A stretch of 64,000 nucleotides of DNA from Dictyostelium discoideum. Its lineage: Eukaryota. Below are positions 1-64,000 of the stretch, one piece after another. The notes under the pieces were generated by a model that saw only the letters and a program-made list of their open reading frames with translations, did no database searches and was not told the DNA's origin. Where the stretch lies: the NCBI GenBank assembly GCA_000004695.1, contig CM000154.2, positions 2,208,001 to 2,272,000 on the forward strand. Direction: 5' to 3'. Numbering within the stretch: the first letter of the stretch is position 1; each line of letters starts with the position of its first letter. The translations under genes were made by a program, and so were the position numbers.

Positions 1-565
1 CCAACTTTTAAATTTTTATTTAAAATAAATGTTGAACTATCATCATCATCACTATCATTCTCTTCATCTTTATTATCAATTGGTGCTTGAAATCTAATTG
101 ATGATTTTGATTCAATTTTAAAAGCACCATCTTCTGGATCACTATTGAATTTACCATTTACAATAACATTTGAAGATTCTGCTATTGTGAAACCAACACC
201 TGATATTGATAAATCAACAAATTCAGATTCTTTATGTAATACACAATTACCTTTAATTGATACACTTGAATCATGAGAATATGATTTTATACCATTTGAG
301 AAATAACAAGTTGGATCATTTATTATACTCATAAATTCGATATCCATAATTGTTGATTTTAATGTTAAACGTGGTTCAAATCTGAATTTTTCATCACTTT
401 CATTTCCACTACCAATAAGTTGTAATTTTGAATTCTCTACATTAACTGTTATTGCTTCTGTATTTAAATCAATGATTTGAAATTTTATTTCACTATTTAT
501 AATATTAATTGTACTATTATCAATTTCACATTGTAATTGTTTAATTAAACCAATTTTTGAATTAT

Positions 566-597
<32 letters not shown>

Positions 598-977
598 TTA
601 TAGTTATTTAATTCAATTATTAAATTTGCACCATTAACTTTTAAATTTTGGATATTTAATTGATCTAATGATTGTGTTGAATTATCATTTGAAATTTTAA
701 AATGAACTGTTACACCATTTAATAAATCTATATTTGGTATATTTATGTTTTTATCTATTACATAATAACTATTTTCACCTGAAAATTTTAATAAATCACA
801 AGTTTCATTGGTAGGAACTTTATTTGTTGGCCATATTGATTTTTGATTAAAATTGCATGGTTTACTTTTAGAACAATCCATCTCAATTGGTGAACAATAC
901 ATACATACTACATTATTTATATGAAATGATAATGTTATTAAAATTAACAATAATGAAAATTTTAAAAACTTAATCAT
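1..977 (-). CDS. Secreted Cys-containing protein, partial: its 3' end runs off the window start
   Basis: Minus-strand reading frame starts at ATG 977..975 and stays open to position 1. The N-terminus MIKFLKFSLLLILITLSFHINNVVC is a hydrophobic signal peptide, followed by Cys-spaced and Asn-rich sequence and an acidic tail DSDDDDSSTF. It is missing from the ORF track because the window edge truncates it. No homolog recognised. Confidence 0.5.
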
Positions 978-1539
978 TTTATTTTATTTTATTTTTTTAA
1001 TTATATACATATAATTTTTATAAAAATTTAAATGATATATAGAGAGAAGAGACAGAGAGAAGTTATAATTTTTATTTTTAATTAAAAAAAAAAAAAAAAA
1101 AAAGAAAAAAAATTAATTTTTAAAAACCAACCAAAAAAAAAAAAATTAAATTGAAAAAAAAATAAAAAAAAAAATAAATAAAAATAAAAAATTTAGCTCT
1201 AAATATGTAGTAATTGCGGAGTCAGCAAAACCAAAATTTCTATGAAAATTAAAACCAAGATTGTAATCAAGATTGGTTAAAAAAAATATTAAACAAAACT
1301 TTTGGACAAAAAAAAAAAAATTTATAATCATTTTAATTTTTTTTATTTTTTTATTTTTCCATAATTACCAAAATATCTTAAAATCACTCTTTTTTTATTT
1401 TTTATTTTTTTTTAAAATTTTTTTTTTTATTAATTTTTTTGAATTTTCCTTAATCACTTTTTTTTTTTTGATTTCATTTTTTTTTTTTTTTTTTGTTTTA
1501 TTTTATTTTCAAACGAACGATATAAAAAAAAAAAAAAAG

Positions 1540-2312
1540 ATGAATAATTTTAGAAATTTAATTAATCAAAGTATTAGAAATTATTCAACAACAACAAATG
1601 TTGCAACTAAAACTAAAGTTTATGAATTAAAAACATATAATATTTTAGCAAATAATATTCCATCATTTTTTGAATTATTAGGAGAAAATAAAGGTTCAAA
1701 TAGTTTAGGTACTTGGGTAACTGAAATGGGTAGTTCAAATCAAGTTATTAGTTTAGTTGAACATGAAAGTTTAGATGACAGACAAATGAATGAATGGAAT
1801 ACTAAATTTCAATCAAAAGCAGCTAAATTAATTGAAAAACAAGAATCATTAATTCTTAGAGAATTCCCATGGGCACCATTTCAAAAGATTTCCAATGAAA
1901 AATCAAATGAAAATAAAGTTTGGGAATTAAGAACTTATCAATCCAAACCAGGTAAATTAGGTCAATGGGCCATCGATTTTACAACAGGTTTCGCTGAAAG
2001 AAAGAAAATCTCTGAACCAGTTGGTGTTTTCTATAGTGAATTCGGTCCTTTAAATACAATCGTTCATTTATGGCCATATAAAAGTTTTGAAGATAGATTT
2101 AGAATTAGAGATTTAGCTTTAAAAAATCCAGTTTGGTAAGAATAGAAAAAATAAAAAATAATAAAAAAATAAACTATAAAAGGAAATAATTTTTACTAAT
2201 AATTAAATAATTTTTTATAATAATATTATAAAATAGGGTTGAAACTGTTGCTAAAACAACTGCAAATTTAGATTCAATGGAAAGTAAAACTATTATTCCA
2301 GTAAAATTATAA
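1540..2312 (+). CDS. NIPSNAP-family protein, probably mitochondrial. Two exons: 1540..2135 and 2237..2312
   Basis: ATG at 1540 lies in frame with ORF-track ORF 1273..2139; the upstream poly-A encoded part is treated as non-coding. The protein carries the repeated YELRTY NIPSNAP motif (VYELKTYNI, VWELRTYQS) and an N-terminal presequence MNNFRNLINQSIRNYSTTT. A GTAAGA donor sits at 2136 and a TAG acceptor ends at 2236. Exon 2 encodes ...DSMESKTIIPVKL, which matches the conserved NIPSNAP C-terminus (human ...HMESRIMIPLKISPLQ). Confidence 0.8.
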
Positions 2313-2607
2313 ATTATTTCAAAATAAAATTATTAAATAGTAGAGAGTATTTGTGTTTTTTGCTATCTTAAACTATTTTTATTATTATTTTTTTTTTTAA
2401 CCAAAATTTATTAATAAATTTCCTTTTTTTTATACATATAATATTACATGAATTTATTTTTTATTTCTTTTCTTTTTTTTTTTCCTTTTTTTTTTTTTTT
2501 TTCTCTCTCTTTTCTCCTTTATTGTTTGTTTGCTGCTTCTAACTATAAATTTTATAAAAAAAAAGAAATTAATAAAATATTTTTGAAAAAATAAATGTTT
2601 GAATGAA

Positions 2608-3097
2608 TTAAAAAATTACTTTTTTAGATAAATCATCAACTCTTTGAGTTAATGCGGAAACTTCAGCTTTGAGATCAGCATTTTCTTGTTTTAATGCATC
2701 AACATCGATACCTAAAGAATTTCCAAGATGTTTTTTAATAAATCTGTAAAATAAATAAAAATAAAAATAAAGCTATTAATAATTTATATATATTATGATG
2801 TGATATATTTCTAATATTAAAAAATATTTTAATATTACTCTAATGCATCTGAAGGTTTATCAGATTCTTCGTATAAGCCAACAAGTACTTTAGTTAATGC
2901 ATCTATGACACCACTCTTTTCTAAATAACCTTTGAATTCTTCTTTTTCTGCTGAATTCTTCAAAAATTCAAATAAAAAAAGAAATTAAAATAATGAAAAA
3001 TGAGATTTAAAAAAAGAAAAAAAAAACAAGTAAAATAAAATAAAATAAAAATAATTTGATAAATTTAGACATTAGTAATTTTAAAACTTACTTGCAT
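2608..3097 (-). CDS. mycbp: c-Myc-binding protein (MYCBP/AMY-1) homolog. Three exons: 3097..3092 (ATGCAA micro-exon), 2960..2839, 2743..2608
   Basis: Manual minus-strand translation gives MQ/NSAEKEEFKGYLEKSGVIDALTKVLVGLYEESDKPSDALE/FIKKHLGNSLGIDVDALKQENADLKAEVSALTQRVDDLSKKVIF. This aligns closely with human MYCBP (…FRRYLEKSGVLDTLTKVLVALYEEPEKPNSALDFLKHHLG…). Donors are GTAAGT and GTAATA, acceptors are AG, and the phases are consistent (0/2/1+). A 6-nt first exon is typical of Dictyostelium. Confidence 0.75.
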
Positions 3098-3556
3098 GAT
3101 TTTAAATAGTCTTTATATATAATTGCGGGTATGAAATTTAAAAAAAAAAAGTTTTTTTTTTTTTTTTTTTTATTTTCAAAAAAAAAAAAAATCTAAAAAA
3201 AATAAAAAAAAAAAAAAATAAAAAAAAAAAAAAAAAAATTAATTAAACAATCCTTTTTTTAAAATTTTTTAAACATTCAAATTTGACTTTTAAAAAAGAA
3301 AAAAAAAAACATCAAAAGACTCCTACATCTAAAAAAATGATTAAAAAAAAAAAACTTTTCTCTAAATATTTTTTTATTCAATAATATTAAAAATAATAAT
3401 AAATAAAAAATAATAATTTTATTAAGAAAAAACAAATAATAGAATAAAGGTAAATAAAATTTTGAAAAATAAAACGAAAAAAAAAAAAAACAAAGAATAA
3501 GAATAATGGAAAAAAAAAAAATAGAAATTTTAAATTTTATTATATACATTTTTTTT

Positions 3557-3592
<36 letters not shown>

Positions 3593-3608
3593 GATAATCT
3601 TTTTTTCC

Positions 3609-6600
3609 TTAATCAGTTTCAACAGTTACATCACCACCAGTTCTCACAGGAGCACGAACTCTAAAAACTTTAACATATTCAGAGGTTTTAATATGATTTA
3701 GTGCTAAAGGTGTAACGAAAATATATTGTTTTGATCTATTTTCTTCAGCTTTTGACATTAAAAGATTGATAGAGATTGAACGATTTACTTCATCCATGAA
3801 AACATCGAATTCATCCATTGCACGGAAAGGACATTCCATATTCTCCCAGAAGGCCAATAATAATGATACAGTTGAGAAAGAACGTTCACCACCAGACAAA
3901 CCTTTGGTATCACCTTTGGCAGTACCATTTTGATTGGAAGGCAAAGCTTTTTGAAGTTCGACATTGATATCCAATTTACCATTTTGATGATCAAAAGTCA
4001 ACGAACCAGTGTAACCTTTCTTTGATAAGAAAATATTAAAGTATTGATCGGATCTACGAGAGATTGAAAGACGGAAACGTTGCCATTTCTTATAACGTTC
4101 ATTCAAATTTCTTTCCAATATGGTTGCCAATTCTTCAATGTTATCACGTTGCTCTGAAATCTCCTTGAGGGAATTATTTGCGTCTTGGAAAAGTTTCAAA
4201 GCTTCAGTTCTTGAACGTTTACCTCTGGACTCTTTCTCTAGTTGTTTTGTATATTGAATGATTTTATTGGTGAGTGTTGTATTGGTTTCATTGGTTGGTA
4301 TTTCAATACGTTCACAAATTTGAGTGGCTTTATCGGTTTTCTCTTTGACAATTTCTAAAATTCTTTGATATTCAGCTTTGAATTGATCTCTTTCTTGAGC
4401 ACTTCTACCTTGTTGTTGAAGCAATGCTTGTTTATTGTTATTGAGTTTTCTAAGACCTTCATTGAATTTTCTTAAATTATTTTCAATATTACCCAACTGA
4501 TTGGAAAGAACATCGATTTGATCATCCAATGCTCTGTTATTTTCAGCGAATGGTCCTTTTTGAGCGGCAACCTCAGTACGTTGAGCTTTTTGAATATTGA
4601 TCTCCTCATCCATTGATTTAATTTCCTCATCGAGTGAAGCTAAACCAATTTCCAACTCTGAATAATCATCAGTTTGTTGAACCAATGTATCTTCGATCGA
4701 TTTAATCTCATTAGTGATTTGTAGGATTTTACGAGAACATTGATTTTGATCTTGATCATTTTGACTGATTTTATGTTCAATGGCTTGAACATCACTACTC
4801 AATTCTTGTTCAATCTTTTTCTGTTGATTTAATGCTGGTAATTTCGATTCCATATCCCTTTGAGTACGTTGAATAGCAGCATCAGAATTTACACGTAACA
4901 TGGTGGCCTCACCAGAATTCTTTGCAGCTTGATAGAATGGATTACCACTCTTGGTTTTGGAATAATTGTTACCTTGTGGATCAAAGAATTGAGATAACCC
5001 ACGTGGACATCTATCAGTGTACAATACAGAATCAATCTCTTTACGATCATTACCCAACCCAATTTGTTCAACTTTTTTAGTATCAATTAAGAAATTAATA
5101 ATGAAATGAGAAGGTGAATCGAGAACACGTAACACTGTAGCTAAAGATGGATCCAATTCATCATGTTCCACAGTTTTATAGACTTCAGTGGTTTCGGGTA
5201 TTTTCGTATAATCAACTTTAATACCAAACTGATGACCCAGCTTTTGAAGGGTAATACCATCTGGAATGGAAAATACCAAAAAGTTTCTAAGTGTAGCCTT
5301 TGAGATTGCCGATTCAATAGCGAATGCCCAACTTTCATTCTTTATCTTTAAACTTAAACCAATGGGTCCAATGGGTAACTTTGAGAAATTACGACGACTT
5401 GCTTCAATTTTATGAAGAAAATCGGTCATACCTTTGCCATAGGCTTGATTTTCACCTTTTTGAGTTGATCTTAAATTGTTTAATTGTACTCTCAACCCTT
5501 CATACTCTCTATTCATCTGTTGGGTGATTGTACGTTGATTTTGATGATCTCTCTTTAAATTCTCTCTATCTCGCATTAGATCCTCTTTTTCTTTAATTAA
5601 TTCCTCCTTTCTTGCCTCCAATTGAAGTTTTTGTTGACCTTTCTTTTTAATCTCATCCAATTTCGATTGATTATTTGCCAATTGAGCATTTCTCTCTTTG
5701 ATTTCATTAATCGATTGAAGTTGAAGATGACGACGTTGTTTTCTTTGTTGTCTCTTTTTATTGTTTGCTTCAATTTGAGTTTGAATCTTTGCCTCTTCTC
5801 TTTCGATTGTCAATATCTCTCTATTGTTTGTCTCTTTCTTTTGTTCCTGTATTTTAATTTGATCTGTAAATTCTTTAATATCCTTTTTAATGTCTTCAAT
5901 TGATTTATTATATGTCTCAATGGTTTCATCAACTTTTCTAATATCATTATCAAAAGATCTCTCCTCTGCTTCTGCAACTTGTTTCTCTTTTCTCTTTGCT
6001 TCTCTCTCTGATTCAACAACAAAACTCCATGCTAATTGATTCTTAAATTCACTAATCTTTCTCTCTAATCCAACCATTTGTTGTAAATCTTTATATTCTT
6101 TATTATATTCTCTAACTTTTTTTTCTAATTCTTGAATTACCTATCATTTATTTTTAAAAAAAAATTAATAATAAAATTAATAATAAATAATAATTTTAAA
6201 AAAATTAAAAAATTAATTTTACTTACAACAACTTTTTGACTTAACATATCTTTAATTTTATCAATATGTTCTCTAATTGTTGTATAATCTTTGGTCATTT
6301 TATCTAATTGTGTTGCCATAAGGAATGATTTATATTTATCTTGTGGACCAGCAGAATTTAAGAATTGTCTACTGGTATCTTGAGTTAAAATTGACATTGG
6401 ATTATCAATTTGAATATTAAATTGTTCTAAAATCAATGATACATCATTAAATTTATCTGAAACCGTTTTACCATTATAATCTTTAACTTTATATCCACTT
6501 GAACCAGTTCTACTAATTCTTCTTTCAATAATAACTGATTTACCATATTTCTCTGGTTTAAATGCTTCTTGACCTTGATTTCTTAATTTAACTGTAATTA

Positions 6601-7007
6601 CTGCAGTACTTTATTTTTTTTTAAAAAAAAAAAAAAAAAAAAAAGTTAAAATAAAAAATAAATAAATAAATAAATAAAATATTAGTTAAATATATAATTT
6701 AAAAATTAAATAATTATATATACTCACTTTGTTTCAGCTTTTACTAAATCAGATAATTTACTACCTCTATTTGTAAAACCAGCTTTTGCACCTAAACAAA
6801 CGATTAATGCAATTAAAACTGCACTTTTACCACTACCATTTTCACCAGCAATAAAATTTACATTTGAACAGAAATCAAGTTTAAAATGACGATGACACAT
6901 GAAATTCTCCAATGTTATACTTTCTATGATACCAGCTTCAGGTTCTGTTACACCACTTTTCAATTGTTGTTCTCTTCTAACCGCCTCTCTTTCATCTTCA
7001 GAGTTAC

Positions 7008-7051
<44 letters not shown>

Positions 7052-7371
7052 CTACTACCACTATCACTTCCAGATGAATCCACATCCTCAACATCTTCAT
7101 CATCATCTTCACTTGAACCACTCTCTTCATCACTTGATTGAGCTTTTAATTTTTTTAATCTACCATTTGAAATTGGTTGTTGTTGTTGTTGTTGTTGGTG
7201 TTGCTTTGTTGGTGTCATTTGTTTTCCATTTTCAACTCTTTGTTGTTTATGTGGTCTATCTTGATCTTGTGTTGAATGAATTAATTCATCATCATCATCT
7301 TCTTCTTCTTCTTCTTCTTCTTCATCCAATTCGTGGGAATTTCCATCATGCCCTAACTTCCTCTTGGACAT
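3609..7371 (-). CDS. smc6: SMC6 (structural maintenance of chromosomes 6). Three exons: 7371..6728, 6608..6227, 6140..3609, about 1185 aa
   Basis: ORF-track ORFs 6724..7371 and 3609..6077 plus a hand-joined middle exon. Exon 1 has the Walker A motif [39 protein letters not shown] (human SMC6: [37 protein letters not shown]). The long coiled-coil arms and the C-terminal [19 protein letters not shown]…[17 protein letters not shown] are the SMC6-type signature/Walker B (human …PFRCLDEFDVYMD). A GTGAGT donor ends exon 1 in phase 2 and a GTAAGT donor follows …QKVVV. The N-terminus has an acidic poly-D/E and poly-Q extension. Confidence 0.85.
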
Positions 7372-7467
7372 AATTTATTTTTTTTATTTTTTTTTTTTAT
7401 TCCCAACAAAAATAATTATTTTCGTTATGAAATAGAAATTAAAATAAATAAATAAAAAAATAATTTT

Positions 7468-7484
7468 TATTTGCGCGCAAAAAA
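7468..7484. promoter_or_regulatory. E2F-like palindromic GC motif (TTTGCGCGCAAA) in the smc6 / Sec20-like divergent promoter
   Basis: This is the only GC-only 8-mer in a promoter that is otherwise nearly pure A/T, lying between smc6 (minus strand, ATG 7371) and the plus-strand gene starting at 7599. TTTSSCGC is the canonical E2F site, and here it is duplicated as a palindrome. The call rests on sequence match alone. Confidence 0.25.
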
Positions 7485-7598
7485 TTAAAAAAATAAAAAT
7501 TAAAAAAAAAAAAAAAATTATTATTGAAAAACTTAAAAAATGAAAAAAAAAAAAAAAAAAAAAATATAAAAATAATTTTTAACCCAAAACCACTTAAT

Positions 7599-8069
7599 AT
7601 GGAATCAATGAACAACCAAGAAATTTTAAATGGTACAATTGAATATGTTTCAAGATCAAGTAAATTATTAAAAAAAGTTTCTGATATTACAAAAGAGAAA
7701 ATTAAAGATTATCCATATTTAGATGATTTAACAGAAGAATATATTCAAGTATTTATTTAAATAATAAATATATATATTTTTTATTTTCATTTTTTTATTT
7801 TTTTTTTTATTTTTTTTTTTTTTATTTTTATTTTTTTTTTTTTTTTTTTTTATTTTTGGTGTATTAATATTTATTTACGTCAAGGCTCAACATTTATATG
7901 ATAGAACACCAAAATTATTAAAATTATTGAGCGAAATTAATATAACCGATGCCATCATCTCAAATGAAGTAATTGAAAATATAAATAATATGAAATATGA
8001 GTTGGATCATCTTATAGAATCTACCCAATTTAGAATCGATGATATAGATACCTATTTTAAAAGAGTAAT

Positions 8070-8110
<41 letters not shown>

Positions 8111-8529
8111 AATAAATAAAATAAAAATAATAATAATAAAAAAATTAATAATAATAAATCTAGGTCGAAACTGAATACTTTTTAAAAGATAAAAAAAATG
8201 AATTTTATGTTGAGTTATCTTCATACAATTCACAAATTCAAGATAGTTTAAAGAAGTTAAAATCAATTTATGATGGTGTAACTATTTATATATTATTATT
8301 TTTTTTTTTTTTTTTAATCATATTTATAAAAAAAAAAAATATTGACATATTGTTATTTAAATAGGGTAAACTATTAACAAAAGAGGTTAGTGAAATTAAT
8401 AGGAAAAAATTTAAAAATTCAGATAAAGTCCTAACTAAACATATCAACACAGGAATTGCACTTTTCATCATTTTAACATCACTTTTAGTTTATTTTATTC
8501 AATTTAAACCAAAAATATCACAAGATTAA
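7599..8529 (+). CDS. Tail-anchored membrane protein, probably Sec20/BNIP1-like. Four exons: 7599..7748, 7885..8064, 8164..8277, 8365..8529, about 203 aa
   Basis: The ATG at 7599 (MESMNNQEIL…) is preferred over the upstream poly-A-encoded M of the ORF track. All four exons are phase 0, with donors GTATTT, GTAATA and GTAACT and AG acceptors. The exon 2 frame is confirmed by ORF-track ORF 7927..8115. The C-terminus …YDGGKLLTKEVSEINRKKFKNSDKVLTKHINTGIALFIILTSLLVYFIQFKPKISQD is a single transmembrane anchor, and the segment before it resembles the Sec20 domain of BNIP1 (…LGRKLITKYNRRELTDKLLIFLALALF…). The family assignment is tentative. Confidence 0.45.
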
Positions 8530-8610
8530 TTTCCAAAGGAAAAAAAAAAAATAATAATAATAGAAAAATATAAATTACTATATACAATTTTATTTATTAT
8601 ATTTAACCAT

Positions 8611-9089
8611 TTAATTTTGTTGTTGTTTTAATTTTAAATTTTCAATTACTTTTAAAGATTCTTCAATATGAGAGGTGGCACTTAATAAAGCTGAATAAGT
8701 ATTAAGTATTTTACTATCGATATCAATGATAAATGTAGTTCTACCAGGTAATAATAAACCTTTTACGCCATAAGATTTTGCATTTTACCATCTTTATCAC
8801 TTAATAAAGTGAATGGTAATTTATATTTCTGTGAAAATTTTGAATGACTTTCAGAATCATCACAACTTATACCTATTACATCAACACCAGCATCTACGAA
8901 TTTTTCATATCTATCCCTAAATTCACATGCTTCTTTGGTGCAAACTGGTGTACCATCTTTACCATAGAAATATAATACAATTGGTTTTTTATTTATAAGA
9001 TCTTTTAATGTTACAATTTTACCATCTTTATCTGCACATGAAAATTCTGGGGCATAATCCCCAACATTTAATTTAATGGATTTTGTCAT
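8611..9089 (-). CDS. BCP/PrxQ-type peroxiredoxin (AhpC/TSA family) with an apparent 1-nt frameshift near 8766..8774
   Basis: ORF 8763..9089 encodes MTKSIKLNVGDYAPEF…VLYFYGKDGTPVCTKEAC…GVDVIGISCDDSESHSKFSQKYKLPFTLLSDKDGKMQNLMA*, with the peroxidatic Cys in the motif T-P-V-C-T-K-E. The conserved C-terminal half (YGVKGLLLPGRTTFIIDIDSKILNTYSALLSATSHIEESLKVIENLKLKQQQN*, stop at 8613..8611) continues in another frame directly downstream. It aligns to E. coli BCP …FGVWGEKSFMGKTYDGIHRISFLIDADGKIEHVF…. The join implies one T is missing in …AATCT(T)TATGGCGTA…. Confidence 0.7.
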
Positions 9090-9582
9090 TTTCTTAATTT
9101 TTATTTTTATATTTTTTATTTTATTTAAATTAATATTATTTTTTATTTATATATTTATTTATTTGTTTGTTTTATGGTTATTAAAAAAAAAAAAAAAGAT
9201 TTATTTAAATATCATTTTAAAAATAAAAATGAACGAAATCGAAAGTATTCCATTTTTTTAAAGAATAATGGAAATTTTTAATTTCATACCACTTCAAAGA
9301 AATCAGAAAATGAAAAAAAAAATAAAAAAAAATAAAAAAAAATAAAAAAAATAAAAAAAATAAAAAATATAAAAAAAAAAAGAAAAAAATCAAGAGAAAA
9401 TTATTGACCAACATTGTTATAATATATTATTATTATTATTATCATCCTTTTTTTTTTTTTTTTTTTTTTATTATTCCTTTTAATAAAAAAAAAAAAAAAA
9501 AAACTAACAAAATTTTTCTTTATTTTTATTGGGTGGCAAAACCTAACCCAAACTTTTTTTTTTAAAAAAATTTTTATTAACC

Positions 9583-9850
9583 CAACAAAATATTTGCAGC
9601 TGATATCCACGAATGACCAATCGTTTTTATTTTATTATTAATATCCACGAGCGACCAATCGTTTTTATTTTTTACCAAAAATACGAATAATATTATGATG
9701 AGGTTTAAAATTCATAGCAAAAAAAAAAAAATTCGATAAAGCCTAATGGTTATTTGATAATGATTTCCAAACATAATCATTGTATTGAGATTATTTTAAT
9801 GGGTGCTATATATCTATTTTTTTGATAATTTACTTTTGACCAACCAAATT
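9583..9850 (+). repeat. Paralogous non-coding promoter-like element, copy A
   Basis: Layout: CCCAACAAAATATTTGC, then a tandem pair ATATCCACGA(A/G)(T/C)GACCAATCGTTTTTATTTT (9601..9668), then a conserved distal block ATAATCATTGTATTGAGATTATTTTAATGGGTGCTATATATCTATTTTTTTGATAATTTACTTTTGACCAACCAAATT. That block has a TATA box followed by an oligo-dT stretch, as in Dictyostelium Pol II promoters. The same layout recurs about 2.9 kb away at 12478..12760. No ORF follows. Confidence 0.5.
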
Positions 9851-9856
9851 ACAAAA

Positions 9857-9888
<32 letters not shown>

Positions 9889-12392
9889 AAAAAAAAAATA
9901 ATAATAATAATAATATAAATAAAAAAATATCCTCCCAAACCTAAACAGTTTTGAAAATAAAAAAATTAAAAAAACAAAAAAAATATTAATAAAAATAGTA
10001 TTAATAAATTATTATATTAAATATAATCATAAAAATTAAAAAAAAAAAATAAAAAAAATAAAAAAATAAAAAAAAAGAATTTGAAAAAGACAATCAAAAA
10101 TGTATTTACGTAATTCTTTTTTTATATTATTGTATTTGGGTTTATAAAAAATAAAAATAAAAAACAATAAATAAGAGAAAAAAAAAAGTATTAATAAATT
10201 ATTATGTTAAACTGGAAATTTCAAAAAAAAAAGTATTTTGGGTCAAACTGAAAAAAATCAAAAAAAAAAAAAAAAATATTAAATTTATTTTTTCTCTATT
10301 TCTATTTTTAAAAAAATGGTGAAACTGAAATACTCCCATTAAGCAAGAATTGAAAGAACGAAACTCAATAGATTGGTAAAATACATAAATGGGTGGTCCT
10401 TGTTGCATTTTTGTGAAGACTTCCCCAAAAACAGGGTTTAATGGTTGGAAATTGGAGAGGATTTTATTAAAAAAAAAAAAAAATTATTAAAAAAAAAATG
10501 GAAAAAAAAAAGAATTTGAAAAAAAAAAAAAATTAAAAATGTATTTACCTATTATTCTTTTTTTCTTTTTTTATATCTCTACATATTATTGCATTATTTG
10601 GGTTTTAAAAAAAATAATAAAAATTAGTTTAGGAAAAAAAAAAAAATATATTATTATTTTTTTTTTTTAATAATAATAGTTTTTTTTTTTTTTTTGAGTT
10701 AAATTGTTATTAAAACTTTTATTAAGAAATATGGAGGAAAATTATAAAGATATTATTTATTATATGATTAAAATTTTATTTATTTTTTTAATTGGAAATT
10801 AAAAGAAAATTGAAAAAAATCAGGTAAAACATTATAAGTTGATTTGTTTTGATTTTTTTTTTTTTTTTTTTTAAATATCCCTTTTTTTTATTATTATCAG
10901 AGGAACATAAACAATCACAATTTCAAGATTATTTCTCTAAAAAATAATAATAATAATAATAGTTTTAAAAATTGTGTTAGTACTTTTTTATTCTTTTTTT
11001 TTATTTTTTTAGAGCCACAAAAAATCTAATAATTTTTTTAAAGGAATAATATCTTCTTGGTGGCTATTTTTCAATTAATTAATTTTAAAAAACCTGTGGG
11101 AAAAAAAAAGAAAGAAAAAAAAAAAAAGAATATAAATGTTAGTAGGACTAAAATTATAATCCAGAATAATTAAATCTTCTCATGTTGGAAAAGACAAAAA
11201 AAAAAAAAAAAAAAAAATAGTTTTTTTCTTTTTCTTTTTCTTTTTTTTACTTACCAAAAGGCATTAGAAATACAAATTGGTTGGACTTGAAACTTTTTAT
11301 TTATACTGAGAAAAAATAATAAAAAAAAAAAAAAAAAAAAGAAAATTTAAAAATAAAAAAAATAAAAAAATGATGTAACAATGGCATTATTACATTTACA
11401 AATTACATCATAACGTATTGTTATTTAACATTTAAATATTCTAATAATAAAAAAAAAAAAAAAATAAAAAAAAAAAACTAATATAAATATAAAAAAAAAA
11501 CCCCAGAGAAAGAAAATAGATTGATGAAAAAGAATAATCTTCTGTGTGTGTGTCTTTTTTGTTTTGAAATGATTTTTTGAAATTTCAATATTTTCATAAC
11601 CACCAACAAAAAAAAAAATATTATTTTAAAAATAAAATTTGTAGTGAACCCCACCACACACAAAAATAAACAAAAAACAACTAGATTTAGGACTGAACAA
11701 CACATAATAAATTTAGTATTACAAACCACAGATTTTATTCGAAACTAATTGTTTAAAAAGCAGTTATTTTATAAAAAAAAAAAAAAATTAAAATAATAAT
11801 AGTTATTATTAGTATAATTATTATTTTTATTATTTTCACTTTTGAATTACCTAATTGATTAACCCCTTTTTTTTTTATTTTTATAATAAAAAATTAAAAA
11901 AAATGAAAAAATGATTCCGGAAGTGATTTTTATGAATTACCAGTTTTGAGTGACTATGGGTATATTTAAAATGAAAAGTGGACTGTTTTTTTTTTTTTTT
12001 TTTTTTTAAAAAATTGTCTGAATTCTTTGTTTGAATTAAACTCAAGAAAACCTTTGATAATAAAGTAAAAAGGTGGATAAATTTTTTTTTTTCAATAATC
12101 AAAAAAAAAAAAAAAAAAAGGATACGACTAGTCAAAATTTAACAACATTACAATAAAATTGTTCAACCCATTTACGGGGTTAATTGATTTACGTTATATA
12201 ATTCCAATTTGAATAAAAGTGTTTATCGGTTCAATTATTAATAAAAATAAAAAAAAAAAGGCTTTTTAATAATATTATTAAATGAATTTGTGAATCTTTT
12301 TTTTTTTTTATTATTTTAATTATTAAATTTTAACAATTTCGTGACCACCATTAAAGCACCTGTGCAATAAGCAAATTAAAAAAAAAAATTTC

Positions 12393-12423
<31 letters not shown>

Positions 12424-12477
12424 CAAAAAAAAACAAAATTTAAATATATCAAAATGTGTGCCTATTTTTATAAATAT

Positions 12478-12760
12478 CCCCAACAAAATATTTGCTTATT
12501 TTTTTCATTATTTTTTTTTTTCCAGGCGAGCAACCAATGGTTTTTTATAATAATATACTAAAAATAAGAATAACAAATTGAGCTTTTTTTATTTTTTTTT
12601 TTTAATCATTATTTTTTATAGCGAAAAAAGTCGATACCGCTTAACTTTCAAAACAAAATAGTTAAAAAAATAATCATTGTATTCAAATTATTTTTAATGG
12701 GCACGTTATATATCTATTTTTTTGATAAATAACCTTTTACCAACCAAAATTATTATTTTT
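12478..12760 (+). repeat. Paralogous non-coding promoter-like element, copy B
   Basis: Layout: CCCCAACAAAATATTTGC, then CCAGGCGAGCAACCAATGGTTTTTT, then …ATAATCATTGTATTCAAATTATTTTTAATGGGCACGTTATATATCTATTTTTTTGATAAATAACCTTTTACCAACCAAAATT. This can be aligned to copy A across the head motif, the CCAAT-containing GC island and the TATA/oligo-T block. Confidence 0.5.
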
Positions 12761-14933
12761 TTTTTTTTTTTTCAAATTCCTTTTTTTTTTTTTTTTTTTT
12801 TTTTTTTCCCAACTGTCATTTGACAAAAATAACTATTTTTACTAAATTACAAAACAAAACAAAAAAAAAAAAAAAGCTTTTTTAAATTTTTTTTTTTTTT
12901 TTTTTATTTTTTTTTATTTTTTTTTTTTTTCCAAAAATTAATTTACCATTACCGCAATGGTACCAGTTGATTTTTATTTTTTTTTTATTCAAAAAAAAAT
13001 ATTAAAATAAAAAAAAAAATATTAAAATAAAAAAAAAAAAAAAAATAAAAAAAAAATGAAAATAAAAAAAAAAAACCACTTTTCCATGGTTTGAATTCAC
13101 ACACTTTCAAATTAATTTAATTGAGAATTCAAAATCTAGATATTTTTTAAATTTAAACGTTTAAAATTTAAACAAAATTATTTTTTATGACACGATGTGC
13201 TTCCTTTTAAGAAATGGTGGATGTTAAAAAATACTGAAATAAGATTCACAGATCTATATTATAGATTAATCCTAAAAACAAATAAATATAATGCGATGAA
13301 GCCTCACCAATATTAAAAAATGGGTTAGTTAGCCTCAATTAGTCGGGCATCCGTTTACCATCAATTATTTAAAACAAAACAAGATCTATCACTCACTTTA
13401 AATATAGGTTTGTAAATGAATTTAAAAGAATAAATTAAAATTTTTATTTTTTTTTTATTTTTATTTTATTTTTTTTTTTTTTTTCTAAAATAACACTATA
13501 AATTAAAAATTTTTTTTCATTATTATTTTTTTTTTTTCTAAAATAACAATCGATTATTTATTATTAAAAAAAAAAAAAAAAAATCAAAAAATAAAATAAA
13601 AAAAATCAAAAAAATAATAATAAAAATAATAATAATAAAAAAATAAAAATAAAATAAGGGATTAGGAAAAAAAAAAAAAAAAAAAAAAAATTTTTAAAAA
13701 AGATCTTTTTTTTTTTTAAAATTCCCCCCGCTCATTATAAATATTGTATATAAAAAACCAAAAAAAAAAAAACCATCAAAAAAATAATAAAAATAATAAT
13801 AATAAAAAAAATATTCTTAATAATTTTCTAAAAAAAAAAAAAAATAAAAACACCAATAATAATAATAATAATACACACACTTTTTTTTTTTTAATAACGA
13901 AAATCAAAAAAAAAAAAAAAAAAATATCTTTTTTTGCCAATACTCGAAAGCTTTTAAAAATAACAAAAGAAGTTTGGTAAGTTTTTTTTTTTTATTTTAA
14001 TTTTTTTTTAATTTAATTTTTTTTTTATTTTTTATTTTATTTTTTTTTTTTTTAATTTTTTTTTTTTTCATTCTTCGCAGCCAAAATAATGGCAAATCTC
14101 CAAAATAATTTGACCGTTTTTTTGGATATTTTTTACGATTTCCCACCTTGGAGACATTATTGTCACAATGTTTTTTTTTTAAAAAATTAGCGAGCAGCCC
14201 AAATGTTTTTTTAAGTGCAAATCATGTGATAACTGTATCCAATGGCGTTGTTTCTTTTTTTTTTTAGATATGTAAAGCAAAGCCACTGCTTATTGTTTTT
14301 TTTTTCTTTTTTTTTTTTTTTTTGATTTTTTTTTTTTTGTGCGCAGCCTCCTCGCCAATAAAAAAATTTTAAATTTAATTTTAATTTTTTAAAATATCCA
14401 TAGTTTATTCTTTTTTCTTTTTTTTTTTTTTTTTTTTTTTTATTTTTATATTTTTTTTTTTTTTTCTTTTTTTTATTTTTTTGATAATCCATAAATTGTT
14501 ATACGCTTTATTTTTTTATTTAAAAAATAATAATAAAAATCTACCTATATAATATATAATATATAATAAAATAAATTAGATTGTGTTTTTTTTTTTTCTT
14601 TTTTAAAAATTTAATAATAATAATTTATTACAAATCAATTAAATATTTTTATTATTAAACATTATAAATAATATAAAATTTTATTAAATTAATTATTTAT
14701 ACACCTTTCGTTTTTTAATTATAACACATATAACTTCATTCTTAAATATATTTTTTTTATTATAATTTTAAAAAAAAAAAAATAAATAATATAAAAACTT
14801 TTTTTTTTTTTTAAACAAAAATAATCACAACTGTTTTTTTAAATTTTATATATATATTATAAAAAATAAAAAACAAAAAAAAAAATTAAAAAAAATAAAA
14901 ACTTCAAAAACCCTTGATCTGCATTCACAAATA

Positions 14934-14966
14934 TCACCCACCCACACATACACACACAAACCCTTA
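14934..14966. promoter_or_regulatory. C/A-rich element (CACCCACCCACACATACACACACAAACCC) upstream of the cyclin-like gene
   Basis: A conspicuous CA/GT-rich island about 630 bp upstream of the ATG at 15594. A second ACACACACACC sits at 15131..15141. These resemble the G-box / C-rich elements bound by the G-box binding factor in Dictyostelium developmental promoters. Confidence 0.3.
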
Positions 14967-15593
14967 CCATAGACATTTTTTATTTCACCTTTTATTTTTT
15001 ACACTTTTTAAAATTTAAAAAAGCCATTTTTTTTATTTTTTTTATTTTTTTTTCTTTTGCAAAACAATTACAATTTCCTATTTATTTGTAATTGACCTTA
15101 ACAGTTTGATATACTGAGAATATCATTTCATAAAAAAACACACACACACCGATCTATAAAAAAAAAAAAAAAAAAAAAAAAACCTACAATTATTTTTTTA
15201 TTTTTTTTCCAAATTTATATAAACTTTTTTTTGTTTTTTTATTTTTGAAACAAAACATCTTCCAGTTTTTTTTTTTTTAATTTTTTTAATTTAATTTTTC
15301 AAATTAATTTAAAAAGACCCAATCAAATTCCATTATTTCCCCACACCTTTCAAATTAATACCATATATAAAATAATTTTTCTTTTTTGTGTAGTTTAACT
15401 TGTTACAATTTGTGCAAACATATATTAATTAAAAAATAATTTTTTTTTTTTTTTTGCATCACCAATCCAAAAATAGTAATAATACCTCATTAGTCGTTAA
15501 TTTAAATTTTTTAATAATATAATATAATATAATATAATTAATTAATAATATAAATAAAAAAAGAAAAATAAAAAAATAAATAAAATAAAAAAA

Positions 15594-15644
15594 ATGGAAC
15601 CAACAACCACCACTACTACAACTCAAAATCAAGAAGTTGATAAT

Positions 15645-15705
<61 letters not shown>

Positions 15706-16689
15706 TCAATACAACAAATAATACAAATACAAATAATAATAATATAAGTAATACTACATCTACATCTACAAATACAAATAATACTACAATCCAACCACAA
15801 GAACAATCATCATCATCATCATCACAACAACAACAAGCACAACCACAACAACAAGCACCAAAATCACATGGTTACCAAAGAATGTTTAAAAGATTATTAT
15901 TAAATAGATCCACTCAACCAAAAACTATTGTTCAAGAAAGAGTAATTGCCTCATATAAAGTATATGGATGGTTAATTAATTATGATCCAGCCTATGAGTC
16001 AACTGCCTTTAGAAGAGAAGTACTTATTGCCATTGATGAAATTTTCGATATTGTTTTGGCCATCTTAGATATGATGAAATGTTCATCAAATCTTTTAATT
16101 CCAATCATCATTTATGCCGATAAATTTGTAAATAGAAGCGGTATTAAACATAATCAATTATTTAATTTATTATTAACAAGGTAAGTTTTTAAAATTTTTT
16201 TTTTTTCAAAAAATCAACCAATTAATTTTAAATCAAATTATTAATTTTTTATTTTTTTATTTTTTATTTTTTTTTTAAAAATTAATTAGCACTGTTGTAT
16301 CATTAAAATTCTGGTCAGAATCAACTCAAGTTAATAATGCAATTATTGCAGAAATTTTTAATTTTTCATTAAAAGATATGAATCTTATGGAAAGAAGATT
16401 CCTTACTGGCGTAGATTACAATTTATTTTTAAACTCAACTCATACTACAAACTTTTTATTACAACTTTACGAAAATCAACATACCTTTTTATCATACTTT
16501 AAACATCCATTCGATAATCCACCACAAATCTTTATGATGCCAATCGAATTAATTCAATATCAACAAACATTAGTACATCAACAACATTATGCTCAACTTC
16601 AAATGGTTCAAGAACAACAACTTGAACAAATTGAACAACAAAAAAAACAATTACAAAAATTTCAACAACAACAACAAATAAATAATAAT

Positions 16690-16728
<39 letters not shown>

Positions 16729-16986
16729 CATCATCATATTATTAATAATAATAATAATAATAATATTAATAATAATAATATTAATAATAACCATCATCAC
16801 CATAATAATAATAATCATCATAATAATTATCATCCTTATCCAGTTAAAAAGCAACTCACAAATCAAAGATACCAACAACAACAAGCTTTAAATCAAAAGC
16901 AACAACAACAATCACAACAACAACAACAACAAGAGCTATCTAATCCAGGTAGTTATCATATCCAAATGGTATCACCAATGTGTTAA
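15594..16986 (+). CDS. PHO80-like cyclin with a poly-T/N/Q N-terminus and an Asn/His-rich C-terminus. Two exons: 15594..16180 and 16290..16986
   Basis: ORF-track ORFs 15594..16184 and 16378..16986 are joined by a phase-2 GTAAGT donor at 16181 and an acceptor …ATTAATTAG ending at 16289. The cyclin-box-like core is IASYKVYGWLINYDPAYESTAFRREVLIAIDEIFDIVLAILDMM…YADKFVNRSGIKHNQLFNLLLTS/TVVSLKFWSES…FSLKDMNLMERRFLTGVDYNLFL. The LExxFL…DxxL pattern is typical of Pho85-type cyclins. Confidence 0.7.
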
Positions 16987-17714
16987 AAAATATATATATA
17001 ATAATAATACACCTATAAGTAACAACTTAAAACATATAGTAATAATAATAATATAATAATAATAATAATTTAAAAAGGATGCAAATTACTATAAACTTTT
17101 TTTTTTCCATTTTCAAATATTTTTTTTTTTCCATAAACCAAAAAATCATTTTTCTCTTCTCCTCTTCATCCCTCTCAATAGTTAATTTATCAAACCGAAT
17201 ATATAATCAGAGTTCAAGTACTTCTTCCTTTTATTAAGTGAAAGTCTTGTTTCAAACTTTTTTTTTCTTCCTTTTTTTTCCCCCCTCCCCTTATCCATTG
17301 CTTTTTTTTTCTCTAGAAATCTTTCAAATATTCTAGTCCAACGCGGCGGTGTGTTTCACTTAATAATAATAATTATATTTCAACACTCTTTTTTTTTATG
17401 GTTCGAATATAAAGTTGGTTGGTTGGCAGACTTTTTAAAAATAGTTTTCAAGAAACTTTTTATTAAAGTCTTCAACACACATCCTCCTCTCGAAATATCT
17501 CCTCTTCGATACAAATATCATTTTTTTTATTCTTCTTTCCCAACATTAATTAATTTTAATTTTGGGATAAATTAAAAAGAATTAATGATATTTAAATTTT
17601 TTAAATATTAAATTAAAAAAAAAAAAAAAAACTTTAACAAAAAAATATAAAATAAAAATAAAAAAAAAATTAGAAAAAAAACAAAAACAATATGTGTTCA
17701 TATTTATTTAACTT

Positions 17715-17956
17715 TTATTTTTTATTTTTAAATAGAAATTGTTCTTGATCATTTTGGATTATTCTTAAAGTATTTAAACCTAATAATCCTTTTAATCTTG
17801 TTTCCAATAATACCATTTCAATTGAAATACTTTCTAAATTATCCTTTGATTCTTTTAAATCTGAATTTAATTGTTCAATATCAGATAAAAATTCCATATA
17901 CTTTATAATATCTTCTTGTTCATTATCCTTCTGGTCAAAATTTTTATTATTATTAC

Positions 17957-17993
<37 letters not shown>

Positions 17994-18253
17994 GAAAAAT
18001 TGAGATTTTTGATTGTTTTCAATGAATTGGTTGGAATTGAGGTTATTGTTGCTATCTAAACTTCTAAATCTTTTAAAACCAATAATATCTTTACTTTGTT
18101 CATAATATTCTTTTTCAACATCTAATTCCATCTCATTCAATTCACTTTCTTTGTGAAATTGTGAATTTTGTTTTTGTACTTGTTTTTGTTGGTGATATTG
18201 GTATTGAGAATATGACTCTGGTACTTTTCTTTTAATTGGTAAATTATTATTAC

Positions 18254-18317
<64 letters not shown>

Positions 18318-18422
18318 TATATTATTATTATTATTAAATTCACCATTTGTTCCATTTGGGTGAATTATTGTTCTTTTAAAATTTTTTAAAATGCTATTAC
18401 TATTATCACTTTTAAATGACAT
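17715..18422 (-). CDS. Hypothetical Asn-rich coiled-coil protein, 235 aa
   Basis: ORF-track ORF with an ATG start. Poly-N tracts flank a moderately complex core (…ELNEMELDVEKEYYEQSKDIIGFKRFRSLD… and the C-terminal LSDIEQLNSDLKESKDNLESISIEMVLLETRLKGL). Composition and codon usage are typical of Dictyostelium coding sequence. No homolog recognised. Confidence 0.5.
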
Positions 18423-18609
18423 TATTTGATTCCTGTTATGAGAGCTAATAAATAAAAATTGAATAGAGAATTTTTTTTTTTTTTTTTTTTTTTTTTATAT
18501 ATAAATAATTATTTTTTCTAAAATATTAAAACAAATTAAAAAAAACTCACTAAAAAATAGAAATAAAGAGAAAAATATATATATAAATAGAAGTTATTGT
18601 TTTTTTTTT

Positions 18610-18647
<38 letters not shown>

Positions 18648-18659
18648 TCCAATAAATAT

Positions 18660-19191
18660 TTATACATATAAGGAATTATAAGCAATAATCCATGATATCT
18701 AAAAAAAGAAATTTTGAATTTAGTAAAAAAAAAAATTAAAAAATTGAAAATTAAAAATTAAAAAAAAGGATAAAAACTTACAACAAAAATAGTTAAAGAA
18801 GACATAAAACCTTCTCTCATTAATTCCCATTTGAAATCATCTTCTTCAATTTCTAATACTTTAGTATAATATATAGCAACAAAACCGCAAGTGAATATTA
18901 AAAAGGCAATAAAACCTGGAAATCCTATAACCGGGATTGAACCAACTATAATTCCAACCAAAATACTAACAATTTGTCTCAACCAATGTACATTTTGAGC
19001 AATCTCTTTCTATTTTTTTTTATTTTATTTTTTTATTTTTATTTTTAAAAATATTAATATCTGATTGACTTTTTTTTTTTTTTTTTTTTTTCTTCTTTCT
19101 TTTTAATCATTATTACATTTGTAAATTTAAAATCCTTATTAAATGAATTCTTTAAAAGGAGTAATTGAGATCTTTCTTTTGTTTCACTCAT
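18660..19191 (-). CDS. Small multi-pass membrane protein of about 113 aa, hypothetical. Three exons: 19191..19117, 19009..18782, 18698..18660
   Basis: ORF 18758..18982 (TTG start) holds two hydrophobic helices (IVSILVGIIVGSIPVIGFPGFIAFLIFTCGFVAIYY) and is followed immediately by GTAAGT. An upstream exon, ATGAGTGAAACAAAAG… (MSETKERSQLLLLKNSFNKDFKFTN), ends with donor GTAATA, and a downstream exon encodes ISWIIAYNSLYV*. All junctions are phase 0 with AG acceptors. The model is constructed by hand and unverified. Confidence 0.35.
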
Positions 19192-19886
19192 TTCTTTTTT
19201 TATGGTAGTCGCCTATTCGAATAAAAAAAATAAAAAAAAAAATGAAAATGAAAAATTATAAAAAAAAATTTTCAAATATTTGACCAAAAAAAAAAAAAAA
19301 TAAAAAAAAAAAGAAAAAAAAAAAAATAATATAAAATAAAAGTTAAAACATTAATTATCTTTATAAATTCAATGGTTAATTTCCAAAAAATAAAAATAAA
19401 ATAAAAATATATAAAGATCAAAAAAATAAATAAATAAAAAATAAAGATAAAAAAAAAAAAAATCATTTAATTTAAAGTGAATTAATTTTTTTTTTTTTTT
19501 TTCAGGTATACCTCTTTGTGAACTTGGACACTGTTTTAAAACAATAATTACAAAAATTAAAAAAAAAAAAAATAAAAAAAAAAAAAAAAGGTGTGATTAT
19601 TTTTATTATTTTTTTATTATTTTTAATTTTTTTTTTTTTTTTTTTATAATTTTTTTTTTTTTAATTTTTTTTTTTTTTTTTTAATTTTTTAATGTGTGAA
19701 GTGCACTTTAATTAAAATTTTTTTTTTTTTTTTTAATTTTCAATTTTTCTAATTTTTAATTTTTTTATATATATACATAAATATTTATTTTTATTTTTAT
19801 TTTTTTTTATAATTTTCCAACATAACAATATCTAATTATAATTTGGTATTAATAGTGTAATATTTGTTTTTTTTTTTTTTTTAAAA

Positions 19887-21274
<1,388 letters not shown>

Positions 21275-22097
21275 TAAAAAAAAAAAAAAACCAACAAAAA
21301 AAAAAATAAAAAAAAAATAAAACTTATTCATAAGGAAATATGGTATTTGTAAACAAAAACAAAAAAAAAAAAAAAAATAAACAAAAGTGTGCATTGGTTG
21401 TATAATATAATTTTTATTTTCCAACTTTTGTATTATAATTTTAATTATAAAGATGATTTTTAAAATTTAATAATTTCATTCTCAAATATTTATTTCTTTT
21501 TTTTTTTTTTTTTTTTTCGGGAAATTAATAATTATATTAAATTGTCACATTAACTAATTTAAATAAATCTTTTGGTTAACAATTCAATATCAAATGAAAT
21601 TAAATAAATAAATAAATAAATAATTTCCTCAGAGGTAATTTTTTTATCTATTTTATTTAAACTTTAATAATAAAACTCAATTTCCAATGTTAGAAAAAAA
21701 AAAAAAAAAAAAAAAAAAAAACATATCAAAGTTATATAATTTGAAATTGTTTTTTTTATATATATATTATATATATTAATTTTAATTTTTTAATCACTGA
21801 AACTCTGAATCTTATTTTAATTGTTTTATAACTGCTTTTTTTTTTTTTTCTTTTTTTTCTTTTTTTTTTTCTAAACTGAATTTTTACACAAATAAAAAAT
21901 AAAAATAAAAATAAATAAAAAAAATAAAAACTAATCAAATCTTAAATTCGTGCAAATCTTTTATTATTATAATAATAATCAATTTAGTATTACAATCTCT
22001 CTTTTCATACACAACCGCCACGTTGTGTTTGTAATTGATCCCTTAATTTTTTTAAGTCCAATATTTACTTTAAGAATCTTTTTTTTTTTTTTTTTTT

Positions 22098-22132
<35 letters not shown>

Positions 22133-22242
22133 CAAAATTTTTTCTAATTTTTATAAATAAATTGAAAATTGATCGAACCGATCTGACTTTTTGTGCATAA
22201 CGGAGGCTTTAAAAAAAAAATCAAAATATTTTTAATTTATTT

Positions 22243-22273
<31 letters not shown>

Positions 22274-22343
22274 GGCTGATAATTTACTATCAGAAAACAC
22301 ACCACCTTTCTAAATTTAGTTTTTTGTTATTTTTATTTTTTTT

Positions 22344-22378
<35 letters not shown>

Positions 22379-22552
22379 GCAGTTGCAATTGGTGTATATT
22401 ATTTATTTATTTATTTATTTGTTTGTTTGTTTTTTAAAATTTATATTATTTATTCACAAAAAAAAAAAATAAAAAAAAAAAAAAAAAAAATTCAAAAAAC
22501 AAAGAATTTAAAAAAAAAAAAAAAAAAATACTTTGATTTAAAAACAAAGGGA

Positions 22553-22755
22553 ATGAGTTCAGAGGATTTACAGGATCACCATGAAATTGGAAATGAGGTG
22601 ATTAAAAAAAAAGGGGTTTACACAAAAAAAAAATGTCAAGATTGTTTCTTTTTAATATTATTTTTATTATTTTGGGCTGGTATGATCGTTGTGGCAGCAT
22701 TTGGTGTAAAAAATGGTAAACCTGATAGGTATGTAAAATAAATCAAGAATAATTG

Positions 22756-22790
<35 letters not shown>

Positions 22791-24648
22791 ACCAAAAAAC
22801 CAAAAACTAAAATAAAAATTACAATGGTTATATATTACCTCATATATTACCTCGCATATATTAATTTTATTTTAATATTTTATTTTATTTTATTTTATTT
22901 TTTTAAAAAAATTTGAAAAAAAAAAAAAAAAAAAAAGAATTGTTAAAGGTACAGATCAATATGGTAATATTTGTGGTGTTAATAATATAGAACAAGGTAT
23001 TTTAAATGAAACACAAGCAAGAGATACAACTAATGAACCATATGTATATTTTATATATTATCCAGACTTGATTGGAATTAATTATAGAGTTATTTGTATT
23101 GAAGAATGTCCAAATTCTACATATACAGATTTGAATGATCCAAATCAATTAATTTGTGATTATGGTACAGTTCCAGCAACCAATCAAATATCACCAAATG
23201 GAACATGTATGGGAAAAATTAAGAGTAAATTAATATTCAATCGTTGTATACCCGATGTAACCAATACATCAGTGGTATTGAATTCAATTGTCGATGAAAT
23301 CTATCAATTTGTAAATAATCAACTTACATCGGATCTCAGTGTAGAGATATTAACAGATTTAACTAATTCATGGCGTTATTTAATTTATGGCGCATTGATT
23401 GCAATGGGGTTGGGTTTGACATGGATATTTTTATTAAGATTTTTCGCAGGTTTCATTACATGGCTAACTGTATTCGCAGCATATGCATGTCTTGGTCTAT
23501 TGACGGCTCAGGTGTATTTCCAATGGCAAGATTCAAAGGATGCCTATGAGAATACAATCCCATCACAACGTTTAGTTATGCAAGAGAAGAATATATTGGC
23601 ATTAAAGGTGATTTTCATTATTCTTTGTGTGGTTTGTGGTATTTTCGCATTGATTCTATTGGCTTTGTTTAGTCGTATTCGTATTGCAATTCGTATCATT
23701 AAAGAGTGTAGTAGAGCCATTGGTATTATGCCATCAATTTTCTTTTTCCCAATTTTCATATTCCTTTTATTATGTGGTTTCACAGTTTATTGGGTTTACA
23801 TTGGTGTTTATTTAGCTACGGCCGGTTCACCAACTTATGACGATCAATATAGATTCACAGGTTATGAAGCGGATTCAAAGTTACAGAAAATTCAAATCTA
23901 TCATTTCTTTGGCTACCTTTGGACTTTTGCTTTCATCTTAGCATTGAATCAAACTACGATCGCTGGTGCAATCTCATCATGGTATTGGGTACAAGATAAA
24001 AAGGATACACCTTTCTTCCCAGTTTGGTCTTCATTTTTCAGGGTAATTCGTTATCATTTAGGTTCAATTGCATTGGGTTCTCTCATTTTGGCCATTGTAC
24101 AATTCATTCGTTGGGTATTACGTTTCTTGGAGAAGAAATTCAAAGGAAAGGAAGCTTATTTGGCAAGATTCATCGTTAGATGTTTAAATTGTATTTTTGG
24201 TTGTTTTGAAAGATTCATAAAGTTTTTAGATAAAAATGCCTATATCATGGTTTCCATCTATGGTTACTCTTTTTGTCAAGGTGCAAAGAGAGGTTTCCAA
24301 TTGGTTCTCACCAATATCCTTAGAGTGGCCGCTGTAAATTTAGTAAGTTCTTTCTTAATGTTTTTAGGTAGAGTTTTCATTACCGCCGCAACCGTTGGTA
24401 TCTCACTTTATCTCTTAAAAGAGCATGAAAATTTATCTTTTTATATCATTCCTGTAATCTTAATTGGTTTCATCGCTTTTGCCATTTCAACTGGTTTCAT
24501 GTCTGTTTATGATATGTCTATCGATACAATGTTGTTATGTTTCTGTGAAGATTGTGAAAGAAATGATGGTTCTCCAGAACGTCCATACTATATGAGTAAA
24601 TCACTTAGAAAATTCGTTGATGGAAAAGGTCGTTCAAAATGTTGTTAA
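22553..24648 (+). CDS. Choline transporter-like protein (CTL/SLC44 family). Two exons: 22553..22728 and 22938..24648, about 629 aa
   Basis: Exon 1 is MSSEDLQDHHEIGNEVIKKKGVYTKKKCQDCFFLILFLLFWAGMIVVAAFGVKNGKPD(R), with a GTATGT donor. Exon 2 starts …IVKGTDQYGNICG, the CTL hallmark (human CTL2 GDPRKVIYPTDSRGEFCG). The C-terminal region FRVIRYHLGSIALGSLILAIVQFIRWVL…NAYIMVSIYGYSFCQGAKRGF…CFCEDCERNDGSPERPYYMS matches the conserved CTL core (human …NAYIMIAIYGTNFCTSARNAF…CFLEDLERNDGSAERPYFMS). Confidence 0.8.
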
Positions 24649-24831
24649 AAAATAAAAAAAATAAAAAAAATAAAAATGTTATAAATAAAATAAAATAAAA
24701 TAAAATAAAATAATATTTATTTTTAATTATATCTTTTAAAGGGTTAAGAAAGAAATAAAATAAAATAATAGTTGTTTATTATAAAATAATTATTATTAGT
24801 ATGTTTGAATATAGAAATAATTTTAAATAAT

Positions 24832-25881
24832 TTAAACTTTAGTACTAATATTAGAACAAGATAATACACGGAATTGAGTTATTGGAATATTATATAAGGT
24901 TGATAAATCTGTTCCATATTGAGATTCCCATTGATTTGAACCAGAAGCACCAAGGTTTTCAAAATAAATACCAAAATCACCTGCATTATCAACCATGTAT
25001 CCTCCATAGGTTTGTAAAGCTTGTGCAATTAATTTGGCTTTTGGTGGTAAGGAGTTGATGTTATATGAAGGATTTAACTGAATTCTTTGACCCTCCATTA
25101 TGGTATTGTCCCCAACTACATAACCATCGGTACGGCTTGATACAGGACTACATAATTCATATGACCATGGACTGGAAGCTGATGATTTTTGTCTGTTGAG
25201 AGGTCCTCCAAATGCAATAGCATGATTTAGCTCACCTCTTTGAATCTCGTCAAATCTAATTAAACCAGCAATAAATGGTGCACCTGAACCTCTTACACCT
25301 TTCATCCACCAACGACTACCTGGGACGAATGCTGGATAAGTTCCATTATGAGTATAGGAAAAAGTATCGTATCTTGTGGCCTCTGCAGTGGTTGAATTTA
25401 CCCATTTAAATCTTGAAAACTCGTGGAAAACTTTTAAATTTGTGTCAAATACAATCATATGGCCATCAAGTTTTGGGTCTGGATTAAAGCTTGTTAATAC
25501 TGGTAAATTGGTTATAACCTTTAAACCTAAAGGATCCACAGTTTCATGGTATCCTTCACCTTGTGGTTGAAAAATTTTAATTCTATTAACTGGTAAAGAT
25601 GTATTTACAAGATGAAGCGGTGCTGTCCATTGATAATAATGTAATTGAAAATTTGTTGAAAGTCCTCCTTGACCCAATTCAGTATATATTCTATTGACCG
25701 TTGAACTTGATAAAGGATCAACTGTTGGGTTGTTACCAATTGGTGTGTTCCATGGTGAATTTGAAGATAAAACTTGAGTAGGAAAACCTGTTGATGTGAA
25801 TTGTGATTCAACTACAACTGAAATTATTAAAAATATAAGTGAAACTAATAATTTCATTGTATTTATTTTTTTTTTTTTCAA
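24832..25881 (-). CDS. Secreted protein of unknown function, 349 aa, non-repetitive and comparatively GC-rich for this genome
   Basis: ORF-track ORF with ATG at 25881 and a second in-frame ATG at 25857. The signal peptide is MKLLVSLIFLIISVVVESQ. There are no Asn/Gln homopolymer tracts and the protein is rich in Gly/Pro/Trp/Tyr (…GSRWWMKGVRGSGAPFIAGLIRFDEIQRGELNHAIAFGGPLN…). No family recognised. Confidence 0.6.
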   Translation of the reverse strand: MKKKKINTMKLLVSLIFLIISVVVESQFTSTGFPTQVLSSNSPWNTPIGNNPTVDPLSSSTVNRIYTELGQGGLSTNFQLHYYQWTAPLHLVNTSLPVNRIKIFQPQGEGYHETVDPLGLKVITNLPVLTSFNPDPKLDGHMIVFDTNLKVFHEFSRFKWVNSTTAEATRYDTFSYTHNGTYPAFVPGSRWWMKGVRGSGAPFIAGLIRFDEIQRGELNHAIAFGGPLNRQKSSASSPWSYELCSPVSSRTDGYVVGDNTIMEGQRIQLNPSYNINSLPPKAKLIAQALQTYGGYMVDNAGDFGIYFENLGASGSNQWESQYGTDLSTLYNIPITQFRVLSCSNISTKV

Positions 25882-25885
25882 ACGA

Positions 25886-25916
<31 letters not shown>

Positions 25917-26317
25917 AAATAAAAAGGTGTCTTTTTTTTTTTAAAAAAAAATCTGGATATTTTTTCTAAAAAAAATGGTGAAGGAGTTATCTAAAAGATA
26001 TTTGTTTTCGGTTAATGGTTCGCTTAACAATTTCATTTAATTGATTTGAAAAAATGATTTCAAACAAAAAATAAATATTAAAAAAAAAAGATCAGAAATA
26101 AATAATAAAAACAAAATTATACCATTATTATTTTTAAAACACTTTTTTATATATTTTTTTTTTTGAATTGTTTATTTTAGATAATTTGAAAAATAAAAAT
26201 ATAAATTAAAAATACAATATTAAAACTAAAAAAAAAATAAATTAAAAATAGAAAAATTAAAAATGGTTTTTTTTTATAATTTAAGTTTAAATAAAATACA
26301 ACATATTTATTAATTGT

Positions 26318-27469
<1,152 letters not shown>

Positions 27470-27810
27470 TTATAGATTGAATAATGATAAGAAAAAAAAA
27501 AAAATTTAATATTTATCCAAAAATCAAAAAAAAAAAAAAAATCAAAAAAAAAAAAAAAAATCAAAATTAATTAAATTTTTATTCCCATTTTTTGATGGGT
27601 TAAATTTTGTGATTTTTTTTTGAAATTATTTGAAAATGAAAAAAAATGGTTCATTTTTTTTTTATTTTTTTTTTTTGATCATTTTTTTTAAATAAAACTA
27701 AATTATTTGAATTTATATATTTTATGCCTTTGTGTTGGGTTCATTTTTGATTTTGGAATTTTTTTTCTTCTATTTAATATTTTGTTAAATAATTTGGTTA
27801 AAAATTAAAT

Positions 27811-27841
<31 letters not shown>

Positions 27842-28035
27842 TAAATAGATAATAATTATTTTTTATCAAAAAAATGAAGTATAAAAGGAAATATTTTTTT
27901 ATTTTTTACATTAATTGATTTTTTAAAACAATAATTAAAAATATATATATTTTATTAAACCTTTTTTAATTTTATTTTAGTTTTTTGGTTTCTAATTTTT
28001 TATTTATAAATGATATCAACTTGTTTTCAAAATGC

Positions 28036-28195
28036 CACAGTGCATAGATAAATCTTTCCTTTCTCTGACATTTGATTAGTATTGATTCATTTTATTGCTT
28101 TAGAAATAATATTTATATGATGGTCAACCTTTCTTTATGATATAGTGCATAGATAAATCTTTCCTTTCTACATCATTTGATTGGTATTGGTTCAT
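28036..28195. repeat. Two copies of a ~55-bp direct repeat, about 105 bp apart, 600-750 bp upstream of the actin gene
   Basis: Copy 1 (28036..28090) is CACAGTGCATAGATAAATCTTTCCTTTCTCTGACATTTGATTAGTATTGATTCAT. Copy 2 (28141..28195) is TATAGTGCATAGATAAATCTTTCCTTTCTACATCATTTGATTGGTATTGGTTCAT. They are about 90% identical and sit in a region of unusually complex sequence for an intergenic spacer. Confidence 0.5.
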
Positions 28196-28775
28196 ATATT
28201 ATCTAGATTATTATTGAAAGTAAAACATTTTTACTTTATAAAAAATAATATTAAAGTTAGATTCATATTATTTAATTAGTTTTTATTTTTATTTTTTATT
28301 ACTTTACCTTTTTTTATATTTTAAGCAATCAACTTTTATCTAAACCTTTTTTAATTGTTAGAGTTAGATTTATTTTCTATTTGTTATTATTTTTTTTACA
28401 TTTGAATGATTATTATTTTATTTTTTTTTTCAAAAAATTTATTCTATTTATACTCGACCATTTTTCAATTTTAAAAATTATTTGAAATTAAAAAAAGGAA
28501 TACTCACTATATAAAGTAAAATCTGATTGCCAAAAAGAAAATTACCAAATCTGGAAATATCCAAAAAAAGAAAATGGTAAAAGGGGTGTTATGGTAATAT
28601 AATCTTAGTTTTAGTTTATTTGTTATTTATTTTTTTTTATTTTTTATTTTTTTATTATTTTTTTTAGATCTACTCACAATCACTCATCCACACATTTAAT
28701 TTGACTTTAGATAAAAAAAAAAAAAAAGATGGAAAGTTTATATACAAAAAAAATATACCAATAATTGGTATTGAA

Positions 28776-32954
<4,179 letters not shown>

Positions 32955-33714
32955 TCTTTTTTTTATTTATTTAATTATTTTTTTTTTATTTTATTATTAC
33001 TGCGTGAATGGAAAATGGAATTTTAATTTTTTTTTATTTTTTTTTTTTTTGATGGAAAAAAAAAAAAATTTTGGGAAAAAAAAAAAAAAAAAAAAAAAAT
33101 ATATGAAGAAAAGCTAAATTATAATTATGTCAATATATAAAAATTAAATAAATAAATAAATAAAAGAAAAAAATAAATAATGGTAATAATAAAATAATAA
33201 AATAATAAAATAATAAATAATTTTTTTTTTAAAAAAAAAAAAAGATTAAAAATAAAAGAAAATAAAAAAAAAAAATAAAAATTTTATAAAAAAAAATTAT
33301 AACAAATATACTATATTTATTGTGATGATGAATGGGATTTTTTTTAAAAAAAAATATATTTGCTTATTTATTTTATTATTTTCCTTTTTCTTTTTTTGGA
33401 TGATGATGTATTATTTTTATATATATTAAAAAAATATTTTAAAATAATTATGTTATTTGATTATTTATTACAAAAAAAATAAAAAAATAAAATAAAAATA
33501 AATAATAAAAAATTAAAAAAAAAGGAAAAAAAAAAAAAGGAAAAGGAAATATCTTTGGTATACAAAATGGTTGTGGTGTTGTTGATTTAGTCATCTATGG
33601 GTCAGTGTGGTTTATGAGTATATGTAATATTTGTTTGAATTTATATATGAGGTAGTGGCTTATTTAAAACAAAATACTATTTGTGATTACTATCTCTAAG
33701 TGTTATGTGTTTAT

Positions 33715-33740
33715 GTTGTGTGTGTGTGTGTGTGTGTGTG
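33715..33740. repeat. (GT)12 dinucleotide microsatellite inside a G/T-rich island
   Basis: The run GTTGTGTGTGTGTGTGTGTGTGTGTGG is visible directly. It is embedded in a 200-bp G/T-rich block (33560..33760) upstream of the 28776..32954 gene. Confidence 0.8.
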
Positions 33741-34400
33741 GAAAAGTGTGTTAGACATTAATGGGTTAAATTTTTTTTTTTTGTTTTTTTATACAAATAA
33801 AAAAATAATAATAATTTTATACATATATAAATTTATATTAAATATTTATATAATATATATGTTTATATAGTAAAATTTATTTTTAATAATAAATATATTA
33901 ATATGAACAAAAAAAAATAAAAAAATAAAAAAATAAAAAAAAAAAAATGGGTTAATTTATTTTATTATTATAAAACAAATTGATTCACTGATTGATTGAG
34001 TAAGGAATAACAATATTTACAATGATAATTGCAAAAATCATTGACAAAATGAGTGATTTAAATTTGATACTCACTTTCACATATAAAATTATTAAGGATT
34101 TTTCTTTATTTTTTTTTTATTTTTATAATAAAAAAAAAAATTTTCTTTTTCCAAAACAATGAAGTTTATTGCCTTTTGCTGTTATTGCTTTATTTGTAGT
34201 TTATATAATTAGTTTAATATATCTTTATTTTGTTGTTTGTTTTTTGTTTACTTGTAGTTTTTCAAATATTTTTAGTGTTTTTTTAAAATTGATATATCAC
34301 TAATTATTTTTAACCTTTACTTTTTTATTTTATTTTATTTTATTTTATTTGTATTATTTTTATTTTATTTAATTTGTATTATTTTGGAAAAACATATATA

Positions 34401-34436
<36 letters not shown>

Positions 34437-34762
34437 TTTGGTATGTATTTTTTATTTTTTTATTTTTTATTTTTAAAATTGAATTGGTTTCCTATTTGAG
34501 GAAACAATTTATTATAATGATAATCTTTATGAGGTTAGGGGGGTATTTATTTTTAGAATTTATTAAAAATATAAATAAAAAAAAAAAAATGAATAAAAAA
34601 GTGAATAGAAAAAAAAAAAAAAAAAAAAATGAATTAATTAAATAAAAAAAATAAAAATAATAATTAAATTAAAAATAAGTATCTCTTTCAGTTTGTGAAT
34701 TTGCGTGTTTATGAATAAAAAATTAATTATTTAATTTGGGTTTATATTGTTAATTTAAAACC

Positions 34763-34802
<40 letters not shown>

Positions 34803-35746
34803 ATGTGCAAAGTGTGAGAAAGTGGGTTGTTATTGTTTTAATTGTTAAAAGGTTTAGTGCGAGTGTTTTTGTTCTTTTTTCTTTAATTTTAGTAGTAGCG
34901 GTAGTACTTTCTACCAAAATACGTTATTGTCGTATTCAAAATTGATGTTATTAACAAGTGGTCTAAAAAAAATTAAAAAAAAAAAAAAAGGTGCTTTAAC
35001 AAAAATTTGGATTTCTTTTTTTTTTTTCTATTTCCTTTTTTCTTTAAATTACAAAAAATTTAAAAAAAATAAAAAAAAAAAAAGTTATTTTTATTTTTTT
35101 TTTTTGTAATTTTATTTTTTTTTTAATTTTTTTTTTTTTTTTTTTTTTGATTGAAACGTCCTTTGGTATTAAAGTATTAAGAAACTAATTTTGATTAGAG
35201 TATTTCGTTTTTTTATTATTGCTTTTATTGCCTATTTGATATAGAAAAAAAAATAAAAAATAAAAATAAAAAAAATAAAAATAAAAAATAAATAAAATAA
35301 AAATAATTAAAAAATAAAAAAACTATTGTTATTGCCCCTAAAAAATAATATTTCTTGGATGTGATCTAATTTTTCAGATTTCGTGGTTAAGTAACCAAAA
35401 AAAAAAAAAAAAAAATTTACTTTTTTAAATTTTGGTTTTGTTTTTTTTTTTTTGGTATATTATGATAATTAAACAATAATTTAATCTAGATTATCTTTTT
35501 AAAATGAAGTGTTGTCATCCAATTTTTTTCTGTATATAAAATTATTTATTCTAAAATAAAAAAAAAAACAATGTCTTAAACCATTTTTTAAAATTTTTTT
35601 TAAAAAAAAAAAAAAAATAAAATAAAATAATATTAAATTTAAAAAAAAAAAAAAAACAAAACTTTTTTTATTGTATTTTCATTTTTTTTATAAGCACATT
35701 TGCCAATTTATGTGTATGTAAGTGAGGTGTGTGTATGTACGAATAA

Positions 35747-36502
35747 TCAGTTATTACTTGAAAAGATAACATCAGAAAGTGTAGCTAAACCAGACGTTGT
35801 TGGAACACTTCTTTCATCGTCTTCATTGGTTGTGTCATTTTTGATGATTTTCATTTCAGTATCAATTGATTGTGATTGTGATTGTGATTGTGGTTGTGAT
35901 GATGATGATAGATTTATGAATGATGATGATGAGGATGAACATGGTGTTGTAGTTGTGGAGGAGGACAAAGATGTTGATGGTGATTGGGTGTGTGGATTTA
36001 AAACCAAGGATATTCTTTCAATCTCTTTATTGATTTGAATAGAGATGATTTCTTTATCAGAAGTTAATGAATTCTCTTTAATAGTTTTTAAATTTTCAGT
36101 AATTTGTTTCAATTGTTCTTTAAGTTCTTTAATCTCTTTAACTTGATCATCATTATTATTATCTTTATTGTTTTTTGTGTTTACAGTTGACGATGATGAT
36201 GATGGATCATCAATTTCATCGATAATGGTTTCCATATTCGATAAAGGAGGTGTATTGGTATTACTACTATTGGATGATGATACTTCAGAGCTACCATTGG
36301 TTTGTTGTAGATGTTGAGATAAGGATGGTGTTGATGATAAGGATGATAAATTATTTAACAAATTTGTTGAGGATGAAGATGAAACTTTATGATTATTATT
36401 ATTATTATAATTATTATAATTATTATAATTATTATTATTATTATAATTATTATTATTATTATTATTATTTAAACCTCTTGGTGATGAAATGCCATTATGA
36501 TG

Positions 36503-36601
<99 letters not shown>

Positions 36602-38494
36602 ATTATTCATTCTTGGAGAAATAGGTGAATCCAAAGTGTTAGCATTTCCAATTAATGTATTTTGATTATTTGGTGAGAAAAATCCAGACATCATTGGGGT
36701 CATTGGAAGTGGTGGTATACTACCATTATTAATATTACTTTCAGTATGTGCTCTTTTTCTTTGACCAGTATGTCTTTGTTTATTATTGCCATTACCATTT
36801 GGTAATGATGATAACAAATTATTTGAAGAGAGTGAAGAAGTTTCTTTCATAATTTTTAATTGAGTTGTTAATTGATTAAAGTTTTCATGAATTTGTTTAT
36901 CGATTGAACTATGATACAAGATATTATTATTATTTGAGCTATTATTTAAACTATTATTAGTTGATGAAATTGGTGACGTTGTTAAAGAGTTAACATTACT
37001 ATTATTTGAGATATTTGGTAATTGTTGAGAAGGTGAATGAATACTATTATTTGAATTATTAAGTGAATGTGGTGTTGAAATTATATTAATTGGTGAAGTT
37101 GAAGTTGTTGTTGTGGTGGTTGTTGTTGTTGCTGTTGTTGTTGATGTTGTAGTATTATTATTATTATCATTAATTGGTGAATTAATTGGTGAAGAACCTA
37201 ATAATATTTCATCTTTTGAATCATCACTACTCATTTCTTCTTCAAGTGCAACACTTGTTAATTTTTTCATATTATCTTTAATTGGTGTGACATCAATAAT
37301 ATCTTTATCTTTATGATCTTTATGATCTTTATCCTTATGATCACGAGAAGTATTTGTAGAAGAAGATTTTGGAGAATGTAAAATATCACGTTGACTATAA
37401 CTATGAGTATCCTTTACAACACTTGATGAATCATTTTCGCTATAACTTCTTTTTCTTTTTGTAATGATTTTCTTTGCTTTAATTTCATCCCATGGATCAG
37501 AGATTTGTCTCATTCTCCAATAACCATTTTGTTTGTATTGTTCCATACCACTTTCAAATAAATTTTTACTATGACTTAACATATCTTGAATTTGTTTATG
37601 CCAATTATCCGATCTTTTCTTATCCAAACATAAAAGGTTCCAATGTGCAGTCATAAAACCATAAACATCAGTCTTTAAATTTAAAAATGGTTTTTGAGGC
37701 ATTTCCAATTGAAGACAAAAGAATACTATTTTCATTATGCATGCCCATGTTGGTGATTGACTATTTGCAAATGGACTACCACGTTTACAGAGAATACATT
37801 CTTTAAAAACGCATTGAACTGATGTTGATGGTGATGGCGATGACTCTTGATTACCTCCCATTGTTGGTGAATGAAGTCCAATTGGTAATCCCCATGTTGG
37901 TGATGAAATACTATTATTACTGTTATTATTACCATTACCACTTACACTACTACGTGGATAAACAGGAGTTGGTGGTGGAGGTGGTGGTGGTGATGATACA
38001 TTATTATTATTACTACTACTGTTGTTGCTGCTGCCGCTGCCGCTGCTGCTATCATTAAAATTACCATTTGAAATACACTCAAGTATTGATGAAGGCGAAG
38101 GAGGTTGGTGAGTTGGTATTGGTGAGGATGGTGTTGATGAGGAATTATTTTTCATTTCCAATAATATCTTATAAGAAAGTGAATCATGTTTTGGTGGTTT
38201 GGATATAGTTGGTGGTGATGTTGTTCTTGGTGATAATGTACCTGCTAATAAAGATGATGTGGAAGATGGACTACCACAAGTTAATTTCTTTATTGCTCCT
38301 TCTACATCTCTAACTGCGAGCATTAATGGGCTATTTGGTAATATTGCTGGTGTAGTTTTTGGTGTAGTTGTTATTATTGGTATTGGTGTAGAAGGTGTAG
38401 TTATTCCTGTTGTTGTTGTTTTTGTTGTTTTTGTTGTTGTTGTTGATATTATTGGATTTGTCTCTCCAGAAAATACTAAACTCTCCTTTAACAT
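35747..38494 (-). CDS. Hypothetical Ser/Thr/Asn-rich nuclear-type protein, 915 aa, with a Cys/His-containing central domain
   Basis: A single ORF with an ATG at 38494. The central non-repetitive block is …CVFKECILCKRGSPFANSQSPTWACIMKIVFFCLQLEMPQKPFLNLKTDVYGFMTAHWNLLCLDKKRSDNWHKQIQDMLSHSKNLFESGMEQYKQNGYWRMRQISDPWDEIKAKKIITKRKRSYSE…, which looks zinc-finger-like and has an NLS-like KRKRS. It is flanked by poly-N, poly-T and poly-S tracts and a C-terminal coiled coil. Family not recognised. Confidence 0.55.
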
Positions 38495-39764
38495 TTTTAA
38501 TTATATATGTATATATATATAAAATATGTTATTGAGTTGGTATTATTTGGGTTGAATTTTTTTTTTTTTTTTTTTTTTTTTTTGTTTTGTTTTGTCTTTG
38601 TTTCTGTTTTTGTTTTTGTTTTTGTGTGGCTATTTATTAATATGCTTCTCTATTTTTGAATTTTTTTTTTTTTTTTTTAAAAAAAAAAATATGATAAGTG
38701 ATCGGTTGTTTTTTTTTTTTTTTTTCTTATTATTTTAAAAAAAAAAAATTATATACAATGAATAAAAAAATGAATAAAAAAAATAAAAAAAATTAAAAAA
38801 TATGTTGGGGTTTTTTTTTTTTTTTTTTTATTTTTTATTATTATAATTATTATTATTATTTAAAAATAGAAAAAGAAAAAAAAATGAAAATGAAAATGAA
38901 AATGAAAATAAAAATAAAAAATAAAAATAGATTTTAAAATTAATTAAAAAAAATGAAAATAAAAAAAAAAAAAAAAGTGAAAATGGGAAAATGAAAAAAA
39001 AAAAAAAAATATATATATATATTAAATTGTTTTTATAAATATTTATAAAAACAATTGAGAGGATCTAGATGAAGTTAATAGTATAGGATTATTTAAACAA
39101 GGGACTACTTTTTTTTTGTGATGTAAATGTGATTATTATTTTTATTACTGTTATTATTATTTATTATTTTTGGTGTGGTGTGGATGATTTTTGGCTTTTT
39201 TTTTGTTTTTTTTTTTTTTTTTTGGGTTTTTTTTTTATTTTTTGTGATAATATAAAAAAAAAAAAATTAAATTAGAAAAAAAGAAAAAAATTAAAAAAAT
39301 TAAATAATAATAATATAATTATTTTTTATATATACAAGGATTATTATTATTTTAATTGGTGCCAAATTATTATTTAATCGAACGTTTTTTTTCTTTTTTT
39401 TTCTTTTTTTTTTTTTCTATTTTTTTTTATCTATGTTAATCTGTAAAAAAAATAAAAAATAAATAAAGAAAAAAAAAAGTTTTTTATTTATTATCAAGTT
39501 GATGAAATGACGAACGAAAAAAACAGAACGAACGAATGTAATATGTATTAATTTTGTGTGTTTTTGTTTTTGGTGTTTTTATTGGTTATTTTTTTTTAAA
39601 AAAAGATTTATTAGGTGTGTCGGATATAAAACTTTGTGAGGTGAGTGTTTTAGTTATTGTGTGTTGGTTGTTGTAGTTGAAAAAAGTAGTATTATATTTA
39701 AATAATATTTTAAAGAAATTGAATTCTGTGCCCTATAATAATTAATTTTCAGATAGAATAACTA

Positions 39765-39810
<46 letters not shown>

Positions 39811-40483
39811 TGTAAAAAAAAAAATGTTGGTGTTAATAGATCATTAAAAATATAAAACTCTTTTATGTACAAAAAAAGAGAAAAAAACAAAAATGAAAAA
39901 ATAAAAAAGAGAAGAAAAAAAAAAAAAAATAGATAAAGAAAAGAGAAAATTAAATTAAAAAAAAAAAAAAAAAAAAATGAGTGATAGTGAGTGTAGAAAT
40001 TGAATTAAATTAAAAAAAAAAAAAAAAAAAAATTTAAATTTTTTAGAGCGGTCGTTATTAAATTAAAAAAAAAAAAAATTAAAAAAATTAAAAAAATTTA
40101 AAAAAAATAAAAAAAAAAAAATAAATAAAAAAATAAATAAAAAAATAAATAAAAAAATGTTCAATTAACCTTTTTTTTTTTTTTTTTTTTTTTAATTAAA
40201 TTAATTGGGAAAAAAAAAAAAAAAAGTTTGATGTTATAACAATCATGGGACGAGGGTAATTAATTATGAGGAAACTAAATGGTTCCGTTCGTTTTTTAAA
40301 AAAAACAAAACAATTTAAAAAAAAAAAATTTTTAAAAAAAAAATTTTCATTTTTTTTTAATTTAATTTACATTATTTTTTTTTTTTTTTTTAAAAATTAT
40401 TCCCTATGGGGCCGGGGGGCTTATTTTTTTCAAAAACTCAAAAAATTTGGGCCCCAATGTTTTTTATTAAATAAAAAAAAAAA

Positions 40484-40527
<44 letters not shown>

Positions 40528-40850
40528 TTATTTCAAGAAAAAAACTTTCGTTCGGATAAAAACACAACCAAAATTTGTTTTGTTTTTCTGAGGATAAAAA
40601 ATAATTTCATTTCCTTTTTCTTTTTTTTTTTAATTTTATTTTTATTTTATTTTAATTTTTTTTTTTTTTTTATTATTTTTATTTATTTTATTTTTTTATT
40701 TTTTTTATCGCTTTGCCAGCCAATAAACAATAATCCAAAAAAAAAAGTAAATTTAATTCACTTTTTGATGTGGCTTTAATTTTTGGTTACTATCTGGCTT
40801 ATATTTATAATACCCACTCTTTTAGTGGAGTATAAAATATCTGTTTATAG

Positions 40851-40885
<35 letters not shown>

Positions 40886-40956
40886 TATTAAAGTGGAAAT
40901 GTTTTATTGGATGACTCAAATGTATATTTTAATTTTTATCCAACAATCAATAGATT

Positions 40957-40988
<32 letters not shown>

Positions 40989-41116
40989 ATACTTAATAAC
41001 TTTTTACCTCATATATTTTTTTTATTTTATTTTTTATTTTATTTTTTTATTTTATTTTTTTTTTTTTTATATATTAATCAAAGTTTAGCCATTAAAGGCA
41101 ACTGCTGCTGTTTTTA

Positions 41117-41148
<32 letters not shown>

Positions 41149-41617
41149 AATTTTAAAGTTGTTAATGAAATATTAATAATAATATTGATTAATCAGAGTT
41201 TATTTATTAAAGGAAATAAACAACAATAATTATTAATTTATTTTTGAATTTTAATTTTGGAATAAAACGCAATTATTATTAATTTTAATTTAAATTCTAA
41301 TAAAGAATTTTAATTTTAAAAATATAATACTGTATTATTTCTCGATAATAAGATTTAATTTAAAATATTTTTCTTTTTTTGATATATTCTAAAGTAGAGG
41401 CTAGTTTGAACGTCGAGTATTTTTTTTTTTTTTTTTTTTTAATTTTGATTAATCAGAGTTTATCTATTAAAGGGAACATATAAAAAATTGATTAATTTTT
41501 TTATTTTTTTTATTTTTAAAACATTGGTGTAATTTTATATACTAAAAAAAAAAGAGTTGGGATTTATTTGTTAAAGTCCAAAACTAAAAAAAATAAAAAA
41601 AAAAAAATAAAAGAGGG

Positions 41618-41727
41618 TTTATTTGGTCAGATTTGTGCGAACACGGACGGTTAATTTCAAAGCCTACGAATGAACGCGAGCTCAACAGACGATCAGATAA
41701 TGTGCAACCAATCATCATTCAAATATT
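41618..41727 (-). ncRNA. Candidate box C/D snoRNA, about 106 nt
   Basis: The minus-strand sequence is 5'-UAUUUG A AUGAUGA U UGGUUGCACAUUAU CUGA UCGUCUGUUGAGCUCGCGUUCAUUCGUAGGCUUUGAAAUUAACCGUCCGUGUUCGCACAAAU CUGA CC AAAUA-3'. It has a perfect box C (AUGAUGA), a D' box (CUGA) 15 nt downstream, a terminal box D (CUGA), and a 6-bp terminal stem (UAUUUG/CAAAUA) flanking C and D in the canonical way. It sits on a GC island of about 45% in a 4-kb AT-rich spacer. Confidence 0.45.
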
Positions 41728-42571
41728 ACCCTTTACAAAAAATAAAAATGACAAATTTTCATTGTTTTTATTCATTTAAAAAACATCATTTTTTTTATTC
41801 ATTTTTTATTATGGGTCAAAAATTTTTTTAAAAAAAACGAAAAAAGTCATTTTTTTTTTTTTACTTTTTCCCCAAACACCGATATGGTTTTGGCAAAAAC
41901 ATATTCATTTAAAATTTATTTATAACTATTTAGAAAAAAAAAAAAAAAAAAAAAAATTATTCTTTCCAGTTTCCAAACAATTGTATAAGAGGAATGCATT
42001 AAGGGTATCATTCTGATGTCAAAGTCCAACAATATTCAGCTAGAAATATCTTTCAAAAATCTATTATCATTATAATCATTTCATTATTATTAATCTCAAA
42101 TATTTAAAATAAATAAAATAATAAGAAATTAGGTTTCACTCTTAAAGTTTTATTTTTAAAATTTTATTTATTATTAAAGTTTGCACTATGGAAATCTTTT
42201 TTGAGTATTAAATACATTAAAAGTTTTTTATTTTTAGATTACAATACCCATAAAGATTTAATTTTGTCATTCTGTTTTTTTTTTCTTTTTAAGGAAATTA
42301 AAAAACTCCTTTTTTTTTTTCTTTTTTATACACATTTATATAAAAAAAATAAAAAATAAAACATTAAAAAAAAAAAACTCGCGCCTTTTTTTCATAAAAA
42401 AAAAAAAAAAGTAAAAAAAAAAAAAAAAAGGAATTTTTTTTTTTTTCCAAAGTTGTTTTTTTTAAATATACATTTGCTCATTGAGCTATACACAATAATA
42501 ATAAAAATAAATAAATAAAATAAAAGTTGTAATAAATATTTAAATAAATATAAAAAAAAAAGATAAATAAA

Positions 42572-43309
42572 ATGTCAAGTGAAAATCTTCCACCAGATGT
42601 TATTAAAAGAGTAGTTAAAGAATTAAAAGAATTAAATTCGTCAACATTAGAAGGTATTACATTATTACCATGCGAAGAAGATATAACAAATATTGAAGCA
42701 GTAGTTACAGGACCAGCAGGAACACCATATGAAGGTGGTTATTTTAAAGCAAGATTAATTCTCTCTTCCGATTTCCCAAGATCACCACCAAAAGCAAACT
42801 TTATCACTAAAATATTTCATCCAAATGTTTCAAAAAAAGGTGAAATTTGTGTAAACACTTTAAAAAAAGATTGGACTGAAGATTTAGGTTTAAAACATAT
42901 TCTATTGGTAATGTATTATTTAATTTAATAATAATGAAAAAAAAAAAAAACTATTATTAATATTTTATTTATTATTTTTATTATTAAATATATATAGACA
43001 ATTAAGTGTTTATTAATTGTACCAAATGCTGAATCATCTTTAAACGAAGATGCATCAAGATTACTTTTAGAAAATTATGATGATTATTGTAAACATGCCA
43101 AATTATTTACATCAATTCATGCATCAAAACCAATCATTGATAGTAACAATAATAATGAAAATTCAACAACCACACCAACAACAACTACAACAGCAACTAC
43201 ACCATCAACAAACACAGCTTCTATTTCATCACCAGTTAAAAAGAAAACTGAAACTACAAATTCAACAACCACAAAAGTACAACCAAAGAAAAGTTTAAAA
43301 AGATTATAG
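42572..43309 (+). CDS. ube2s: Ubiquitin-conjugating enzyme E2 S (UBE2S/E2-EPF). Two exons: 42572..42907 and 42998..43309, 215 aa
   Basis: Exon 1 reads [24 protein letters not shown]…[55 protein letters not shown], with the UBC fold and catalytic Cys in HPNV…GEICV. Donor GTAATG, acceptor TATATAG. Exon 2 reads [37 protein letters not shown]…KKSLKRL*, which matches human UBE2S (…[30 protein letters not shown]…LRRL). Confidence 0.85.
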
Positions 43310-43613
43310 AGTGAATCATAATCATAACAACTTCAACATACTCTTTTAAGCATGTAACATAACAATTTAAAAAAAAAAAAAAAAAAAAAATGCACTCATT
43401 CATCACACAGAGAGAATATCGCTATGTTTGTTCAAGGTGTATTTTAAAAATTTAATAAAAAAAAAAAAAAAAAAAAACCAAAAAAAAAAAAAAAAAAAAA
43501 TAATTCCCAACACCTTCTCCTTTTTTTCTTTTTTTTTTTATTAACCAAAACAGTTTTATTTTTACACTTCAACCATTCAAGTTTTAAAAAAAAAAAATAA
43601 AAAAAAAAATAGA

Positions 43614-44834
43614 ATGATTTTAAACTATAACTATTTTAGAATTGAAAATAATAATAATAATAATAATAAATTTGAAGATTTAAATAAATTATTTTTTAAA
43701 ATATGGAGAAATTTAATAATTAGGAATGAAATTTTAGAAAATGTTAGAAAATTTAAAAGATTTGAAAAATTACCAAAGATATGTGTTAGTTCTTATTATA
43801 TAGAGAATGAAAATAGATATTTTTATAAAAGAGTATTAATTAATGGTAGCAGTAAAAAGGAAATAATTGAGAAATTATCATATCTACCTCATACAGTTGA
43901 AGAATTAACAATTGAATATAAAAGTATTGAAGACCTACCAACCTCAAAAATATCAAATACTACCTACTTCATTCCACCATTTATAACAACATTAATATTT
44001 GAAAATTCAATTCAAGATTCAAAGATTGCATTTAATTTCATACCACCAACCATTAAAAAATTAATATTACCAATATATTTTAATCAACCCTTAAGAAATA
44101 CAATTAATGAATCAATTTTCCCAATGAATTCAAGTTTAGAATCAATTGATTTCGGTGAGAGTTTTAATAAAAATCTATATGATTTACCAAAATCTTTAAA
44201 ACAAATTAAATTGTCAAAAGATTTCAACTTAAAATTAAATAAAAATTCAATACCAAAGAATGTAAAAGAAATTGAATTTGGTAGCAAATATTCAAAATTA
44301 ATAGCAAATAATGTGCTACCACCATGTGCAATTGTAAAAAAAGCGTATACAATTAATTACAGAATTCAGATTTATAAGGCCTATGAAAAAGTATTCATCC
44401 CGAATTGGACAAAATCTTTAATACTTGGTCCAAGATGTAATGTTGACCTTTTACCAAACTTGTACAATTTAAAAATTAATTACCTATCATTGAATTGTAA
44501 AGGGTATTCTGATCTATCAAATATTTCAAAATGTAATTCAATTAGGTATATTAAATTTGGTGAAAATTTCTCACAATCAATTTCAATCAATGATTTACCT
44601 CCAAAGTTAGTTTCATTATACTTTTCAAAATCATTTTACCAAACAATTACAAAATCAATGTTACCAAAAAATTTAAATTTTTTATATTTAAAATCTGATA
44701 ACATCGATATTGAATTCCCATTAAATATGAAATATTTAGCAATATTTATTTCAAAAAATAATAAATATATTATTAATAAAATTAATGAAGATCCAAATAT
44801 AATTAAAGAAAATAAAATTCATATAGTTTTATAA
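43614..44834 (+). CDS. FNIP-repeat-containing protein, 406 aa
   Basis: A single ORF from the ORF track. It contains repeated units such as IPPTIKKLILPIYFNQPL, LPKSLKQIKLSKDFNLKL, IPKNVKEIEFGSKYSKLI, LPPKLVSLYFSKSFYQTI and LPKNLNFLYLKSDNIDIEF, which match the Dictyostelium-expanded FNIP repeat (LPxSLxxLxFGxxFNQxI). The N-terminal …LFFKIWRNLIIRNEI is typical of the family. Confidence 0.8.
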   Translation: MILNYNYFRIENNNNNNNKFEDLNKLFFKIWRNLIIRNEILENVRKFKRFEKLPKICVSSYYIENENRYFYKRVLINGSSKKEIIEKLSYLPHTVEELTIEYKSIEDLPTSKISNTTYFIPPFITTLIFENSIQDSKIAFNFIPPTIKKLILPIYFNQPLRNTINESIFPMNSSLESIDFGESFNKNLYDLPKSLKQIKLSKDFNLKLNKNSIPKNVKEIEFGSKYSKLIANNVLPPCAIVKKAYTINYRIQIYKAYEKVFIPNWTKSLILGPRCNVDLLPNLYNLKINYLSLNCKGYSDLSNISKCNSIRYIKFGENFSQSISINDLPPKLVSLYFSKSFYQTITKSMLPKNLNFLYLKSDNIDIEFPLNMKYLAIFISKNNKYIINKINEDPNIIKENKIHIVL

Positions 44835-44901
44835 TAAAACTAATAATAAATAATAATTTTTGTTAGTTTTTTTTTTTTGTTTAAAAAAATTACTTTTTTA
44901 T

Positions 44902-45483
44902 TTAGTTTTCAGCGGTTTGTTGAGTGAATTCAAAGACAACTTCTTTACCAGTTAATTTGTGGTAGACAGCAGAGAAGGAGTCAACTTTAGAGATGTTTGA
45001 TAACATTTCTTTACGATCTAAGTAGATTTTGTGGAGTTTTGAACCATCTAATCTGTATCTTAAACGACGACCAACAATAGTGTTTGGGAATACTAAATCA
45101 TCGAGAATAGCATCGTGGACAGCTTTAATGGTACGGGAGATTGGTCTCTTTTGCATTTTAATCTTGTTGTTTGAGGCTGGCTTACGGATGATACGTCTTT
45201 GGGCAATGAACATAACTTGTTTACCACCGAGTTTCTTTTCAACTTCATAGGTTAATTTTTGTTGGATTTTGTTGTAGTTTTTGAGTTGACGGAATGGAAC
45301 AAAGATGACAACAGCTTTTTTGGATTCAGCAACATCGACTTCCTTGACTGAACAGACTGATAAATCTTTTAAGTCTTTTAATTCGGCGTTGTTGTTTTCC
45401 AAATCAACTAATGCTTGGGCAACAGTGTTTTCGAATTCAGTGGCAACTTTACCAGCTGGTTTGATGATTTTCTTGTTAAGCAT
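44902..45483 (-). CDS. rps7: 40S ribosomal protein S7 (eS7), 193 aa
   Basis: The ORF aligns along its whole length to human RPS7: …IKPAGKVATEFENTVAQALVDLE…KAVVIFVPFRQLKNYNKIQQKLTYEVEKKLGGKQVMFIAQRRI…RTIKAVHDAILDDLVFPNTIVGRRLRYRLDGSKLHKIYLD…VYHKLTGKEVVFEF. Confidence 0.9.
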   Translation of the reverse strand: MLNKKIIKPAGKVATEFENTVAQALVDLENNNAELKDLKDLSVCSVKEVDVAESKKAVVIFVPFRQLKNYNKIQQKLTYEVEKKLGGKQVMFIAQRRIIRKPASNNKIKMQKRPISRTIKAVHDAILDDLVFPNTIVGRRLRYRLDGSKLHKIYLDRKEMLSNISKVDSFSAVYHKLTGKEVVFEFTQQTAEN

Positions 45484-46059
45484 TTTGGTTGTCTATTTAA
45501 ATAATATAAATTAAATATAATTAATAATCTATATCTAATTATTGATAAATTTCATTCTGTAATTTCTTTGTCTCTTTAATATATATTATCTCTCCTCTCT
45601 ATTATCTCTAATATATCTATTGTCTATCATATGTATTGTATCCAATCTATATCCAATCTATATTCAATCCATATTGTATATCAACTATCTATTATTATAT
45701 TGAGGATTTGAGATATTTATTCATCAATCCAATATCATAGCTTTGATATTATTTTTTATTATTGTCATATCTAGTATCCACATACCAAAGGTCTAAAGTT
45801 AAGGCTAAAAAGGGAGAATTATATTATCAAAAACGTTTTTGTGAGTCACGCAAAAAAAAAAAAAAATTTTCAAAAATTTTATTCAAAAAATTGAAAATTT
45901 TTTAGTTGAAATTTTTATATGAGTTGTTACTGATATAATTATTTTTTTTTTGGCCAGCCGTTTAAGAGAAAAGTGTAAAAATTTTAATTTAAAAAAAAAA
46001 AAAAAACAATAATATTAATTATACATTATATTATCAATTATTACAAACATTAAAAAAAA

Positions 46060-46235
46060 AGTGAAATGAAATGAAATAAAATAAAATGAAATGAAATTAA
46101 AAAAAAAATGAAATGTGGTGAAATAAAATAAAACAAAATGAATTAAAAAAAAAAAATGAAATAAAATAAAATGAAATATGTTGGAATAAAACAAAATGAA
46201 ATGGAATAAAATATAATAAAATAAAAAACATTATT
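46060..46235. repeat. Imperfect (GAAAT/AAAAT)n minisatellite
   Basis: Visible as …GTGAAATGAAATGAAATAAAATAAAATGAAATGAAATTAAAAAAAAAATGAAATGTGGTGAAATAAAATAAAACAAAATGAATT…AATGAAATAAAATAAAATGAAATATGTTGGAATAAAACAAAATGAAATGGAATAAAATATAATAAAATAAAA. It lies in the rps7 upstream region. Confidence 0.6.
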
Positions 46236-46542
46236 AATTATATTATTAATTAAAATTATAGTAACATGAATTATTTTTTTTAACTATTTTTATTTTATTT
46301 TTATTAAAATGAATATTTACGCATTAAAAGAATATTTTTTTATCTTGTTTTTATATAGTATATATATATATATATATATTTTTTTTACAAATGGAATATA
46401 TAAAATTCCAACACAGTTTATTTTTTATTTTTTTATTTTTTTTTTTTTATTATTTTTTTTTTTTATACAAGAAAATGGAGAGATATATGGCATTATATTG
46501 GATGAAGAAAAATGTATACAAGATGATTATAATTAAATCCTC

Positions 46543-47185
46543 TTATTTCTTGCTGAATCTATCATTTAAAGTGATTGATTTTTCATAATGTTTAACAAAT
46601 CTTGTTGGTTTGTTGTTTGAAGAGGTAGTAACAGTTCTGGTTGGTCTTGTTGCAACAGATCTAGTTGGTGCTCTAATGGATCTTTGTTGAGTAGCAACTC
46701 TTATTTTTGGACGAATACTAATTGGTTTTGGTAATGGTTTAGCTTTGTTGTTTTGAATTTGAATTTTAATTTTATCTGGGCTAACAAGTTTGTTTCTTTT
46801 TAAAAAAAAAAAAAAAAAAAAATTAATAATCAATTTACAATATTATTAAAATTTGGTTGAATGATAATTACTTCATTGGTGAAACTGATAAAGTCTTTTT
46901 AACTCTTGGTGAGCTAATGAATTTTTTAGTGGTGTTGTTGTTATTGTTGTTATTGTTGTTGTTGTTATGGGTATTGGTTCTTGGTCTGTTGTTAGTTTTT
47001 CCTATTCTATTTTTGGCATGATTCTATGAATATTAATGTGCAAAAATAGAATTTTTTAAAAAAATAAATTGAGAGAAAAAAAAAAAAAAAAAATATTTGT
47101 TAGGGCACTAACCAATTTTATATTTTTATATTTTTATATAAAACTTACATTTCTTTTTTCGTTTTTGCTTTCTTTAATAAATTCA
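46543..47185 (-). CDS. Hypothetical small basic Ser/Thr/Arg-rich protein of about 140 aa. Three exons: 47185..47148, 47006..46872, 46795..46543
   Basis: Hand-built model: MNLLKKAKTKKE / IIGKTNNRPRTNTHNNNNNNNNNNNTTKKFISSPRVKKTLSVSPM / KNKLVSPDKIKIQIQNNKAKPLPKPISIRPKIRVATQQRSIRAPTRSVATRPTRTVTTSSNNKPTRFVKHYEKSITLNDRFSKK*. Donors are GTAAGT and GTAATT, and only one AG acceptor choice keeps each junction in frame. The last exon corresponds to ORF 46543..46833. Confidence 0.35.
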
Positions 47186-48320
47186 TCTGTTATTGTTTTT
47201 ATATTGTATTATATTATTTATTTTATTTTTATTTTTTAATTTTTTTTTTTTTTTTTTTTTTGAAAGGAATGATTAATATTAGAGAATTGGAGAAGAAGAG
47301 GCATAAATAAAGTGAAAAAAAAAAAAAAAAAATGCACAGTATATCCGGGTTTTCTTTGCTTTCCCCGACTGTAATATAATAATGATAAAATTAAAACGCG
47401 ATGGTGTTATATATTTTTTTTTCCCTTTTTTTATTTTTATTTTTTTTTTATAAAAGATTATTTAAAAAGAGATAATTTTTTTTTTTTTTGATATTAAATT
47501 GATATTAAATTGATTATATACCTAAAGCCATATTAATTCTCTTTGAAGTGAGAGCAATATCTACATCTGATTGTTTTTGTGTTGCTGACATTTTATATTG
47601 TTGAGTTTGTATTTAAAAAAAAAAAAAAGAAAGTTTTTAAAGTGTGTTTTGAAAAAAAAAAAAAAAAATGAGAATTGATAGAGTTAAATTTTTTTTTTTT
47701 TTTTTAAAATTAAAAAAATTGGAAAAAAAAAAAAAAAAAAAAAATTAAAAAAAAAAAAAAATAAAAAATAAAATAAAATAAATAAAATTTGTGTGTAACT
47801 GAATAAAAAAAAAAAGAAATACAACAAAATTTTTTTTATTTTTATTTATTTTTTTTTTGTTTTTATTTTTTTTTTTTTTTGTTTTTTTTTATATAGAAAT
47901 CGGGTAGCTAACATGCTTTCCATATTTGACAATGATAATAATTTTAATTTTTTTTTTTTTTTATTTTTATTTTTTTTTATGGTTGGGGAGTTTGGTTCTA
48001 AAAATAAAACTTGGGGTCATATTTGGAATTTAAATCACAAAAAAAAAGAAAAAAAAAAAAAAAAGTGGGGTAATATAAAAAATATATATTTTTCCAAAAA
48101 CCAAAATTTTTTTTTTTTTTCTAAATACAAACAAAAACATAAAATTATCAAAAAAAAAAAAAAAAAAAAAATAAATAAATAGAAATAAAAAAAACAAATA
48201 AATTTATACTTTAGTAATGGCAAGTTGCACTAGAATTTGTTTACAACAAAATTTATTTTTAATTATTTTGAATTTTTTTTTTTTTTTTTACATTTAATTC
48301 GTAATTCACAAACTTTTTAT

Positions 48321-48449
48321 TTAGAAATCATTTGATCGTTTCAAAGCCTCAAATCTTGCAGTTAATTCATCATAATCTGGGTAGCCAGTATCTGATGATG
48401 GTTGATATGGTGGTGGTATATTATTATTATTATTATTATTATTATTATG

Positions 48450-48488
<39 letters not shown>

Positions 48489-49683
48489 GTTATTATAATT
48501 ATTATTGCCATTATTAAATTTATCATTGCTATAACCATCACTATTATTAGTTGAGATTGTTGGGAATTGTGGTGTTTGATTACCACTATTATTGTTATAA
48601 AAAGATGGTGGGGCACTTGGGAATTGTGGTGATTGTTGTTGTTGTTGATATTGTTGTTGGATTTGTTGTTGATGTTGAATTTGAGAAAAAGTTGGTTGTT
48701 GTGGTGGTGACATAATTGGGAAAGATGGCATTTGGGGTTGTTGTTGTTGTTGTATAATTTGTGGTGGTGGTTGTAAAATTTGAGGTTGTTGTTGATGATG
48801 TATAATTTGTGGTGGTGGTTGTAAAATTTGTGGTTGTTGTTGTACAATGATTGGTTGTGGCATTATGAGTTGTGGTGGTGGTGGATAATCTGAACCACAC
48901 CAATCTACATTAAATTTCTCTGCAATTTCTGAAAGTGTTTGAAAAATTATTGATGGATCAGGTGTGGCGTATGATAATTTATGTACAATCTTTGGATTAA
49001 CATGAGTGCTGCAATGACAATTTGCCTCATTTTCTAATCCTTTTCCATATTTTGCCTTTAATTGATTTTTAATTTGTTCCAATTCTGGTATTTGAATTCT
49101 TTGTGATGAATATACTAATGTAAATATTGATTCTTTCATTTCTAATGGCATTTCACTTTATTTTAATTAAAAAAAAGAAAAAAAAAAAAAAAAAAAAAAA
49201 AAAGAATTAGTTTATTTTTTAAAAAGTTATAAAAACCAATAATTTAAAGTGGAAGAAATTCTCCAAATTAATAAAAAAAAATAAAAAAATAAAATATAAT
49301 AAATAAATAAAAACATACGTTGTTGCATTAATTAAATTAATTCTGGCATGTAATAATTCACATAAAACTTCAATGATTTGAAAACATTCAATTAAATATT
49401 CATCTCTGATGATAGTTTCAACTCTGATTCTAGCACTTTCTTCATTCTTTTTTCTTAATAATTCTGCGACATTTCTTTTTTCATCTCTTACAATATTTGC
49501 TTTTTTATTCTTTAAAATTTGAATTCTACTTACTGCAAGTTTAAGTTGAACTTTTCTAAATAAGTTTTAGAAATAAAATAAAAAATAAAAATAAAAAGTA
49601 AAAAATTAACAAAAAAAAGAATCAAATATTAATAAACACATATTCTTATTTGGTGTTTTTGTTTTTGTTTTGCTTTGTTTTTT

Positions 49684-49720
<37 letters not shown>

Positions 49721-49741
49721 CCTACAATTTATATGAATCAT
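48321..49741 (-). CDS. IST1 homolog (ESCRT-III-associated). Three exons: 49741..49722, 49555..49319, 49155..48321, about 363 aa
   Basis: The 20-nt first exon ATGATTCATATAAATTGTAG is followed by GTATTA. Exon 2 reads KVQLKLAVSRIQILKNKKANIVRDEKRNVAELLRKKNEESARIRVETIIRDEYLIECFQIIEVLCELLHARINLINAT, donor GTATGT, which matches the human IST1 N-terminus (…RLRVNLRLVINRLKLLEKKKTELAQKARKEIADYLAAGKDERARIRVEHIIREDYLVEAMEILELYCDLLLARFGLI). Exon 3 (ORF 48321..49151) reads …KNQLKAKYGKGLENEANCHCSTHVNPKIVHKLSYATPDPSIIFQTLSEIAEKFNVDW…, then a Pro/Gln-rich linker and the C-terminal MIM-like motif YDELTARFEALKRSNDF (human …DDLSRRFEELKKKT). Confidence 0.75.
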
Positions 49742-50353
49742 ATGATGGGCCAAATCCAAACATTGTTCTTATTTATTTGTTTTGATAGATAAATTAAATC
49801 TTTTATATTTAAATAATAGACTATTAAAAACAATAATAAATAAAAAAAAAAACCCACCAAAAAAAAAAAAAAAAAACTAAATAAAAAATATTTTTATTAT
49901 GCTGCTTAAAAATTCAAACTATAAATTTTTTTAATTTTTAATTTTTTTTTTATTTTTTTTTATTTTTTAATTATTTTTTTTTATTTTTTTTTTTTTTTGG
50001 GAAAATAATATCAAAATGAATTTTTAAGTTTATAAATATTTATAAACTTTAAAAAAAAATTTAAGTTAATCATAATTTCTTTTTTTTTTTTTTTTATTTT
50101 TTTTTTTTAAAAGAATAAAAAAAGAAGAATAAAAAAAAAAATAAAATAAAAAAAAAAAAAAAAAAAAAAAAGATATTTCAAACATGAATTTCTTAAAATA
50201 GTGGGATGTTTTTTTTTTTTTCCATTTCTAAAAATAAATTAAAACAATCATTAGAATAAAAATACTTTATTGATGATTTGATTATTTCTTTTTTTTTTAG
50301 GATTTACCAATAATAATAATAAAATTGTTATTATTATTAATTATTATTATTAT

Positions 50354-50517
50354 TTATAAAAATACATCATTATCTTCATTATCAAAAACGCTAGTATTTA
50401 ATTTTCCAGTTGCCTCGCTGACATTCTTTGAAATTGTGGTTGTTGAAATTCTATTTTGTCCTTCAATATCGATATCATTATTATTATTTTCTATTTTATT
50501 TACATTATTTTTATCTA

Positions 50518-50581
<64 letters not shown>

Positions 50582-50632
50582 TATTTGATGTATTTTAACT
50601 TCTTGTTTTTCATTATTATTTTTAATATCCTT

Positions 50633-50665
<33 letters not shown>

Positions 50666-51643
50666 ATTGTTATTTAAATTTTCAAATCTTCTTAAATGAA
50701 CTTCAATATGAATATTAAGTTCATCAGATCTTGAAAGATAGGAGAAATCACCACCACTTTTTAAGAGGGCAGTTTTAGCATTTGGATAATATTTATAAAC
50801 CTCTTCACGTAATTTCTCGGGTATAGTTGAATCTAAACAATCAATGATTGTTATATTATCCATTAGACCACCTGATGGATTTAATAGACTTACAGGTGAA
50901 CAGTTTAAAGTTAAACGTGATGCCAATTCATTTTGATTTAAAGTTTCCAATTGATCAACCATGAAATCTACAGCTTCTCTCGTTTCATTATCTAATAAAC
51001 CTGATGGGAAATTATTTAAAATGATCTTTTTCAATAGAAATTCTGGTAATAATGAAAATAATGATGATCCAATTGAATTGTCATAAAAGTATTGAGTATC
51101 TGAGAATGTGTTATTCAATATTAATGATAATACACGAGATGGTTTACTTTGATAAAAACATTGTGCTAAATATCCACCTAATGATGATCCAAATAAATGA
51201 ACTGGTTTATCTAATTCTAATCTATCTAAAAATCTTTCAAATCCTTTACACCATCCTGATAATGTATCATATGGTGAAAATTGTATCTAAAATTATTTTT
51301 TTTAAAAAAAAAAAAAAAAAAAAATAAAATATATATATATATATATATAATATTAGTTTGTGTATTTGGGTAAATTATACAACTAATAATATTAAAGAGT
51401 CAATAATTTAAAGTCACTTACACTAATAACACGATGGCCTCTAGGGCATAACATTAAGAATTGTTTAAAATAGATGTCAGCTGACCCATGGGATATGAAT
51501 ATAATTGGTGCATTGTTTGTATCTTTTGGACCATAATCATAATATTTCCAAATCTTTTCATTTAAAGTACCAATACTAATCTTATTTTGTGGTGCCCATG
51601 ATCTAAATAATTGATAAGGATCTGATTGATTTAATTTGGACAT
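50354..51643 (-). CDS. Maspardin (SPG21/ACP33) alpha/beta-hydrolase-fold protein. Two exons: 51643..51422 and 51286..50354
   Basis: Exon 1 reads MSKLNQSDPYQLFRSWAPQNKISIGTLNEKIWKYYDYGPKDTNNAPIIFISHGSADIYFKQFLMLCPRGHRVIS, donor GTAAGT. Exon 2 reads IQFSPYDTLSGWCKGFERFLDRLELDKPVHLFGSSLGGYLAQCFYQSKPSRVLSLILNNTFSDTQYFYDNS…[23 protein letters not shown]…YKYYPNAKTALLKSGGDFSYLSRSDELNIHIEVHLRRF…. This is colinear with human maspardin (…[40 protein letters not shown]…[23 protein letters not shown]…[38 protein letters not shown]), with a C-terminal poly-N extension. Confidence 0.8.
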
Positions 51644-51985
51644 ACTTTTAAAGTAAAGTTGGAATATATATATATATTATATAGTTTTTATAAAATTTAT
51701 TATTATTTATAAATTATTAAAACAGGTTTTTTTTTTTTCGGGGTGGGGAATTAAAAAAAAAATTAAGGGAATTGGAAAAAAAAAAAAAAAATTTAAAAAA
51801 ATTGGAAAAAAAAAAAAAAAAAAAAATTAAAAAGGTTTTTTGAATCCTCAAATGAAAAATCAAAAAACTGTTTTTTTTAAAAAAAAAAACAATACCCTTT
51901 TTGATATTTGCTTTTTTTTCATTTTATTTTTTATTATTTTATTTTATTTAAAATACGGGATTAAATTTTTTTATTTGTTTTAATG

Positions 51986-52031
<46 letters not shown>

Positions 52032-52227
52032 GTTTGAGCTTATATGATTTTTTTTTATTTTTATTTTTAGAAAAAATTGCTTATAAAATGAAGAAAAAAA
52101 AAAAAAAAAAAACAATGCCCTGTAGTTTTGAATTTTTTTTAATAATAATATAAAATTATTTTTTTAATTTTTTATTTTTTTTTTTTAATGTTTTTTTTAT
52201 ATTATTTCAAAATATTAATCCCCGAGA

Positions 52228-52268
<41 letters not shown>

Positions 52269-52285
52269 CGTGTTTCAATTTTCAA

Positions 52286-55272
52286 ATGAAAGGAATAAAA
52301 ATAATTTTAATTTTATTTTTAATACTTAAAATAAATTTAATAAAATCTCAAGAACCAATAAATATATTTATTAAAAATGGTGATGATCTTTGTAAAATTA
52401 ATAATTATTTAATACCATTTTCAAATTCAACCTTACCAATAATTTTAAACATTCAGAATGGAAATTATTATTCAACATGTAAAATAATAATAAATAATAT
52501 AAATAATTTAACTATAATACCCAATAATAATAAAAATAATAATAATAATAATGATAATAATGATAATAAAAATAATAATATTAATTTGATTGATATTGAA
52601 TTTGATTTTAAAGATTCAAATATTGAATTTTTAGAAATTAATTTTAAAAATCAAAATAATAGTAAAATTAATATTGAAAGTAGTAGTATAATATTAAGTG
52701 ATAGTAAATTAATATTAGGGGTATATTTTGAAAGTTTAAAAAGTTTTTTAAGAATTAATAATTCAATTATTAGTGATTCAGTATTTGTAATTTATAATTC
52801 AACAGTTTTAATTGATAATTCAACGATTAAATTCAATGAAATTTTTCAATATATAATAACGGCGACTAATACTACTACATCTTATTCATTATTACTTTAC
52901 AGTATATTTTCACAAAGTGAAACAAATATATCAATTAAAAATGGAATAATTGAATCAAATGGTTATTATAATAGTAATTTACAATTATTTAGTGATGGTA
53001 TTGAAGATTTAACAAATTCAATAACAATTGAAAATATAATAATTAAAGGATTTTCAAATAGTAAATTATTAATTGAAGCAAATGGAAATCAATTAATTAT
53101 TACAAATATTACCATAACAAATTGTAATTCAATAGTATTCATTTCAACTCAATCAATTCAATCAATTACAATAAATGGTATATTATTAATTGGAAATAAA
53201 AATTTTATATTAATTTATATAAATAAACTTTGTAATTTAAATATAAAAAATTTATTAACTAGTTGTGATAATGGTGTAAATAAAAATTCAGCATTAATTA
53301 AAAGTAGTGAATATATTGAACTTAATAATAATAATAATAATAATAATACAACAAATTATCAAATAAATATTAGTAATTCAAAATTACATTGTTTTGGAAA
53401 TTCAATTTTTAAAAGTTCAGAAATTAAAATTGAAAATGTTTCAATTTTAACGAATCCATTATTTCAAATTGATGATAGTTTTTTCATATTAAATAATAGT
53501 GATTTAAATATGAAATCAAGTTCAATAGTTTCAATTAGTTATTTTAAAGTATTGAGTGATTATTTCTTTCAACTTGAAAATCAATCAAATTTAGTAATTG
53601 ATAATTGTACATTTACAAACAGTACATCTGGAATGATATCAGCAATCAATAAATCTAAAGTATTATTATCAAGTATAGTTATTAATAATATTCAATTAGA
53701 TAATATACCATTTTTTAATATTAATAATTATTCACAATTAGTGATATCAAATAGTAGTAGTAGTAGTAGTAATCAATACAATGGTGTGATTATTGGTTTA
53801 AATATTAAAAAATATTATGGAACCAATTCACCATTAATTCTATCAACTTCAAATTCTATAATAAATATAGAATCATTAGAATTATCAGAAATTTCATTTA
53901 ATTCAAATAATAAAAATAATAATTATAATGTAATTGCAATTATAAATTTATTTTCATCAAGTTTATATATTAAAAATTCAATAATATCTCATTGTTATTC
54001 AACAGATTCAATTTTTAATTCAAATGATGGAACTGATTTTTTAGTTGAAAATGTAAAATTCTTTCAAAATTTTATAATATCATCTCAACAAAGCACAACA
54101 AGAAAACACAACAGAATTTATTTGGTAAAAGGATGGGTAGTATATTTGAACTGCAGGTTGATAATGTGAATTTTACAAATGTAGAATTTAAAAAGAATTC
54201 ATTTAGTCCAATATTAGGAACCTATAAATCAAATAATATAATATTAAATAGTATTATATCTGAGGATAATTTGGGATCATTTTGGTTTTCAACAAATGAT
54301 AAAAACTTGATTTCAAATAATTTATCATTGATTAATAGTAGAGTCCCAATTAATTATTTCTTTGGCTCATTATTTTCAAAAAATATAACATTTTCAAATT
54401 TATCATTAAAAAATAACTATTTCTTAAATTACTTATTTGATATTTATTATGGTGATTTGGTATTGTTTGAAAATGTTACATACTTTAATAATAAAGTCAT
54501 TAGTACACAAGGTAAAGATAATTGGCCATTCTTAAATAGGTATATGTCTCCAATGGATTTAACATACTCTCAATTTAGATTCTTAAATAATAATCAATTA
54601 AAATTTAAAAATTTCAATGTAATTGATAATCATTTCTTTTCAAGCATGATTTATATTTATGAATCAAATTTTATATTTGAAATTGGTAATATTGAATTTA
54701 ATAAATTTTATAATTATTCAAGAACTTCATTTTTAATTTCACAACATTCAATAATAAATTTAAATAAAATTAATTTCATTTCAAATAATTCAACTTATAA
54801 TATTTTATTTGATAGTGATAGTGATATTAGTGGTGGTGGTAGTAGTGGTAATAATAATATAAAAGGTGAAAATGAAATATTTGGATTAATTTATACATTT
54901 AATTCAAATTTTACTATGGATTCTGGTATACTCTTATGGAATGATTTCCCATTTAGTAATGGTTCAATAATTAATCATGCTTGTTTATCATCATCAGTAC
55001 ATTCCTATACTCTTTCAATTATTAATTCACAAATTTCTAATAGTATTTCAAATTTTGGTACTTTACATTTAGAATTTTCAATGGATAAAAATAATCAAGT
55101 TTTATTAAAAAATAATACATTTTCAAATAATTTTGCAAAAACTGGTTCTGTACTATATGTAATTGGTTTTGGTAATATTGGTAATTATAATCAATCAATT
55201 TTTTATAATTCAAATAGTTTTCAAAATAATTCTTGTATTTTTGGTAATAGTATAATTTCTTCAGGTATTTAT

Positions 55273-55304
<32 letters not shown>

Positions 55305-57121
55305 CCAAATAATAAAATAAAGGTATTATTTAATAAATAATTAATTAATAAAAATTTATTTTATAATTAGGAATTCCAAAAATTTTCCCAATTGAAAAAA
55401 TTATTGTTTATGGTGGTGACCAAATTGAAATTAATTTTCCATTTATTGATTATTTTAATAATCCAATTGATTATATTCCAGGTGTAAAAAATTTATCAAT
55501 ATCAATTTTAAATCCTTCAAATTCACCAAATCGTATAGATCAAGTTTTTATTCCACCAAATGTAATATCTGGAATAGGTACAATTTTTTATACATTTAAT
55601 GTTAGTAAAGAGGTTGAATTTAAAATTTTTTTTTTAAATTTTCAAGATTTAAATCCAATTAAAGTAAATGTAATAGGTTGTTCACCTTTTACTTTTCCTG
55701 ATAAACAAAAGGGTTGTTCTTTTTGTCTAATTGGTTCAACTGTTAAAAAAAGATATTATTATGATGATGATGATCTTATTGAACCTTGCAAAATATGTCC
55801 AGATAGTTTAACTTGTGAGAATGGAGATGTTTATTCCCATGTTGGTTATTATTTAATTAATCAAGATGTATCATTGGTTTACCAATGTGCATTAGATATG
55901 TGTTTAGAAAATAATCAATGTTCAAATAAAAATAATTATGGTGATTTATGTTTTGAGTGTATTGATAATGATGGAAATCAAGTTGTTTCAAAAAATGGTA
56001 TTCAATGTTGTTCAAAATTTATAGGTTGGTTAATAATTCCAATTATTTTAATTTATTTAATATTTGGTTTAATTCTATCTTATATAAAATATACAGTATT
56101 TAATAGTTTATTATGTAAATCCATATTATTTATTCAAATTAATTCAGTGATTTTCTTTCCTTATAGTGGTATTTATTTTTTACCATTATTTAGAGGTTCA
56201 CTTGATATGATTGATGGTATTTGTTTATCAAAGAATTTAAACTATATTGGCAAAGTATACTTGTCATATTTAATAATAATTTTATTATTTATAATTGGTT
56301 CAACTGATATAACAATTAAGTTATTTATTAAAATTTATCAAATATTTTTTAAAAAATCTAAAGAGTCAACAGTATTACCAAATTTCATAGTAAAAATATT
56401 AATAAGAAAAAAACAATATGGAGAATTTAATTATAAAATGAAATCTTTGTTTTCACTATTTCAAATTTTATTAATACCATTACTTTTCAATTCAATTTCA
56501 ATGTTGGTAAAGAAAAATATTCTTTACAACACCACTCGATTAATAATGGATTTTTCAATAATCAATTCTTCAAATCGAACCTTTTTACAAATTATTTCAA
56601 TACTTTTATTAATAATAATTGGTTTTTTTATTTTATTAGTGGTTTTAATATTTAATTTAAAAACATTTTTAAAATTAGTTAAAAAATTAGGACTAAATCT
56701 AAAATTCATTGAAAAATTTAAATTACAATCAAAATTAATTCAAATTTTAAATACTGACACAAGTAATAGTATATATAGGAATCAATTTAAATGGTGGAAT
56801 GTTATTGAAATTATTAGATCAATTATATTTTCCATTCTTTCAATATCAATGATATTCTCACCAAATTATTATATGTTAATTATAGTTTCAATACAGTTTA
56901 TCTATACATTCCTTTATATATTTTTTGAACCATTGCAAAAGAAATATTATTTTAAAAATATTTTAATTAATTTTTCCCAATTAATAATTTTTACAATTTT
57001 TGGTTCCTCTTTATTTCAAACATTGATTTTACCATTTTTTAAAGGTTTAATAATTTCAATTTTATCTTTTTTGGTTTTTATTATTATAATTTTTTTTAAA
57101 AAAATAAATAAAAATAAATAA
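52286..57121 (+). CDS. Giant secreted beta-helix (PMP-repeat / pectin-lyase-like) protein with a Cys-rich module and a C-terminal multi-pass transmembrane domain. It has an internal frame break and one intron
   Basis: Three ORF-track ORFs are linked. (a) 52286..~54130 in frame 2, with a signal peptide MKGIKIILILFLILKINLIKSQ and hundreds of residues of N/S/I-rich repeats of the form L-V-x-N-V-x-F-x-N…G-x-I (FxxN/GGxI-like). (b) A frame change to frame 1 somewhere in 54046..54133, where both frames are open and overlap, continuing to 55264. (c) A donor AG|GTATTT at 55265, a 106-nt T-rich intron, the acceptor …ATAATTAG ending at 55370, and exon 55371..57121 in the same frame as ORF 55874..57121. 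This last exon encodes a Cys-rich EGF-like segment (CKICPDSLTCENGD…CALDMCLENNQCSNK…CFECIDNDG…CCSKF) and at least 7 hydrophobic transmembrane helices. Confidence 0.6.
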
Positions 57122-57373
57122 AAATGAAAACATTTTGTAAATTAAATTAATTAAATTAATTTTTTTATAATACATGATGAGTACTTTATTAAAAAACCGC
57201 TGAGATGAAAATCAATTAATTTAATTATTCAAAGATTCATTCACAATTAAATATTTTTTTTTATAAATAATTTTTTCCATTTTTCTTTTAGAATTGGAGA
57301 ACGGCTTTCATTAAAAGGCTTTTACAAATTATTAACCGTAAAATTTTGGCTAAATTTAAAAAAAATCATAAAA

Positions 57374-57446
57374 GGGGATGTAGCTCAGATGGTAGAGCGC
57401 TCGCTTAGCATGCGAGAGGTAAAGGGATCGATACCCTTCTTCTCCA
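57374..57446 (+). tRNA. tRNA-Ala (anticodon AGC) with an atypical T-loop, followed by a T8 terminator
   Basis: The sequence GGGGATGTAGCTCAGATGGTAGAGCGCTCGCTTAGCATGCGAGAGGTAAAGGGATCGATACCCTTCTTCTCCA folds as a cloverleaf. The acceptor stem GGGGATG/CTTCTCC includes the G3:U70 Ala identity pair, the A-box reads TAGCTCAGATGGTAGAG, and the anticodon loop is CTTAGCATG (AGC at 57407..57409). The T-arm is AAGGG-ATCGATA-CCCTT, so position 54 is A rather than T and the B-box (GGGATCGATACC) deviates from GGTTCGANTCC. TTTTTTTT at 57447..57454 is a Pol III terminator. Confidence 0.75.
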
Positions 57447-57473
57447 TTTTTTTTGCCTAAAAATTTAGATTAA

Positions 57474-57485
57474 GGGTTCGACTCC
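57474..57485 (+). promoter_or_regulatory. ex-B box (an extra B-box-like motif, GGGTTCGACTCC) 28 bp downstream of the tRNA
   Basis: It matches the B-box consensus GGTTCGANTCC better than the intragenic B-box does. Dictyostelium tRNA genes characteristically carry such an ex-B element shortly downstream, which is linked to targeting of TRE3 retroelements. Confidence 0.4.
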
Positions 57486-57493
57486 TTAAAATA

Positions 57494-58526
57494 TTGTTAA
57501 CATTTGAAAAAAAAAAAAACCGTACCGCGATCAAGAGGATACAAGATACACGTGAAAAAAAAAAAAAACCGTACATAAAAAACGAAAATGGACAACCACT
57601 TTCACTGGCAGAATGGTATACCACAATTCAAGACCAAAATCCAACCATCCCTAAAACGGAATTCCAATCATCTCTAAACTTAAGAGGCTACAGCTATAAT
57701 CAACTCTTCAACAACATACTGAAGATAAAAGACCCTAAAACAAGAGACACAATGTTTAGATTCCATGCCAGATGCCTTCCAATAAACTACCTTCACAACA
57801 AACAATGCCCACTCTGCAAAGAAGATATGAGCAAAGACCCATACGGTCACCTGTTCTTCTCATGCAAGAAAACAAAACAATTCATAAAAATAAATAAATA
57901 AACTCAAAAATTTCATCTATATTACCACAGGCAAAGGTAAAAACTGGCACCATACAAGAATTAGGCAAAATAACAATTTCATTAATAGAATAACTCCAAA
58001 ATTGTCACCGACAGCCAAAAAAGATCAAGAAGTGAATGCAGATTACGCCAACCACAGATTCCACAAAGAATACTTTGAATGGAACTATAAAGCAATAGAC
58101 TATGATCATTCGCATATAGAAACCTAATGGCCCTTATCCTCCACAACATTTGGATTTGGATTTGCAATCAAATATACAGTGAAGATCCTTTAACAGATGA
58201 ATCACTATCATACAGCTCCCTTCTAAAGAAATGGCACAAATTGGCCACTCTAGAATACATCAAAAAAGCAAAAGATCTGAAAAACTTATCAGCAAAAGAC
58301 CATAATAACTTCAAAGATCCTAAGATCCTTCTCACTTCAACGATCAAGCTAAGAAAAACAACAGCTAATTACTATTGTATTCCAGAATCATCTCTCCCAA
58401 ATATTATATCTTTTGATCAATTCATATGATTAAAATAACCCTTCAGCTTAAATGATAAGCATTTAAATAAATATTAAATAAAACTCGTATTAACACAGAT
58501 GGACATATATCAATCTTGTTAATCCA

Positions 58527-58560
<34 letters not shown>
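57494..58560 (+). mobile_element. 5'-truncated TRE3-like non-LTR retrotransposon fragment (the 3' part of ORF2 plus the poly(A) tail), inserted about 50 bp downstream of tRNA-Ala
   Basis: GC content (about 40%) is distinctly higher than the flanks. ORF 57494..57901 ends in a LINE ORF2-type C-terminal Cys motif RFHARCLPINYLHNKQCPLCKEDMSKDPYGHLFFSC (C-x2-C-x11-H-x4-C). A second frame (58127..58429) continues, and the element ends in about 35 A at 58524..58560. Its position and orientation fit the TRE3 class of tRNA-gene-targeted retroelements that integrate 3' of tRNA genes. Confidence 0.5.
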
Positions 58561-58565
<5 letters not shown>

Positions 58566-60229
58566 ATAAACTGAACCAGTTAGCTAACTACCAACTAGCA
58601 CCACAAGAGAATTTGGATCGAAAACAATAAATGTTTTGATAGAATAAATAATAGAACTATATATTTATTAATTCTAAATAGAATTTTGGTTAGTTAAAAG
58701 AAGATAATATAACAAGTAGTGGTCTAAAGAGACTAGGTTTGGGAGCACTGATTCAGAATGCAATTAACTTTACATGTTAAGTTTCTAAAATTAATAATTT
58801 GATTGAGAAAACGTTTAGATATTTTTTTATTCTATCAAATATAATTTAGTTTCTATTTTTTTTTTTTTATTTTTAATTTTTATTTTTATTTTTTTTTTTA
58901 GTTAAGTATATTAAATTTAAAAAACTAAAATAAAAAAAATAATAAACAAAATAAAATAAAATAGAAACTAAAATTTATTTGATCCTAAATCTAAAATAAT
59001 AAAATTTTACTTTTGTTTTTTTATATAATTAAATTTTATTTTTTGTTTTTTTTTACTCTATTTTTAATTTTTTTTTTTTTTTTTTCAAATTTTTCATAAA
59101 TTTATCTAAAATAAATTATTTGCTTTATAATAATGCTGTTGTTGTTATTGTAATGGTAATTGCAATTTCTGTTGTTGTTCTATTAACTGTGAGATTGGTG
59201 ACGTTGTTTCATTATTATTATTATTTTGTTGACCAGTTATCATTGGTTCGTTATCCTCGTTATTTGATTGTTTAAAAATTAATTAATAATTTAATTTCAA
59301 GTATGCCCTATTTTTTTTTTTTTTTTCTCAAGCACAAAAACAACAAAAAGAGATATAATATTATCAGAAATGAATTATCTAAAAATCCTTTGATGAATTA
59401 TTGAAAAATTTAGATTTAAACTGTAAATAAAATAATATCAAATAAAAATAAAAAAAAAAGATATAATAATTTCTAAAAATAGAAATCAAATTAAAAAAAA
59501 TAAAAAATAAAAAATAAAAAAAAAATAAAAAATCAACCCTATATTTTTTTTTATTTTCCTGAATAGGAAACAAAAAACCAAAACAGGAATTTATTGATCA
59601 ATGATTAAAAAGAGTAAAAATGAAAACAAAAAAAAAAAAAAAAAAAAAAATTTTAATGATCTGAATTCCTTTTTTGGTTTATAATAATCTCATCCAAACT
59701 TGGTATGAAAATAAATAAAAAAAAAAAGAAAAAAAAAGTATAAAAAAAGAAAAATTTTCTTTTTAATTTTCATTCATAAAATAAATTCTAACAAAACAAC
59801 AACTAATAAAAAAATAAAAATTAAATATATACAAAAAAAGAATTAAAATAGTATTGTGAAAAAAAAAAAAGTAAATTATTTATAAAACATTATTAAAAAT
59901 AATACTAATTTTTATATATTACTTTTATTTTTTTCTTTTTTTACTATTAAAATAAAGATATAGGTGAATGGAATTCTAAAAAAGATTATACATAATATTG
60001 GTTAATTATTCTTGAATTTCAATTTAATAGTATTTTTTTCAATTTCTTTTTTTAAGATTAATTAAAGAGGGTTTAAAGAGTATTACAAAGATTTTTACTC
60101 CAATGGATCATAATTGGAGGGGCATCACAGATACAATAATTTTTTTTCAACTTTTTAAATGATAAACAAAACAAAATGGATTAATTTCTATTTTGTTTTA
60201 ATCTTTTGTGTAGGAGAATTAAAATTTTC

Positions 60230-60425
60230 TATTCTGGAGTTGTCCTTCTTTTACATTTTCATTGTACGCCGGGTGGTTTGAAGCCTTATCATTCACATAT
60301 ACAATGAAGCATCATTAGTGGATGATCGTGCTGTAATCAGTTAAAGTGGGCAAAGTTGGGGAGTCAGACATGCCTCCCATCCTAATCGAGGAAACGACCG
60401 ACCACTCCTCATTTACATTCTTTTT
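60230..60425 (+). ncRNA. Candidate structured non-coding RNA (a GC island with several hairpins, the 3' one followed by a T-run)
   Basis: A 190-bp block at about 45% GC with no ORF in any frame. It contains hairpins GGGAG-UCAGACAUGC-CUCCC (60357..60381) and GAGGA-AACGACCGACCAC-UCCUC (60387..60409), followed by ATTTACATTCTTTTT. An upstream hairpin CCAAT-GGATCATA-ATTGG (60100..60117) is followed by …AATAATTTTTTTT at 60133..60147. It matches no U1/U2/U4/U5/U6 snRNA core that I can recall. Confidence 0.25.
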
Positions 60426-61412
60426 AGAAATAAAAAGAAACTTCAAACATGTAATATTAATTTATTATGTCAAGTGTTTCGAAGGTAAATGTGCTAATTA
60501 GAATATTGTAATTCCTGGGTATTACCTCTTTTCAAAATCATAAAAAAAAAAAAATAAAAAATAAAAAATATGAAAAAAAAAGGAAATTAATCAATCACAA
60601 CTCTCTCAATAGATTATAGTTCAACAAAAAAAAAAAAAAACAACAACTCAATCAATATGAAAATCAATTATTTTTTTATATTGTCGTAATGAATGTTGTT
60701 TTTTTTAATACTATAACACTTTTGTTTTCATAAATCAATAATATCACCTTCAAAAAAAAAGTAAGTTATTTTTTTTTTTTTTTTTTTAATAATAATAATT
60801 ACCGTTCACTGAAACTATAACAATTTTAAAAAAATTCAAAATACCTAGGTTACATTAATGTTCTTATAAGAAGGCGAAGTGTGTTCTCAAACTCAAATAA
60901 AAAATAAAAATCCATTCCAAAGAAAGTGTTTTAAACTATTTAGTAAATTAGAATTTAAATAATTTTTTTTAAAAAAACCTTTCAATTATAATCAAATTAG
61001 TCAATGTTTAAATAAAAAACACCTTTAACTTATTGATCATACAAATTTTTTTCATTTTTTCATTTATTTTCTAATTATTATTATTTTCTATTTTCTTTAT
61101 TTATACAACCCCAAAACTCTTGTATTTCCAATCAAGACAACACATAAAAGGATACACACAACATAAATAATAATAAAAGAAAGAAAATATTTTTAACGAG
61201 ATTTTAAAATCATTAAAAAAAAAAAAAGGAAAATTAGAAGAGAGTTTATTAATGTGTATTTTTTTTTTTTGTTTTTGTTTTTGTTTTCTGTTTTTTTTTG
61301 TTTTTTTTTTTCTGTTTTTTTTTTCTGTTTTCTTTTTCTGTTTTCTGTTCTTTTGTTTTTCTGTTTTTTTTTTTTATTTTCTTAAAAAAAAATTAATTTT
61401 TGTTTACCAAAA

Positions 61413-64000
61413 CTAACTATCAACCTCTTCATCATAATTTAAATTGTTATTATAATCATCATCTGGATTTTGAATTAAATCATTCAAGAAACTAAGTTGT
61501 TTAATGAATTTTGATTTCATTGTTTCTAATTCTGTTAAAATTTCGGTAAATGATGGACGTTGTGAAGGATCGGAAGCCCAACATTTTGTAATTAATTTTC
61601 TAAGGGACACTGGACAATCGGGTGGGATTGCAGGTCTATAATTTTCAAATGCAGCTTTAGCTGCAGATGCAGTACCATCCAAACCTTCGAATGGTATTTT
61701 ACCAGTATAAATTTCATAAACCACCAAACCAAAACTGTATACATCAACTTTTTCATTATACACCAATCCTTTTGTTAGCTCTGGACTTCTCCAACGTGGA
61801 TTAGTTATACCACTTAATGTCATATCATCGCTTAAAGTTGTTGCTAATCCAAAATCTGCAATTTTAATATTTTTAAATTCATCCAACTAAAATAATAATT
61901 ATAATAATAAAAATGTTAATATAAATAATATAAAGATAAAATATTTTTATTATAATATTCTTTCTTTTTTTTTTTTTTTAAAAAAAATAATAATACATAC
62001 TAAAATATTTTTACTTGTTAAATCTCTATGTAACATTTGAATTGAATGAAGATGTTCCATACCTAAAGATAAATCATGAATCATTTTATACATCATTAAT
62101 GGATTTAATTTAATTTTTTGAATATGTAAAACATCATAAAGAGAACCACCTTGAAGATACTCTGTAAAGATACATGGTGGATCAATACAGGCACCCATAA
62201 AAGTGACAACATTTGGATGATGAGATTTAATTAAACTTGAAACTTCTTTTATGAATTTTTCATCATTGGAAATACTTTCATTCTTTAATATTTTGATGGC
62301 AACTTTATAACCATTCCAAATACCAAGGAAAACATTTGCAAAACTTCCGGCACCAACCTTTTCAACGATGGCAACTTCATCAAATTTAATTTCTTTCTTT
62401 CCACGTAAAAACTCTGTAATTTCATTGAAACGCTCTTTCTTTTGAAGTTCTCTCTCCACCTCTTGATCATTATTTAACGACCAAAGTATACCTGGTGAAG
62501 AAAAGAATAATTTTCCCTCCAAATGATCGAAAAGTTTTAAGATATCATTGAAAGTTGGTCTATCACTTGGTAGAGGAGCCCAGCATCTATTAATTAGTTT
62601 ACGGATGATCAATGGACATGAAGTTGGTATCTTTGGTCTTAGATTTTCATAGGCGACTTTGGCAGCCACAGAGATATCATTGAATTTTCTAAATGGTAAA
62701 TGCGAAGTCAATGCCTCCCATAAAACAAAGGCATAGGCATAGACATCGATTGAACATGATATTTGATCCTCTTCCATTCTTGTCATTTCCGGTGCCATAT
62801 ATCTTGGTTCAATGGCTGGATTATTTAAATCGGTAGCATTCAACTTTGGGAATGATACTTTTACAATTTGAAATCTATCAAGATAAATGGACCTACTTGT
62901 TAAATTACCATGTGCAACATCTTTTGAATGTAATAATCCCATAACGCTTGCAATGTCCTTACTTATCTTTATAAATAGTGCCATATCAATCTTTAAACCA
63001 TCCCTATGAATTAAGTCATGTAATGAATTCATACCTTTAAAACTTTCAAAAATAATTGAATCACCACACCAACCAACTAATAATCCAAGATTTTTATGTT
63101 GAATCATTGTATATTTACTTGGTATAACTTCACTATTACTACCATTACTATTATTACAATGATGATGATTATGATTATTACCACCACTGCTGCCACTATT
63201 ATTACTTCCACTAACATTACTACCATTAAATAATTGTTTTCTTTTTTCAATATTTTTATCAGAATCTTGATCTTTTGGTTGTTTTAATACTAATTGAGTT
63301 GATTTATATTCAATTTGCCAAATATTACTTGATTTTGAATTTGATTCTAATTTCTCCAATAATTTAATTTCTTTAAATTCAATTGGTTTTGTATAAAGTT
63401 GATTCTCTCGTATCAATTGAGTTAATGATTCAAATTGTTCTTCATTCTTTTTTTCATAAGAATCAATTGATTCATTTTCATTCTCAAAGAATTGTATTGG
63501 ACTATTTATTGAAGAGTTTGATGATGTTTTAAAACATCCATTATTATTACCACCACCACCACTACCACTACCACCACTAATACTTGCACTACCGCGTGGA
63601 GAAGTATTTATACTACTATATAATTCAGCTCTTAAATCCAATGGTCTAAGTTCAATTTTTAATTCTTGTGAAAACTTTCTTAATGAATTTGTTAAATTTG
63701 AAGAAGTGGAAGAGGTTGATGATGATGGATTCATTGATCTTGGTGAGAGAGGATTACAACTTATTGTACTAGTACTACTTCCATTAAGGCTCCAATTACT
63801 ATTACTATTTGAAAGTGATGTTATTAAATTTTCCAATTCAATAATTTTTTCATTGATTTTTTGAATTTCTTCTGAAAGATTTTCAAAACTATCAGCATTC
63901 TCTGAATAACCTTCATCAATTAGATTTTGTTTCTCAATTAATGATTCTTTTTTCTCTATTAATTCATAAATCTCTTTTCTAGTACAACTTAATTTCTCCA
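61413..64000 (-). CDS. Tandem pseudokinase-kinase (JAK-like architecture), TKL/tyrosine-kinase-like, with its 5' end off the window. Exons: >64000..62001 and 61886..61413
   Basis: The reading frame of ORF 61950..63836 (TTG 'start') stays open upstream to the window end (…EKLSCTRKEIYELIEKKESLIEKQNL…ELENLITSLSNS…). The first kinase-like domain has a degenerate catalytic loop, HGNLTSRSIYLD, instead of HRDxxxxN, and keeps …DVYAYAFVLWEAL…. The second domain is canonical: VGAGSFANVFLGIWNGYKVAIK…HRDLTSKNIL | (GTATGT…TTTTAG, a 114-nt intron) | LDEFKNIKIADFGLATT…WRSPE…DVYSFGLVVYEIYTGKIPF…CWASDPSQRPSF. Confidence 0.8.

Follow-up and report, generated by a model that had tools for sequence, protein, structure and literature searches.

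The window analyzed here is a stretch of 64,000 nucleotides of Dictyostelium discoideum, in which we observe, on the minus strand, an ATG at position 9089 that opens a 108-codon AhpC/TSA frame ending in LSDKDGKMQNLMA at a premature TAA (ORF list, translation). The Pfam AhpC-TSA profile matches this open reading frame (ORF) with an E value of 2.5e-33 and 115 bits, over profile positions 1-95 of 124. The C-terminal third of the protein is encoded in the -1 frame, as a sequence-only reading of this DNA had claimed; translation there yields NAKSYGVKGLLLPGRTTFIIDIDSKILNTYSALLSATSHIEESLKVIENLKLKQQQN up to the stop at 8613-8611, free of further stops. With the two frames joined, the repaired protein has 159 residues and the AhpC-TSA match rises to 136 bits (E 6.7e-40, positions 1-121 of 124), with PDB entry 3DRN matched at an E value of 7.5e-39 over residues 8-154. 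With intact Dictyostelium orthologues, the repaired protein shares 92-97% identity, and the match is therefore far beyond chance. In tblastn, the C-terminal remnant shows 56/56 identity to the same frame in another D. discoideum assembly (L001, GCA_054883475.1) and about 93% identity to intact alleles. Taken together, both frames, Pfam, and orthologue homology on each side of the break uphold the central claim of the sequence-only reading, namely, a PrxQ/BCP-type peroxiredoxin gene (here, prx) with a single-nucleotide frameshift (Table 1). A further copy of the peroxiredoxin gene was looked for within the window and not found.

Table 1. Features of the interrupted peroxiredoxin gene, in window coordinates
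Feature	Position	Strand	Basis or remark
Truncated ORF: 102 ancestral codons, six out-of-frame codons (MQNLMA), TAA at 8765-8763	8763..9089	-	ORF list, translation, Pfam E 2.5e-33
1-nt deletion site: ancestral ATT (Ile103) to AT, one T of the TT pair by 8782 lost	8781..8782	-	DNA alignments A1 and A2, column list, codon table
C-terminal remnant: ancestral residues 104-159 and stop 8613-8611, in the -1 frame, outside the ATG frame	8611..8780	-	Translation, tblastn
Peroxidatic Cys50 codon	8940..8942	-	Sequence; C50 an invariant column in alignment A3
Resolving Cys55 codon (CTKEAC)	8927-8925	-	Sequence; C55 an invariant column in A3
Gly43 codon GGT, at the near-universal Pro position of PxxxTxxC	8961..8963	-	Motif count
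Catalytic Arg117 codon (PGRTTF), out of frame 3' of the deletion	8740..8742	-	Invariant A3 column; aligns with the Arg of LPARITF in 3DRN
29-nt GT..AG stretch excised in GenBank model ACTFIT_000841 (149 aa)	8760..8788	-	Annotation artefact; aligns base for base with orthologue coding sequence
C-terminal poly-Gln (CAA) tract	8614-8628		Q3 in the window and L001, Q5 in L005, Q7 in L004

The DNA alignments place the break precisely, with a single gap that reduces the Ile103 codon, ATT or ATA in the relatives, to AT in the window, between AAAAT and GCAAAA beside 8782. The sequence-only reading had taken all 108 codons for an intact N terminus; this is correct for the 102 ancestral codons and incorrect for the last six residues, which are already out of frame. 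Its proposed repair, one extra T in AATCT_TATGGC, has to be abandoned, as alignments A1 and A2 put the true gap 10 nt upstream, in the Ile103 codon. A T inserted at AATCT_TATGGC gives GKMQNLYGV, where every intact relative reads GKIAKSYGV, and this repair site was rejected.

The neighbor of prx in the window is a 202-aa gene of four exons (7600-8529, plus strand) that homology search and cluster listing identify as identical to UniProt Q54I54, DDB_G0288997 of AX4. Across relatives, this locus (locus A) has the order prx, DDB_G0288997 orthologue, and an SMC-like gene of ~1180 aa. Comparison with orthologues in other Dictyostelium genomes, which the sequence-only reading had recommended, reveals an intact gene at the same locus in D. 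discoideum ACTFIR (L004, 163 aa), D. discoideum ACTFIW (L005, 161 aa), and D. dimigraforme (L003, 160 aa), all reading DKDGKIAKSYGVKG. The intact D. citrinum and D. dimigraforme relatives found with the repaired protein (92-94% identity) both show DKDGKIAKSYGVKG as well. The two intact D. discoideum alleles (ACTFIR_001794 and ACTFIW_007886) diverge from the window by 3.5-4% and presumably represent the wild isolates CR116C and OT3A. They share the locus and its neighbors with the window gene, at 14-15 substitutions per 479 nt and 96.9% protein identity, and differ from it in having ATT at codon 103, T124 and G126 instead of the window's I124 and S126, and a longer poly-Gln tail.

Locus A is in other states in the remaining genomes. 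The window (NC4-derived lineage) and L001 carry the same 1-nt deletion. In D. cf. discoideum ACTFIZ (L007; GCA_054859235.1, 5040-5560), the start position lacks an ATG, one nucleotide is deleted, 16 nt are inserted, and PGRTTF carries a Gly-to-Cys change, with the lesions replacing the beta-strand and loop immediately before the active site. In D. cf. discoideum ACTFIY (L006; GCA_054859205.1, 4900-5100), a deletion of ~710 nt has taken the promoter and the first ~415 nt of the coding sequence, leaving the 3' end, while D. citrinum (L008) has a ~68-nt remnant only and D. firmibasis (L009) has nothing. Judged from these sequences, the locus A copy has decayed independently in the two "D. cf. discoideum" genomes, with only a remnant left in D. 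citrinum. The GenBank model ACTFIZ_003377 (L007, 5051-8984) is chimeric, with a distant 5' exon borrowed as start codon for the decayed copy.

With respect to the second D. discoideum assembly, not only the deletion but the whole 479-nt gene is identical to that of the window. Over 12.5 kb, however, 88 alignment columns differ (46 substitutions and 42 gap columns), which marks L001 as a separate assembly; the differences are mostly homopolymer lengths and SNP-like sites, plus a cluster at 10.3-13.7 kb. Based on 100% identity over 3.8 kb of neighboring coding sequence, we infer L001 to represent AX2-214 and the window to belong to the same NC4-derived lineage. L001 is an independent sequencing of essentially this lineage and not an independent wild isolate. 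The project behind GCA_054883475.1 produced de novo Nanopore and Illumina assemblies of AX2-214, wild D. discoideum CR116C and OT3A, the possible cryptic species M4B and S6B, three D. citrinum strains, D. dimigraformum, and D. intermedium (PMC12745789). Within the difference cluster, the sites fall at 10364-10501 and 11441-13728, with GGGGGG versus GAGAGA at 13724-13728 and several A/G and T/C sites; this could reflect poor sequence quality in one of the assemblies or an element that is variable or repeated.

The sequence-only reading had left the choice between a pseudogene and a base-call error. The evidence favors the first option, the separate assembly having exactly the same deletion. An error of base calling or assembly in the reference, with an intact ORF of ~160 aa as the real gene, would agree with a single missing base being the commonest type of sequence error and with a gene that is otherwise pristine, its downstream frame lacking stops and its dN/dS against an intact allele being 0.10. 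However, the Nanopore and Illumina de novo assembly has the same deletion yet differs from the window elsewhere, at homopolymers and SNP-like sites; the lesion sits in a TT pair and not in a long homopolymer; and the annotation of GCA_054883475.1 invents a 29-nt intron to obtain a protein. An error is not credible since the same one-base loss from a TT pair is found in two assemblies from different data, and we regard a base-call error as a very unlikely cause of the frame break. The extra T by which such an error would have been recognized was searched for at the level of the independent assembly, and L001 does not show it.

The annotated intron itself merits consideration, since splicing of 8788..8760 would give the 149-aa protein of ACTFIT_000841, a model placed at 6001-6479 of L001: GT..AG borders are present (gtaaaatg...gtaaaag), the excision restores the frame, and the deposited annotation uses them. 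Nevertheless, it would remove KIAKSYGVKG, including the nearly invariant G108 and V109, and indeed the protein of this model (P0003) reads LSDKDG followed directly by LLLPGR, skipping exactly these residues. The 29-nt stretch has 31% G+C and aligns as exon, codons 101-111, in every intact orthologue, in agreement with the earlier view that a short intron is unable to explain the break. It is also far shorter than the introns of DDB_G0288997 (136, 99, and 87 nt) and than the D. discoideum mean of 146 nt (PMC3188802). We give splicing hardly any credence.

Just as improbable is a full-length product made by programmed -1 ribosomal frameshifting or transcriptional slippage. The shift required is indeed -1, and the frame to be entered is open from 26 nt ahead of the zero-frame stop, with an AAAA run at the start of the overlap; these 26 nt (GTAAAATGCAAAATCTTATGGCGTAA), however, contain no slippery heptamer of the form X XXY YYZ, and their homopolymers are all A4, a length insufficient for polymerase slippage. 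Moreover, the frameshift is not conserved. Every intact relative is read in one uninterrupted frame, the nearest of them through flanks that match those of the window, which identifies the break as a new mutation and not a conserved recoding signal.

Peroxiredoxins have an active site composed of Pro, Thr, and Cys together with a distal Arg. In the window gene, the Thr-x-x-Cys element is present as T47-P-V-C50, with C50 and T51 invariant in alignment A3, and the resolving Cys follows five residues on (C50-TKEA-C55), in the CxxxxC arrangement typical of many PrxQ/BCP proteins. The conserved catalytic Arg is absent from the ATG-frame product, the R117 codon lying downstream of both the frameshift and the premature stop. 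In a 56-sequence alignment, the lost part holds the invariant or nearly invariant G108, V109, P115, G116, R117, T119, D123, H141, and E144, and in the AlphaFold model of the D. citrinum orthologue (pLDDT 87.4) it comprises H102-106, E118-122, E127-133, and H140-164. Because Arg117 and two core beta-strands are missing, the 108-aa product should be inactive and is probably unstable. A functional shortened redox protein is the remaining reading of this product, which keeps Thr47, Cys50, Cys55, and about two thirds of the domain; given that the invariant Arg117, two central-sheet strands, and the C-terminal helix are missing from it, that no such architecture is reported as a natural form among 5171 hits, and that the short models seen are decayed copies, there is next to no chance of its being correct.

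Compared with the PrxQ/BCP family at large (PF00578; Sulfolobus solfataricus Bcp1 3DRN, E. coli BCP), the gene shares the Thr-x-x-Cys center, the CTKEAC motif, the Arg of PGRTTF, and the thioredoxin-fold order of secondary structure. It differs in its broken frame, which leaves Arg117 and the C-terminal third unmade, and, along with the whole Dictyostelium subfamily, in having Gly for Pro. The Pro of PxxxTxxC is replaced by Gly43 in FYGKDGTPVC; Pro occupies this position in 125 of 137 homologues, both D. discoideum paralogues among them, and Gly in 10, which are exactly this Dictyostelium subfamily (P0001, P0002, P0004, and P0121-P0126 among its members). Although the Gly43 subfamily lacks the near-universal Pro, its intact members are under purifying selection, with dN/dS of ~0.1, which makes the Gly-for-Pro variant a small lead for peroxiredoxin enzymology.

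The intact copies show pairwise dN/dS values of 0.09-0.13 (Nei-Gojobori), and such purifying selection argues that the gene was functional before the lesion. When changes on the window lineage are polarized with outgroups, the branch has 3 synonymous, 0 non-synonymous, and one ambiguous change upstream of the break, and, downstream, two changes of each kind, the non-synonymous ones being T124I and G126S. These are the only unambiguously derived non-synonymous changes on this lineage, both being 3' of the frameshift. Downstream dN/dS is 0.28 versus 0.056 upstream, from 4 and 10 differences, respectively; for the whole gene against an intact allele, it is still 0.10, with a branch total of 2 non-synonymous versus 5 synonymous changes. 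This pattern of substitutions fits a recent lesion followed by relaxed constraint, with counts too small for a test and a loss of function that the pattern by itself does not prove.

We further observe a second site, locus B, with the order WASP-like gene, psmD12, prx, a gene of ~1050 aa, and UQ_con (L002, L010, and L011; positions 2100-11700), where D. firmibasis, D. dimigraforme, and D. citrinum each have an intact prx. Of the two loci, B is probably the older. A neighbor-joining tree of the A-locus and B-locus copies is too poorly resolved to date the origin of locus A, and our claim is accordingly limited to the sharing of locus B with D. firmibasis. No annotated protein of the discoideum clade is recorded for locus B, nor does D. 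discoideum have a recorded protein of the more divergent P0004 type, so that the lab lineage appears to be without a working member of the Gly43 subfamily. An exact-sequence look-up of the 108-aa ORF in a collection of 15 billion proteins gave no match, with no AX4 protein for locus A, indicating that no annotation, AX4 included, calls this ORF. AX4 does keep two canonical PrxQ paralogues, EAL67458 (152 aa) and EAL69628 (198 aa), whose cluster representatives are 71% and 63% identical, with the CTKEAC motif and the ...SHIEESLKVIE.LK C terminus in common. Unlike the window gene, both are intact, have the active-site Pro (FYPKD), and lie on other chromosome-sized contigs, with EAL69628 having an N-terminal hydrophobic extension.

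All of this makes it highly probable that, in the lineage from which the D. discoideum lab strains come, a PrxQ/BCP-type peroxiredoxin has become a young unitary pseudogene through a germline loss-of-function allele. The proposed course is that deletion of a T from the ATT of Ile103 would send translation from the ATG through six wrong codons into the TAA, giving a 108-residue product that would keep the peroxidatic and resolving Cys and lose Arg117, the two central beta-strands, and the C-terminal helix. The loss is probably tolerated because the gene belongs to a small family in which two canonical PrxQ paralogues remain; the locus A copy has been lost independently in sister lineages as well. 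In this respect, the allele resembles other single-frameshift unitary pseudogenes, with one disabling indel, an intact syntenic orthologue nearby, paralogues left, and parallel losses in sister lineages. It differs from them in nothing unusual; the window allele is very young, with no second disabling lesion so far. The window pseudogene is lineage-specific, recent, and that of a redundant or dispensable paralogue, and hence ordinary in kind. Our search of the literature found nothing relevant on a described Dictyostelium peroxiredoxin pseudogene.

Assignment to a young pseudogene settles the frame break as biological and not a reference error, and it flags two misleading GenBank models, ACTFIT_000841 with its 29-nt pseudo-intron and the chimeric ACTFIZ_003377. 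It also means that the standard lab lineage is without a working copy of a peroxiredoxin that is still present in wild isolates of the same provisional species, and this difference between lab and wild alleles may bear on comparisons of oxidative-stress phenotypes. A bolder reading, which we hold to be rather unlikely, is that the Gly43 PrxQ subfamily is a neofunctionalized redox protein of group-4 dictyostelids, under strong purifying selection yet discarded at least three times independently at locus A in the discoideum clade. If this were true, the loss could be conditionally neutral or even favored, and AX2 and AX4, as NC4-derived strains, would amount to natural knock-outs for the entire subfamily and deviate from wild D. 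discoideum in some trait of oxidative stress or redox signaling.

Two further features of the window lie outside the gene. The ~6 kb upstream of it (9100-15100) has no called gene in three assemblies and no ORF of at least 90 aa except one of low complexity, making it an unusually long AT-rich gap; the D. discoideum genome has about one gene per 2.5 kb. The sole tRNA gene of the window is a tRNA-Ala (AGC) at 57374-57446 on the plus strand.

Follow-up and report, generated by a model that had tools for sequence, protein, structure and literature searches.

The gene-free tract and its two related elements

The window analysed here, a stretch of 64 kb in whose own numbering positions are given, corresponds to chr5:2,208,001-2,272,000 of Dictyostelium discoideum AX4. 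Between a peroxiredoxin gene and a gene encoding a PHO80-type cyclin lies a gene-free tract of 6.5 kb (9090-15593), which forms an unusually long upstream tract of the cyclin gene. The NCBI annotation of a second D. discoideum assembly has no gene call in it, and no conserved reading frame was found in an alignment of five genomes. This agrees with an earlier note on this DNA, which had placed two related elements in a gene-free region of 6.5 kb without a downstream protein-coding frame. An exact look-up of the 235-aa protein in a cluster collection gave no entry. The tract contains two copies, A and B, of a non-coding module, and the features are as follows.

9089, minus strand: start codon of the peroxiredoxin gene, left border of the gene-free tract
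9570-9850 (chr5:2,217,570-2,217,850), plus strand: copy A, non-coding module of ~280 bp, aligns to B
9580-9597, plus strand: head motif of A, (A)CCCAACAAAATATTTGC; the exact 17-mer is also in B
9603-9671, plus strand: tandem CCAAT island with T-run of A (9603-9633 and 9641-9671; period 38; 29/31 identical)
9675-9690, plus strand: common block of A, CCAAAAATACGAATAA; the B equivalent is CTAAAAATAAGAATAA at 12558-12573
9773-9828, plus strand: 3' block of A, ATAATCATTGTATTGAGATTATTTTAATGGG..TATATATCTA-T7-GATAA (TATA-like box, oligo-dT and GATA site); 22-mer identical in B
9839-9848, plus strand: tail of A, ACCAACCAAA, end of the homology 25-35 nt past the TATA-like box; followed by ~47 nt of poly-A
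12464-12750 (chr5:2,220,464-2,220,750), plus strand: copy B, non-coding module of ~280 bp, aligns to A
12478-12495, plus strand: head motif of B, CCCCAACAAAATATTTGC; the exact 17-mer is also in A
12522-12546, plus strand: CCAAT island with T-run of B, CCAGGCGAGCAACCAATGGTTTTTT; CCAAT.GTTTTT is kept in the B orthologues
12670-12728, plus strand: 3' block of B, homologous to 9773-9828; 22-mer identical in A
12739-12748, plus strand: tail of B, ACCAACCAAA; followed by poly-T runs and then by the conserved CCCAACTGTCATTTGACAAAAATAACTATTTTTACTAA
15594 (chr5:2,223,594): start codon of the PHO80-type cyclin gene, right border of the gene-free tract

Copies A and B lie 2.9 kb apart in the same orientation and are true non-coding paralogues. 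Plain repeat finding and BLASTN self-comparison were swamped by poly-A/T and were replaced by composition-aware methods, namely an information-weighted exact-match scan and an AT-corrected local aligner combined with shuffles. The local alignment of 9570-9848 with 12464-12748 reaches 73.8 bits (AT-corrected log-odds matrix), which is far above the score of 40 locally shuffled controls (36.1±3.0, maximum 44.1), and no third copy was detected in the 64-kb window, where the next best scores are at most 34 bits. The pair proposed in the earlier note is real, with small corrections of its coordinates, and its block of about 80 bp with about 85% identity is borne out as well: the copies are ~70% identical overall and roughly 82-85% identical in the last ~80 nt. 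An exact 17-mer and an exact 22-mer are common to both at matching spacing, the distance from the head to the start of the TATA block being 226 nt in A and 228 nt in B. A tandem duplication of the entire 2.9 kb was looked for and not found: the homology stops at ~280 bp and the flank alignments beyond it consist of poly-A/poly-T. Neither copy has the properties of a protein-coding exon: no frame is kept, the indels are of arbitrary length and not multiples of three, and the longest local ORFs have no Pfam match.

Blocks common to both copies

From 5' to 3', the elements that A and B have in common are the C-rich head, the CCAAT box and its T-run, ATCATTGT…TAATGGG, TATATATCTA followed by T7 and GATAA, and ACCAACCAAA. 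The head CCCAACAAAATATTTGC, correctly described before as common to both copies, is an exact 17-mer that occurs exactly twice in the 64 kb, at 9581-9597 and 12479-12495, both on the plus strand. The two D. cf. discoideum strains as well as D. citrinum have CCCCAACAAAATATTTGC unchanged at the head of their A copies; the heads of the B orthologues differ and read CCCCAATAAAATATTTGC in the two cf. strains, TCCCATTATAAAATATTTGC in D. citrinum and CCCCATCATGATGTTTGC in D. dimigraforme. A full-text literature search found no published mention of the head sequence. A match to the TATAAATA consensus just 5' of the B head (12469-12476) was dropped for lack of conservation in three of five genomes.

The CCAAT island of A is indeed duplicated in tandem, at 9603-9633 and 9641-9671 and not at 9601-9668 as first given. 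Its unit, ATATCCACGA[A/G][T/C]GACCAATCGTTTTTATTTT, was located by pattern search as a 38-bp period that Tandem Repeats Finder did not report. Since both D. cf. discoideum strains have a single unit, the second one is specific to D. discoideum. RRCCAATSR is the NF-Y-type consensus, and the flanks of the CCAAT boxes in A agree with it. CCAAT.GTTTTT is present in every one of the five B orthologues; of the four A copies, three have it, and in that of D. citrinum it is deleted. Across the tract, CCAAT occurs 11 times on the plus strand vs 4.3±1.9 expected; on the minus strand it does not occur at all from 11300 onward. Further downstream, C.AAAAA.A is invariant in an alignment of nine sequences (9675-9690 in A, 12558-12573 in B).

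The TATA block TATATATCTATTTTTTTGATAA is found exactly at 9807-9828 and 12707-12728, whereas shuffles give 0.13 matches with up to three mismatches. ATATCTA is invariant in all nine sequences and TAATGGG is present in seven, the exceptions being TAGTGGG in D. citrinum B and TTATGGG in D. citrinum A, so that only a T..GGG core is invariant. The TATA core is degraded in D. citrinum A; D. citrinum B has an A-run in place of the T-run and GATAA, and has lost the tail ACCAACCAAA. A slower decay of high-complexity sequence than of homopolymer runs could yield apparently conserved blocks without selection. At 70% identity, moreover, chance alone should leave an exact 17-mer, and an exact 22-mer is only mildly surprising.

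As summarised by Chang et al. 2012 (PMC3371697), who cite Kimmel and Firtel (1983), the Dictyostelium Pol II core promoter consists of TATAAA(A/T)(A/T) embedded in sense-strand oligo-dT, and transcription starts 25-30 bp past the TATA box and ~2 bp past the T tract. The earlier note had read the end of both copies as such a core. The arrangement holds, in that a TATA-like box directly followed by T7 is kept in both copies on the plus strand and the homology ends 25-35 nt further on; the box itself, TATATATC in both copies, departs from TATAAA(A/T)(A/T). Both copies also resemble such promoters in their CCAAT-type upstream elements and in having the orientation of the downstream cyclin gene. 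Unlike them, they are followed by neither an ORF nor a catalogued RNA, and D. citrinum B carries the A-run. A relaxed TATA plus T-run pattern is not very specific, as it occurs ~39 times in the 64 kb (both strands, overlapping matches included); within the tract, all five matches are on the plus strand.

Orthologues, age and the neutral alternative

The genomes compared comprise two D. discoideum assemblies, two D. cf. discoideum strains, D. citrinum and D. dimigraforme; D. firmibasis, D. purpureum and more distant species lie outside the synteny placement. The protein searches used for placing relatives gave no Group-4 orthologues with the cyclin-like gene and only three with SMC6. Both copies are syntenic and collinear in the second D. 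discoideum assembly, both D. cf. discoideum strains and D. citrinum. Orthologues of A lie at the loci L001, L005 (14432-14210), L007 (8518-8275) and L008 (about 8325-8080), and those of B, present in all five genomes, include L005 11663-11381, L007 6585-6344, L008 about 5925-5640 and L003 8376-8152. L003, from D. dimigraforme, has B alone and lacks A. The presence of both copies at syntenic sites indicates that the duplication predates the splits of the relatives that carry them. Among D. discoideum and D. cf. discoideum, A clusters with A and B with B, the D. citrinum copies being on long branches; the duplication is thus old, with no obvious recent gene conversion. In L007 and L008, A is kept although the peroxiredoxin gene is missing from the locus, hence A is not simply the peroxiredoxin promoter. 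Probably B is the ancestral copy, as it occurs in every genome examined and lies within the broadly conserved 4.5-kb part of the tract (11040-15593), and A the derived one, located in an AT-rich spacer with rapid DNA turnover. This spacer is rich in indels and holds, besides the 38-bp tandem unit, other local duplications, for example 10035-10208/10466-10660 (56.7 bits vs 21.7±3).

In such an environment, A and B could be a neutral relic, that is, the products of a local duplication that arose by chance in a spacer prone to duplication and deletion; only their complex parts would not yet have decayed, and neither copy would be functional. This is a possible explanation, although a rather unlikely one. 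It is favoured by the conservation of B, which is no better than that of ordinary intergenic DNA (0.6-0.8 identity per 50-nt window across the genomes, nearby intergenic DNA about 0.65-0.9) and lower than that of several adjoining blocks. B also differs from the second D. discoideum assembly at 3 positions in 287 bp, so differences between the two assemblies are not depleted in it. Loss and decay are lineage-specific (A is absent and the B head diverged in D. dimigraforme, the B 3' block decayed in D. citrinum), the same spacer contains the other local duplications and large indels, and no catalogued transcript begins at A or B. However, four of five genomes have retained both copies in syntenic position, and when D. 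discoideum is compared with the cf. strains, A stands out at 0.85-0.95 identity from flanks of 0.2-0.6. D. citrinum A is only ~61% identical overall, yet its head 18-mer is identical, and the retained blocks match recognisable promoter motifs, all on one strand. Between paralogues as well as orthologues, short blocks are kept and the intervening homopolymer spacers differ in length, a pattern that fits regulatory DNA and not RNA or coding sequence.

Transcription from the tract

The lncRNA catalogue of Rosengarten (PMC5295588, File S4) spans 24 h of development and was filtered permissively (≥200 nt, ≥2 reads). It contains no model at chr5 2,217,850 onward or 2,220,750 onward, downstream of A and B, respectively; at the level of this catalogue, the proposal that the two elements are promoters driving unannotated non-coding RNAs finds no support. 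The sole catalogue model in the tract is a minus-strand RNA of 255 nt at 14044-14299. A candidate plus-strand intron (GTAAGT at 13976, CAG at 14081), considered as part of a spliced transcript from B, has become doubtful: the one RNA that the catalogue places here is a minus-strand RNA, and the T-rich "intron" corresponds to the poly-A side of its 3' end.

It is unlikely that each copy is an autonomous promoter whose own non-coding RNA starts near ACCAACCAAA and runs rightwards, given a permissive catalogue without a model downstream of A or B. The TATA-like box with oligo-dT, located 25-35 nt before the end of the homology in the correct orientation, would suit such a promoter, as would CCCAACTGTCATTTGACAAAAATAACTATTTTTACTAA, which is conserved in all five genomes past the variable poly-T run of B; poly-T tracts that end just before the start site are described as the rule in D. 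discoideum (PMC3371697). Downstream of A, however, poly-A is followed by DNA that is poorly conserved and partly deleted in close relatives, and Rfam gave nothing credible at E≤10 in 9000-15600. A variant of this idea is that the DUSE-variant head, the CCAAT box and, ~225 nt on, the TATA/oligo-dT core form an undescribed Pol II promoter architecture, present as a redundant pair upstream of the cyclin gene and producing short or unstable non-coding RNAs that standard catalogues miss. We consider this variant improbable.

Dispersed repeats and transposons

The earlier note had also suggested a small dispersed repeat family. No extra copy was found, either elsewhere in the 64-kb window or in ~60 kb of relatives' DNA from the paralogous, non-syntenic peroxiredoxin loci L002, L004 and L006, which speaks against this suggestion. 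TRE elements target sites 50-100 bp from tRNA genes. Like the A-module and C-module of TRE5-A, DIRS-1, Skipper, DDT, Tdd and thug, the two copies are short and non-coding and might have promoter activity, and A is followed by oligo-A as is the C-module. Unlike these elements, they have no tRNA gene within 50-100 bp and no adjacent ORFs, and there are only two of them, both syntenic. That they represent a low-copy dispersed repeat or a transposon fragment, with A for instance being a retrocopy that ends in its ~47-nt poly-A, is very improbable. A and its orthologues do run into A-rich tracts, a weak AAACCTAA…AAAC..TTTT similarity at 9540-9560/9933-9952 could be a target-site duplication, and in both minimum-free-energy folds the head pairs with the TAATGGG region as an imperfect inverted repeat. 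On the other hand, the copies are fixed at syntenic sites and old (70% identity), the window's only tRNA gene is at 57374, the ends carry no terminal inverted repeats, B has no poly-A while poly-A tracts are ubiquitous in this DNA, and D. cf. discoideum has not kept the putative target-site duplication.

Comparison with DUSE-driven RNA genes

The DUSE has the form [AT]CCCA[AT]AA and is located about 63 bp upstream of the RNA (PMC3188802); TCCCACAA and ACCCATAA are real examples. The earlier note had described the head as resembling this element inexactly and had proposed a comparison with known DUSE-driven loci. The inexact resemblance stands: ACCCAACA in A agrees at seven of eight positions and CCCCAACA in B at six, and neither head is among the exact matches to WCCCAYAA or WCCCAWAA in the window. 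A DUSE promoter is not what the comparison revealed, since the heads fail in consensus as well as in spacing, while the canonical DUSE ACCCATAA was found, as a positive control, upstream of the DdR7 snoRNA in the same window. No RNA follows ~60 nt past either head; instead, there is the CCAAT island with an immediate run of T5-6 (9655-9671; 12534-12546). The TGTG box AAATGTG does not occur at DUSE spacing, its only occurrence near B being at ~12452, upstream of the head.

Further tests for RNA genes gave the same picture. At the gathering threshold, Rfam detected nothing in the whole window except DdR7 and a tRNA. The Class I motif CCTTACAGC has no match with up to one mismatch in the window, and the rows listed in the Class I supplementary tables contain no number matching chr5 2,217,000-2,222,999. 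RNAalifold found 0 conserved pairs in the nine sequences, and the fold z-scores against shuffles are -0.08 for A and -1.17 for B. The copies resemble DUSE-dependent non-coding RNA genes (Class I/II RNAs, snRNAs and some snoRNAs) in their C-rich head, in which CCCA is followed by A-rich sequence, and in their location in a gene-free tract; they differ from them in that an RNA ~60 nt on, a TGTG box at +60, the Class I stem and 11-nt motif, Rfam matches and structure are absent. A structured small RNA gene that comprises the 280-nt unit or a part of it, with the DUSE-like head driving it, is already largely refuted and extremely improbable: the A head is close to the DUSE and the T-runs past the CCAAT island could stop Pol III, but only ~20 nt fit before the T-run at correct DUSE spacing, the consensus is missed, and pairs, notable fold z-scores, Rfam matches and CCTTACAGC are all lacking. 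Taken as a whole, the earlier reading holds for the paralogy, the non-coding nature and the TATA box with oligo-dT, and finds no support for the DUSE, for transcripts of their own in the catalogue, or for a dispersed family in the window and the ~60 kb of relatives' DNA.

Tentative regulatory interpretation and significance

The absence of a DUSE-driven RNA gene and of a catalogued transcript at A and B points to ordinary duplicated regulatory-type DNA. In view of the observed paralogy, age, synteny, motif retention and lack of RNA-gene features, the explanation that we favour, tentatively and with slightly less than even confidence, is an old local duplication, in the same orientation, of ~280 bp of promoter- or enhancer-type non-coding DNA upstream of the PHO80-type cyclin gene. 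The simplest reading of the surviving blocks is as putative protein-binding sites, not as parts of an RNA; they would belong to a plus-strand Pol II cis-regulatory module, which may be a weak or alternative promoter, or an enhancer. Factors may bind to the blocks, B may act on the cyclin gene or on a nearby transcript, and A may be a redundant or decaying duplicate. Duplicated ("shadow") cis-regulatory modules and alternative distal promoters upstream of developmental genes provide a possible parallel, as A and B are likewise diverged and co-oriented within one long conserved upstream tract and consist of short conserved motif blocks with flexible spacers. They differ in that A is located in a fast-evolving spacer and is missing in one species.

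At present, the main value of the finding is negative: a DUSE-like appearance together with a TATA box and a T-run is insufficient to call a non-coding RNA gene here, and the minus-strand lncRNA at 14044-14299, which is conserved and already in the catalogue, is the more interesting object in the tract. An A+T content of over 85% makes regulatory DNA difficult to read in this genome. If B or both copies are active, they would offer a compact module whose motifs are defined (head, CCAAT, TATA/oligo-dT) for dissecting promoter or enhancer logic, and would be an example of a duplicated regulatory module that has been retained over several species.

Two paralogous copies in a gene-free tract

The two non-coding copies, A and B, lie in the same orientation within one gene-free tract. 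The orientation of the window is that of AX4 chr5:2,208,001-2,272,000, as placed via the chromosomal position of the snoRNA DdR7.

9090-15593: gene-free tract, with both copies inside
left border, - strand: BCP-type peroxiredoxin gene
right border, + strand: PHO80-type cyclin gene
9570-9850 (chr5:2,217,570-2,217,850), + strand: copy A, from local alignment to B
9603-9633 and 9641-9671: duplicated CCAAT unit of A
12464-12750 (chr5:2,220,464-2,220,750), + strand: copy B, from local alignment to A

Every element of the architecture claimed by the earlier note, from the head to the TATA box with its oligo-dT stretch, was found in the sequence. The 17-mer CCCAACAAAATATTTGC and the 22-mer TATATATCTATTTTTTTGATAA each occur exactly twice in the window; head and TATA block are 226 nt apart in A and 228 nt apart in B. 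Since ordinary repeat tools are swamped by poly-A/T here, a log-odds matrix fitted to the local base frequencies (A 0.44, T 0.40, C 0.09, G 0.07) was used. The best local alignment between the tract halves, 9570-9848 against 12464-12748, scored 73.8 bits, compared with 36.1±3.0 bits for locally shuffled controls (n=40). The homology is limited to about 280 bp because the flanks of A and B align only in homopolymer runs; no third copy of the module was found in the 64-kb window. The pair is a real observation, best explained by an old local duplication of putative promoter- or enhancer-type DNA within the long upstream tract of the cyclin gene. B would likely be the original, and A a copy in a spacer which itself tends to duplicate and lose DNA.

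The same spacer contains a second local paralogous non-coding pair (10035-10208 and 10466-10660, ~431 bp apart; 56.7 bits versus a null of 21.7±3.0), which has the common sequence GAATTTG…AAAAATGTATTTAC.TA.TTCTTTTTTT…ATTATTG.ATTTGGGTTT. Positions 10170-11019, part of the second-pair segment, are missing in D. cf. discoideum ACTFIY.

In a second D. discoideum assembly (GCA_054883475.1), a 5.29-Mb chromosome encodes a single-exon protein of the window and matches the window DNA at 99.5% identity across 20.7 kb. Nearly all of the 45 base differences fall within the gene-free tract (9448-14886), with a dense cluster at 10412-10501; either variation between strains or poor reference sequence could account for this. 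The peroxiredoxin gene (8610-9089, - strand) carries a 1-nt deletion after ...LSDKDGK, which breaks its frame; once the frame is repaired, the protein shares 92% identity along its entire length with the intact one of D. dimigraforme. This frameshift is also present in the second assembly, whose annotation skips over it by means of a 29-nt 'intron'. At the syntenic position, neither D. cf. discoideum ACTFIY nor D. citrinum has the gene; in D. citrinum, an intact copy lies at another locus.

Age and conservation of the copies

With peroxiredoxin and SMC6 serving as anchors, the syntenic tract was obtained from four other genomes: D. dimigraforme, D. cf. discoideum ACTFIZ, D. cf. discoideum ACTFIY and D. 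citrinum. Orthologues of both A and B are present in the two D. cf. discoideum strains and, collinear and more diverged, in D. citrinum, whose A has the exact head CCCCAACAAAATATTTGC and whose B retains AAAATATTTGCTTATTTTTTT, the CCAAT box, ATCATTGT and TATATATCTA. About 2 kb (window 9381-11349), A among them, are absent from D. dimigraforme, which carries B alone. Within D. discoideum and D. cf. discoideum, the A copies cluster together, as do the B copies.

A versus B within D. discoideum: 70% identity
Orthologues among discoideum, cf. and dimigraforme: 85-96% identity
Orthologues with D. citrinum: 61-65% identity

Judged from this grouping and these identities, the duplication predates the discoideum/citrinum split, with no obvious sign of recent gene conversion between A and B. 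The 38-bp tandem unit in A is specific to D. discoideum.

The whole tract was aligned across five genomes, and conservation was measured as mean identity per 50 nt. The segment 11040-15593 is broadly conserved (0.7-0.95), and 9390-11040, where A is located, is indel-rich (0.2-0.6). B reaches 0.6-0.8, against ~0.65-0.9 in neighbouring ordinary intergenic DNA, ~0.53 in an intron and 0.93-0.99 in coding sequence, and is thus not better conserved than ordinary intergenic DNA; the neighbouring blocks 13090-13440, 14040-14290, 14640-14740 and 15290-15490 are better conserved than B. Compared with the cf. strains, A is an island at 0.85-0.95 identity, with low-complexity flanks that are difficult to align. 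The T-run, GATAA and ACCAACC were lost from B of D. citrinum, and the centre of the head is altered in B of D. dimigraforme. Between the two D. discoideum assemblies there are 3 differences in B and 0 in A, versus ~0.7% over the tract. Taken together, these comparisons provide mixed evidence for purifying selection on the copies. The main rival explanation is that A and B are a purely neutral relic; a function is plausible. Short coding-like identity islands within the 4.5 kb upstream of the cyclin gene (11040-15593) are 13090-13440, 14640-14740 and 15290-15490.

Putative regulatory features

Most or all of nine sequences, namely four A and five B copies across five genomes, retain the following blocks.

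the head
AGC.ACCAAT.GTTTTT: CCAAT box
C.AAAAATA
AAAAAA.T.GATA
ATCATTGTA.T…TAATGGG
TATATATCTA with T-run and GATAA
ACCAA.CAAA

The flanks of the CCAAT box fit the NF-Y-type consensus, RRCCAATSR. The spacers between the blocks are homopolymer runs of varying length; B of ACTFIY, for example, lacks ~50 nt. Kept blocks with variable homopolymer spacers are the binding-site pattern of regulatory DNA, the sites themselves being putative. In the Dictyostelium core promoter, a sense-strand TATA box is embedded in poly-T (Chang et al., PMC3371697), and transcription starts 25-30 bp past the TATA box and ~2 bp past the T tract (PMC3371697). The 3' block of A and B fits this arrangement in the plus-strand direction, whereas its TATATATC deviates from the TATA consensus. 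All TATA plus T-run matches in the tract (5/5) are on the plus strand, which also carries 11 CCAAT motifs versus 4.3±1.9 expected; from 11300 on, the minus strand of the tract has none. This bias would agree with a long regulatory region in plus orientation for the cyclin gene.

Related sequences occur elsewhere in the tract: at 14190-14212, GCGAGCAGCCCAAATGTTTTTTT nearly repeats the CCAAT island of B, and TATTTTTTTGATAAT is found for a third time at 14474-14489. A stretch at 12806-12845, CCCAACTGTCATTTGACAAAAATAACTATTTTTACTAA, just past the variable poly-T runs 3' of B, is nearly invariant in five genomes and includes (C/T)AACTG, a site of Myb type, as well as CTATTTTTAC, which is MEF2/SRF-like. 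The 50 nt at 15440-15490 (GCATCACCAATCCAAAAATAG…), immediately after a T16 run and 137 nt upstream of the cyclin gene ATG, are identical in 5/5 genomes and are probably the start-site region of this gene; ACCAATCCAAAA therein resembles the tail ACCAACCAAA of A and B.

Mobile-element and RNA-gene readings

A possible alternative is that A and B belong to a low-copy mobile or repeat family, as would fit the ~47 nt of poly-A after A and a weak putative target-site duplication. However, poly-A tracts are everywhere here, and the target-site similarity is not retained in the cf. strains. Moreover, the window holds two copies alone, both syntenic across species; terminal repeats are absent, ~60 kb from unrelated loci of relatives yielded no copy, and there is no tRNA gene nearby of the kind targeted by TRE elements.

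The earlier note also saw a resemblance of the head to DUSE and read the copies as possible promoters of unannotated non-coding transcripts. DUSE, [AT]CCCA[AT]AA, lies ~63 bp upstream of ncRNAs (PMC3188802), and its distance to the start site or to a TGTG box is given as ~60 nt (PMC7919456); real examples include TCCCACAA and ACCCATAA. The heads deviate from it at one (A) and two (B) positions, and neither is an exact match; 60 nt past either head there is a CCAAT island ending in a T-run and nothing else. As a positive control, the window has the canonical DUSE ACCCATAA at 41809-41816 (- strand), 88 nt upstream of DdR7.

41624-41721 (chr5:2,249,625-2,249,721), - strand: DdR7 snoRNA, from Rfam, D. 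discoideum-specific

DdR7 is named CD7 in Table S5 of PMC8817022, and the probe sequence agrees. An Rfam search of 9000-15600 gave no match even at E≤10, the Class I motif is absent from the window, RNAalifold found 0 conserved pairs in the nine sequences, and the folding energies of A and B are those of shuffles. The DUSE/ncRNA-gene reading is not supported. That the copies are non-coding was borne out, as the five-genome alignment contains no conserved reading frame and no Pfam domain was found.

Transcripts in the tract

Transcription downstream of the copies was checked in the lncRNA table curated by Rosengarten et al. (PMC5295588, File S4), whose filters are permissive (≥200 nt, ≥2 raw reads, wholly intergenic). 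For chr5:2,217,090-2,223,594, it lists one model alone.

14044-14299 (chr5:2,222,044-2,222,299), - strand: lncRNA DDB_G3970241, 255 nt (PMC5295588 File S4)

No model in this catalogue, which is not raw coverage, starts past A or B. This weighs against stable plus-strand transcripts ≥200 nt from either copy and is compatible with short, unstable or condition-specific RNAs. A second catalogued lncRNA, DDB_G3971269 (1908 nt), is located at 33116-35024 on the + strand. DDB_G3970241 falls on a non-coding block that ranks among the best conserved (mean identity of 0.87-0.95 in five genomes; 98-100% identity to D. dimigraforme), and its fold is better than 199/200 shuffles (z = -2.87). DDB_G3970241 may be the most interesting object of the region.

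Follow-up and report, generated by a model that had tools for sequence, protein, structure and literature searches.

Does a short GC-rich island in the AT-rich DNA of Dictyostelium discoideum encode a structured RNA, and, if so, which RNA is it and what does it pair with? The question was raised by a spacer on chromosome 5, in a stretch of 64,000 nt (contig CM000154.2, positions 2,208,001 to 2,272,000) that is called the window here and to which all positions refer. An earlier note, made from the letters alone, had described 41618-41727 as a box C/D snoRNA candidate on the minus strand in an otherwise empty 4-kb spacer.

Identity of the GC island

The spacer lies between a 915-aa ORF starting at 38494 on the minus strand and a UBE2S-like gene starting at 42572 on the plus strand. 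It contained only low-complexity poly-F/poly-K ORFs, and an Rfam scan of 38500-45000 at E ≤ 5 found no RNA besides DdR7, so that the description of the spacer as otherwise empty was approximately right. The neighbouring UBE2S-type E2 gene, 850 bp away, occupies 42572-43310 (+) and has one intron. A second GC island at 42650-42850 was considered as an RNA and rejected because it is exon 1 of this UBE2S-like ubiquitin-conjugating enzyme gene. The Class I RNA motif CTTACAGC was absent from the spacer, and matches with one mismatch occurred at chance level. The GC content was 44.3% for 41625-41721 and 39.1% for 41618-41727, compared to 15.2% for the rest of the spacer (38500-42570) and 21.6% for the whole window; approximately 45% against approximately 20% had been estimated before.

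Both strands of the 64-kb window were scanned for RUGAUGA followed after 40-110 nt by CUGA, with the two boxes bracketed by a terminal stem of at least 6 bp. The window contained 35 RUGAUGA/CUGA box pairs, a number that in our reading is inflated by GAT/ATG trinucleotide repeats, and only one of them, at the locus studied here, had a stem of 6 bp or more. When the sequence was shuffled with dinucleotides preserved, the same arrangement was found on average 0.03 times per shuffle, and 3 of 100 shuffles contained any. The arrangement of boxes and stem at 41618-41727 is not due to chance. The stability of the overall fold was uninformative (z-score +0.48), as expected for a C/D snoRNA.

An Rfam scan of the whole window at the gathering threshold gave two matches, namely a tRNA and RF01575 ('Dictyostelium snoRNA Dd7', DdR7). 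The match to RF01575 covered 41624-41721 (-) with 123.9 bits and an E-value of 2e-21 (gathering score 80), and the alignment spanned model positions 1-98 of 98, with 98/98 bases equal to the consensus. DdR-7 was reportedly first described by Aspegren et al. in 2004 (said to be NAR 32:4646), the RNA having been cloned in that year. The DdR-x box C/D snoRNAs with rRNA targets were renamed CDx by Diesend et al. 2022 (PMC8817022), and CD7 is listed in Table S5 of that paper at chr5 2249625-2249721 on the minus strand, with a length of 97 nt and 44.33% GC. Window positions 41625-41721 (-), which are 97 nt long with 44.33% GC, equal this entry with a constant offset of 2,208,000, and the reverse complement of 41647-41631 is the published CD7 oligonucleotide, ATTTGTGCGAACACGGA (PMC8817022). 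Table S4 gives box C as AUGAUGA, box D as CUGA, a 6-bp terminal stem and a C-D distance of 81 for CD7 (PMC8817022), and all of these values were reproduced on the window sequence. An RNA-seq expression term is entered for CD7 in the same table, and Aspegren et al. 2004 are credited with Northern blots of the original 17 snoRNAs (PMC8817022).

The locus is almost certainly the single-copy, independently transcribed gene of the D. discoideum box C/D snoRNA DdR-7 (CD7) at chr5 2249625-2249721 (-), and nothing was found that speaks against this identity. The feature is real and already known, as a named and database-listed gene. The box C/D class proposed in the earlier note was upheld by the RF01575 match and by the identity with CD7, and the comparison with the published Dictyostelium C/D set that it had recommended led to an entry with identical coordinates, strand, length, GC content and oligonucleotide; the word 'candidate' has to be replaced by the name of a known RNA (RF01575; Table S5 of PMC8817022). 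A comparison with the published gene showed no difference: in addition to the properties just named, the boxes, the stem, the C-D distance and both guide duplexes agree. What is added here are the orthologues in two species, a DUSE-like element at approximately -95 and an inverted gene unit.

Boxes, guide elements and published rRNA targets

The features of the RNA are as follows:

41625-41721, minus strand: mature box C/D snoRNA DdR-7 (CD7), from the RF01575 match, Table S5 of PMC8817022 and the recomputed GC content
41720-41725, minus strand: 5' arm of the terminal stem, UAUUUG, from the MFE fold and Table S4 of PMC8817022 (6-bp stem)
41712-41718, minus strand: box C, AUGAUGA, from the sequence and Table S4 of PMC8817022; invariant in D. 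citrinum and D. firmibasis
41686-41700, minus strand: D' antisense element, UUAUCUGAUCGUCUG, from Fig. S6 of PMC8817022, with the register recomputed; invariant in three species
41682-41685, minus strand: box D', UUGA (degenerate), the published assignment of PMC8817022; abuts the internal hairpin and is invariant in the orthologues
41662-41681, minus strand: internal hairpin with 6 pairs and a 6-nt loop, from the MFE fold and the pair counts in the orthologues
41654-41659, minus strand: box C'-like UGAAAU (degenerate), assigned here directly 3' of the hairpin; invariant in the orthologues
41631-41653, minus strand: D spacer and antisense element, from Fig. S5 and Table S7 of PMC8817022, with the register recomputed
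41627-41630, minus strand: box D, CUGA, from the sequence and Table S4 of PMC8817022; invariant in the orthologues
41620-41625, minus strand: 3' arm of the terminal stem, CAAAUA, from the MFE fold and the comparison of orthologues

Read along the minus strand, the order is GGGUAAUAUUUGA-AUGAUGA-UUGGUUGCACAUUAU-CUGA-UCGUCUG-UUGA-GCUCGCGUUCAUUCGUAGGCUU-UGAAAU-UAACCGUCCGUGUUCGCACAAAU-CUGA-CCAAAUAAACCC. Box C (41718-41712) and box D (41630-41627), both of which the earlier note had recognized, are 81 nt apart, and the spacings are 26 nt from C to D', 22 nt from D' to C' with the hairpin in between, and 23 nt from C' to D. In the MFE fold, UUGA and the C'-like UGAAAU directly flank the hairpin at 41681-41662. 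The 6-bp stem that had been proposed to bracket C and D was also found, as a perfect complement of UAUUUG (41725-41720) and CAAAUA (41625-41620) that forms in the MFE fold. The mature RNA is annotated from 41721 to 41625, beginning 3 nt before box C and stopping 2 nt after box D, and is therefore 97 nt long rather than the approximately 105 nt expected earlier. Since 4 of the 6 nt in the 5' arm and 5 of the 6 nt in the 3' arm lie beyond these mature ends, with no more than about 2 bp left inside them, the terminal stem is mainly a feature of the precursor. External stems of eukaryotic C/D snoRNAs aid snoRNP assembly and are then trimmed.

Like the canonical dual-guide C/D snoRNAs, such as yeast U24 and the human U24/U76 type, DdR-7 has a C/D kink-turn closed by a stem, an internal D'/C' pair and two antisense elements, and the target nucleotides are opposite the fifth base upstream of D or D'. 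In contrast to these snoRNAs, the two internal boxes, UUGA for D' and UGAAAU for C', are degenerate, with a hairpin-forming linker of 22 nt between them, the two targets are in different rRNAs (17S and 26S), and the D duplex is unusually weak.

The published targets of CD7, at sites mapped by RiboMeth-seq, are 17S-Cm991 via box D' and 26S-Gm711 via box D (PMC8817022); yeast, human and Arabidopsis lack methylation at either site (PMC8817022). We computed the pairing with rRNA on the fragments printed in the supplement of that paper. For box D', the printed duplex is snoRNA 5'-UUAUCUGAUCGUCUG-UUGA-3' against rRNA 3'-CAUAGACUAGCAGAA-5' (Fig. S6, PMC8817022). Positions 2-14 of the D' element (41687-41699) pair with 17S 5'-AGACGAUCAGAUA-3' through 13 contiguous Watson-Crick pairs, and G41690, at position 5 upstream of UUGA, is opposite 17S C991. 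RNAduplex gave -20.7 kcal/mol against the printed 17S fragment, and 0/2000 shuffled guides were as good. The guide role of the D' element for 17S-C991 is well supported.

The sequence before box D is CCGUCCGUGUUCGCACAAAU (41650-41631). Positions 1-10 of the D element (41631-41640) pair with 26S so that C41635, at position 5, faces G711, but the duplex is of a different quality, with 6 Watson-Crick pairs, 3 G·U pairs and one A/C at position 6; the authors described the A/C pair themselves (PMC8817022). Against the printed 26S fragment the energy was -6.9 kcal/mol, and 38% of shuffled guides did as well. The criteria under which guide duplexes were accepted, a minimum of 7 bp with no more than one mismatch (PMC8817022), are permissive, and no methylated site other than Gm711 is located in an expansion segment (PMC8817022). 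The assignment of the D guide to 26S-G711 is weak and the least secure half of the mechanism. In the published assignment, CD7 would be the guide responsible for Cm991 and for Gm711.

Orthologues in the dictyostelids and the choice between readings

UBE2S orthologues were located by one protein search in eight dictyostelid assemblies, and ±10 kb around each was examined. Rfam DdR7 matches adjoined UBE2S in 3/8 assemblies, namely a second D. discoideum strain, where the sequence was identical, D. citrinum (L002 8783-8879, 115.6 bits) and D. firmibasis (L001 9571-9667, 106.4 bits). The core was 100%, 97.9% and 92.8% identical to the window in the second strain, D. citrinum and D. firmibasis, respectively; the corresponding values were 96%, 69% and 59% for the 5' flank and 88%, 56% and 45% for the 3' flank. 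The three species did not differ in any of the four boxes, in the 15-nt D' element or in 18 nt of the D spacer (positions 1-18), and substitutions were confined to the terminal stem, the hairpin (a pair, the bulge and the loop) and the two spacer ends. The closing pair of the terminal stem, G41720-C41625, is A-U in D. firmibasis and has thus changed in a compensatory manner. In the hairpin, 100% of the cells were paired, with one U·G replaced by C-G in D. firmibasis, and the other hairpin changes in this species were in the bulge and loop. With three distinct sequences the covariation was statistically weak, and 181/500 shuffles reached the observed score. The pattern of conservation is what a functional C/D RNA predicts, and in D. 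firmibasis, where the earlier note had suggested looking for loss of the boxes, all boxes and both guides are invariant.

No DdR7 orthologue was found at the syntenic site of D. purpureum within ±10 kb of UBE2S, and there was no DdR7 match within ±10 kb of UBE2S in A. subglobosum, C. fasciculata, T. lacteum or H. album. The cut-off for DdR7 in these distant flanks was E ≤ 1 for loci L003 and L008 and the gathering score for L005-L007. The exact D' guide was also absent from all UBE2S flanks (±10 kb) of D. purpureum and the four distant species. DdR7 is not among the DdR families named in a preprint on D. giganteum. A scan of metagenomes for box C with the D' guide gave 0 matches. The 2 metagenome matches to the D guide with box D (L009 and L010) were rejected as chance matches, being in GC-rich, non-dictyostelid contexts and without an upstream box C or an Rfam DdR7 match. 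As far as tested, DdR7 orthologues are confined to the clade of D. discoideum, D. citrinum and D. firmibasis. Relative to the literature that we examined, the original 2004 description aside, the presence of DdR7 at the syntenic position in D. citrinum and D. firmibasis is new.

The comparison between species bears directly on which tetranucleotide acts as D'. The earlier note had given this role to a CUGA 15 nt after box C and had taken the sequence before it as one of two guides. If so, UUGGUUGCACAUUAU (41711-41697) would methylate the nucleotide paired to its fifth base, GGUUGCACAUUAU being the guide sequence at issue in this register. The string is present at 41696-41693, it is a perfect D-box consensus at a distance from box C that is plausible for a C/D RNA, and UUGGUUGCAC is conserved in D. 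citrinum and D. firmibasis too. However, this CUGA sits within the D' antisense element at 41700-41686, inside the 13-bp perfect complement to 17S rRNA, and position 5 upstream of it is an A that would select a U, whereas the mapped D' target is C991. Against two printed rRNA fragments the element in the CUGA register gave only weak duplexes (-5.6 and -6.0 kcal/mol), and the CUGA is 33 nt from the C'-like box without a stem closing the interval, whereas UUGA abuts the hairpin. In addition, one A, 5 nt upstream of the CUGA, is deleted in both D. citrinum and D. firmibasis, which shifts or breaks the duplex in the CUGA register and leaves the published 13-bp element in the UUGA register untouched. 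It is thus very improbable that CUGA 41696-41693 functions as D'. The string that had been noted stands, but its label does not, as the real D' is UUGA at 41685-41682; likewise, of the two guides that had been named, the one before box D is a published guide and the one before this CUGA is not. The same deletion bears on the idea that the island encodes a small protein. The ORF listing did contain a 44-aa ORF at 41584-41718 (-), MMIGCTLSDRLLSSRSFVGFEINRPCSHKSDQINPLLFFFFYFF, that starts at the ATG within box C, but the deletion shifts its frame early in D. citrinum and D. firmibasis with the features of the RNA intact. Its end is a low-complexity poly-F tail encoded by a downstream T-run, and the locus matches an RNA family (RF01575) over its full length. 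On account of this frameshift in the orthologues we rejected the small-ORF reading and give it practically no chance of being correct.

With UUGA as D' and the locus as an RNA gene, the element before box D is left to be weighed. It may not be a real guide for Gm711, being instead an orphan with another target or an element that mainly provides accessory pairing with 26S, in which case the D' half would be the sole conventional guide. The duplex with G711 ranks with the least stable of those published and does no better than shuffled guides against the printed fragment, and no other methylated site lies in an expansion segment, yet all three species have the same 18 nt upstream of box D. Furthermore, positions 10-18 of the D spacer (GUCCGUGUU, 41640-41648) form 9 bp with the 26S fragment AACACGGAU at -13.1 kcal/mol, which 0/2000 shuffles reached. 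This fragment was printed for the CD24/Am844 duplex (PMC8817022) and corresponds to 26S ~845-853, beside Am841/Am844. On the other hand, position 5 faces G711 exactly and no alternative guide for the mapped site was found by the authors (PMC8817022), and both duplexes rich in G·U and an A/C at position 6 are seen repeatedly among the other guide-target pairs of Dictyostelium (PMC8817022). The 9-bp match was noticed post hoc on one fragment, and 9 bp somewhere in ~5.7 kb of rRNA are not unexpected; as the whole RNA is 93-98% conserved, the lack of change in the D spacer does not count as specific evidence. The pairing of GUCCGUGUU with AACACGGAU is a lead only. Overall, we consider it unlikely that the D element is something other than the guide for Gm711.

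The upstream element, the gene unit and the proposed particle

Three features concern the gene rather than the mature RNA:

41809-41816, minus strand: DUSE-like element ACCCATAA, motif [AT]CCCA[AT]AA, 88-95 nt upstream of the mature 5' end
41729-41742, minus strand: T-run and GT(A/G/T)A(A)GGG block, conserved alignment columns just upstream of the RNA
41575-41869, unstranded: conserved snoRNA gene unit (promoter, RNA and short 3' flank), from blastn between species

The DUSE motif has been given as [AT]CCCA[AT]AA (PMC3188802), and ACCCATAA at 41816-41809 fits it. At -95 to -97, both D. discoideum strains, D. citrinum and D. firmibasis share an unchanged 15-nt block, ACCCATAATAAAAAA, in a flank that has otherwise diverged. 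As a stand-alone signal the 8-mer was rejected, since it is not enriched in the window (14 observed vs 23.6 expected), and it has weight only from its conserved position across species. Like the DUSE-driven ncRNA genes of Dictyostelium, the Class I RNAs and snRNAs, CD7 has an upstream [AT]CCCA[AT]AA that is conserved in sequence and distance. In contrast to these genes, the element is 88-97 nt from the mature 5' end instead of about 60-63 nt, and the AAATGTG 'TGTG box' is missing. Given the usual distance of ~60-63 nt between DUSE and start, this suggests that transcription of CD7 would start ~30 nt upstream of the mature end, near the conserved T-run/GTAAAGGG block at 41742-41729, followed by trimming of the leader. 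The block may be a start-site or a processing element. We found no tie between DUSE and snoRNA genes in the literature examined, the original DdR papers aside. A scan for promoters and terminators of the bacterial type gave nothing relevant.

The blastn comparison aligned window 41575-41845 with D. citrinum L002 8931-8664 on the minus strand and window 41604-41869 with D. firmibasis L001 9691-9415 on the minus strand, and in both cases both flanks aligned on the plus strand. With the flanks collinear and ~41575-41869 reversed, a unit of ~290 bp is inverted in D. discoideum relative to D. citrinum and D. firmibasis, and the extent of the inversion delimits an autonomous snoRNA gene. The unit lies between opposed long T and A tracts (41419-41440 and 41936-41957), a kind of sequence of which this genome has many.

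From these elements a mechanism can be proposed. The CD7 RNA would bind the core box C/D proteins at two places: the C/D kink-turn, in which AUGAUGA and CUGA would be joined by the 6-bp external stem in the precursor, and a degenerate C'/D' motif, in which UGAAAU and UUGA would be joined by the internal hairpin. The 13-nt element upstream of D' would pair with 17S 5'-AGACGAUCAGAUA-3' and place C991 opposite its fifth nucleotide for 2'-O-methylation by fibrillarin. The second element, which precedes box D and is assigned to 26S-G711 in the expansion segment, would act through the much weaker duplex. The RNA would be transcribed from the DUSE-like element and its 5' leader trimmed off. A reading of the two less settled parts in which the D spacer is not a simple Gm711 guide and its distal half forms an accessory helix with 26S ~845-853, and in which, separately, the gene is DUSE-transcribed with a leader of ~30 nt, appears distinctly unlikely to us.

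As a discovery the DdR-7 locus is unimportant, as cloning of the RNA dates from 2004, an Rfam family has been devoted to it for years and its targets were assigned in 2022. It does show that a genuine C/D snoRNA can be picked from a GC island in the AT-rich DNA of Dictyostelium by reading the raw sequence, and that a perfect internal CUGA cannot be relied upon as a D' box. In DdR-7 the CUGA belongs to the guide, and a search for targets that took it as D' would be misdirected to the wrong register and the wrong nucleotide. For work on dictyostelid snoRNAs there are small additions: orthologues limited to one clade, a DUSE-like element at a non-canonical distance, an inversion and a weak Gm711 assignment. 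If the unlikely reading above were true, CD7 would tether or chaperone 26S domain I, or rescue a weak guide by extra pairing, or have a target other than rRNA, and its transcription from the DUSE would extend DUSE-type promoters to snoRNA genes.

Orientation of the snoRNA gene unit

The gene unit of the box C/D snoRNA DdR-7/CD7, which comprises a DUSE-like element and the RNA and spans about 290 bp (window 41575-41869), was compared with its counterparts in D. citrinum (locus L002, 8664-8931) and D. firmibasis (locus L001, 9415-9691). This showed that the unit is reversed in D. discoideum relative to flanking genes that are collinear. In D. citrinum and D. firmibasis the unit runs in the same direction as the UBE2S gene, and relative to these two species the inverted arrangement was present in both D. 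discoideum strains. The inverted unit is enclosed by the two arms of a perfect inverted repeat, a T-run at 41419-41440 and an A-run at 41936-41957 (about 22 nt each). This repeat could have mediated the inversion; alternatively, it could be a coincidence, the D. discoideum genome being rich in homopolymers.

Neighbouring genes and the intergenic spacer

The following genes were placed in the window.

Genes in the window
35747-38494, minus strand: low-complexity protein of 915 aa, containing extended tracts of poly-N and poly-T
42572-42907 and 42998-43310, plus strand: UBE2S-type ubiquitin-conjugating enzyme, 215 aa, two exons
43614-44834, plus strand: FNIP-repeat protein, 406 aa (length and synteny with annotated loci)
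44902-45483, minus strand: ribosomal protein S7e, 193 aa (length and synteny with annotated loci)
57374-57446, plus strand: tRNA-Ala(AGC) (Rfam, 58.1 bits; ARAGORN)

The second GC island of the region is explained by the UBE2S-type gene, which has a GT...AG intron (42908-42997) and orthologues in eight dictyostelid assemblies. A tRNA in D. firmibasis (L001 19697-19769) had a sequence that, as printed, is identical to the tRNA-Ala(AGC).

The D. firmibasis locus also carries an annotated gene for a 769-aa VWA-domain protein (L001 6194-8906, plus strand) between a 922-aa gene and the snoRNA. A blastn comparison detected nothing corresponding to this VWA-domain gene in the spacer of D. discoideum, which suggests that sequence was inserted into or lost from the intergenic region bearing the snoRNA. 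Much of 38824-40865 aligned to D. citrinum with 72% identity. Several small GC islands (24-28% GC) were seen at 39050-40850 in a spacer that is otherwise about 10% GC, for example at 40395-40460, which contains GGGGCCGGGGGG and GGGCCCC; these islands had neither an Rfam match nor a credible ORF.

Promoter-like element and possible 5′ leader

Two conserved elements were found upstream of the mature RNA.

Upstream elements
41809-41816, minus strand: DUSE-like block ACCCATAATAAAAAA, invariant in three species
41742-41729, minus strand: T-run and GTAAAGGG block, conserved across species

Measured from the 5′ end of the snoRNA, the DUSE-like block was located at -95 to -97 in the second D. discoideum strain (L004), D. 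citrinum and D. firmibasis, in contrast to the canonical DUSE distance of about 60-63 nt. Together with the T-run and GTAAAGGG block, this distance of about 95 nt suggests a snoRNA precursor with a 5′ leader.

Proposed pairing of the D guide with 26S rRNA

The published account of the CD7 target in 26S rRNA contradicts itself (PMC8817022): the site is entered as 26S-Am711 in Table S5 but as G711 in Table 1, Table S7 and Fig. S5. Position 5 of the guide is occupied by C41635, which is compatible with a G at 26S 711.

Within the D spacer, the distal half, GUCCGUGUU (41640-41648, minus strand), showed 9-bp complementarity to the 26S fragment AACACGGAU (-13.1 kcal/mol), a post hoc match to one printed fragment whose significance is uncorrected for a whole-rRNA search. 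The fragment, as printed for the snoRNA CD24 (PMC8817022), adjoins the methylation sites Am841/Am844. This may represent an accessory pairing of CD7 with 26S rRNA.

Follow-up and report, generated by a model that had tools for sequence, protein, structure and literature searches.

The locus analysed here raises a simple question: what is the GC-richer block of DNA that stands behind a tRNA gene, and how did it come by its present form? The window, by which we mean the whole 64,000-nt stretch of Dictyostelium discoideum DNA analysed, has an overall GC content of 21.6%, whereas the block at 57500-58400 reaches 0.32-0.375, against about 0.14 upstream. An initial annotation had described an element of about 1.07 kb with raised GC content, read as a 5'-truncated, poly(A)-tailed LINE fragment of the TRE3 type inserted behind a tRNA-Ala(AGC) gene and an extra B box. 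Our analysis leads us to conclude, with a probability of about 0.92, that the block is indeed a TRE3 retrotransposon, most likely TRE3-A, which integrated 55 bp past the tRNA-Ala(AGC) gene in the orientation of that gene. The features on which this conclusion is built are collected in Table 1.

Table 1. Features of the tRNA-Ala(AGC) locus and of the element behind it, in window coordinates
Feature	Position	Strand	Evidence or remark
tRNA-Ala(AGC) gene, Pol III target	57374-57446	+	ARAGORN; Rfam RF00005, 58.1 bits
Internal B box of tRNA-Ala, GGGATCGATACC	~57425-57436	+	
Pol III terminator, T8	57447-57454	+	read from the letters
External B box (exB), GGGTTCGACTCC	57474-57485	+	pattern match; kept in L019, L020 and L021
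ATTTG, first inserted nucleotides at the 5' junction	57502-57506	+	its ATTT is a possible left copy of a target-site duplication
TRE3 5'-terminal unit 1: A13 + CCGTACCGCGATCAAGAGGATACAAGATACACGTG (element nt 1-35)	57507-57554	+	match to L003; nine other copies
TRE3 5'-terminal unit 2, partial: A14 + CCGTAC (element nt 1-6)	57555-57574	+	ends at the internal-deletion junction
ORF2 C-terminal remnant, residues ~975-1260 of a 1260-aa ORF2	57575-58429	+	95% identity to P0032 and P0001
CCHC zinc knuckle, CX2CX10HX4C	57806-57865	+	in the ORF piece
TRE3 3' UTR (102 nt), ending in CTTGTTAATCCAATATT	58430-58531	+	aligns with L001, L003 and L008-L012 at their 3' ends
Poly(A) tail, A31	58532-58562	+	A19-A30 at the same point in other copies
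TTT at the 3' junction	58563-58565	+	empty-site comparison; with the last A may be the right ATTT copy, ambiguous
Native single-copy intergenic DNA, outside the element	58566-58860	.	collinear with L020 and L019

The target side of the locus proved to be as first described. ARAGORN and Rfam alike call a single tRNA gene in the window, that for tRNA-Ala(AGC), and it is followed by an oligo-T terminator. The extra B box, which we refer to as the external B box (exB), starts 28 nt past the 3' end of the tRNA. Its pattern, GGTTCGANTCC, gives 1 match in the 64-kb window versus 0.01 expected by chance. The box is unchanged in all three orthologous loci of diverged lineages (L019, L020 and L021), and the tRNA-Ala sequence itself is the same in the window and at the orthologous loci L019 and L020. 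Similar boxes are found at +32 to +45 past the tRNA in L001 and L003.

The tRNA-Ala gene has also been a target elsewhere. At the orthologous locus of D. cf. discoideum (L021, 1213-4281), an element of about 3 kb encoding RVT_1 lies about 34 bp upstream of tRNA-Ala. Its orientation is opposite to that of the tRNA gene, which makes it TRE5-like, and its RT region is 68% identical to the TRE3 reference. The presence of this TRE5-like element implies that the tRNA gene was struck independently in sister lineages.

The limits of the inserted DNA come from sites that lack it. We reached the syntenic loci via the rps7 gene of the window and reconstructed the neighbouring spliced gene, which yielded the orthologous intergenic region in three lineages (L019, L020 and L021), all about 90% identical to the window. 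The ACTFIT assembly of D. discoideum (L015) is 99% identical to the window over 10 kb. In both L019 and L020, tRNA-Ala and exB are present and the insertion site is empty. The empty site of L020 reads GGGTTCGACTCCTTAAAATATTGTTAAC/GATAAACTGAACTAG, or in short TTGTTAAC/GATAAACTGAAC, the slash marking the insertion point. The filled site of the window, by comparison, reads TTGTTAAC-ATTTG-A13...A31-TTT-ATAAACTGAAC and continues ATAAACTGAACCAG. Because these sites are empty, the inserted DNA can be bounded at 57502-58565; its first nucleotide therefore lies at 57502 and not at about 57494, where the element had been thought to begin. It also follows that the insertion postdates the split from the lineages that are about 10% diverged, since those lineages keep the empty site. 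Logan contigs containing the upstream gene stop right at the tRNA, with no flank beyond.

The same comparison identifies the 300 bp that follow the poly(A) tail. This DNA (58561-58860) had been suspected of being a second partial insertion. At the two empty sites, however, the segment 58566-58860 follows directly after the exB flank, and it is 84% identical to L020 (4094-3850) and 88% identical to L019 (4133-3977). Neither the 21 loci nor the remainder of the window contained another match to it. Because the segment is collinear with the empty sites at this level of identity, we conclude that it is host DNA.

Several further features of the window deserve mention in their own right. Downstream of the native segment, about 400 bp (58866-59265) cannot be aligned to the L019 or L020 intergenic region; this is a lineage-specific indel, of which 59166-59265 has a GC content of 0.30. 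Further on, the block at 60220-60520 has a GC content of 0.33-0.44 within AT-rich intergenic DNA, and its identity in two lineages at about 10% divergence is 95-97%, compared with 85-92% for the flanking stretches. Its fold z-score is weak (-1.48), its only ORF is a dubious one of 51 aa, and Rfam over 58560-61420 returned nothing except a chance miRNA match (E = 0.53). This block may represent a small gene or an ncRNA that has escaped annotation. On the other side of the tRNA gene lie a DdR7 C/D-box snoRNA gene (41624-41721, minus strand; Rfam RF01575, 123.9 bits) and an upstream membrane-protein gene (52286-55320). The latter has two long ORFs, 52286-54169 and 54133-55320, which differ in frame, with an overlap of 37 nt and without an obvious AT-rich intron. 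Possible readings are a pseudogene, a frameshift or an intron of very small size; in the orthologues the annotation shows one gene each, 1584-1820 aa long.

Between the boundaries set by the empty sites, the inserted DNA forms a poly(A)-tailed remnant of 1.06 kb on the plus strand. It starts at +56 from the 3' end of the tRNA, with its A-run at +61, and 16 bp beyond exB (+17 from the exB end). Remnant and tRNA gene share the plus orientation, and the poly(A) is distal. There are no terminal repeats. The poly(A) run that had been reported is present, although it is 31 nt long rather than an A35 ending at 58560. As for the target-site duplication that the initial annotation had suggested looking for, the empty-site comparison allows ATTT at most, a 4-nt repeat that borrows the last A of the tail and is ambiguous, whereas other copies have duplications of 6-11 nt. 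We do not regard it as convincing.

The coding content of the remnant was read from a conceptual peptide of 278 aa, in which three frame segments are joined across two apparent frameshifts. This peptide matches D. discoideum proteins, P0001 included, with up to 95% identity at 97% coverage, and the D. purpureum protein P0002 at 50% identity across the full query. It aligns at 95% to residues 979-1260 of P0032, a protein of 1260 aa, and the window holds the C-terminal 286 codons, with the original ORF2 stop at 58427-58429. P0032 contains RVT_1 at 551-760 and a match to Exo_endo_phos (APE) at 36-280 that is below the Pfam cutoff (E = 0.0026). The domain order APE - RT - zinc finger is read from this protein, the window copy having the zinc-finger/C-terminal part only. 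The CCHC knuckle, which had been ascribed to a LINE ORF2, thus belongs to the tail of an APE-RT protein, as proposed. The coding end, on the other hand, had been placed at 57901, and the remnant extends past the knuckle and across both frameshifts to 58429. All the database matches are named 'hypothetical protein', and there are dozens of near-identical copies on several chromosomes.

As a reference for the changes in the window copy we used five full-length copies, mutually identical over the compared stretch. Relative to these, the window copy carries 2 substitutions over 957 nt. In addition, its ORF2 frame is interrupted twice, first by a tandem duplication of 4 nt at 57888-57891 and then by a deletion of 10 nt after 58103. 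Because they are seen against five identical full-length copies, the apparent frameshifts must be real indels; and because so few substitutions and only two indels separate it from those copies, the window copy must be young. It is also non-autonomous and cannot move by itself, since ORF1, APE and RT are absent from it.

Related copies behave in the same way. Among the genomic loci encoding relatives that we compared, which include L001, L003, L008, L009, L011 and L012, seven related copies lie downstream of a tRNA on the same strand (one each in L001, L003, L008, L009 and L012, and two in L011). They start +52 to +158 bp past the tRNA 3' end, and several copies are stacked behind one tRNA in L003, L011 and L012. 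Full-length relatives, such as the one at L008 5830-11060, are 5224 nt long when counted from CCGYAC through the 3' UTR, with a leader of A7-8 in addition. They encode an ORF1 of 417 aa and, with a 1-nt overlap and in the -1 frame, ORF2; the window copy lacks this region.

These properties are those of TRE3 elements, which integrate 40-150 bp downstream from tRNA genes and in matching orientation, past the internal B box or exB, and which have two ORFs with a -1 frameshift, an APE-RT-ZF arrangement and an oligo(A) tail (PMC5911963; PMC5006619). Of the D. discoideum tRNA genes, 61% carry a TRE, and the TREs of D. purpureum are only TRE3-like (PMC5006619). Because placement, orientation, ORFs and tail match the literature, and because D. 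purpureum has only TRE3-like TREs, we file the element as TRE3. The proposal of a tRNA-targeted, co-oriented TRE3-type remnant behind the tRNA and exB is therefore borne out by position, orientation, homology, related copies and published work. The published lengths are 5229 bp for Dd_TRE3-A, the most abundant TRE3, 5279 bp for TRE3-B, 4734 bp for TRE3-C and 1559 bp (partial) for TRE3-D (Spaller 2016, Table 1, PMC5006619). The subfamily is probably TRE3-A, judged by the length of the full-length relatives and by abundance rather than by a reference sequence.

The relatives provide two further observations. Five full-length copies (L008-L012) are identical over the last 963 nt, implying that the family was very recently active. 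In L008, an 8-nt leader, AAGAGATC (5822-5829), sits between the target-site duplication and the A-run, and the L011 copy has this sequence as its target-site duplication (TAAGAGATC; ~5814-5822 / 11080-11088). This leader may be a 5' transduction that marks L011 copy 2 as the source element; 5' transduction could be used to trace source copies.

It is at its 5' end that the window copy departs from the initial description. Positions 57513-57558 match the L003 copy at its 5' end (L003 6554-6599) with 100% identity over 46 nt. Moreover, nine other copies start with an A-run (5-10 nt) followed by CCG(T/C)ACCGCGATCAAGAGGATACAAGATACACGTGAAAAGTAATTC, and the start consisting of an A-run and CCGYACCGCGATCAAG is common to them and the window copy. 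The stretch 57507-57574 is thus the element's own 5' terminus, contrary to the claim of a plain 5' truncation. The order in the window is ATTTG, A13 with nt 1-35, A14 with nt 1-6, and then ORF2 from the residue-975 codon. The deletion junction reads CCGTAC/ATAAAAAAC (in longer form, CCGTAC/ATAAAAAACGAAAATGG), and it shows a 1-nt (C) microhomology with intact ORF2, which reads CACATCC/ATAAAAAAC at this point. About 4.26 kb of interior, element nt 7-4261, is missing, and the last 957 nt are retained. Since it is not simply 5'-truncated, the element must be an internally deleted or template-switched copy.

Other copies offer some material for comparison. Different internal deletions are present in L002 and in element 1 of L003. 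None of the other 21 loci contains the deletion junction of the window copy, but this sample is too small to count. In L003 (6511-6600) and L009 (~5795-5842), the first 21-30 nt are partly reiterated in tandem, each unit being headed by an A-run.

In our view, the arrangement in the window was most likely made while the RNA was being reverse-transcribed, by template jumps that led from inside ORF2 to RNA 5' ends. We favour this origin because the breakpoints fall at RNA 5' ends and because the copy is very young; it would mean that the copy was dead on arrival. It is further conceivable, though we consider it less likely than not, that the A-run-headed reiterated 5' termini of the window, L003 and L009 are traces left by the TRE3 RT as it made serial template jumps. 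If true, defective TRE3 copies would preserve a record of the way in which the cDNA 5' end is resolved and joined.

A deletion in the DNA after insertion would fit the letters of the locus equally well. According to this alternative, which we consider possible but do not favour, a full-length TRE3 was inserted and then lost nt 7-4261 through replication slippage or end joining. The 1-nt microhomology at the junction, the two further small indels in the window copy and the other internal deletions in L002 and L003 element 1 are all consistent with such a loss. Against it are the youth of the copy, the position of the breakpoint exactly 6 nt from the 5' start of the element, and the resemblance of the A-run-headed 5' units in L003 and L009 to events at RNA 5' ends, although none of these points is decisive.

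Two nested events provide a less satisfactory explanation, one that we think improbable. An older insertion (A14-CCGTAC-ORF2 tail-A31) would have been joined on its tRNA side by a tiny 5'-UTR insert, 57502-57554. TRE3 copies are indeed stacked behind a single tRNA in places, the newer ones being proximal (L003, L011, L012; Spaller 2016, Table S2 note), but a 35-nt insert made of the 5' end only would have had no 3' UTR at which target-primed reverse transcription could start. Moreover, the older fragment would still require the fusion of CCGTAC to ORF2, and the comparable partial 5' units of L003 and L009 run straight on into their elements.

More improbable still is a plain 5'-truncated TRE3, for which reverse transcription would have come to an early halt, 57494-57574 being target DNA or random filler. 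ORF1, APE and RT are indeed absent from the copy, and in L001 a family member with a simple 5' truncation stands behind another tRNA. This reading is nevertheless refuted by the 46-nt identity with the L003 5' end, by the start common to nine other copies, and by the empty site, which shows that everything from 57502 on is inserted DNA. Finally, although gene callers annotate many such fragments as 'hypothetical protein', the idea that the ORF is part of a host gene with upstream exons is refuted by the absence of the whole block at the orthologous site in two lineages, the near-identical copies dispersed over several chromosomes, the poly(A) end, the twice-broken frame and the homology to the tail of an APE-RT protein.

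Template jumping, the origin that we prefer, can be set in a sequence of steps, of which we infer targeting, nicking and priming because they are established for TREs and LINEs generally. By analogy, a complex of the ORF2 endonuclease and reverse transcriptase would be guided to the Pol III factor complex (TFIIIC) on the B and exB boxes; it would nick the DNA, and the poly(A) tail would prime reverse transcription (target-primed). The last 957 nt of the RNA alone would then have been copied or retained, and this piece would have been fused at the 1-nt microhomology to element nt 1-6. A further partial 5' terminus (nt 1-35) would have been placed ahead of it, every unit being headed by an A-run. 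The 4-nt duplication and the 10-nt deletion are decay, which broke the frame further.

A TRE3 element behind a tRNA gene is already known biology and a textbook feature of the D. discoideum genome, and the locus matters little beyond annotation. What is gained are the exact boundaries of this copy, the proof from empty sites that its insertion is recent and lineage-specific, and the correction of the downstream 300 bp to host DNA. Because a 5' terminus is retained in this dead copy, it should not be tallied as a simple 5' truncation in TRE3 surveys.

Of the known systems, the closest is TRE3-A (formerly Tdd-3), the most abundant type. Shared with it are the co-oriented placement downstream from a tRNA gene, a poly(A), an ORF2 with APE, RT and zinc finger, the -1 frame and, in the full-length relatives, the length (5224 nt plus A7-8 versus the published 5229 bp). 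The window copy differs in keeping only about 41 nt of the 5' terminus, partly duplicated, and the last 957 nt. TRE3-B, TRE3-C and TRE3-D have the same integration preference and overall architecture, but their published lengths fit relatives of 5.22-5.23 kb less well. TRE5-A (DRE) is likewise an L1-clade element with two ORFs, an APE-RT-ZF ORF2 and a preference for tRNA genes. It inserts about 50 bp upstream and in the opposite orientation, however, whereas the element in the window lies downstream and is co-oriented, which places it outside TRE5. Skipper-2 (DGLT-P) also integrates downstream of Dictyostelium tRNA genes, but it is an LTR/integrase element without poly(A), and the window contains nothing of the sort.

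Beyond Dictyostelium, LINEs such as human L1 leave copies that are dead on arrival, and R2 elements undergo end-to-end template jumping, with microhomology and extra nucleotides at the junctions. The window copy resembles these systems in that defective copies would arise through target-primed reverse transcription and have microhomology and extra nucleotides at their junctions. The dead copies of human L1 are typically simple 5' truncations or inversions, whereas in the window copy the 5' terminus is retained and partly reiterated.

Follow-up and report, generated by a model that had tools for sequence, protein, structure and literature searches.

Within the window, a 64,000-nucleotide stretch of Dictyostelium discoideum AX4 chromosome 5 (2,208,001-2,272,000), a tRNA-Ala gene (57374-57446) is followed by a C-terminal fragment of a non-LTR ORF2 (57494-58429), and downstream of both lies a GC-rich island at 60230-60425 (chr5:2,268,230-2,268,425). 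The GC content of the island is 41.8%, compared with 21.6% for the whole window, and its best 150-nt segment reaches 47%, the 99.9th percentile window-wide. No other segment of 150 nt or more outside the long ORFs of the 64 kb has a GC content of 0.40 or higher. The island is therefore a real compositional feature, as the original prediction held, although at less than the ~45% GC then given. The prediction that it is closed in all six frames is also correct: no frame is open across 60230-60425, the longest stop-free stretches being 40-54 codons. The kinase coding sequence excludes the island. On the plus strand, complex sequence runs from ~60060 to 60535, and an A-rich tract follows at 60540-60590.

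We compared the locus with a diverged D. discoideum strain (assembly GCA_054859385.1), which lacks the ORF2 fragment. Between the two strains, known ncRNAs are 100% identical, DdR7 and the tRNA among them, exons are ~98% identical, and intergenic DNA is 78-90% identical with many indels. Expressed as divergence, intergenic DNA differs by 7-13% with frequent indels, introns by 6.7%, and third codon positions by 4.0%. The island carries 6 substitutions in 193 positions (3.1%; 96.9% identity) and no indels, and sits in an indel-free span of 240 nt. Its divergence is below that of introns (p = 0.03), but not significantly below that of third codon positions. Because third codon positions differ by just 4.0%, the constraint on the island is moderate. 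Loss of conservation had been named beforehand as an outcome that would speak against a functional RNA; the island is retained across these two diverged lineages. The T. lacteum and P. violaceum loci show no synteny, and searching with the protein of the flanking kinase gave no dictyostelid match. The region is made up of the following segments, to none of which a strand is assigned.

59994-60155: conserved AT-rich block (block 1), holding a hairpin (60098-60119) and a T8 run (60140-60147); 3 substitutions in 156 positions, no indels.
60156-60224: hypervariable AT-rich spacer between the blocks, with a 13-bp A/U hairpin (60168-60199); 15 substitutions in 65 positions, plus indels.
60225-60417: GC island proper, non-coding; 96.9% identity, ORFs unconserved; its core (60260-60412) has ~47% GC.
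60418-60540: moderately conserved flank, the upstream side of a minus-strand gene if there is one, with a TGTG box and a T5 run; 7 substitutions in 123 positions, plus a single 1-nt indel.

Block 1 is more clearly constrained than the GC island. All three of its A/T runs of 7 nt or more are equally long in both strains, compared with 20 of 161 such runs (12%) elsewhere in intergenic DNA. The conserved blocks are sharply bounded by hypervariable segments at 59900-59999 and 60156-60224. An exon-intron model of the blocks was rejected, with no splice consensus at their boundaries on either strand.

The three stems named in the original prediction are all present: GGGAG (60359-60363) pairs with CUCCC (60374-60378), GAGGA (60388-60392) pairs with UCCUC (60406-60410), and the third is formed by the GCCGGGUGG segment. 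The upstream hairpin and its T8 run are there as well, fully conserved in the second strain. Of the predicted terminal U-run, the UUUACAUUCUUUUU tail is present in AX4, but its T5 (60420-60424) reads TTTAT in the second strain. Stable structure was not borne out. On neither strand is the fold of the 201-nt region better than that of dinucleotide shuffles (z = -0.37 for plus, +0.02 for minus). RNAalifold on the sequences of the two strains does not discriminate between the strands, and no terminator-like site passes a simple scan.

Searches for known RNA families at the island were negative. The Rfam 15 covariance models compared include those for SRP, RNase P/MRP, U snRNAs, U3, Class I/II, DdR snoRNAs, and vault, Y and telomerase RNAs. 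At gathering thresholds, only DdR7 and tRNA are found in the whole window, and at E<=10 the interval 59800-60800 returns noise only (no score above 19.6 bits, where the thresholds are 42-180). The MRP/P-type and Class II-type RNAs suggested earlier are not supported by any MRP, RNase P, Class I or Class II model. A miRNA hairpin was rejected, its mir-460 match of 18.6 bits against a threshold of 52 being noise, and the supplement of Liao 2018 (miRNA) contains no island locus. For box H/ACA snoRNAs, also suggested earlier, we required a hairpin, ANANNA, a second hairpin and ACA 3 nt from the 3′ end, with the hairpins closed beside the boxes. No such hairpin-hinge-hairpin-tail fold exists on either strand, in strict or relaxed (8-nt slack) form. 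The island resembles H/ACA snoRNAs in the ~150-nt size of its GC core and in a minus-strand ANANNA (60334-60329) and ACA (60265-60263) ~63 nt apart; however, the 62 nt between these boxes fold with only -9.6 kcal/mol, into two branches.

Promoter elements gave the same picture. The DUSE, [A/T]CCCA[C/T]AA, lies ~60 nt upstream of the TSS or TGTG box (PMC7919456), and we used it as a requirement for Class I/II RNAs, snRNAs and some snoRNAs. Neither strand of 59900-60750 holds a DUSE with up to one mismatch, compared with ~2 expected by chance, and the one plus-strand TGTG box (AAATGTG, 60487-60493) has no DUSE upstream. A Class I/II or snRNA-type gene is ruled out by the lack of a DUSE and of an Rfam match. 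The Pol III transcript suggested earlier was examined as a type-2 gene, defined by an A box (TRGCNNAGTGG), a B box (GGTTCGANNCC) and a T-run terminator. A tRNA-like Pol III gene was rejected: neither box is present, ARAGORN finds nothing at the island, and the T5 is unconserved.

These results bear directly on a structured small RNA of ~190 nt on the plus strand, of Pol III or snoRNA type, ending at UUUUU (60420-60424). Such an RNA would make use of the named stems and the T5 run. Its predicted helix 60288-60296/60318-60326 tolerates the substitution at 60322 (A>G) as a G-U wobble, and block 1, as we read its sequence, could be its upstream promoter. The near-zero fold score, the TTTAT of the second strain, the missing A and B boxes and DUSE, the failed H/ACA architecture and the lack of any Rfam family, including SRP, RNase P/MRP and Class I/II, make it unlikely. 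In addition, the 70 nt adjoining it upstream are hypervariable. An independent plus-strand small RNA gene is disfavoured because its upstream side is hypervariable and its downstream side conserved.

A coding exon or pseudogene fragment, for example a UL52/PrimPol-type zinc finger on the plus strand (60337-60498), is barely conceivable. The peptide matches PF03121 over residues 22-53 and has a C-X4-C motif, with E = 3.9e-4 and a score of 20.7 bits, where the curated cut-off is 21. Among 122 control peptides, however, about 8 match Pfam at E<=0.01, and E-values are inflated ~5-fold in AT-rich translations; PDB and NCBIfam give no support. In the second strain the frame is interrupted by a stop at 60433 and shifted at ~60468, with loss of the C-X4-C. 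In the longest minus-strand frame all substitutions are non-synonymous, and the GC-rich half has GC-rich third positions, unlike Dictyostelium genes. With a marginal match that lies below the cut-off and inside the calibrated noise, and with a broken ORF, the zinc-finger exon is effectively refuted. The disruption of the small ORFs in the second strain shows the island to be non-coding. The earlier proposal of a non-coding functional element thus survives in its general form, with few substitutions, no indels and broken ORFs in its favour, while the specific RNA classes it offered do not.

The island matches no known RNA family, and a box C/D-like layout on the minus strand is the sole specific RNA-gene signature found. 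The search for this motif was post hoc, after several other architectures. The layout and the part of the core outside it are as follows, in minus-strand order.

60413-60417, minus strand: putative 5′ half of a terminal stem (UGUAA), pairing with 60332-60336 in five Watson-Crick pairs beside the C/D boxes.
60406-60412, minus strand: putative C box AUGAGGA, one mismatch to RUGAUGA; identical in both strains.
60364-60367, minus strand: putative D′ box CUGA; CUGG in the second strain.
60337-60340, minus strand: putative D box CUGA, 65 nt past the C box; identical in both strains.
60332-60336, minus strand: putative 3′ half of the terminal stem (UUACA); unchanged in the second strain.
60260-60331, no strand assigned: second half of the GC core, outside the C/D model, with a CAUUGUA...UACAAUG hairpin; 3 substitutions in 72 nt (60270-60271 CG>TA and 60322 A>G), no indels.

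The mismatch in the C box is at position 5, and both GA dinucleotides are intact. The two substitutions inside the candidate fall on the last base of D′ and on the stem pair beside the C box; the latter, 60413 A>U on the minus strand, shortens the terminal stem to 4 bp in the second strain. The candidate has a GC content of 51% and a long C-to-D′ spacer of 38 nt, and by eye the 23 nt between D′ and D hold no recognisable C′ box. Scanning both strands of the 64-kb window for the C/D layout returned four loci: DdR7, the island (C-D distance 65 nt, stem 5 bp) and two loci inside ORFs. The same scan of both strands of the 21-kb locus in GCA_054859385.1 returned two matches, the DdR7 orthologue and the island locus. 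Only 25 of 5000 dinucleotide shuffles of the island (0.5%) give a C/D layout whose stem has 5 bp or more, and ~0.6 such layouts are expected by chance across the whole window.

Our data suggest that the island most likely carries an unannotated minus-strand box C/D-like small RNA gene. This reading is tentative, with a probability of roughly 0.3, and a regulatory element and a neutral relic are serious rivals to it. Transcription of the minus strand would yield an RNA of ~86-90 nt closed by the terminal stem UGUAA (60417-60413)/UUACA (60336-60332), possibly extended at its 3′ end through the remaining GC core to ~60228. By analogy with established box C/D snoRNPs, a kink-turn formed by the C and D boxes would bind Snu13, Nop56, Nop58 and fibrillarin, and a segment of 10-20 nt preceding D′, D or both may pair with a target RNA, directing its 2′-O-methylation. 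In box C/D guides, the methylated target nucleotide is paired five positions upstream of the box. On the verified 86-nt 28S segment, to which the guide test was confined, the candidate makes a 7-bp match that places the +5 position on G2549 and not on Am2547, and the duplex energy near Am2547 is no better than that of shuffles (p = 0.27). A guide for the orphan 28S site Am2547 was therefore rejected, since its complementarity is no better than chance and its register is wrong. The candidate would be an ‘orphan’ guide, because no convincing rRNA target was found in the 86-nt 28S segment.

The nearest point of comparison is DdR7/CD7 (Rfam RF01575), located 18.7 kb away on the same strand as the candidate. 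Like the island, DdR7 is GC-rich in AT-rich intergenic DNA and has a C/D layout with a terminal stem. The flanks show the same asymmetry: between strains, the 100 nt upstream of DdR7 are 92% identical and the 100 nt downstream 77%, and for the candidate a conserved minus-strand upstream side (60418-60540) stands opposite a hypervariable downstream side (60156-60224). In contrast to the island, DdR7 combines a canonical C box with a DUSE located 88-95 nt upstream, is 100% identical between strains, and has assigned rRNA targets and proven expression.

Diesend et al. 2022 searched the D. discoideum genome with snoScan (C+D score >9, distance 50-100 nt) and retained only loci with a sharply defined 5′ end and >100 reads in axenic AX2, giving a catalogue of 47 C/D snoRNAs (PMC8817022). 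The candidate falls inside the published ranges of length (66-113 nt) and C-D distance (50-97 nt); its 51% GC compares with a catalogue mean of 32% and maximum of ~44%, and with 22-39% in the OR RNAs (PMC8817022). The genome-wide snoScan pass should have included the island locus, which is missing from the 47 expression-validated C/D snoRNAs (PMC8817022). It is likewise absent from the published miRNA and lncRNA catalogues, the ncRNA lists in which the original prediction had proposed to look. The orphan snoRNAs OR1-OR9 are intergenic and single-copy, as is the island in the 64-kb window, and lack a convincing rRNA target, as does the island on the 86-nt 28S segment. OR8 is the closest of them in layout, with AUGAGGA accepted as its C box (PMC8817022 Table S4), a CUGA D box, a 5-bp stem and a C-D distance of 60 nt, compared with 65 nt here. 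The candidate differs from OR1-OR9 in being uncatalogued, in its higher GC content and in the variation of its D′ box and one stem pair in the second strain. It also sits in a larger conserved GC island that a snoRNA leaves unexplained: the C/D model covers 86 of ~190 conserved GC-rich bases, and block 1 lies wholly outside it.

This wider conservation is the starting point for the rival that we rank next, a possible reading in which the island is conserved non-coding DNA, cis-regulatory or structural, or part of a longer unannotated transcript, and not a stand-alone snoRNA. As DNA, the element would span block 1 (59994-60155), the island and the moderately conserved 60418-61412; as a transcript, an RNA of 420-550 nt would have a variable linker between its conserved domains, the island being one of them. 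Conservation does extend beyond the C/D candidate, with 1.9% substitutions and no indels in block 1, ~2.5-5% substitutions in 60541-61412 against 7-13% in other intergenic DNA, and the sharp hypervariable borders described above. The negative Rfam, DUSE, A/B-box and fold-score results also suit this reading. The end of block 1 appears to carry a TATA-like element and an oligo-dT run facing the island, a combination that resembles the Dictyostelium Pol II core promoter. Ordinary promoters, however, are poorly conserved in the same alignment (51644-52285, for example, has 12.7% substitutions and 13 gap events), and a ~270-bp insertion at ~61090 in the second strain means that not the whole stretch is constrained. 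We know of no Dictyostelium regulatory DNA that resembles 150 nt at 47-54% GC, and the interval chr5:2,243,024-2,304,426 contains no listed poly(A)+ lncRNA. A specific form of the longer transcript, in which block 1, the linker and the island (60225-60417, perhaps to 60540) make up one DUSE-less RNP RNA of ~420-550 nt, is very unlikely. Its linker would be free to vary, as linkers are in RNase P/MRP or telomerase RNAs. More speculatively, the minus-strand CUCCCCAAC (60363-60355) could template A-G(1-8) terminal repeats; Dictyostelium terminal repeats are irregular and G-rich, of the form A-G(1-8), in the older rDNA-terminus literature, and to our knowledge the Dictyostelium telomerase RNA has never been identified.

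The other serious rival, which we place after the DNA element or longer transcript and consider rather doubtful, is a neutral relic: a GC-rich fragment inserted before the strains split and not yet decayed, with a C/D layout that is coincidental. Its source could be a GC-rich RNA that was retro-copied, or an old 5′-truncated retroelement of which it is the 3′ end. The island lies in a tRNA-gene landing zone, where tRNA-Ala precedes the non-LTR ORF2 fragment. It shares with TRE3-type fragments a position downstream of a tRNA gene, the orientation of its TRE-like neighbour and an A-rich tract (60540-60590) after the complex sequence. A relic would also account for a divergence not significantly below that of third codon positions and for the lack of an expression record in the published C/D snoRNA, miRNA and lncRNA lists, and two of the four C/D scan matches in the window are chance ones inside ORFs. 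Unlike TRE3-type fragments, the island has no sequence or protein similarity to its TRE neighbour, nor to the rest of the window (blastn, tblastx), and no reverse-transcriptase-related domain, its sole Pfam match being the marginal PF03121 in an ORF broken in the second strain. Its core reaches 47-54% GC, compared with a maximum of 41% in the TRE fragment. The absence of indels over 240 nt and a divergence below that of introns also speak against neutral decay. Repeat or transposon termini were rejected, with no second copy, terminal inverted or other terminal repeat, or target-site duplication in the 64-kb window. A bacterial, plasmid or phage origin was rejected as well, with no match in E. 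coli, plasmid, phage or prokaryote collections; a structured metagenome pattern search returned only a bacterial PASTA-kinase contig, which is coincidental. As a neutral relic, the island would be an ordinary finding.

Should the minus-strand box C/D-like RNA prove real, D. discoideum, with only 47 catalogued C/D snoRNAs and a single described H/ACA snoRNA, would gain an orphan guide. A scan for GC islands combined with between-strain conservation would then find small-RNA genes that expression-filtered snoScan misses, including genes without a DUSE promoter. With the diverged assembly, phylogenetic footprinting becomes workable in this extremely AT-rich genome, and it exposes a strongly constrained AT-rich block beside the island.

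The compositional island of the original prediction is borne out. At 60230-60425 (chr5:2,268,230-2,268,425), GC is 41.8% against 21.6% window-wide, the best 150-nt window reaches 47% (99.9th percentile), and no reading frame is open across the segment. All other segments of at least 150 nt with a GC fraction of at least 0.40 sit in long ORFs, among them actin, rps7, other exons and a retroelement fragment. The stems and T-runs read as a structured plus-strand RNA are present, but they are no evidence of structure, because folding does not beat dinucleotide shuffles (z = -0.37 for the plus strand, +0.02 for the minus strand) and a scan of the region found no terminator-like site. The supposed terminal U-run (T5, 60420-60424) becomes TTTAT in a diverged D. 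discoideum assembly (GCA_054859385.1, the second strain) and was judged not meaningful.

The island lies inside a 2.6-kb gap. Its neighbours, and the lncRNAs of the window in the catalogue of Rosengarten et al. 2017, are as follows.

57374-57446 (+), tRNA-Ala (AGC) gene, one border of the gap
57494-58429 (+), C-terminal fragment of a non-LTR retroelement ORF2, next after tRNA-Ala, with a weak zf-RVT match
stop at 61413 (-), 3' end of a two-domain TKL kinase gene, other border
14044-14299 (-), lncRNA CUFF_1021_1, chr5:2,222,044-2,222,299
33116-35024 (+), lncRNA CUFF_4047_1, chr5:2,241,116-2,243,024

One protein encoded in the window is DDB_G0289023 of D. discoideum AX4. Together with the catalogued position of DdR7 given below, this sets the window at 2,208,001-2,272,000 of AX4 chromosome 5 (DDB0232432). 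The retroelement fragment carries a C-x2-C...H-x4-C motif and begins 48 nt downstream of tRNA-Ala(AGC), the spacing expected of a TRE3-type element. Since 57501-59344 (1843 nt) matches only 484 nt in GCA_054859385.1, D. discoideum lineages are polymorphic for the insertion. A coding-looking segment at 59148-59282 (-), ending …EDNEPMITGQQNNNNNETTSPISQLIEQQQKLQLPLQ before the stop, lies in the AT desert that separates this fragment from the island. It has no Pfam match and may be the last exon of a gene missing from the annotation, or an ORF arisen by chance.

The second-strain locus (L005; JBTAPF010000012.1) was reached by a search with the neighbouring maspardin-like protein and covers 40608-62733.

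Divergence between AX4 and GCA_054859385.1
Exons: 1.4-1.7% substitutions, no indels
Third codon positions: 4.0% (24/598) substitutions
Introns: 6.7% (11/164) substitutions, about 4 gap events per 100 nt
AT-rich intergenic DNA: 7-13% substitutions, 2-3 gap events per 100 nt
DdR7 and tRNA-Ala: 0% substitutions, no indels
Block 1 (59994-60155): 1.9% (3/156) substitutions, no indels
Spacer (60156-60224): 23% substitutions, indels present
Island (60225-60417): 3.1% (6/193) substitutions, no indels
Flank (60418-60540): 5.7% substitutions, one 1-nt indel

The island rate is significantly below that of introns (p = 0.03) and not below that of third positions, so constraint on it is moderate and not proven. 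DdR7 served as the positive control for a real snoRNA gene in this comparison. The 98-nt stretch 41624-41721 (-) is identical to this Rfam Dictyostelium snoRNA, listed as CD7 at chr5:2,249,625-2,249,721 (-) in Table S5 of Diesend et al. 2022 (PMC8817022). Its DUSE (ACCCATAA) lies at 41809-41816 (-), 88-95 nt upstream of the mature 5' end; between strains the snoRNA is 100% identical, the upstream 100 nt 92% and the further flanks 69-77%.

Beside the island, block 1 (GC about 0.23) is unusually conserved and more clearly constrained than the island itself. It has three A/T runs of 7 nt or more, none of which differs in length between the strains; in other intergenic DNA the length of such runs is preserved in 20 of 161 cases (12%). 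Its borders with hypervariable 59900-59993 and 60156-60224 are sharp. The 7-bp hairpin within it (60098-60119), which is perfectly paired, and the T8 run at 60140-60147 are unchanged in the second strain. The spacer holds a 13-bp A/U-rich hairpin (60168-60199), whose single C-G pair (60172/60195) is lost in the second strain through G>T at 60195 and a 4-nt deletion removing the C, with the A-U stem retained. This change looks compensatory, but could be simple turnover of an AT palindrome. Two conserved blocks flank an insertion of ~270 bp in the second strain at about 61090-61102 (L005 reverse-complement about 19250-19560), downstream of the kinase gene. An A24-like run stands at its end, and the difference may stem from a mobile element inserted in that strain or from a deletion in AX4.

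A coding exon is excluded. The plus-strand open segment 60337-60498 matches the UL52/PrimPol zinc finger PF03121 slightly under the cut-off, PDB and NCBIfam searches gave this match no support, and the second strain interrupts the frame with a stop codon at 60433 as well as a frameshift near 60468. All changes between strains are non-synonymous in the longest frame of the minus strand, and GCA_054859385.1 has no gene call over the interval. Among 122 control peptides from other non-genic DNA, about 8 had Pfam matches at E<=0.01, ~5-fold above nominal. One of these stop-free controls (45-70 aa) matched HALZ and bZIP_2 at E = 2e-5 to 5e-5 and bZIP_1 at E = 1e-3, and is probably a short real bZIP-gene exon missed by the ORF-length mask.

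Known RNA families do not account for the island. Rfam 15 gave no match at gathering thresholds, MRP/P and Class II families included, and what appeared over 59800-60800 at E<=10 was noise. The island has no tRNA-like gene and no A/B boxes, and the H/ACA architecture, tested explicitly because only one such snoRNA is known in D. discoideum, fails on both strands. The island is absent from the 47 C/D snoRNAs of Diesend et al. 2022 (PMC8817022) and from the Liao 2018 small-RNA supplement, the lncRNA listing has no entry between chr5:2,243,024 and 2,304,426, and none of the papers searched prints the sequence. A TGTG box at 60487-60493 (+) is probably chance, given 10 occurrences of this motif across the window.

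In the GC-richest half of the island, a putative box C/D arrangement was found on the minus strand.

60417-60413 with 60336-60332 (-), terminal stem UGUAA with UUACA
60412-60406 (-), C box AUGAGGA
60367-60364 (-), D' box CUGA
60340-60337 (-), D box CUGA

A simple C/D scan of both window strands returned four loci: DdR7, the island and two within ORFs. The last two, 20393-20476 (-) and 6938-7049 (-), have canonical AUGAUGA, CUGA and a 4-5-bp stem; they are probably chance because each sits in an open frame (the first in one of about 120 codons, the second in the 215-aa ORF 6724-7371) and neither appears in the snoRNA catalogue. The second strain's 21-kb locus yielded only the DdR7 orthologue and the island locus, and only 0.5% of island shuffles arrive at the same layout when a stem of 5 bp or more is required. 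Catalogued OR8 also has AUGAGGA as its C box, and size and spacing fall inside published ranges (PMC8817022). Like DdR7, the candidate has a conserved would-be upstream side and a hypervariable downstream side. A structured snoRNA pattern also matched, by coincidence, a bacterial contig (L004; JAEIGA010655161.1, 1359-1446). There the 15-mer GGGAGGCATGTCTGA belongs to the gene of a PASTA-type Ser/Thr kinase, beside a PP2C phosphatase, and codes for its glycine loop, G-T-G-G-M-S-D.

Several observations count against the C/D reading. Other architectures had already been tried when the motif turned up, no C' box is recognisable, GC is far above that of every catalogued snoRNA, and the candidate's two substitutions in the second strain strike D' and a stem pair. 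A genome-wide snoScan screen with an expression filter, which should have considered the candidate, does not list it (PMC8817022). The DUSE, a Dictyostelium small-ncRNA promoter element ~60 nt upstream of the TSS or TGTG box (PMC7919456), is absent from 59900-60750 on both strands at up to one mismatch. No target was found in the 86-nt 28S segment compared; with its sequence verified from bioRxiv 10.1101/2024.11.11.623112, the D' guide matches the conserved H69-H71 region at chance level (p = 0.27). A guide for orphan site Am2547 was rejected, since the +5 position would fall on G2549.

The C/D model covers less than half of the conserved GC-rich sequence and nothing of block 1. A close rival, which we regard as possible though doubtful, is that the island is conserved as a DNA element or forms one domain of a longer transcript. 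Somewhat unlikely, and also close, is that it is left over from DNA inserted into a tRNA-gene landing zone and has yet to decay; around the island we found no terminal repeats or target-site duplication, the 64-kb window holds no second copy, and E. coli, plasmid, phage and prokaryote collections show no similarity to it. We tentatively favour a small RNA gene of box C/D-like type on the minus strand, so far unannotated, at a probability of about 0.3. The original observation is partly confirmed: the island exists and a second lineage retains it. A functional non-coding element, which may be a small RNA, still stands as the general idea, but the hairpins, U-run, plus-strand orientation and proposed classes (Pol III, H/ACA, MRP/P, Class II) do not.

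GCA_054859385.1, although labelled D. discoideum, may represent a deeply diverged lineage or cryptic species, judging from the alignment; GCA_054883475.1 shares 99.1% identity with it across 21 kb. Its level of divergence is useful for phylogenetic footprinting of AX4.
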